Source of the DNA: an uncultured Elusimicrobia bacterium
GTDB lineage: Bacteria; Elusimicrobiota; Elusimicrobia; F11
Assembly: GCA_964499015.1 (NCBI GenBank)
Contig: CAZCJA010000068.1
Coordinates: forward strand, 1-13,613
DNA length: 13,613 nt
Direction of reading: 5' to 3'
The position numbers were made by a program, and so were the translations under genes. The number at the start of each line of letters is the position of its first letter. Within the stretch, counting starts at the first letter, position 1. Positions 1 to 13,613 of the stretch are shown here, piece after piece. The notes beneath the pieces are model-generated. The model had not been told where the DNA came from, did not search any database, and was given only the letters and a program-made list of their open reading frames with translations.

Positions 1-329
1 TCGGCGACATCATCACCGACTTGGGCGCCATGATCCAGGGCGGCATGGGCATCGCCGCGGGCGGCAACTTGAACCCCGAAGGTGTTTCCATGTTCGAGCC
101 GATCGGCGGTTCCGCTCCCAAATACACGGGCCGCAACATGATCAATCCTCTCGCCGCGATCTGCGCGGGCGGGCTGATGATGGACAACATCGGCCAGGCC
201 GAAGCGGCCGCGTCCATTGAGAACGCGGTGTTTAAAGCGTTGTCGTCGGGAAAAATCGCTTCGCTGGCCGCAGGCAAGATGGGGCTGACCACCACCGAAG
301 TCGGCGATTACATCGCCTCCCTCATTTAA
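1..329 (+). CDS. C-terminal ~108 aa of an isocitrate/isopropylmalate (beta-decarboxylating) dehydrogenase family enzyme; the 5' end lies outside the window
   Basis: The frame is open from the window edge (codons phased from nt 3) to TAA at 327-329. The translation GDIITDLGAMIQGG...NLNPEG.SMFEPIGGSAPKYTGRNMINPLAAI matches the conserved GDILSD and EP.HGSAPD..GK..ANP blocks of the LeuB/Icd/tartrate dehydrogenase family. The usual His is Gly here. Confidence 0.8.
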   Translation, partial: GDIITDLGAMIQGGMGIAAGGNLNPEGVSMFEPIGGSAPKYTGRNMINPLAAICAGGLMMDNIGQAEAAASIENAVFKALSSGKIASLAAGKMGLTTTEVGDYIASLI

Positions 330-1309
330 ACAGTCAGGATTATTTTTCCGGTTTGTTTTTTCTCTTCCATGCGGCGATGAGCATCGCCCGCTTGGTCGAG
401 GGGAAAGGTTTTATCGATGATCGGTTTTATCTTCCCCGAAAAGACGGCCTTCGAGAGATCTTGAAATTCCCGCGACGTGCCCATCTTTCCGCCGAGAATA
501 GACACATCCCGCCCAAAAAGTCTGCGCAGTTCCAGTTCCACTTTCGGTCCCGATAGATCTCCGCAGGTCACGATCCGTCCGTATTTACCGACGGCCATCA
601 TGCTGGTTTCCCAGGTTGCCGGACCCACATGCTCCATCACCACGTCCACCGTTTGATTCGAGTACATTTCATTGGCGCCCGCGGCGCGGATCGCCGGATT
701 TTTTTCCGGGCTGCTCGTGCTCGCGTAGACGGTTGCGCCAATGTACTTGGCGATCTGTACCGCGGCCAATGCCACGCCGCCGCTTGCACCGACAATTAAA
801 ACCCGTTCCCCTTGTTTCAGCTGGGCTCGTCCGACGAGCAGATGCCAGGCGGTGAGATAGGCGAGGGGAAACGCGGCCGCGTTTTCAAACGACAACGTAT
901 CGGGAATGGGGATTACGTTCTGATCCGGAACCAGAACTTTTTCGGCGTACGTGCCCGGGCGTTTGGCGCCCAATATTTCGAAACTGTCGCACTGGTTGTC
1001 CTGGCCTTTTTTGCAATACGCGCATTGGCCGCAAAAAATATTCGGAGCAATCACCACGCGATCGCCGACGGAAACGCCTTCGGCGTCGGGGCCCACATCG
1101 GATATCACCCCCGCGCCGTCCGCGCCAAGCGTATGGGGCAACTTAACCGGATACGCGGGCAGGCCCATGCGGATCCAAATGTCCACATGGTTCAGGGCGG
1201 CGGCTTTCACCTCGACTACCACCTGGTTGCCCGTGGCCTTGGGCGGCTCCACATTGGCCACTTTCAGGACCTCTGGGCCTCCCGCCTGCTCAAAAATGAT
1301 CGCTTTCAT
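326..1309 (-). CDS. Medium-chain dehydrogenase/reductase (zinc-binding alcohol dehydrogenase / quinone oxidoreductase family), 327 aa
   Basis: The likely start is ATG at 1307-1309 (MKAIIFEQAGGPEVL...), a typical MDR N-terminus; the track's 30-aa upstream extension looks spurious. It has a structural-zinc motif CGQCAYCKKGQDNQC (CX2CX2CX7C) and a nucleotide-binding loop VLIVGASGGVALAAVQIAK. GADGAGVI replaces the GHEGAGVV catalytic-zinc block. Confidence 0.9.
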   Translation of the reverse strand: MKAIIFEQAGGPEVLKVANVEPPKATGNQVVVEVKAAALNHVDIWIRMGLPAYPVKLPHTLGADGAGVISDVGPDAEGVSVGDRVVIAPNIFCGQCAYCKKGQDNQCDSFEILGAKRPGTYAEKVLVPDQNVIPIPDTLSFENAAAFPLAYLTAWHLLVGRAQLKQGERVLIVGASGGVALAAVQIAKYIGATVYASTSSPEKNPAIRAAGANEMYSNQTVDVVMEHVGPATWETSMMAVGKYGRIVTCGDLSGPKVELELRRLFGRDVSILGGKMGTSREFQDLSKAVFSGKIKPIIDKTFPLDQAGDAHRRMEEKKQTGKIILTV

Positions 1310-1334
1310 GCGGGCAGAATATCCAAAAAATAGG

Positions 1335-1363
1335 TTGAAAAACAGGCACTTCGGGCTTAAATA
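1335..1363 (+). promoter_or_regulatory. Candidate sigma70-type promoter for the TPR/FliG-like/MotAB operon
   Basis: TTGAAA (1335-1340), a 17-nt spacer, then TAAATA (1358-1363). It sits in the 88-bp divergent intergenic region between the oxidoreductase start (1309) and the TPR gene start (1398). Support is sequence match only. Confidence 0.35.
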
Positions 1364-1397
1364 AGTAGAGCACTTGAGGTTTCCAAGACGAGGGCTC

Positions 1398-2357
1398 ATG
1401 TCGAAGAAGTGGGACGTAAAAACATATCTATTTTTAAGCGCGTTTTTCCTCTTGGCCGCGCTTCCTCAATCCGTTTCCGCCTGGAGCTGGAATTCCGCGG
1501 ACAATGTTTTGCCCTCTCTCCGTGAGGAACTCGATAAAGAAATTGCCGCTTATCGCCTGCAAGTCGGCAATGGTATGAGCATGCAGGACCGCATCATTGC
1601 TTTGGACCGCCTCATCGGCAATTACCAGCCGCTCGGACTCAACATGGTGGAGCTGGAAACCGAACGCTCGCGACTGATGCTGCAGGAAAAACAACGCCAG
1701 CTCCGCTCCGCCGAACTGCAGACCGAAGCCACCCAGCTTTACGATCGCGGCGTCGCCGAATATCGCGAGGGCCAATACCGCGTTTCAATGGAAACCTTTC
1801 AAGAAGCTGAACGTCTTTTGCCGGACGACACCGGAATCAAGGAGCTGCGGCGCAAATTGCAGGGCATAGCGCCGATCACGGAATCGGAAACCGGTTCGAC
1901 CGGTGATTCCAAGCTGATCCGTTTATCCGTCACCCGCTATTTGGAAAACGACCCGAAGCGTTCGATGAACGCGCTCTTGTACGCCGGGGAGCGCTTCAAA
2001 GAGCGTCGTGAAATCGAACGTCTGCAGCAACTGTTGGAATCGAACCATCCCGAAGTCGAAGCGCCGCGTTTGGCCACCGGCATTAATCTGGTGGACCATA
2101 AACTCCAGCTTTCCCTGGAAGCGATTTACGAAGGCCGCTACTTAACCGCCATTTCCGAATGCACCGACGTTCTTGATCTCGAACCCAACAACGTGCTCGC
2201 GCTGACCCGTCTCGGTTCGGCGTATTTCGCCATGAACGAACAGAACAAGGCCCAGCAGGTTTGGACCAAAGCCCTGCAGCTCGATCCGAACAACGAAGTG
2301 TTGAGAAAGTTTTTGTATGGCCGCAAAGGAGCCTCCCGTGTTGAAAAGAACCCTTAA
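1398..2357 (+). CDS. Secreted (periplasmic) tetratricopeptide-repeat protein, 319 aa
   Basis: Starts at ATG 1398 (MSKKWDVKTYLFLSAFFLLAALPQSVSA|WSW), a classic Sec signal peptide with a VSA cleavage site. TPR-like helical repeats include YDRGVAEYREGQYRVSMETFQEAERLLPDD and LEAIYEGRYLTAISECTDVLDLEPNNVLALTRLGSAYFAMNEQNKAQQVWTKALQLDPNN. Its 3' end overlaps the next gene. Confidence 0.8.
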   Translation: MSKKWDVKTYLFLSAFFLLAALPQSVSAWSWNSADNVLPSLREELDKEIAAYRLQVGNGMSMQDRIIALDRLIGNYQPLGLNMVELETERSRLMLQEKQRQLRSAELQTEATQLYDRGVAEYREGQYRVSMETFQEAERLLPDDTGIKELRRKLQGIAPITESETGSTGDSKLIRLSVTRYLENDPKRSMNALLYAGERFKERREIERLQQLLESNHPEVEAPRLATGINLVDHKLQLSLEAIYEGRYLTAISECTDVLDLEPNNVLALTRLGSAYFAMNEQNKAQQVWTKALQLDPNNEVLRKFLYGRKGASRVEKNP

Positions 2358-4050
2358 AAGAACCGCGCTCCTCTTGCTGCTCGCCGTCGTCGGCGCAGCC
2401 GTGCTTTTCGCTGAGTCCTCCTGGGACAGTGAGCGGCTTAACCTTGAAACCAATATTCAAAAACGCGTCGAAGAGGCGTTGTCCAAAATAATCCCGGCGA
2501 ACCAGTTTGTGTTGGTCGTGAAAATCGAGCCGCTCGGACAGCAAATTGACGCCAAGGGAAACCCGGTCGAATCCGGCGATGGCTACTTCCTGCCCGGCGT
2601 TCCGGAGCGCCAGCGTTTCGATAACAATCTGAGCGCCAAAGACTTGGCCAGCGCGCTCAAGCCCGACTCGGCGCTTTTCAAGCGCTTCATTCGCCAGATT
2701 TCCGTCACTCTCGTCATCGATCAGGATATCTCCGAAGAAACCGTCGACAAAGTGCGCGAGCTCACCCGTCAAATGGTGGGCTTGGACCCGCAGCGCGGCG
2801 ATACCATCAACGTGCAGCGCACGGTGTTTCAGAAAGCGCCCATCGCGATCATCGACAATTCGAGCATCGCCCAACTGCAGAACAGCCTGAAAAATTACTG
2901 GGTTGTGATTTTATTGACGCTGATTCTTTTCTGCGTGGGCGTGTTCTTCCTTTTTATGTTCGGTCCGCTGCGTGGCTTTTTAAACCGCTTCGTCCAAGTG
3001 CTGCCGACGCTCAAGCCGCAGGAGAGCGAAGGCCAGTATCCGCGTATGGGCGGCGGCGAGATGCCGTACATGCCGTTCTTCCCCGGTTACGGAGCGCTTC
3101 CCGGCCCTCAGGCTGGCGGCAACGGTTCAAATTTCTCCGGTATGCTGCAGGTGGAAAACCCGAACAAAGTATCCCTGCCGTTCAGCTTCATCCGCGAAGA
3201 CAATTTGGGAAATCTCTCCATTCTTCTGTCGCGTGAAAACCCGGAGAAAGCCGCGGTGGTCCTCGGCTATTTGCCGTCCGAATGGATCAGCCGCGTGCTG
3301 ATGCGCATCGAGCCGGCGATGCAGACGGAAATCGCCCAACATTTGGCCACAACGCGACAGCTTTTGCCGGAACAGGTTGAAGATATTGAACAGGATTTGA
3401 AGCGCCGCTTGGATTATATGGTCGGCGGCCCCGATCGTTTGATTTCTATTTATGAATCGCTGGATTTGGACGCACAGAAGCGCATGGTGGACAGCTTAAA
3501 AGAGTCGCGTCCGGAAGTGGCCGATGAAATTCGTAAGCGCTCCCTTTTGTTCGAGGACTTGGAAAAATTGGACGCCGCCGGTCTTAAAACCATACTGCGC
3601 GAAGTGGATCTGCAAACGCTGGTGATGAGCCTGCACGGCACATCCAGCGCGTTCACCAAGAAGATTATGGATAACGTCTCGCCGGGCAAGGCCGAGATTA
3701 TTAAGGAAGAGCTCGAGACGCAGAAAGTGTTCCCGGGTACGCTGGTTATGGAAGCGCAGCGCAAAGTGGCGCTCATCGCGCGCCGTCTGCGTAAAGAAGG
3801 GCATATCAGCGTGCCGCTGGGCGCAACGGACGCGGCGCCGAGCGTCCGCTACGGCAGCGGTGGATCATTGCGCGACAGTCTGAAGCTGCCGCCCGCCCTT
3901 AAAGGAAACGCGCCGGAGACGGTCGTCGAAGGCGTCACCACCAAAAAGAATGAGCCGGGCAAAAATATCGAAGATCGCATTAAGAAATTTATGAAGCGCG
4001 GGGACAACGAAGAGCGCTATCCCCAAGACGACAATCAAACGGGAGCCTGA
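2338..4050 (+). CDS. Membrane-anchored FliF(C-terminal ring motif)/FliG(M+C domain) fusion-like protein, about 570 aa
   Basis: GTG at 2338 lies 6 nt after AAAGGAG (2325-2331); the in-frame ATG at 2317 is an alternative start. Residue numbers follow the 577-aa track ORF. TM1 is about aa 16-32. The periplasmic segment (aa 33-193) contains ISVTLVIDQDISEETVDKVRELTRQMVGLDPQRGDTINV, resembling the FliF block RLSVAVVV...IEDLTREAMGFSDKRGDTLNV. TM2 is YWVVILLTLILFCVGVFFLFMF, followed by a P/G/aromatic linker. From PFSFIRE (nt ~3172) to about 3816 there is a clear FliG_M + FliG_C: ENPEKAAVVLGYL (EHPQ motif region), MVGG, EIRKRSLLFEDLEKLD, ILREVD and RKVALIARRLRKEGHI. Confidence 0.8.
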   Translation: MLKRTLKRTALLLLLAVVGAAVLFAESSWDSERLNLETNIQKRVEEALSKIIPANQFVLVVKIEPLGQQIDAKGNPVESGDGYFLPGVPERQRFDNNLSAKDLASALKPDSALFKRFIRQISVTLVIDQDISEETVDKVRELTRQMVGLDPQRGDTINVQRTVFQKAPIAIIDNSSIAQLQNSLKNYWVVILLTLILFCVGVFFLFMFGPLRGFLNRFVQVLPTLKPQESEGQYPRMGGGEMPYMPFFPGYGALPGPQAGGNGSNFSGMLQVENPNKVSLPFSFIREDNLGNLSILLSRENPEKAAVVLGYLPSEWISRVLMRIEPAMQTEIAQHLATTRQLLPEQVEDIEQDLKRRLDYMVGGPDRLISIYESLDLDAQKRMVDSLKESRPEVADEIRKRSLLFEDLEKLDAAGLKTILREVDLQTLVMSLHGTSSAFTKKIMDNVSPGKAEIIKEELETQKVFPGTLVMEAQRKVALIARRLRKEGHISVPLGATDAAPSVRYGSGGSLRDSLKLPPALKGNAPETVVEGVTTKKNEPGKNIEDRIKKFMKRGDNEERYPQDDNQTGA

Positions 4051-4053
4051 TAA

Positions 4054-4842
4054 ATGGATTTCATGACATTGTTTGGTTGGCTGATCGGGCTCGGATCCAT
4101 CGGCTGGGTTTTGGCGGATGGGGAAATTTTTCGCTTCTTTTACAATACGCATGCGTTGGTTCTCGTGTTCGGCGGCACCCTCGGTTCCACACTGATCACC
4201 TATCCATGGTCGATCTTAAAACGGCTGCCGCACGCGATGCTCCTATTTATGTTCCCGGGCCGGCGCGAATCCTCCGAAACCGTGATGCAAAGCGTGCTGG
4301 CTCTGTCAGGCCGCGCGCGCCGCTCCGGCATGGAGAGCGTCGAAATCGACATGAACGGCGTGCAGAACCGTTTCCTCGCTAATGGGCTGCGCATGATCGC
4401 CGATGGATTGCCCGCCAATTTGATCCGCGCCAATCTGGAGAAAGAAATCCATTTTATCCGCCTACGTCACGCGGAAGTGGCGAATGTGTTTCGCAACATG
4501 GCTACGTACGCACCGATCTTCGGCCTGCTCGGAACGCTGGTCGGCGTCGTGCAAGTGCTGTTGAACCTGTCGGATCCGCGCACGATGGGCATGCACATGG
4601 CCGTCGCCATGACCGCGACCTTTTACGGCATCTTTGGCGCCAATTTTTTGTTTTTGCCCATCGCCGGCAAACTTCACGCGTATTCGGAACAGGAACTGTT
4701 TCTAAAAGAAGTGATGATCGAAGGGGTGCTGTCCATCCAACGGCAAGAAGTGCCGGCCATTCTTACGCGCCGTTTGCAGGCCTACTTGAATGAAGGCGGC
4801 AAAGCCTTGTCCACAGCGAGCGCGCGCGAAGCAAAAGCATGA
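4054..4842 (+). CDS. motA: MotA/PomA-family stator channel subunit, 262 aa
   Basis: ATG 4054 follows GGGAG (4041-4045). The N-terminus MDFMTLFGWLIGLGSIG...LVLVFGGTLGSTLITYP is MotA-like. Both conserved TM3/TM4 proline blocks are present: YAPIFGLLGTLVGVVQ and TATFYGIFGANFLFLPIAGKL. The C-terminal IEGVLSIQ...P block is MotA-like. A large cytoplasmic loop sits between TM2 and TM3. Confidence 0.9.
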   Translation: MDFMTLFGWLIGLGSIGWVLADGEIFRFFYNTHALVLVFGGTLGSTLITYPWSILKRLPHAMLLFMFPGRRESSETVMQSVLALSGRARRSGMESVEIDMNGVQNRFLANGLRMIADGLPANLIRANLEKEIHFIRLRHAEVANVFRNMATYAPIFGLLGTLVGVVQVLLNLSDPRTMGMHMAVAMTATFYGIFGANFLFLPIAGKLHAYSEQELFLKEVMIEGVLSIQRQEVPAILTRRLQAYLNEGGKALSTASAREAKA

Positions 4843-5501
4843 TCCACCGTCTTTTCCGCCGCAAGTCCGACGACAGCCGCGCCGAAGGCATCTGGCTCAC
4901 TGTTTATTCCGACCTGATGACCAATTTGGTGCTCGTTTTCTTGGCCATGTACGGCCTGGTCACGATGGGCAACAAAGCCATTGAAGAAGCGGCCGTTTCC
5001 ATGAAATCGCCCGGTTCGTCGATCAAGTCCATGGAAGATCAAACCCTTACTCTCGAAAGCGTCACGCTGTTGTTGCGCCAGGAATTCAAAGACAACAGCG
5101 AGGTGGCAATTCTCGAAGAAACGGGCGTGACGCGCATTCAATTGGGCGAAACCATTCTTTTCGATTCCGGCCGCGCGGAGCTAAAGCCATCGGCCAAGCC
5201 CATGCTGGAAAAAGCGGCGACGTTTCTTGTCCTGCTTCCCTATACCATCGTGGTTGAAGGCCACACCGACGACCGTCCTATTAGAGGCGGCGTTTATCGC
5301 GACAATTGGGAGCTGTCGTTGGGGCGTTCGATGTCGGTGGTCGATCTGTTGTCCAAACAAGGCGGGATTCCCGCCAAACAATTGGCGGCCGCGGCCTATG
5401 GCTTCAATCATCCGCGCGCCTCGAACATGACGCCCGACGGCCGCGCATTGAACCGCCGCGTTGAAATCGCGCTCTTCCGCGACGTCCCGTTTACATTATG
5501 A
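4839..5501 (+). CDS. motB: MotB-like stator subunit 1 (N-terminal TM with channel Asp plus OmpA-like peptidoglycan-binding domain), 220 aa
   Basis: Its ATG overlaps the motA stop (ATGA at 4839-4842). WLTVYSDLMTNLVLVFLAMYGLV carries the invariant Asp (GAC 4911-4913). The OmpA-like C-terminus reads GHTDDRPI...NWELSLGRSMSVVDLL...NRRVEIAL. Confidence 0.9.
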   Translation: MIHRLFRRKSDDSRAEGIWLTVYSDLMTNLVLVFLAMYGLVTMGNKAIEEAAVSMKSPGSSIKSMEDQTLTLESVTLLLRQEFKDNSEVAILEETGVTRIQLGETILFDSGRAELKPSAKPMLEKAATFLVLLPYTIVVEGHTDDRPIRGGVYRDNWELSLGRSMSVVDLLSKQGGIPAKQLAAAAYGFNHPRASNMTPDGRALNRRVEIALFRDVPFTL

Positions 5502-6259
5502 GCGACGAAGAGAATCTCGAAGAAGGCGGCGAGGGCGAAGCGGAAGAAATTTCGCTTCCGGAACTCGAAGAGCTTCCGGAGACCGACGCCGCTCAAGGGC
5601 AGGGCGCCGAAGAGGAAGAGGAGAAAAGTTGGTTCGGCGCCAACCGCCGCAAGCGCGCGCCGGTCGGCATGCACCGCGACGCAACGAACTTATGGCTGAT
5701 TTCGTATTCCGATTTTATGACGATTCTTTTCATTTTCTTCCTGGTCATGTATGGTTACGCGGTTCTTGAAAAGCAGCAGCGCATGTCGCAAGGCGCGACG
5801 ATTTCATACGACGCTTTCGCCAAGTTGATGGACCGATTTGAGGGCGTGGTGGGCAGCGCCAATGTGGAGATCACGACGGATTCCAACAAGACCACGGTGC
5901 AAATGAAAGACAGCGTGCTCTTTGCCAGTGGAAGCTCCGAGCTGACGCCAAACGCAAAAACGACTCTGGCGGAACTCTCCAAGTCCCTTAAACTGGTCGC
6001 AGGCGACGTGATTGTGGAAGGCCACACGGACAACGTGCCGATTTTTGGGGGCCGCTACAAGTCAAACTGGGAACTCTCGGCGGCTCGCGCTTTCTCCGTT
6101 ATTGAAGAGTTGACCGCCAACGGCGTGCCGGCGAAACGGCTGGCGGCCTGGGGATTCGGCGAGAACCGGCCGATCAGCAGCAACGTAGAAGAAACGGGCC
6201 GGCGCAACAATCGGCGCATTGAAGTGATAATCTTTAACGACAGAACGCACAACACCTAA
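5498..6259 (+). CDS. motB: MotB-like stator subunit 2 with a highly acidic N-terminal extension, 253 aa
   Basis: Its ATG overlaps the previous stop (ATGA at 5498-5501). The first ~43 aa are Glu/Asp-rich (MSDEENLEEGGEGEAEEISLPELEELPETD...EEEEEK). Then comes LWLISYSDFMTILFIFFLVMYGYAV with the conserved Asp (GAT 5711-5713). The OmpA-like C-terminus reads GHTDNVPI...NWELSAARAFSVIEEL...NRRIEVII. Confidence 0.9.
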   Translation: MSDEENLEEGGEGEAEEISLPELEELPETDAAQGQGAEEEEEKSWFGANRRKRAPVGMHRDATNLWLISYSDFMTILFIFFLVMYGYAVLEKQQRMSQGATISYDAFAKLMDRFEGVVGSANVEITTDSNKTTVQMKDSVLFASGSSELTPNAKTTLAELSKSLKLVAGDVIVEGHTDNVPIFGGRYKSNWELSAARAFSVIEELTANGVPAKRLAAWGFGENRPISSNVEETGRRNNRRIEVIIFNDRTHNT

Positions 6260-6268
6260 GGGGAACGA

Positions 6269-7285
6269 ATGTCCGGAGAACGCATACTGGTGATCGACGA
6301 CGACGAGCAGGTGGCGTCGTATGTTCGTTTGGCCTTTACGCTGAACGGCTATCAGGTTGAATGGATCAACGACGGGCGCAAGGCGTTTGATAAAGCCCAA
6401 CAGATGATTCCAGACGCCATTATTCTCGACCTTAAACTTCCCGGCACCAACGGTTTCCGTATTTGTGAACAACTTCGCTCCGAGCCGCGCACCCGCGCCA
6501 TCCCTATTATTGTCGTCAGCGGCAGCTGGAAAAACGCCCAGGACCGCATTCGTTCCATCGAAGTGGGCGCCGACGATTTTCTCACCAAACCGTTCGACGC
6601 GCAGGAGTTGATCGCGCGCATTAAGCGCATGCTCCAGCGCAAAAAAGTTGACATGGGGCACAACCCGCTGACGGGCTTGCCCGGCAACTTGGCGATCGAA
6701 GAAGAGTCGCGCCGCCGACTGGCAACGCGATCCAACCTCGCGTTCGCCTACATCGACCTGGACAATTTTAAGGCGTACAACGACGTCTACGGCATAAAGC
6801 AGGGTGATAAAGTCATCCGTCTTCTGGCCGACCTTTTGTTGGAGTCGGGCAAGCGGTGGGGAAATCCCAGCGACTTTATCGGCCACGTCGGCGGCGACGA
6901 CTTTGTGATGATGACCTCGCCGGACAAAGCCGAACAGATTTTTTCCTGGATCGCGCAGCGCTTCGACGAACGCATCAAAGCGTATTATTCGGAAGCCGAT
7001 TTGCGCGCGGGCTGCATCACCGCCAAAGACCGCCAGGGCAACATTAAGAAATTCAATTTCGTTTCCGTTTCCATCGTTTATCTCACTGATAAAAATATGG
7101 AAACCAATCAGTATGCGGTGTTAATCCAAACCCTCACCGAAATGAAGGGCTACGTGAAACACAACATGGACCGCACCAAAGGGGGAAGCGTCGTGTTTCA
7201 AGATCGCCGCGGCCCCGAAGCCGAAAACCCGCGCGTCAAGCCGGGCACCGCTCCCGCCAAGCCCGATACCACTCCCCTTAAATAG
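6269..7285 (+). CDS. Response regulator: CheY-like receiver plus GGDEF-family (diguanylate cyclase-like) domain with a non-canonical GGDDF site, 338 aa
   Basis: SD AAGGGGA lies upstream of ATG 6269. The REC domain has DDD (aa 10-12), phospho-acceptor D54 (IILDLKLPG) and TKPF. The GGDEF-like domain has NPLTGLPGN, FAYIDLDNFKAYNDVYGIKQGD and GHVGGDDF (GGDDF = nt 6890-6904). Confidence 0.9.
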   Translation: MSGERILVIDDDEQVASYVRLAFTLNGYQVEWINDGRKAFDKAQQMIPDAIILDLKLPGTNGFRICEQLRSEPRTRAIPIIVVSGSWKNAQDRIRSIEVGADDFLTKPFDAQELIARIKRMLQRKKVDMGHNPLTGLPGNLAIEEESRRRLATRSNLAFAYIDLDNFKAYNDVYGIKQGDKVIRLLADLLLESGKRWGNPSDFIGHVGGDDFVMMTSPDKAEQIFSWIAQRFDERIKAYYSEADLRAGCITAKDRQGNIKKFNFVSVSIVYLTDKNMETNQYAVLIQTLTEMKGYVKHNMDRTKGGSVVFQDRRGPEAENPRVKPGTAPAKPDTTPLK

Positions 7286-7334
7286 CCATTCTTTTCAGGT
7301 CGTTTAGGCGGTGTAAAAAGCTTAAATTGGTGTA

Positions 7335-7363
7335 TTGACGCTTCCGGATGCTTTTGTTATAAA
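7335..7363 (+). promoter_or_regulatory. Strong sigma70 stable-RNA-type promoter (extended -10, GC-rich discriminator) upstream of tRNA-Gly/tRNA-Thr/tuf
   Basis: TTGACG (7335-7340), a 17-nt spacer ending in TGT, then TATAAA (7358-7363), followed by GCGCCACC. This closely resembles the E. coli rrnB P1 -10/discriminator TATAATGCGCCACC (from memory). An A/T-rich UP-like stretch lies at about 7315-7328. Confidence 0.55.
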
Positions 7364-7412
7364 TGCGCCACCTCAATTGACCTTCGTTAAATCTAATTGC
7401 TGGTTTTGGTTA

Positions 7413-7443
7413 GACCCCGGGACGTTTCGGGGTCTTTTGTTTG
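7413..7443 (+). terminator. Rho-independent terminator-like hairpin with U-tract
   Basis: GACCCCG (7413-7419), an 8-nt loop, CGGGGTC (7428-7434), then TTTTGTTTG (7435-7443). It lies 128 nt after the REC-GGDEF stop and 15 nt before tRNA-Gly. Confidence 0.6.
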
Positions 7444-7458
7444 TAAGGGCGCCACGTC

Positions 7459-7529
7459 GCGGGTGTGGTTCAATGGTAGAATGCTAGCCTTCCAAGCTTG
7501 AGACGTGGGTTCGATTCCCATCACCCGCT
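7459..7529 (+). tRNA. tRNA-Gly (anticodon UCC)
   Basis: Manual cloverleaf, 71 nt, no encoded CCA. Acceptor GCGGGTG/CACCCGC; D arm GTTC-AATGGTA-GAAT; anticodon arm CTAGC-CTTCCAA-GCTTG (one U-U mismatch); T arm GTGGG-TTCGATT-CCCAT. Confidence 0.9.
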
Positions 7530-7547
7530 TATGATGCGCGAGGGATT

Positions 7548-7620
7548 GCTGGGGTAGCTCAGCTGGTAGAGCACGTCATTGGTAATGACGAGGTCGTCGG
7601 TTCAATCCCGATCCCCAGCT
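7548..7620 (+). tRNA. tRNA-Thr (anticodon GGU)
   Basis: Manual cloverleaf, 73 nt. Acceptor GCTGGGG/CCCCAGC; D arm GCTC-AGCTGGTA-GAGC; anticodon arm CGTCA-TTGGTAA-TGACG; T arm GTCGG-TTCAATC-CCGAT. Confidence 0.93.
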
Positions 7621-7674
7621 AAAAATTTTAAGCCTAACCAAGAAACATTCACATTCCCAAGGAGGGAGTCACAA

Positions 7675-8871
7675 ATGTCTAAAGCCAAATTCGAACGCAA
7701 TAAACCGCACATGAACGTTGGAACCATCGGTCACGTTGACCATGGAAAAACCACTTTGACCGCGGCTTTGGTTAACGTGCAGGCTCGTCAAGGCAAAGCC
7801 ACCGCGAAAGCGTACGCTGATATCGCCAAAGGCGGAACGGTACGTGACGACAGCAAAATTGTGACGATCGCCGTCTCCCACGTGGAATACGAATCTGAAA
7901 AAAGACATTACGCCCACATCGACTGCCCGGGCCATGCCGACTACATCAAGAACATGATCACCGGCGCCGCTCAGATGGACGGAGCTATTCTCGTCGTTTC
8001 TGCTGCGGACGGACCCATGCCGCAGACGAAAGAGCACGTTCTCCTCGCCCGCCAGGTTAACGTTCCTTCCCTCGTGGTCTTCTTGAACAAATGCGACTTG
8101 GTCGACGATCCGGAATTGTTGAACTTGGTTGAAATGGAAATCCGTGAACTCTTGAACAAATACGAATTCAACGGCGACAAGACCCCGATCATCCGGGGCA
8201 GCGCCACCAAAGCCATGGCCGGAGACAAAGGCGAACTCGGCGAACCGTCGATCGCGAAGCTCCTCGAGGCCATCGACACCTTCATTCCCGACCCGGTACG
8301 CCAGGTCGACAAGCCGTTCCTTATGTCCATTGAAGACGTGTTCTCGATCACGGGACGCGGCACCGTTGCCACCGGTCGTGTGGAGCGCGGAAAATTGAAA
8401 GTCGGCGACGCCATTGAAATCGTCGGCCTTCAGGAAACCCGCAAATCCGTCGCGACGGGCATCGAAATGTTCCGCAAGCTTCTCGATGAAACCGTGGCCG
8501 GCGATAACGTCGGCGTGCTTCTGCGCGGCGTGGAAAAAGACCAGGTTGAACGCGGCCAGGTGCTTTGCGCCCCGGGCTCCATCAACCCGCACAGCAAGTT
8601 CAAAGGCGAAATTTACGTATTGAGCAAAGAAGAAGGCGGCCGTCACACGCCGTTCTTCAACAACTACCGTCCGCAGTTCTACTTCCGCACCACCGACGTG
8701 ACCGGCACGGTTATGCTCCCCGCAGGCACCGAAATGGTGATGCCGGGCGATAACGTCACGGTTGACGTCGAACTCTTGACCCCGGTCGCGCTTGAAAAAG
8801 GCGTTCGCTTCGCTATCCGCGAAGGCGGCCACACCGTCGCGTCAGGCGTTGTCACCGAAATCGTTAAATAA
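7675..8871 (+). CDS. tuf: Translation elongation factor Tu, 398 aa
   Basis: SD AAGGAGGG (7659-7666) precedes ATG 7675. [28 protein letters not shown] (P-loop), DCPGHADY and NKCD motifs are present, and the full length matches EF-Tu. The track ORF start at 7579 runs through tRNA-Thr and is rejected. Confidence 0.98.
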
Positions 8872-8895
8872 AAAACTTAAGACGAAGGATTATTT

Positions 8896-9063
8896 ATGGC
8901 CAGTCAGGGTAGAAACGTTGTCGCGCTCAAGTGCACCGAAACCGGTGACTACAATTATTATGTTGAGCGCGGCAAAAAGAAGGGCGATCGGGCGAAACTT
9001 GAAGTGAAAAAGTACAACTCGAAGTTGCGCCGTCACACAATTCACAAGGAGGCCAAGATTTAG
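8896..9063 (+). CDS. rpmG: 50S ribosomal protein L33, 55 aa (absent from the supplied ORF track)
   Basis: Hand translation from ATG 8896 (SD GAAGGA upstream) gives MASQGRNVVALKCTETGDYNYYVERGKKKGDRAKLEVKKYNSKLRRHTIHKEAKI, ending at TAG 9061-9063. It matches the L33 pattern (..L.CT.C....Y.T.KN.....RLE.KKY....R.HT.HKE.K). The position after tuf is the usual synteny. Confidence 0.9.
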   Translation: MASQGRNVVALKCTETGDYNYYVERGKKKGDRAKLEVKKYNSKLRRHTIHKEAKI

Positions 9064-9083
9064 CAGGGAGGCCTCTTTCCCGA

Positions 9084-9154
9084 GGGAGTGTCGGTTAATG
9101 GCAAACCACCGGTCTCCAAAACCGGGACTGTAGGTTCAAGTCCTACCACTCCCG
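9084..9154 (+). tRNA. tRNA-Trp (anticodon CCA)
   Basis: Manual cloverleaf, 71 nt. Acceptor GGGAGTG/CACTCCC with discriminator G; D arm GGTT-AATGGCA-AACC; anticodon arm CCGGT-CTCCAAA-ACCGG; T arm GTAGG-TTCAAGT-CCTAC. The position between rpmG and secE is conserved. Confidence 0.93.
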
Positions 9155-9175
9155 CGTTTCTTGACTTAAAAACCC

Positions 9176-9355
9176 ATGAATAATCTGGTTAACTTCTTTA
9201 AAGAGTCCTGGTCGGAGCTTCGGCAAGTCGCCTGGCTGACCACGCCTCAGGTGATCGCTTCCACATGGGTGGTTATTATCTTGGTCGTGATCATGTCCAT
9301 CTTCGTTTTTGCGGTGGATTTTATCCTGCGCGGCCTCTTCGGAGCCCTAATTTAA
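9176..9355 (+). CDS. secE: Preprotein translocase subunit SecE (single-TM form), 59 aa (absent from the supplied ORF track)
   Basis: Hand translation from ATG 9176 gives MNNLVNFFKESWSELRQVAWLTTPQVIASTWVVIILVVIMSIFVFAVDFILRGLFGALI, ending at TAA 9353-9355. This is the SecE signature (F..E...EL+KV.W.t..e) followed by one TM helix. It sits immediately upstream of nusG (ATG 9357). Confidence 0.85.
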   Translation: MNNLVNFFKESWSELRQVAWLTTPQVIASTWVVIILVVIMSIFVFAVDFILRGLFGALI

Positions 9356-9356
9356 A

Positions 9357-9899
9357 ATGACGACAGCAACCGATAAACAGTGGTATTTAGTTCACACCTA
9401 TTCCGGGCATGAGGATAAGGTGCGTTCCAGTATTGAGAAGGCCGCCGCGATCGCTAATCTTAAGGATCGCATCGGCGACGTTGTTATTCCGACGGAAGAA
9501 GTGATCGAACTGAAGAAAAATAAAAAGCAGATCCGCCGCCGCAAGTTCTTTCCAGGCTACATTTTGGTCAACATGGCGGCCGACAACGAAACGTGCTATA
9601 TCATCCGCAACACGCCCGGCGTCACCGGTTTCTTGGGCGGCGCAAAACCGATTCCGCTTCAGGAATCCGACGTGGAACGCATGATGGAACTAAACGCGAC
9701 ACCAAAGACCGCGAAACCCCGTCCGGCGGTGGTTTTTGCCAGAGGCGAAAGCGTGCGCATCAACGACGGTCCCTTCCGCCACTTCGTGGGTACCGTGGAG
9801 GAAGTGAATGAAGACCGTGCGAAACTCAAGGTGACGGTCAGCATTTTCGGACGCGCCACGCCGGTTGAACTCGACTATTTGCAGGTTGAAAAAGTATAA
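9357..9899 (+). CDS. nusG: Transcription termination/antitermination factor NusG, 180 aa
   Basis: [16 protein letters not shown] marks the NGN domain and FPGYILV is present. The C-terminal KOW reads [50 protein letters not shown]. Confidence 0.97.
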
Positions 9900-9911
9900 A
9901 AGGATAAGACG

Positions 9912-10337
9912 ATGGCTAAGCAAGTTAAAACACAGGTAAAACTTCAGATTCCCGCAGGTGGGGCCAACCCGGCGCCGCCGGTCGGTCCCGCGCTCGGCCA
10001 GCATGGCGTGCAGATCATGGATTTCTGCAAGCAATTCAACGAACGGACCAAAAAATCCGAAGCCGGAATGATCATCCCGGCCGTTATCACCATTTACACG
10101 GACCGCAGCTTCACCTTTATCACGAAGATGCCTCCGGTCTCGGCGCTGCTCAAGAAAGCCGCCGGTTTGGCCAAAGCCTCCTCCACCCTGAACAAGGACA
10201 AGGTGGGAAAAATCAACAAAACCCAGTTGGAAGAGATCGCCAAAACGAAAATGCCCGACTTGAACACCAAAAATATCGAAGCCGCCAAACGCATGGTGGC
10301 CGGAACTGCCCGCTCGATGGGTATTGAGGTTGCCTAA
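9912..10337 (+). CDS. rplK: 50S ribosomal protein L11, 141 aa
   Basis: [43 protein letters not shown]... is the canonical L11 N-terminus. Confidence 0.98.
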
Positions 10338-10338
10338 A

Positions 10339-11022
10339 ATGGGAAAACGCGCTAAAGAAATGGAAAAGAATTTTGAAGCGGACAAGAAATATCCGCTCGC
10401 CGAGGCCGCCGCGATCGTGAAGAAAAACGCGACCGCCAAATTCGACGAAACCGTCGAATTGCACATGCACTTGGGCGTTGACGCGAAGAAAACGGAGCAG
10501 ACCGTTCGCGGTTCGACCGTCCTGCCGAAAGGCCTGGGCAAAAAGAAAGTGGTTGTCGTGATCGCCAAAGGCGACAAGCAGAAAGAAGCGCAGACCTCCG
10601 GCGCGGATTTCACCGGTGAAGCCGATTTGATTGAGAAAATCTCGAAAGGCTGGATGGACTTCGACGTTTTGGTCGCGACGCCCGACGTGATGAAAGATTT
10701 GACGAAGCTCGGCAAGGTTTTGGGTCCGAGAGGTCTCATGCCGAACCCGAAATCGGGCACGGTGACCTTTGAAGTGGGCCGTGTGGTTAAAGAATTGAAA
10801 GCGGGCCGCGTTGAATTTAAGATTGATGACTCGGCCAATATCCACACGTCCGTCGGAAAGGCGTCGTTCGCTCCCGCGGATTTGGCTGAAAACATCCAGG
10901 CCGTTTTTAACGCCGTCATGTCTGCGAAACCCGCGACCGCGAAGGGCGTTTATGTTCAGTCCATGACGATCACGTCCACCATGGGGAAAGGTATTCGGGT
11001 GGCGCACGACGTACTGGCTTAA
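10339..11022 (+). CDS. rplA: 50S ribosomal protein L1, 227 aa
   Basis: ATG 10339 lies one nt after the rplK stop, with GAGG upstream. MGKRAKEMEKNFEADKKYPLAEAAAIVKKNATAKFDETVELHMHLGVD... is canonical L1. The 5-codon upstream extension in the track overlaps rplK and is not needed. Confidence 0.96.
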   Translation: MGKRAKEMEKNFEADKKYPLAEAAAIVKKNATAKFDETVELHMHLGVDAKKTEQTVRGSTVLPKGLGKKKVVVVIAKGDKQKEAQTSGADFTGEADLIEKISKGWMDFDVLVATPDVMKDLTKLGKVLGPRGLMPNPKSGTVTFEVGRVVKELKAGRVEFKIDDSANIHTSVGKASFAPADLAENIQAVFNAVMSAKPATAKGVYVQSMTITSTMGKGIRVAHDVLA

Positions 11023-11027
11023 ATCCA

Positions 11028-11558
11028 ATGTCCGAGACGCCAACTCCTCCAGTCGCTCCAGTCGCCGCCGCGTCTCCTTCCGTTCCGAATCCTGAACTTT
11101 CGCGCCGTTCTTTCCTCCTTTATGGATGGGGAGCGTTTATGGCGTTTCTCGCGGCGTCCGCGGGCGCTACGCTCCGTTTTTTCCTGCCGAACGTTCTCTA
11201 CGAACCGTCCCAAAAATTCCGCGCCGGAATTGCCCGCGATTATCCGCTTGGCGTGACAATTGATAAAGCGAACCGCGTATGGGTTGTCCGCAACGATCGC
11301 GGTTTGTACGCAATGTGGGCGCGCTGCACGCACTTGGGCTGCACGCCGAACTGGTTCCCGGCCGAAACTCGCTTTCGCTGCCCGTGCCACGGCTCCAACT
11401 TTACCGCTGCTGGCGATGTGATCGCCGGCCCTGCGCCAAAGCCTCTGTGGCGCGTGCAGGTCACACAAACTCCAGCGGGAGAGCTTGTCATTGATAAAGC
11501 CGTTATGGAGAATAGACCCGGACCGCGCGACAAAGAGCCGTTCTTTATCACGATTTAA
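11028..11558 (+). CDS. Rieske [2Fe-2S] subunit of a cytochrome bc/b6f-type complex, 176 aa, with a Tat-type signal anchor
   Basis: Cluster-binding boxes CTHLGC and CPCHGS are present. The N-terminal LSRRSFLLYGWGAFMAFLAASAGA has a twin-arginine motif and a hydrophobic anchor. A cytochrome b gene is adjacent. Confidence 0.9.
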   Translation: MSETPTPPVAPVAAASPSVPNPELSRRSFLLYGWGAFMAFLAASAGATLRFFLPNVLYEPSQKFRAGIARDYPLGVTIDKANRVWVVRNDRGLYAMWARCTHLGCTPNWFPAETRFRCPCHGSNFTAAGDVIAGPAPKPLWRVQVTQTPAGELVIDKAVMENRPGPRDKEPFFITI

Positions 11559-11565
11559 TTAACAC

Positions 11566-13209
11566 ATGCAATTACCCAAAATAAATCTCGAGAAGATTAA
11601 AGAAGACGTCATCAACAGCCAAGTGTGGCGTTCCATGTTCCGTGGCGGAACCTGGAAAGACACCTCCCGCGATCGCGCGCAGCACATCCTCGGCAACGTC
11701 TGGCTCCATTTGCATCCCGCCCGCGTCCGCTCACGCGCCGTCAAACCCAATTACACCTGGGGCTTGGGCGGTTTGTCGTTCCTGTTGTTCCTCGTTTTGA
11801 CCGTGACGGGCATCGTGCTCATGTTCTACTACCGCCCGTCGATCGATCTCGCCTATCGCGACATGAAAGATTTGGAATTCGTGGTTTCTTTCGGAAAATT
11901 CATGCGCAACATGCACCGCTGGTCGGCGCACGCAATGGTGCTCGTCGTTATTTTGCACATGGTGCGCGTGTTTCTCACCGGCTCGTACAAAACCCCGCGC
12001 GAATTCAACTGGGGCGTTGGTGTCGTTCTTCTCGTTCTAACTCTTTTCCTTTCTTTTACCGGCTATTTGCTGCCGTGGGACCAACTGGCAATTTGGGCGG
12101 TCACCGTCGGCACCAACATGGCGAGTGCCACTCCATTTCTTGGGGCGGAAGGCCCGTTCTCCTCATTATTGGGCGTCGGTCTTAAGAACGACGCGCGTTT
12201 TGGTTTGCTCGGCGGCACCTCCGTCGGCGCCAACACGCTGGTCCGTTTCTACGTTTTGCATTGCATCGCGGTCCCGTTCATCACGGGCGTGCTGATGATC
12301 GTGCACTTCTGGCGTATCCGCAAAGACGGTTTCTCCGCGGCCGCGCTGCCGAACGAAGGCCCGAACCAGAAGATCGAAGTATGGCCTAATTTGGTCGTGC
12401 GCGAATATATCGGTGCGATCCTGATGCTCATTTTCCTCGTGGCATGGTCGATTTTGCAGAACGCGCCGCTCGAAGGCATCGCCGACCCCAACGTCACGCC
12501 CAACCCGTCCAAGGCGCCGTGGTATTTCTTGGGCTTGCAGGAACTGCTCGTCTATTTTGATCCGTGGATCGCGGGCGTGCTGCTGCCCGGTATTATCGTC
12601 GGTGGTTTGATCGCGATTCCGTATCTCGAACCCGATCCAAATCACGGCGTCGGTTACTACTCGGTCAAAGACCGCCCATTCGCTTCCGCCATTTTCTTGT
12701 TTGGTATCGCCGCGTGGTTTGTGCTTATCATTGTCGGCGTTTTTTTCCGTGGGCCCAACTGGGCCTGGTACTGGCCGTGGGAAAACTGGGCGTATCACAA
12801 GCCGCCGGATCCACCCACGTTTACGCTTCCGCTCGCATTGGGCGGCGCGCTCATCACTCTTTATTTTGCCGTCGGCATGGTGTTGCCGCGCTTGATCACC
12901 AAAATCATCGACATTAAAGCGGCCATCTGGCGGACGTTGATTATTTCAATCGGCGTGTCCGCGATTGTCGGCGCATTGCCGATGTTCAGCTTCGTGCAGG
13001 GCATATGGGCGGGGTTCGGCCTGTTCCTGTATGTGGTGCTCGGGTTCTTCCTGCCGCAAAAATATTTGAAAGGCATTTCGATCATCCGTTACACGGTTTG
13101 CATGCTGCTGCTCCTTTTGATGATCAGTGTATTCCTGAAAATGGCGCTGCGTCTTGGATTTAACGTGAAGTATATCGTCTCGATTCCACAAGTGAGTTTG
13201 AATATCTAA
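11566..13209 (+). CDS. Cytochrome b (fused b6-like N-terminal plus subunit-IV-like part, with extra C-terminal TM helices), 547 aa
   Basis: Helix B has [15 protein letters not shown] (H-X13-H) and helix D has [16 protein letters not shown] (H-X14-H, b6-like spacing). The Qo-loop motif region reads [13 protein letters not shown] count about 11 hydrophobic helices by eye. Confidence 0.92.
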
Positions 13210-13613
13210 TGAAACGTCTCTTTTCATTGCGCAATCTCTTCTTATGGGGAAACGTGCTTCTCCTCGTTCTGTTTGTCATGGCGTTCTTGATCGACGCCAA
13301 GCGCGGCTGGCGCCCGTACCAGAAAGAATTCAAGAAGATGGAAATCGCGCGCGCGAAAGAACTTGTCGCCAACGCCAAAACGGACGGTGATCGCGTTTTG
13401 GCCGAGGCCCAACTCAAAGAAGCCAAAAAGATGCCGATTGAAATCCGCCAGATTTGGGCGACGGAAATGGACACGATTGACCGCTGCATCAGCTGCCACG
13501 TCGGCTATGACCCTCTTTATAATTCCAGCCTCACCAATGACCACAAAGAGCATCCCTATAGCGCTTCGAGCAACCCGACCGCACCCGTCTTCCCGCGTGG
13601 GCACACCCGGTCA
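13209..13613 (+). CDS. Membrane-anchored c-type cytochrome, N-terminal 135 aa; the 3' end lies outside the window
   Basis: Its ATG overlaps the cytochrome b stop (TAATG at 13207-13211). [28 protein letters not shown] forms the N-terminal anchor. A heme-c binding motif CISCH follows at about aa 95-99. The frame stays open to the window edge. Confidence 0.7.
   Translation, partial: MKRLFSLRNLFLWGNVLLLVLFVMAFLIDAKRGWRPYQKEFKKMEIARAKELVANAKTDGDRVLAEAQLKEAKKMPIEIRQIWATEMDTIDRCISCHVGYDPLYNSSLTNDHKEHPYSASSNPTAPVFPRGHTRS

Follow-up and report, generated by a model that had tools for sequence, protein, structure and literature searches.

The window analyzed here (the whole stretch of DNA under study) comprises 13,613 nt of contig CAZCJA010000068.1 (GCA_964499015.1), from an uncultured Elusimicrobia bacterium of lineage F11, and carries six tightly packed plus-strand genes spanning positions 1374/1398-7285. 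In 5' to 3' order these encode a secreted TPR protein, a FliF::FliG fusion, MotA, MotB1, MotB2 and a REC-GGDEF-like regulator (Table 1). All six ORFs proposed in the initial annotation were found, and the gene junctions it had read (-20, +3, -4, -4 and +9 nt) held on the sequence, the first of them only with GTG 2338 as the start of the fusion; from ATG 2317 the TPR/fusion overlap is 41 nt. The fusion and MotA are separated by 3 nt, MotA/MotB1 and MotB1/MotB2 overlap in ATGA sequences (4839-4842 and 5498-5501, respectively), and the regulator follows MotB2 after 9 nt. The proposed hairpin terminator was recovered by a terminator scan as a GC-rich 10-bp stem at 7412-7435 with a 4-nt loop, followed by the T-run TTTTGTTTGT, located 127 nt past the regulator stop codon and 16 nt ahead of a tRNA-Gly (7459-7529). 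The proposed promoter remains unconfirmed, being a weak box in the gap (1310-1397) that separates the TPR gene from the divergent ADH gene, and one that a consensus scan did not call. The flanks were as first described, ordinary metabolism and a tuf/ribosomal string, with an icd fragment and ADH upstream, and tRNA-Gly, tRNA-Thr, tuf, tRNA-Trp, nusG, rplK, rplA, Rieske and cytochrome b genes downstream. The claim that no other flagellar gene is present also held, as none was found beyond the operon in the 13,613-nt window.

Table 1. Coordinates of the operon features and the evidence for each; all Pfam scores quoted for operon proteins exceed gathering cut-offs
Feature	Position	Strand	Evidence
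Candidate sigma-70-like promoter, TTGAAA-17 nt-TAAATA, weak	1335..1363	+	Read in sequence
Secreted TPR protein	1374..2357	+	TPR_2 49.6 bits
Mini-FliF::FliG_MC fusion	2317..4050	+	Pfam, PDB sequence match, AF2 model, Foldseek
N-terminal hydrophobic helix, signal peptide or TM1 (residues 9-31)	2341..2409	+	AF2
Periplasmic ring-building domain (residues 36-170)	2422..2826	+	AF2 secondary structure, Foldseek, profile
TM2 and juxtamembrane motif FLFxFGPLRGFL (residues 189-222)	2881..2982	+	Hydropathy, AF2 helix 182-215
Disordered Pro/Gly-rich cytoplasmic linker (residues 233-285)	3013..3171	+	pLDDT < 50, residues 230-281
FliG middle domain (residues 289-369)	3181..3423	+	FliG_M 1.9e-11; residue-level alignment to 1lkv
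FliG C-terminal domain (residues 392-498)	3490..3810	+	FliG_C 7.8e-25
C-terminal tail of fusion	3811..4047	+	Alignment, AF2
MotA, flagellar-type stator A subunit, 262 aa	4054..4842	+	MotA_ExbB 83 bits
MotB1, 220 aa: TM helix, plug, OmpA-like domain	4839..5501	+	MotB_plug 31.7, OmpA 62.6 bits
MotB2, 253 aa: TM helix, plug, OmpA-like domain	5498..6259	+	MotB_plug 42.3, OmpA 74.2 bits
Response regulator with GGDEF-like output, 338 aa	6269..7285	+	Response_reg 97.1, GGDEF 54.9 bits
Intrinsic terminator	7412..7443	+	Terminator scan and sequence reading

A FliF::FliG chimera with its stator, TPR protein and regulator

The second gene encodes a real chimera, in which a FliF RBM3/S-ring part, recognizable in both sequence and fold, is joined to cytoplasmic FliG_M and FliG_C domains. 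Started at ATG 2317 the protein has 577 aa; GTG 2338, which is preceded by an AAGGAG Shine-Dalgarno sequence at a distance of 6 nt, would give 570 aa. Pfam scores were 87.7 bits for FliG_C, 44.5 for FliG_M and 29.3 for YscJ_FliF_C, the PDB sequence match to T. maritima FliG_MC reached E 4e-34, and Foldseek with the AF2 monomer model, which is only moderately confident (pLDDT 65-69), matched FliG MC and the FliF S-ring. At the N-terminus, the AF2 helix (9-31) coincides with a hydropathy segment (12-37) and with an A-x-S-like site in the alignment; at a distant locus (L020) this helix follows a histidine kinase and must therefore be a true TM there. The periplasmic domain is an RBM3 homolog with a shortened collar and the topology alpha-beta-[insert with invariant LPGVP]-beta-alpha-beta. 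Each of its 18 best Foldseek PDB matches was a FliF MS-ring/RBM3 entry (E 2e-6 to 2e-4), and the fusion family profile aligned collinearly with residues 241-290 and 405-505 of Salmonella FliF (E 9.7e-12), and also matched Cellulosimicrobium FliF (E 3.8e-6) and SpoIIIAG (E 1e-4). No Pfam match to YscJ_FliF (RBM1/2) was obtained in the fusion. Both halves of the initial reading of this protein held, the "FliF motif" being a true homolog of the ring-building RBM3/S-ring domain and the FliG_M/C portion bona fide.

On the cytoplasmic side, the juxtamembrane motif contains the invariant residues L212, F213, F215, G216, P217 and R219, and is followed by a poorly conserved linker that stands in place of the FliF C-tail/FliG_N joint; FliG_N itself scored below the Pfam cut-off in the fusion and mapped onto the M domain. 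Column counts show that the FliM-binding motif EHPQ is replaced by ENPE in the window protein and by ETPE in the family. The FliG_C domain aligns with T. maritima 'SKRAAALLKDELE', and its torque helix (residues 456-468, nt 3682-3720) carries K458, E464, E465 and E467. G457, K458 and E465 are invariant across 36 homologs; in the distant family the acidic cluster is retained (109 domains) and the basic residue K458 is unconserved. The tail bears the conserved motif LKLPPGLK and, at residues 552-560, the basic stretch IxxRIKRFMxR, which AF2 models as a helix, and the rest of the tail as disordered.

MotA matches solved flagellar MotA/PomA structures over its full length (9lu9, E 1.5e-46) and keeps the cytoplasmic rotor-facing charges R89/R90 and E97, within a RARRxxMESxE motif conserved in orthologs. 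The TM helix of MotB1 carries Asp25, its YSDLMT motif is conserved, its OmpA-like domain is of the peptidoglycan-binding kind, and B1-type paralogs are conserved throughout type I loci. MotB2, which is 37% identical to MotB1, has an acidic N-terminal extension of ~50 aa and a TM helix with Asp72, aligns with 6ysf MotB (PDB), and clusters with the second MotB of other loci. The claim of a stator with two peptidoglycan anchors thus held, both MotBs keeping the channel Asp, plug and OmpA domain. MotA, MotB and FliG scored below the NCBIfam equivalog cut-offs.

The TPR ORF opens at TTG 1374, with a likely start at ATG 1398 (GAGGG Shine-Dalgarno; 319 aa) and a signal peptide ending at VSA/WSW, the A/WSW site being conserved in an alignment with nine orthologs. 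The regulator keeps D10-D12 and D54 in its REC domain, and its best PDB matches were PleD (E 6e-42) and DgcR. It was correctly recognized as REC-GGDEF-like, with the correction that the motif itself reads GGDDF (residues 208-212, nt 6890-6904), which is invariant across 6 orthologs. The GGDEF match covers only profile positions 3-103 of 161, and the RxxD I-site is absent from the regulator, where NPSD is found instead. Earlier work on GGDDF enzymes found one active and one inactive (PMC8835794).

Conservation, distribution and envelope context

The same gene order and housekeeping flanks were found, as far as contigs reach, in ten species-level Elusimicrobia MAG loci, six of which extend through the regulator gene. 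Compared with the window proteins, identity was 71-80% for full-length MotA (61% in L006, where the match is truncated to 96 aa), 73-80% for the regulator and 51-60% for the fusion. When a profile of only the N-terminal half of the fusion was used, 431 representatives of 50%-identity clusters were retrieved at E<1e-3, and 110 of the 114 listed representatives of at least 400 aa also carry FliG_MC. Named family members were all from Elusimicrobiota, save one oddly binned contig. Had the block occurred only in flagellated relatives beside flagellar operons, a flagellum-independent role would have been refuted; this was not the case, as it lies between housekeeping genes, and never beside flagellar operons, in 10/10 MAG loci. 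No flagellar gene was seen in 19 related loci apart from flbD, which adjoins motA in some relatives.

Flagellar machinery has been reported missing in Elusimicrobiota (PMC11257099, PMC7031533, bioRxiv 10.1101/2022.07.08.499144), and the last of these studies notes that a few members do have full flagellar sets. The same preprint notes that non-flagellated Elusimicrobiota have homologs of motAB, flbD and fliG, whose role it calls enigmatic, and describes neither the fusion nor the operon. The initial claim that no such system had been described was therefore nearly right, since we found nothing in the literature beyond this passing KEGG-level note. That the fusion might be the sole FliF/FliG of a flagellated genome, a second outcome that would have refuted the idea, was also not borne out; this rests on published surveys and not on a genome scan, and the single named MAG, DUR003, is 75.8% complete.

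Eight more distant loci (L011, L012/13, L014-L018 and L020) encode fusions only 17-32% identical to that of the window, with MotA and MotB in the locus in seven of the eight; neither is among the called genes of L014. The gene upstream of the fusion encodes a PorV/PorQ-like barrel plus TPR in 7/8, with NCBIfam PorV_fam scores of 116-136 bits in four loci (cut-off 90) and of 81 and 67 bits in two, and the upstream gene of L020 has only a weak Pfam UPF0164 match. The window TPR protein is homologous to the C-terminal TPR half of these proteins (BLASTP against 515-614-aa PorV-TPR proteins, E 1e-28 to 1e-42, C-terminal ~200 aa only), and no PorV-like barrel is present in the window-clade protein. 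T9SS-type sorting-domain proteins occur near the fusion in 6/8 distant loci, some of them giant (8,800-17,000 aa), and these neighboring and giant proteins carry T9SS sorting domains, of type A or type B, or CHU_C tails. No sorting-domain cargo was found at the window locus.

A putative non-flagellar rotor-stator module and its rivals

The gene content, homologies, conserved key residues, synteny and distribution are shown by these data. We lean, by a modest margin, towards reading the operon as a non-flagellar, ion-driven rotor-stator module that acts on the outer envelope under two-component/cyclic-dinucleotide control. The initial inference of a flagellum-independent device with a rotor element, stator, two anchors, TPR partner and regulator is supported, while ring assembly, rotation, TPR contact and output are inferred, with no experiment or multimer model of a ring or its turning. 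In the proposed mechanism, MotA5B2-type units would, by homology, be held to peptidoglycan via the OmpA domains of MotB1 and MotB2, ion passage by the conserved MotB Asp would turn the MotA pentamer, and the charged MotA loop (R89/R90, E97) would push the FliG_C torque helix (K458, E464/E465/E467). The torque-receiving FliG_C shares its polypeptide with FliG_M, a flexible linker, a TM helix and the RBM3/S-ring-like domain; because these lie on one chain, the rotor is predicted to be a self-sufficient membrane ring, needing no FliF-FliG_N joint, C-ring or export gate. The secreted TPR protein would probably meet the periplasmic face of this ring. Since the sister TPR module forms the C-terminal half of a PorV/PorQ-type barrel accompanied by T9SS cargo, the output is likely to be directed to the envelope, and by analogy it may place, hold or move surface proteins, in secretion, adhesion or gliding-type motion; as the window TPR protein has no barrel and its locus no cargo, this idea is borrowed from distant relatives. 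The REC-GGDDF protein may couple the module to two-component input, by making a cyclic dinucleotide or by acting directly on the rotor. If correct, this would be an apparently undescribed rotary machine, serving something besides swimming, in a phylum reported to be flagellum-free.

The rival that survives best, and remains possible, is a mechanosensory or signaling device, whose rotor-stator reports load, envelope state or surface contact without doing external work. Flagellar motors are known to serve as tactile sensors in Caulobacter. In favor of a sensor, the REC-GGDDF regulator ends the operon and is, with MotA, one of its two best conserved proteins, and GGDDF domains may be catalytically active (PMC8835794); the rotor protein of L020 has a histidine kinase fused to it, L014, L015 and L018 have a histidine kinase or response regulator gene next to the operon, and L011 contains a PilZ protein. 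Against it, the regulator type varies by lineage (REC-GGDDF, MerR-REC or none) while the TPR/PorV-rotor-stator core is constant, which resembles the regulation of a machine more than its purpose, and the recurrent link to outer-membrane barrels and sorting domains suggests a mechanical or secretory output.

We consider unlikely a Ton/Tol-type force transducer that does not rotate, in which MotA would tug single copies of the fusion through FliG_C, without a ring, and the periplasmic domain and TPR protein would receive the pull via the TM helix. Other 5:2 motors do use single elongated partners (TonB, TolA, GldM; PMC9389320, PMC12204202), the periplasmic domain of the fusion is small, and its AF2 monomer is only moderately confident. 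However, this domain is specifically homologous to ring-forming FliF RBM3/S-ring and to the ring builder SpoIIIAG, FliG_M and FliG_C are the domains that polymerize around the flagellar rotor, and the AF2 model shows neither a proline-rich nor a long helical periplasmic shaft like that of TonB/TolA.

Still less probable is an ordinary fused flagellar rotor, or a second rotor, with the other flagellar genes elsewhere in the genome. The parts are true FliF, FliG, MotA and MotB homologs, a full-length FliF-FliG_M fusion was called within a real flagellar operon (L019), and complete flagellar sets are reported for a few Elusimicrobiota (10.1101/2022.07.08.499144). Nevertheless, the fusion lacks FliG_N as well as RBM1/RBM2, the part of FliF that houses the export gate, the FliM-binding motif is altered, flbD is the only flagellar gene among the 19 related loci, and the three surveys cited above describe the phylum or the carriers as devoid of flagellar machinery. 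A functionless, decaying relic of a lost flagellum, conceivable in a flagellum-less phylum (PMC11257099), is practically ruled out by six intact ORFs with overlapping stop/start codons, by retention of the MotB Asp, MotA charges, FliG torque helix and REC Asp, and by a gene order kept in ten species-level MAGs and an architecture kept in hundreds of 50%-identity clusters.

Comparison with known systems

The regulator shares with PleD, WspR and Leptospira DgcR the REC phospho-acceptor Asp, helical linker, GGDEF fold and the guanine-binding Asn/Asp of such diguanylate cyclases, and differs from them in its GGDDF motif, lost RxxD and partial Pfam match, leaving its activity unestablished. The putative rotor-stator module shares with the flagellar motor core the RBM3/S-ring domain, FliG_M, FliG_C with its charged torque helix, the R...E loop of MotA, and the MotB channel Asp, plug and OmpA domain. 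In contrast to that motor, one Elusimicrobia polypeptide, without RBM1/2 or FliG_N and with an altered FliM-binding motif, takes the place of FliF plus FliG, the operon partners are TPR/PorV-like proteins and a response regulator, and C-ring, export apparatus, rod, hook and filament genes are found neither nearby nor, according to the literature, in the phylum. Covalent FliF-FliG at 1:1 stoichiometry is also seen in Salmonella/Vibrio constructs (8z4d/8z4g) and in the natural L019 protein, and solved structures of the S-ring region of the engineered fusion are 34- and 35-fold rings (PDB entry titles). Full-length fusions contain both proteins in their entirety (945 aa) and function as part of a flagellum, whereas the window protein retains, in 570-577 aa, only RBM3, TM2, FliG_M and FliG_C.

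Bacteroidota GldLM (PorLM) is likewise a 5:2-type inner-membrane ion motor genomically tied to PorV/PorQ-family barrels and to T9SS type A/B sorting-domain proteins, including giant adhesin-like ones, a likeness that applies to the distant loci only. Here, MotAB and a rotor of the FliG/FliF type stand in place of GldL5M2 and its periplasmic GldM shaft, Elusimicrobiota do not belong to the FCB group, and the window locus has neither barrel nor cargo. ExbBD-TonB, TolQR-TolA, AglRQS-Glt, ZorAB and SiiAB follow the same logic, an ion-driven unit energizing an envelope process via a dedicated partner, but none has FliG or FliF domains, and their A subunits lack the flagellar torque-generating interface that the window MotA has kept (PMC12505986).

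A conserved operon in a reportedly non-flagellated phylum

The window carries a conserved operon under selection, which pairs homologs of the flagellar rotor and stator in a phylum reported to be without flagella. This conclusion was reached without dN/dS ratios, as the relatives are too diverged at the DNA level (~55% amino-acid identity). Reading the window for ORFs upheld the six co-directional genes claimed by the initial annotation, and all of the domains it had named were recovered, every Pfam match exceeding its gathering cut-off (FliG_C, FliG_M and YscJ_FliF_C in the fusion protein; MotA_ExbB, MotB_plug with OmpA (twice), Response_reg with GGDEF, and TPR in the other ORFs). The tight junctions it had listed were likewise confirmed, i.e. 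-20 nt between the TPR gene and the fusion when the latter begins at GTG 2338, followed by +3 nt, two ATGA overlaps and +9 nt; GTG 2338 has the better Shine-Dalgarno sequence (AAGGAG), and a start at ATG 2317 would make the first junction -41 nt. The proposed hairpin terminator was also supported, by a terminator scan that found a 10-bp stem (7412-7435) with a T-run behind it; tRNA-Gly, tRNA-Thr and tuf lie downstream. The promoter suggested at 1335-1363 was left unsupported, the consensus scan having made no call there.

Features of the operon in the window and layout of its fusion protein
Feature	Position	Strand	Basis
TPR gene (likely start ATG 1398)	1374-2357	+	ORF
FliF/FliG fusion	2317-4050	+	ORF
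MotA	4054-4842	+	ORF
MotB1	4839-5501	+	ORF
MotB2	5498-6259	+	ORF
REC-GGDEF-like regulator	6269-7285	+	ORF
Fusion: N-terminal hydrophobic helix	residues 9-31		A1 alignment + AlphaFold2
Fusion: periplasmic alpha-beta-[disordered insert, invariant LPGVP]-beta-alpha-beta domain	residues 36-170		A1 alignment + AlphaFold2
Fusion: TM helix and invariant FxFGPLRGFL	residues 189-222		A1 alignment + AlphaFold2
Fusion: disordered Pro/Gly linker	residues 233-285		A1 alignment + AlphaFold2
Fusion: FliG_M and FliG_C	residues 289-498		A1 alignment + AlphaFold2
Fusion: C-terminal tail with conserved basic helix	after residue 498		A1 alignment + AlphaFold2

The operon is flanked upstream by an icd fragment and ADH, and downstream by tuf, nusG, rplK, rplA, a Rieske protein and cytochrome b. 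Three tRNAs were the only Rfam matches in the window, and a reading of the terminator hairpin as part of a tRNA was ruled out, the tRNAs beginning at 7459. A good promoter-like box (TTGACG, 17 nt, TATAAA) lies at 7335-7363, upstream of the hairpin, both downstream tRNA genes and tuf; this unusual order of promoter, hairpin and tRNAs may represent a leader or attenuator, or a hairpin shared by both units. Where rplJ-rplL-rpoB would be usual, rplK-rplA is directly followed by the Rieske iron-sulfur protein and by a cytochrome b that is long at 547 aa (11028-13209), an arrangement also present in two other Elusimicrobia MAGs (L005, 18682-20794; L009, 18743-20862).

Approximately 56 proteins share at least 50% identity with the fusion, all of ~550-590 aa and from Elusimicrobia or Elusimicrobiota MAGs wherever named, and the next match is a canonical FliG at 33% identity. 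A genome-collection scan with the single fusion protein returned no confirmed relative; a repeat scan with an alignment of 36 fusion homologs (A1) gave ten species-level genome loci, including fen_1177 and Ca. Obscuribacterium magneticum DUR003. All ten, as far as their contigs reach, show the order icd, ADH (-), TPR, fusion, MotA, MotB1, MotB2, regulator, tuf, nusG, rplK, rplA, with six extending through the regulator gene and four cut earlier by a contig edge. Housekeeping genes therefore enclose the block, and the neighbourhood comparison proposed by the initial annotation, run on these ten loci, never found it beside flagellar operons.

Neither the 13.6-kb window nor 19 related loci contained genes for FliM/FliN, FlhA/B, FliPQR, FliI, rod, hook or filament, the sole flagellar-type exception in those loci being flbD (L012, L013 and L016, all distant relatives). 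This absence was seen at the loci only, and absence across whole genomes rests on the literature on Elusimicrobiota. Elusimicrobiota are reported to be without flagellar machinery (PMC11257099), flagellar genes have been described as clearly absent in Elusimicrobia (PMC7031533), and a preprint (10.1101/2022.07.08.499144) found DUR003 (completeness 75.8%) and most free-living members to be without flagellar structural genes while still having motAB, flbD and fliG homologs of "enigmatic" role, full flagellar sets occurring in only a few genomes. As a separate observation, a real flagellar operon (flgC-fliE-fliF; L019, 2759-4672) includes a called 637-aa gene combining a full FliF (RBM1-3) with FliG_M. 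This gene, which is distinct from the mini-FliF fusion of the window, represents either a FliF-FliG fusion that is natural and full-length or the result of a frameshift.

Rotor, stator and regulator proteins

The layout of the fusion was taken from the A1 alignment and an AlphaFold2 model (pLDDT 69). Its C-terminal half matches T. maritima FliG_MC both by sequence (E 4e-34) and by fold (E 1e-11), and when a model limited to the first 272 residues was compared with the PDB, the 18 best fold matches were without exception FliF MS-ring entries (E 2e-6 to 2e-4). A profile built from the N-terminal regions of distant members matched Salmonella FliF (E 9.7e-12) in two collinear pieces, 241-290 and 405-505, on either side of the beta-collar, and SpoIIIAG at E 1e-4; a genuine Cellulosimicrobium FliF was also matched by the family search. 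These fold and profile matches establish homology between the periplasmic domain and RBM3/S-ring, the domain with which FliF builds its ring. RBM1 and RBM2 are absent, with no PF01514 (YscJ_FliF) match and only an RBM3/collar-like domain in a periplasmic part of ~135 residues. FliG_N is absent as well, its score of 23.0 falling below the cut-off of 25 on a match that lies within the M domain (residues 308-364), and the stretch from the second TM helix to FliG_M is the disordered linker. The FliM-binding EHPQ motif is altered, to ENPE in the window's fusion and ETPE in the family.

At the sequence level, the residues for ion flow and rotor-stator contact are intact. The torque helix of the window's fusion retains K458, E464, E465 and E467, of which K458 and E465, together with G457, are invariant in the 36 homologs of A1; across 109 distant domains the acidic cluster is retained and the basic residue is not. 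The whole of MotA can be aligned with flagellar MotA/PomA chains of solved structure (E 1e-46 to 1e-37; 9lu9, E 1.5e-46), and it has the features of a flagellar-type MotA, i.e. four TM helices and a torque-generating interface with Arg/Glu. The ortholog-conserved R89/R90 and E97 in ARRSGMESVE correspond to R90 and E98 of E. coli (residue roles in PMC12505986). It scores below the NCBIfam equivalog cut-off (181 vs 340 bits). Both MotB paralogs, which are 37% identical, have the transmembrane Asp (D25 in YSDLMT of MotB1, D72 in YSDFMT of MotB2), plug and OmpA-like peptidoglycan-binding domain of a MotB, with MotB_plug and OmpA above Pfam cut-offs. Two MotB types in the same gene order recur in other lineages, which could fit an axle built as a heterodimer and equally the presence of two stator types. 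The channel Asp has been lost from one of the paralogs in some lineages (Gly in L012, 15680-16306; Asn in L017, 13195-13965), a possible hint of a heterodimeric or purely structural B subunit. Separately, a basic helix in the fusion tail (IxxRIKRFMxR, residues 552-560, window 3970-3996) is conserved and the N-terminal extension of MotB2 (residues 1-50, 5498-5650) is strongly acidic; the two might be electrostatic partners, for which there are no interaction data.

No proteins of the block are better conserved than the regulator and MotA, the former being 73-80% identical across orthologs. Its REC domain is complete (Response_reg 97.1 bits), with D10-D12, D54 and the KPF lysine kept and conserved, and alignment to PleD shows that the GGDEF-like domain retains the guanine-binding Asn/Asp. 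The active-site motif [G/A/S]G[D/E]E[F/Y] is not met, all seven sequences reading GGDDF (residues 208-212), and the allosteric RxxD inhibitory site, five residues before the motif, is missing (NPSD in the PleD alignment). Catalysis is not excluded, because one GGDDF enzyme has been found active; another is inactive (PMC8835794). In one distant locus (L020, 8001-10511) the rotor protein, 836 aa in total, begins with a HisKA and HATPase_c histidine kinase. A signalling enzyme is thus part of the rotor protein there, and the first hydrophobic helix of the fusion has to be a genuine TM segment.

The wider family and its neighbours

An exhaustive HMMER search, using a profile of the N-terminal non-FliG half of the fusion only, returned 431 cluster representatives at E<1e-3, of which 108 also passed E<1e-10. 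A local hmmsearch with a FliG_MC profile found a FliG_MC-like C-terminus in 110 of 114 listed representatives of at least 400 aa, and named members are Elusimicrobiota, except for one contig binned as Thermoprotei. Word-indexed homolog searches with two alignments of distant members (A4, A3) added almost nothing new and no cultured carrier. Among eight distant loci examined (L011, L012/13, L014-L018 and L020; fusion 17-32% identical to that of the window), seven encode MotA and one or two MotBs, with none among the called genes of L014. A PorV/PorQ-like barrel with C-terminal TPRs lies directly upstream of the fusion in seven of the eight, scoring 116-136 bits against NCBIfam PorV_fam (cut-off 90) in L011, L012, L014 and L016, and under the cut-off in L015 and L018 (81 and 67 bits); L020 has a weak Pfam UPF0164 match only, and the exception is L017, whose upstream gene has no family match. 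The family is thus wide and has a constant core of a TPR or PorV-TPR gene, the fusion and MotAB. The 327-aa TPR protein of the window aligns to the TPR half only of the PorV-TPR proteins (E 1e-28 to 1e-42), from which it follows that the window's clade lacks the barrel; membership in the PorV/PorQ barrel family, met in four distant loci, is not met in the window.

Distant loci also contain giant ORFs of 8,833 to 16,931 aa. T9SS type A sorting domains terminate the giants of L011 and L016 (24.4 and 27.3 bits vs a cut-off of 23), and L018 encodes a type B sorting-domain protein (36.5 bits vs 35); no type A (TIGR04183) or type B (TIGR04131) cargo was found in the window. Other neighbours in distant loci include PorP/SprF-like and extra PorV-like barrels, CHU_C-tailed proteins, a PilZ protein, histidine kinases and response regulators. 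Giants are located just upstream of the PorV-TPR gene and fusion in L011 (1-8090; 16,931 aa), L012 (1-7823; 14,454 aa) and L016 (1-8208; at least 8,833 aa), and the C-terminus of the L012 giant matches only the C-terminal ends of PorU and PorZ models. In one locus subtype, the fusion is followed by an 800-1,091-aa coiled-coil-rich protein (L011, 13288-15762; L012, 11938-14340; L014, 13138-15630; L016, 11955-15230), alongside which flbD recurs. These proteins of type II loci (~800-1,091 aa) had no family match beyond coiled-coil noise; in L012 and L016 they immediately precede flbD-motA-motB, and the window's clade lacks them.

Interpretation and comparison with known systems

The reading we favour, by a modest margin, is that a flagellar-type rotor-stator has been repurposed as a stand-alone module, its ring and rotation being inferred. 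By homology, the RBM3-like domain would let the fusion assemble into a ring in the membrane, MotA5B2 units would turn this ring (the 5:2 stoichiometry is inferred along with the rotation), and the TPR module would serve as the ring's periplasmic contact. Output is proposed to reach the outer envelope, handling or moving surface proteins; this is favoured because PorV-like barrels and sorting-domain cargo are repeatedly linked to the module in relatives, and is the weakest step, with that linkage absent from the window's own locus. A bolder reading, which we consider less likely than not but give a fair chance, is a phylum-wide, undescribed envelope-spanning rotary machine, with a single-protein ring derived from FliF-RBM3/FliG and a flagellar-type MotAB drive, coupled through TPR to the handling or movement of T9SS-type sorting-domain proteins, including giant adhesin-like ones. 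The TPR module would ancestrally be the tail that an outer-membrane barrel of PorV/PorQ-like type carries in the periplasm, and the machine may fill the role that GldLM/PorLM have in secretion and gliding in Bacteroidota. An envelope machine of a categorically new type is thus a fair possibility, though less probable than not.

The main rival, unlikely but possible, is a sensing role feeding two-component and cyclic-dinucleotide signalling; in its favour are the well-conserved regulator at the end of the operon, the kinase fusion of one relative, and the known activity of a GGDDF enzyme. A Ton/Tol-like transducer that does not rotate is less likely than sensing and has against it the homology of the periplasmic domain to the ring builders FliF RBM3/S-ring and SpoIIIAG. 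An ordinary fused flagellar rotor, faced with the missing RBM1/2, FliG_N and flagellar neighbours, and a decaying relic, faced with intact ORFs, retained functional residues and a preserved gene order, are both very unlikely and rank well below the sensing role.

The literature searched yielded no account of this fusion, of its operon or of a link to PorV-TPR proteins, apart from a KEGG-level remark in 10.1101/2022.07.08.499144, and a preprint on giant genes mentions neither MotA nor FliG. A conserved stand-alone rotor-stator in a non-flagellated phylum would mean that the motor core works without C-ring, export gate or axial structures, as a natural minimal torque-generation system of one rotor protein and one stator. 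This bears on whether the flagellar motor was built from simpler machines, or decays or is stripped into them, and may explain the enigmatic motAB and fliG of magnetotactic, supposedly non-swimming Elusimicrobiota. The PorV-like barrels and giant proteins with T9SS-type signals in relatives point to a possible new way to power outer-membrane or surface processes. If the bolder reading is true, the machine would give a FliG-type rotor its first role beyond the flagellum and provide a living model of a minimal rotor.

Likeness to T9SS and gliding machinery comes solely through neighbours in distant loci, and core T9SS parts (Sov/SprA, PorK/N, PorL/M) were not part of the comparison. The block fails membership in the flagellum, being without FliG_N and RBM1/2 and having no C-ring, export or axial genes. 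To our knowledge, FliG-based torque reception has no example outside the flagellum, and other 5:2 ion motors all use unrelated partners. It is with the core of the flagellar motor that the module is inferred, from homology, to work alike.

Follow-up and report, generated by a model that had tools for sequence, protein, structure and literature searches.

A FliF ring domain fused to the torque half of FliG and encoded beside MotA and MotB homologues in Elusimicrobiota: a candidate non-flagellar rotor-stator module

The window considered in this study is the whole stretch of 13,613 nucleotides from an uncultured Elusimicrobia bacterium (GenBank contig CAZCJA010000068.1), with its features listed in Table 1. 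The gene of main interest, a fusion of FliF- and FliG-like parts, is predicted to be the second of a translationally coupled operon (TPR protein, fusion, MotA, MotB1, MotB2, receiver-GGDEF-like protein), because of the 4-nt start/stop overlaps and the terminator 3' of the last gene. The TPR gene extends at its 3' end past the fusion start.

Table 1. Features of the operon in the window. Amino acid positions in the fusion protein are counted from the in-frame ATG at 2317.
Feature	Position	Strand	Basis or remark
TPR protein with N-terminal signal peptide (MSKKWDVKTYLFLSAFFLLAALPQSVSA), operon gene 1	1398..2357	+	Pfam TPR_2/TPR_1/TPR_19, aa 245-313
Shine-Dalgarno sequence AAGGAG	2326..2331	+	6 nt 5' of GTG 2338
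RBM3(FliF)-TM-FliG_M-FliG_C fusion gene	2338..4050	+	in-frame ATG 2317 sets aa numbering
N-terminal hydrophobic segment (TM1 or putative cleavable signal peptide), aa 16-32	2362..2412	+	hydropathy; AF2 helix 9-31
Periplasmic FliF-type RBM3, aa 36-171	2422..2829	+	AF2, Pfam, 6SCN profile, Foldseek
LPGVP motif, aa 92-96	2590..2604	+	within ~50-aa insertion replacing FliF beta-collar
TM2, aa 194-216, then conserved juxtamembrane helix FGPLRGFLNRFVQVLPTL	2896..2964	+	hydropathy, AF2, alignment
Disordered Pro/Gly/aromatic tether, aa 232-287	3010..3177	+	pLDDT, sequence, conservation
FliG middle domain, aa 288-372, PFSFIRE to Gly-Gly linker G370-G371	3178..3432	+	Pfam FliG_M, 1LKV
ENPE in place of EHPQ, aa 307-310	3235..3246	+	1LKV alignment
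FliG C-terminal domain, aa 373-500	3433..3816	+	Pfam; 1LKV and 8UCS_H matches
Torque helix, aa 455-467, S-P-G457-K458-A-E-I-I-K-E464-E465-L-E	3679..3717	+	alignment, conservation
Charged C-terminal tail, aa 501-577	3817..4047	+	alignment
MotA/PomA flagellar-type stator A subunit	4054..4842	+	Pfam MotA_ExbB; PDB matches
MotB paralogue 1: TM Asp (YSDLMT), plug, OmpA-like domain	4839..5501	+	4-nt overlap of its start with motA
MotB paralogue 2: acidic N-terminal extension, TM Asp (YSDFMT), plug, OmpA-like domain	5498..6259	+	start overlaps motB1 by 4 nt
Response-regulator receiver + GGDEF-like protein, last operon gene	6269..7285	+	motif GGDDF; no RxxD I-site
Terminator-like hairpin, then T-run	7412..7435	+	ends six-gene operon ahead of tRNA-Gly

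The fusion ORF is open without interruption from 2317 to 4050, giving 577 aa from ATG 2317 or 570 aa from GTG 2338. The GTG is probably the better start, since AAGGAG precedes it and the orthologous genes are called from the homologous GTG; in a comparison of start regions, AAGGA and GTG are both kept at three related loci (L001, L014, L003), and L013 keeps the GTG. All 46 full-length orthologues (49-81% identity) have the same fused architecture. An RBM3 profile matches 309 representatives; among the best 145, 103 combine RBM3 with FliG_M and FliG_C. The more distant clusters (at 50% identity) that have the fused architecture number at least 103. Named members of the family come from Elusimicrobiota, with the single exception of a short contig labelled Thermoprotei. 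A preliminary description of this DNA had proposed that one polypeptide carries a FliF ring domain and FliG, on condition that no frameshift had joined two genes. The proposal stands: a single protein is confirmed to join one FliF ring-forming domain to the torque-receiving half of FliG, and a frameshift join is excluded because upwards of 100 clusters at 50% identity preserve the fusion. Judged by its relatives in the databases, the fusion is real and old.

A Kyte-Doolittle scan finds exactly two hydrophobic segments, at aa 12-37 and aa 189-222, in keeping with the two-TM topology proposed earlier. The first could be a cleavable signal peptide; the putative cleavage point lies between AVLFA and ESSWD, and the alignment shows a conserved small residue at -1. 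The periplasmic domain was modelled by AF2 with moderate confidence (mean pLDDT 67, the insertion unmodelled, the RBM3 core at 88-95), and its elements are alpha1 (36-56), beta1 (64-72), an insertion (73-124), beta2 (125-135), alpha2 (140-154) and beta3 (163-169). Three comparisons identify it. Pfam YscJ_FliF_C matches aa 125-171 (profile positions 97-147 of 147) with 29.3 bits against a cut-off of 23.8, a profile comparison with Salmonella FliF (6SCN, E 2.7e-5) gives two collinear pieces, 240-262 and 404-438, on either side of the beta-collar, and the top 18 Foldseek matches of the periplasmic model are all FliF S-ring/RBM3 structures (E 6e-6 to 3e-4). The relatedness to FliF claimed for the N-terminal half is therefore borne out, except that the block described as the last periplasmic FliF motif proves to be part of a whole RBM3 (alpha1-beta1, insertion, beta2-alpha2-beta3).

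An identity with SctJ was rejected, since all three comparisons favour FliF RBM3; SctJ-type structures are far weaker in Foldseek (E >1e-2 vs 6e-6). The alpha-beta-beta-alpha-beta ring-building fold is shared with SpoIIIAG and SctJ/PrgK/EscJ, the insertion between beta1 and beta2 matches those of SpoIIIAG and FliF RBM3 in position, and some family members match the SpoIIIAG model TIGR02830 weakly. Unlike the window protein, SpoIIIAG and SctJ/PrgK/EscJ have no FliG domains and are not paired with MotAB.

The most conserved element across the whole wider family is LPGVP: among 95 distant members P93 and G94 never vary, and the conservation of L92 and P96 exceeds 90%. By way of the variant P0167, in which a histidine kinase is fused at the N-terminus of the RBM3-FliG_MC module, LPGVP can be aligned to the collar-tip motif of Vibrio FliF, G-I-PGALSNQP. 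Around TM2, AF2 predicts helices at 182-215 and 218-232, and F213, F215, G216, P217, R219, F221 and L222 are invariant in the alignment. The tether has a pLDDT below 50 over aa 232-281 and ends in a conserved FSGxLQVENPNK.

The FliG part is 30-35% identical to Thermotoga maritima FliG (1LKV, E 4e-34). The alignment pairs PFSFIRE with PFSFVRD, ENPE with EHPQ, VGGPD with the Gly-Gly linker and, in the torque helix, SPGKAEIIKEELE (nt 3679-3717) with SKRAAALLKDELE. Pfam FliG_M falls at aa 300-367, with aa 345-367 nearly all invariant by column counts, and FliG_C at aa 392-498 (E 8e-25). FliG_N is absent, as had been suggested, since the only Pfam match of that name (aa 308-364) reflects cross-matching to the M domain and no more than 72 residues, about 50 of them predicted to be disordered, separate TM2 from PFSF; the domain is lacking family-wide. 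The altered EHPQ motif is likewise a family trait, the position reading E-[TSN]-P-E throughout. The charged tail carries clade-specific motifs (RYG, KLPP, DIxxRIxxFM, ERYP) and a single predicted helix (550-560), and an HMM of the tail found zero matches among 145 distant representatives.

The torque helix had been said to keep a basic residue and an acidic pair at the positions of E. coli R281 and D288/D289. The acidic pair holds, E464 and E465 filling the D288/D289 columns. The basic residue is displaced by one: the R281 column is occupied by G457, invariant in 47 orthologues, with an invariant K458 at +1. Three of the five classical FliG charges are not retained in register in this protein, which has H440, G457 and P473 in the columns of K264, R281 and R297.

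The stator is of flagellar type and looks functional, because MotA has R89 and E97 as counterparts of R90 and E98 in E. coli, and neither MotB protein has lost the TM Asp, the plug or the OmpA-like domain. MotA also matches the PDB entries 9LU9 (MotA, 1.5e-46) and 8UCS_C (2.8e-42), and NCBIfam MotA/MotP/PomA models score 163-181 bits, each under its own cut-off. The charges on the torque helix are conserved among orthologues and track the MotA loop, two points that the preliminary description had proposed to check. In 37 loci, which represent few independent lineages and give no meaningful nominal P value, a basic residue at FliG 457/458 and an acidic residue at MotA 97 (the E98 equivalent) are both present in 15, both absent in 22 and never mixed. 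FliG R/K 461 and MotA D/E 91 agree less strictly (17 yes/yes, 16 no/no, 4 mixed), and an acidic FliG 465 accompanies a basic MotA 89/90 in 36 of the 37.

What had been missed was the wider setting: the fusion is the putative rotor of a conserved TPR/fusion/MotA/MotB/MotB cassette in a phylum whose free-living members, for the most part, reportedly lack flagellar structural genes. Fusion, MotA, one or two MotB genes and a TPR gene are found in all but one of about 25 loci long enough to judge, with unrelated flanks. The order is identical in four loci (L001, L013, L014, L012), and six others (L018, L020, L021, L022, L023, L024) have the cassette amid differing flanks. A further subfamily shows the complete fusion-MotA-MotB-MotB-TPR set in 11 loci, plus five in which the 5' end of the fusion is lost at a contig end. 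The exceptions are L019, where MotAB does not adjoin the fusion, and L020, the only judgeable related locus where a TPR gene does not adjoin the cassette (its neighbour has a faint TPR). Some related loci encode giant surface proteins, PorV-like proteins or proteins with CHU_C or Por_Secre_tail domains.

The TPR protein has a weak match to NCBIfam FlcA_CTERM (E 0.0024), and its strict linkage to the cassette suggests a role with the stators. PflA/PflB of Campylobacter and Helicobacter and FlcA of spirochaetes are periplasmic TPR scaffolds of flagellar stators. Like them, the window's TPR protein is exported, is encoded together with MotB-anchored stators and presumably acts on these; it differs in showing no significant sequence relationship to the known scaffolds.

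The window protein has much in common with flagellar FliF and FliG (of Salmonella, E. coli and Thermotoga): the RBM3 fold with its RGDT(L/I)xV end motif, two hydrophobic segments on either side of the periplasmic part, a FliG_M that opens at PFSF and is followed by the Gly-Gly linker and FliG_C, and the acidic pair of the torque helix, as well as the R90/E98 equivalents and TM Asp of the MotA/MotB stators. There are also differences. Flagella use two polypeptides, whereas here there is one, with neither RBM1/RBM2 nor FliG_N, a loop of ~50 aa for the collar, E-[TSN]-P-E for EHPQ, and Gly at the R281 column followed by Lys. The protein falls below the NCBIfam cut-offs for fliF (28 vs 129.75) and fliG (106.7 vs 226.7), and no FliM/FliN, rod or export genes lie near the fusion.

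I estimate a probability of roughly 0.6 that fusion and stators form a self-contained, non-flagellar rotor-stator module. The signal peptide or TM1 would export a single RBM3, its beta-collar cut to the LPGVP loop, and TM2 with the disordered tether joins it covalently to FliG_M/FliG_C, in place of the usual non-covalent binding of the FliF C-terminus to FliG_N. RBM3 domains may oligomerise into a periplasmic S-ring-like ring above a 1:1 ring of FliG_MC beneath the membrane. Peptidoglycan-anchored stators of the MotA5B2 type, possibly with MotB1/MotB2 heterodimers, would be positioned by the TPR protein, and ion flow through them would push on the torque helix, MotA R89/R90 acting with FliG E464/E465 and MotA E97 with K458, presumably turning the ring in one direction. 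Such a ring would have no export gate, rod or FliM/FliN switch, because RBM1/RBM2, FliG_N and the EHPQ motif are missing, and would therefore be an autonomous module and not a flagellar basal body. Its mechanical output would probably be tapped on the periplasmic side, where the LPGVP loop and the TPR protein are candidate elements; some subfamilies may pass it on to outer-membrane or giant surface proteins.

An unlikely alternative is a signalling platform that does not rotate, in which a FliG-like ring or oligomer docks MotAB-like ion channels without mechanical work and, by way of the receiver-GGDEF-like protein, signals or regulates membrane energisation or envelope stress, as second-messenger output or input. 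The operon of the window's clade ends in this conserved gene, P0167 carries its kinase, and response regulators adjoin the cassette in L019 and L022. Effectors of c-di-GMP such as YcgR, moreover, act on FliG and MotA of flagellar motors. The receiver-GGDEF-like gene is confined to the window's clade, however, and most subfamilies lack it, whereas fusion, MotA, MotB and TPR are nearly constant; its GGDDF motif makes activity doubtful, and if no force were generated it would be difficult to account for torque charge pairs that are conserved and covary.

That the protein is the MS-ring/C-ring part of a genuine flagellum, strongly reduced or unrecognised and with its other parts elsewhere in the genome, seems quite improbable. 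Every domain is flagellar, as is the MotA/PomA type of stator, and complete flagellar gene sets do occur in a few Elusimicrobiota. Engineered FliF-FliG fusions of Salmonella and Vibrio alginolyticus (PDB 8Z4D/8Z4G), moreover, form MS-rings (PMC11481574) and function in real flagellar motors; the window's FliG part matches the 8Z4D chain (E 1.7e-13) and its periplasmic model the 8Z4D S-ring. Those constructs, unlike the window protein, combine full-length FliF with full-length FliG inside a complete flagellum. What the window family has lost or altered is the seat of the export gate (RBM1/RBM2), the rod holder (beta-collar), FliG_N and the FliM-binding motif. None of about 35 loci has a flagellar gene in the fetched flanks (6-10 kb where the contig allows), whereas a true flagellar FliF::FliG_M fusion, P0059, follows flgC-fliE; fliM and fliN are absent near every locus examined, in accord with the earlier remark on fliM. 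Ca. Obscuribacterium magneticum DUR003 has a contig with the orthologous cassette, and its genome, like those of most free-living Elusimicrobiota, is reported by Uzun et al. to lack flagellar structural genes yet to have motAB and fliG homologues (bioRxiv 10.1101/2022.07.08.499144).

An artefact or decaying relic, that is, fliF and fliG remnants joined by a frameshift or assembly error or the non-functional leftover of a lost flagellum, is hardly credible: the source is a metagenome-assembled contig with low complexity exactly between the halves, but the same frame recurs in independent NCBI, JGI, ENA and Logan assemblies, in sequences some just 18-30% identical to the window protein, with invariant motifs in both halves and the juxtamembrane segment and a tightly syntenic, translationally coupled cassette.

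The rotor-stator module preferred here may be set beside two further kinds of system. GldLM/PorLM (gliding, type IX secretion), AglRQS, ExbBD, TolQR and ZorAB also place a MotAB-like, ion-driven 5:2 unit outside the flagellum. They have no FliG-type rotor ring and deliver their output via the B-like subunit or a partner, whereas the window cassette sets a flagellar-type MotA against the torque helix of FliG_C. The Chlamydiaceae provide a natural precedent for a shortened FliF joined to a FliG domain in non-flagellated bacteria: a fusion of ~330 aa with two TMs, an SctJ-like RBM2, an unassigned RBM and FliG_M only (Bergeron 2016, PeerJ, PMC4768692; NCBIfam NF004606). It lacks FliG_C and the torque helix, MotAB does not adjoin it, and an interaction with the injectisome has been proposed for it; the window protein, by contrast, has RBM3, FliG_M and FliG_C and is encoded beside stators. 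NF004606 gives no match to the window protein at E<=0.01; it matches two truncated members of the family weakly, over about 45 residues.

The window has a GC content of about 55% and holds a string of genes on the + strand, among them that of the fusion protein, in which a FliF-type ring-building motif (RBM3) is joined through a second membrane segment (TM2) and a tether to FliG_M, FliG_C and a tail. The fusion gene starts within the end of the TPR gene, the motA ATG lies 3 nt past the fusion stop, and 4-nt overlaps of the ATGA type occur at motA/motB1 and again at motB1/motB2. Because of this tight packing, the six genes from the TPR gene through the receiver-GGDEF-like gene constitute one operon.

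Features of the window and of related loci (coordinates in nt, within the sequence named)
Feature	Sequence	Coordinates	Strand
leuB end	window	21-329	+
alcohol-dehydrogenase-like gene	window	326-1399	-
overlapping ADH-like and TPR starts	window	1360-1400	
TPR protein	window	1398-2357	+
fusion ORF	window	2317/2338-4050	+
end of FliG_M and inter-domain helix	window	3349-3417	
C-terminal tail of fusion	window	3817-4047	
MotA	window	4054-4842	+
MotB paralogue 1 (MotB1)	window	4839-5501	+
MotB paralogue 2 (MotB2)	window	5498-6259	+
acidic extension of MotB2	window	5498-5640	
receiver-GGDEF-like protein	window	6269-7285	+
terminator-like hairpin	window	7412-7435	
downstream of hairpin, in order: tRNA-Gly, tRNA-Thr, tuf, tRNA-Trp, nusG, rplK, rplA, Rieske protein, cytochrome b	window		
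overlap of tuf start and tRNA-Thr	window	7459-7680	
rplK-rplA-Rieske-cytochrome b	window	11028-13209	
~635-aa protein	L018	4827-6728	
~635-aa protein	L023	6268-8172	
~635-aa protein	L024	14715-16646	
MotB genes differing at the TM Asp	L018	12259-13618	
MotB genes differing at the TM Asp	L027	8244-9577	
FliF-FliG_M protein P0059	L015/L016	2759-4672	
kinase-RBM3-FliG_MC protein P0167	L020	10001-12511	

The fusion ORF is uninterrupted. The preliminary description, made from the sequence alone, began it at GTG 2338, and this start is favored: AAGGAG precedes it at 6-nt spacing, the homologous GTG is the called start in three related loci (L001, L013 and L014), and the Shine-Dalgarno sequence is kept in L001, L014 and L003. 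The in-frame ATG 2317, a less likely start, falls within the conserved C-terminal coding part of the TPR gene (…KFLYG). An identical database protein, P0001, is recorded at 577 aa, the form whose numbering is used here.

The C-terminal half of the fusion matches FliG_M (PF14841) at aa 300-367 and FliG_C (PF01706) at aa 392-498, both above the Pfam cut-offs, and aa 289-503 match positions 112-332 of the NCBIfam fliG model (TIGR00207) with 106.7 bits, below the cut-off of 226.7. In a PDB search this half found Thermotoga maritima FliG_MC (1LKV) at E 4e-34. The alignment places PFSFIRE on PFSFVRD, ENPE on EHPQ, VGGPD on the Gly-Gly hinge, LLFED on the MFVFED hinge and SPGKAEIIKEELE opposite SKRAAALLKDELE, which bears out the landmarks picked out earlier (PFSFIRE, ENPE and the torque stretch). 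The Gly-Gly linker, G370-G371, is invariant in the orthologues. FliG_N, which the preliminary description had declared absent, is indeed represented only by a sub-threshold Pfam match (PF14842) at aa 308-364, cross-matching FliG_M, and the 72 residues between TM2 and PFSF, mostly predicted to be disordered, leave no room for it. The alteration of the EHPQ motif is also a property of the family: the site reads E-[TSN]-P-E in the 47 sequences of the window's clade (the window and 46 orthologues) and is variable in 94 distant members, where His and Gln are not among the commonest residues at their two columns.

The torque helix had been said to keep a basic residue at the position of R281 of Escherichia coli FliG and an acidic pair at D288/D289. 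Only the second part stands. In the HMMER alignment, whose E. coli numbering is assumed but reproduces the known positions 281, 288, 289 and 297 and the length of 331, the R281 column is occupied by G457, invariant in the 47 sequences, with an invariant K458 one residue on, while the acidic columns hold E464 (E in 35, Q in 11 and D in 1) and the invariant E465. The K264 column is H440 in the window and R or K in most orthologues, and P473 stands in the R297 column. Conservation peaks elsewhere in the protein, in TTRQLLPEQVEDIEQDLKRRLDY (aa 345-367), which is nearly invariant throughout the 47 sequences and surpasses the torque helix; this suggests a partner or inter-subunit interface. The charged C-terminal tail (aa 501-577), with one predicted helix (aa 550-560), has conserved islands R511-Y-G, K-L-P-P, D-I-x-x-R-I-x-x-F-M and E-R-Y-P. 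It is limited to the window's clade, like the receiver-GGDEF-like gene, and could possibly serve as a docking site for that regulator.

The N-terminal half has the two-segment topology of FliF that had been read from the translation: the periplasmic region is bracketed by hydrophobic segments at aa 12-37 and 189-222, the only two in the protein, evident from hydropathy and as AlphaFold2 helices. The first ends in …LFA|ESSWD, position -1 being a small residue across the family, and may be a cleaved signal peptide instead of TM1. The roughly 150 periplasmic residues amount to one ring-building motif. Pfam places YscJ_FliF_C (PF08345) at aa 125-171, covering the last 50 profile positions and above the gathering score, and finds no match in the fusion to YscJ_FliF (PF01514), i.e., to RBM1 and RBM2, the SctJ-homology region. 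The NCBIfam fliF model (TIGR00206) matches aa 137-237 at its positions 400-497 with 28 bits, below the cut-off of 129.75.

AlphaFold2, given the 47-sequence alignment, predicts alpha 36-56, beta 64-72, a low-confidence insertion, beta 125-135, alpha 140-154 and beta 163-169, with a core pLDDT of 88-95; apart from the insertion, which separates beta1 from beta2, the predicted fold is that of a canonical ring-building motif. The domain profile matches Salmonella FliF (6SCN) at E 2.7e-5 in two collinear pieces, 240-262 and 404-438, which are the halves of RBM3 on either side of the beta-collar. With the model of the domain as query, the top 18 Foldseek hits are FliF RBM3/S-ring structures (E 6e-6 to 3e-4, TM about 0.52-0.56), far better than the injectisome SctJ structures, which appear only at E >1e-2, so that a ring-building motif of the SctJ/YscJ type was rejected. 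On the strength of the predicted fold, the two-piece match and the Foldseek ranking, the periplasmic domain is a complete FliF-type RBM3 with its collar cut from about 110 to about 50 residues. The preliminary description was thus right about the likeness to FliF but too narrow in seeing only its last periplasmic motif. The full beta-collar of about 110 aa is missing, and the insertion of about 50 aa in its place is predicted to be disordered, with the motif LPGVP kept. P93 and G94 of that motif are invariant among 95 members only 18-30% identical to the window protein, and LPGVP aligns, through the less reduced variant P0167, with the collar-tip motif of Vibrio FliF, G-I-PGALSNQP.

Compared with FliF, then, the fusion lacks RBM1/2 and the full collar and scores below the cut-off, but keeps RBM3 and two hydrophobic segments; compared with FliG it lacks FliG_N and EHPQ and again scores below the cut-off, but keeps FliG_M, FliG_C and the Gly-Gly linker. 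Since it falls short of both despite its flagellar parts, neither name is a suitable annotation for it. Its closest precedent is the FliF-FliG fusion of Chlamydiaceae, a protein of about 330 aa with an RBM2-like region and FliG_M only, and without stators (PMC4768692). The window protein differs from it in its ring-building motif, in the addition of FliG_C and in its adjoining stators, and it finds no match to the chlamydial model NF004606 at E<=0.01; orthology was rejected. Rings can still form when the two proteins are joined covalently, as engineered fusions of full-length FliF and FliG (8Z4D/8Z4G) show. A different natural fusion is provided by P0059, a true flagellar FliF (RBM1-3; PF01514 and PF08345) fused to FliG_M only, directly following flgC and fliE in a flagellar operon.

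A word-indexed search yielded 46 full-length orthologues, 49-81% identical and 547-609 aa long, and those with names all come from Elusimicrobia/Elusimicrobiota; so do all 10 loci found by a genome scan, each in an Elusimicrobiota MAG. A homologue search with a 95-sequence alignment (A4) returned only the window's clade and canonical FliGs. Of 1.84 billion cluster representatives, 309 matched the periplasmic-domain profile (HMMER) at E <=1e-3. Among the best 150 of these, 103 of the 145 new proteins have an RBM3-like domain, FliG_M and FliG_C in the same order, the remainder being mostly fragments. The named distant clusters belong to Elusimicrobiota, including Endomicrobiales, save one: the P0095/P0224 cluster (RLE71917.1) is labeled 'Thermoprotei archaeon' and comes from a 4.9-kb contig. 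All other named members being Elusimicrobiota, the label probably reflects a binning error.

Variants occur within the family. P0193 has a full-length YscJ_FliF_C match and P0087 additional C-terminal TPRs. In P0167 (836 aa) a histidine kinase (HisKA and HATPase_c) is fused N-terminally to RBM3-FliG_MC, and P0162 combines a kinase with the RBM3/collar domain, with no detectable FliG domains. P0172 (610 aa, on a 740-kb contig), also without FliG domains, begins with an RBM3 whose YscJ_FliF_C match spans the full collar length, continues as a long charged stretch resembling a coiled coil and closes with a C-terminal TM; it is another stand-alone use of FliF RBM3.

The fusion gene travels with stator and TPR genes. 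In the window's clade the order leuB … TPR-fusion-MotA-MotB-MotB-RR_GGDEF … tuf is syntenic down to 51% identity, which by itself could be inheritance. Deeply divergent members with unrelated flanks still hold the core together, as fusion-MotA-MotB-MotB-TPR (L018, L022 and L024), TPR-x-fusion-MotA-MotB-MotB (L023), TPR-fusion-MotA-MotB (L021) or PorV-like/TPR-HK::fusion-x-MotA-MotB (L020). A metagenome scan with one subfamily, A8, gave 23 loci, all of which, where long enough, read fusion-MotA-MotB-MotB-TPR in order (11 complete, five with the fusion gene truncated at its 5' end but otherwise complete, the others cut by contig ends). L019 is the sole locus with no adjoining MotAB. The RBM3-FliG_MC rotor protein and the MotA/MotB/MotB/TPR cassette dedicated to it are widespread in Elusimicrobiota, a phylum reported to be mostly non-flagellated, and apparently undescribed: a literature search found no description of the architecture or the cassette beyond a passing remark by Uzun et al. 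(bioRxiv 10.1101/2022.07.08.499144), and a 2025 paper on the evolution of MotAB mentions neither Elusimicrobiota nor such fusions.

A signal-peptide protein of about 635 aa with no Pfam family, homologous across L018, L023 and L024 (E 1e-79, 4e-54), ends in an aromatic residue, as outer-membrane beta-barrels do. In L018 and L024 its gene directly precedes the fusion gene together with those for a CARDB/CarboxypepD_reg protein of about 495 aa and a FecR-like protein. PorV-like proteins and CHU_C, Por_Secre_tail or CARDB proteins are present in several related loci. They raised the idea of a connection with type IX secretion or gliding, which was not adopted: such proteins are likely to be common in these genomes, statistics were not possible, and the flanks of the cassette in the window's clade and in that of A8 (housekeeping genes, multihaem cytochromes) are unrelated.

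The MotA of the window is of the flagellar MotA/PomA/MotP type, and its best PDB matches are flagellar stators, including Clostridium sporogenes MotA (8UCS), an entry that also contains a FliG_C chain. Both MotBs keep the TM Asp (YSDLMT in MotB1, YSDFMT in MotB2), the plug and the OmpA-like domain, with PF13677 and PF00691 in each. The NCBIfam equivalog cut-offs are missed (181 vs. 340 bits), and these are therefore divergent members of the flagellar-type stators. The MotA loop reads RARRSGMESVE, in which R89 and E97 correspond to R90 and E98 of E. coli when registered on the conserved Gly (G92 for E. coli G93), the E. coli sequence used being presumed correct and checked only against its known residue numbering. 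In flagellar motors R90 pairs with D288-D289 and E98 with R281 (PMC12505986).

Covariation of the torque-helix charges with the MotA loop, proposed earlier as a check, is present. In the 37 loci holding both fusion and MotA genes, which represent a handful of lineages, are not phylogenetically independent and reduce Fisher tests to counts only, a basic FliG residue at 457 or 458 goes with an acidic MotA residue at 97 (both in 15, neither in 22, mixed in 0), R/K at FliG 461 with D/E at MotA 91 (both 17, neither 16, mixed 4), and an acidic FliG 465 with a basic MotA 89/90 (both 36, neither 1, mixed 0). The window's clade shows the basic 457-458/acidic 97 state, and L021 shows it separately; in the remaining subfamilies the basic charge on FliG tends to lie at 461, one helical turn past 457/458, and the MotA acid at 91. 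As judged from these residues, the pairs would look like an electrostatic rotor-stator interface that has been maintained but repositioned.

Nearly all loci have two MotB paralogues after a single MotA. Throughout the window's clade both retain the TM Asp. Because MotB2 of distant subfamilies has N or T at the site of the TM Asp (PYGNLM, PYSTLM) while MotB1 keeps Asp, the sequences suggest a MotB1/MotB2 heterodimer with only one ion-binding Asp. MotB2 of the window carries a very acidic cytoplasmic N-terminal extension of about 45 residues (MSDEENLEEGGEGEAEEISLPELEELPETD…EEEEEK), and its orthologues in L001, L014 and L012 have acidic extensions too, of different sequence.

The domain identities, the fusion, the operon, the conservation of the cassette and the covariation of charges are matters of observation; from RBM3 homology and the charge covariation I infer, indirectly, that rings form and are rotated by the stators. 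RBM3 would oligomerize into an S-ring-like periplasmic ring, each subunit carrying one FliG_MC under the membrane via TM2 and the flexible tether, with a built-in 1:1 stoichiometry. FliG_M and FliG_C of adjacent subunits would stack as in the C-ring, and peptidoglycan-anchored MotA5B2 units would push on the torque helix. With FliM/FliN missing, there would be no CheY-type switch. The strict linkage of the TPR gene to the cassette makes it plausible that the exported TPR protein is a stator or rotor scaffold, by analogy with PflA/PflB and FlcA. A candidate output element is the invariant LPGVP loop, sited where FliF holds the rod; in some subfamilies the members of a conserved neighborhood (a giant surface protein, the CARDB/CarboxypepD_reg protein, the FecR-like protein and the ~635-aa protein) are further candidates.

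The contig of DUR003 (Ca. Obscuribacterium magneticum; L012) carries the fusion gene, cut at the contig end, followed by MotA, MotB, MotB, RR-GGDEF-like and tuf. DUR003, DUR002 and most free-living Elusimicrobiota have been reported to lack flagellar structural genes, while 'numerous homologues' of motAB and fliG in the same genomes were noted and their role called unclear (Uzun et al., bioRxiv 10.1101/2022.07.08.499144). Because of that report on DUR003 and because RBM1/2, the collar, FliG_N and EHPQ have been lost, the most likely reading, with a probability of about 0.75, is a non-flagellar role. A signaling platform that does not rotate, working with the receiver-GGDEF-like protein or with histidine kinases, is improbable by comparison; the receiver-GGDEF-like gene directly follows the stator genes in the window's clade and is confined to it, and the conserved, covarying charge pairs would be difficult to account for if no force were produced. 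Lower still I would place a real but reduced flagellum of which the fusion is a part: the rotor domains and stators are of flagellar type, but no flagellar genes were found in any flank of the cassette loci examined and neither fliM nor fliN in the window or any related locus, which extends the earlier remark that fliM is absent nearby. An artefact or relic can be practically dismissed, the fused frame of the 46 orthologues and 103 distant proteins ruling out a misassembly and the frameshift that the preliminary description had raised.

A specific form of the non-flagellar role, to which I give somewhat less than an even chance, is that a minimal rotary motor working on its own exists in many Elusimicrobiota, the magnetotactic and reportedly non-flagellated Ca. 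Obscuribacterium magneticum among them, and puts its torque to non-flagellar use. In it, MotA/MotB1/MotB2 stators scaffolded by the TPR protein would drive a ring built from copies of a single RBM3-FliG_MC polypeptide, and the motor would do without export apparatus, rod, hook, filament and FliM/FliN switch. The torque might, for example, move or secrete giant surface proteins via an outer-membrane partner, as a new gliding or trans-envelope machine. Such a motor could have arisen from the flagellar motor by reduction, or could be a present-day counterpart of a rotor-stator core older than the flagellum.

Flagellar torque generation is normally studied within a machine of about 25 proteins. 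If the proposal is true, no smaller setting for FliG-MotA torque generation is known than this natural five-gene module, with a single rotor polypeptide, a fixed 1:1 FliF:FliG ratio and no switch or export gate, which would make it an attractive target for cryo-EM and single-molecule work. It would place a FliG-type rotor outside the flagellum, bearing on the origin of the flagellar motor or on its dismantling and reuse, and offer a candidate basis for movement or envelope power in free-living Elusimicrobiota reported to lack flagella, magnetotactic ones included. The paired charge shifts between FliG torque helix and MotA loop across subfamilies amount to a natural experiment on the electrostatic interface. 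Rotation with a non-flagellar output, if demonstrated, would define a new class of bacterial rotary machine.

Some observations concern the neighboring genes. The receiver-GGDEF-like protein has GGDDF in place of GG[DE]EF (aligned to GGEEF of PleD), invariant in four orthologues, and NPSD at the RxxD inhibitory site; its GGDEF Pfam match spans profile positions 3-103 of 161. To judge from these motifs, the protein may be a cyclase without activity or may act as an effector that binds nucleotides. The start of the ADH-like ORF (1399, - strand) collides with the TPR ATG at 1398, and the tuf ORF start, TTG 7579, overlaps tRNA-Thr (7548-7620); both mechanically called ORFs are probably too long at their starts. 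Finally, rplK-rplA usually leads into rplJ-rplL-rpoB, whereas in the window the pair is followed directly by the genes for a Rieske protein and a 547-aa cytochrome b, an order shared by L001 and L013 but not by L014.
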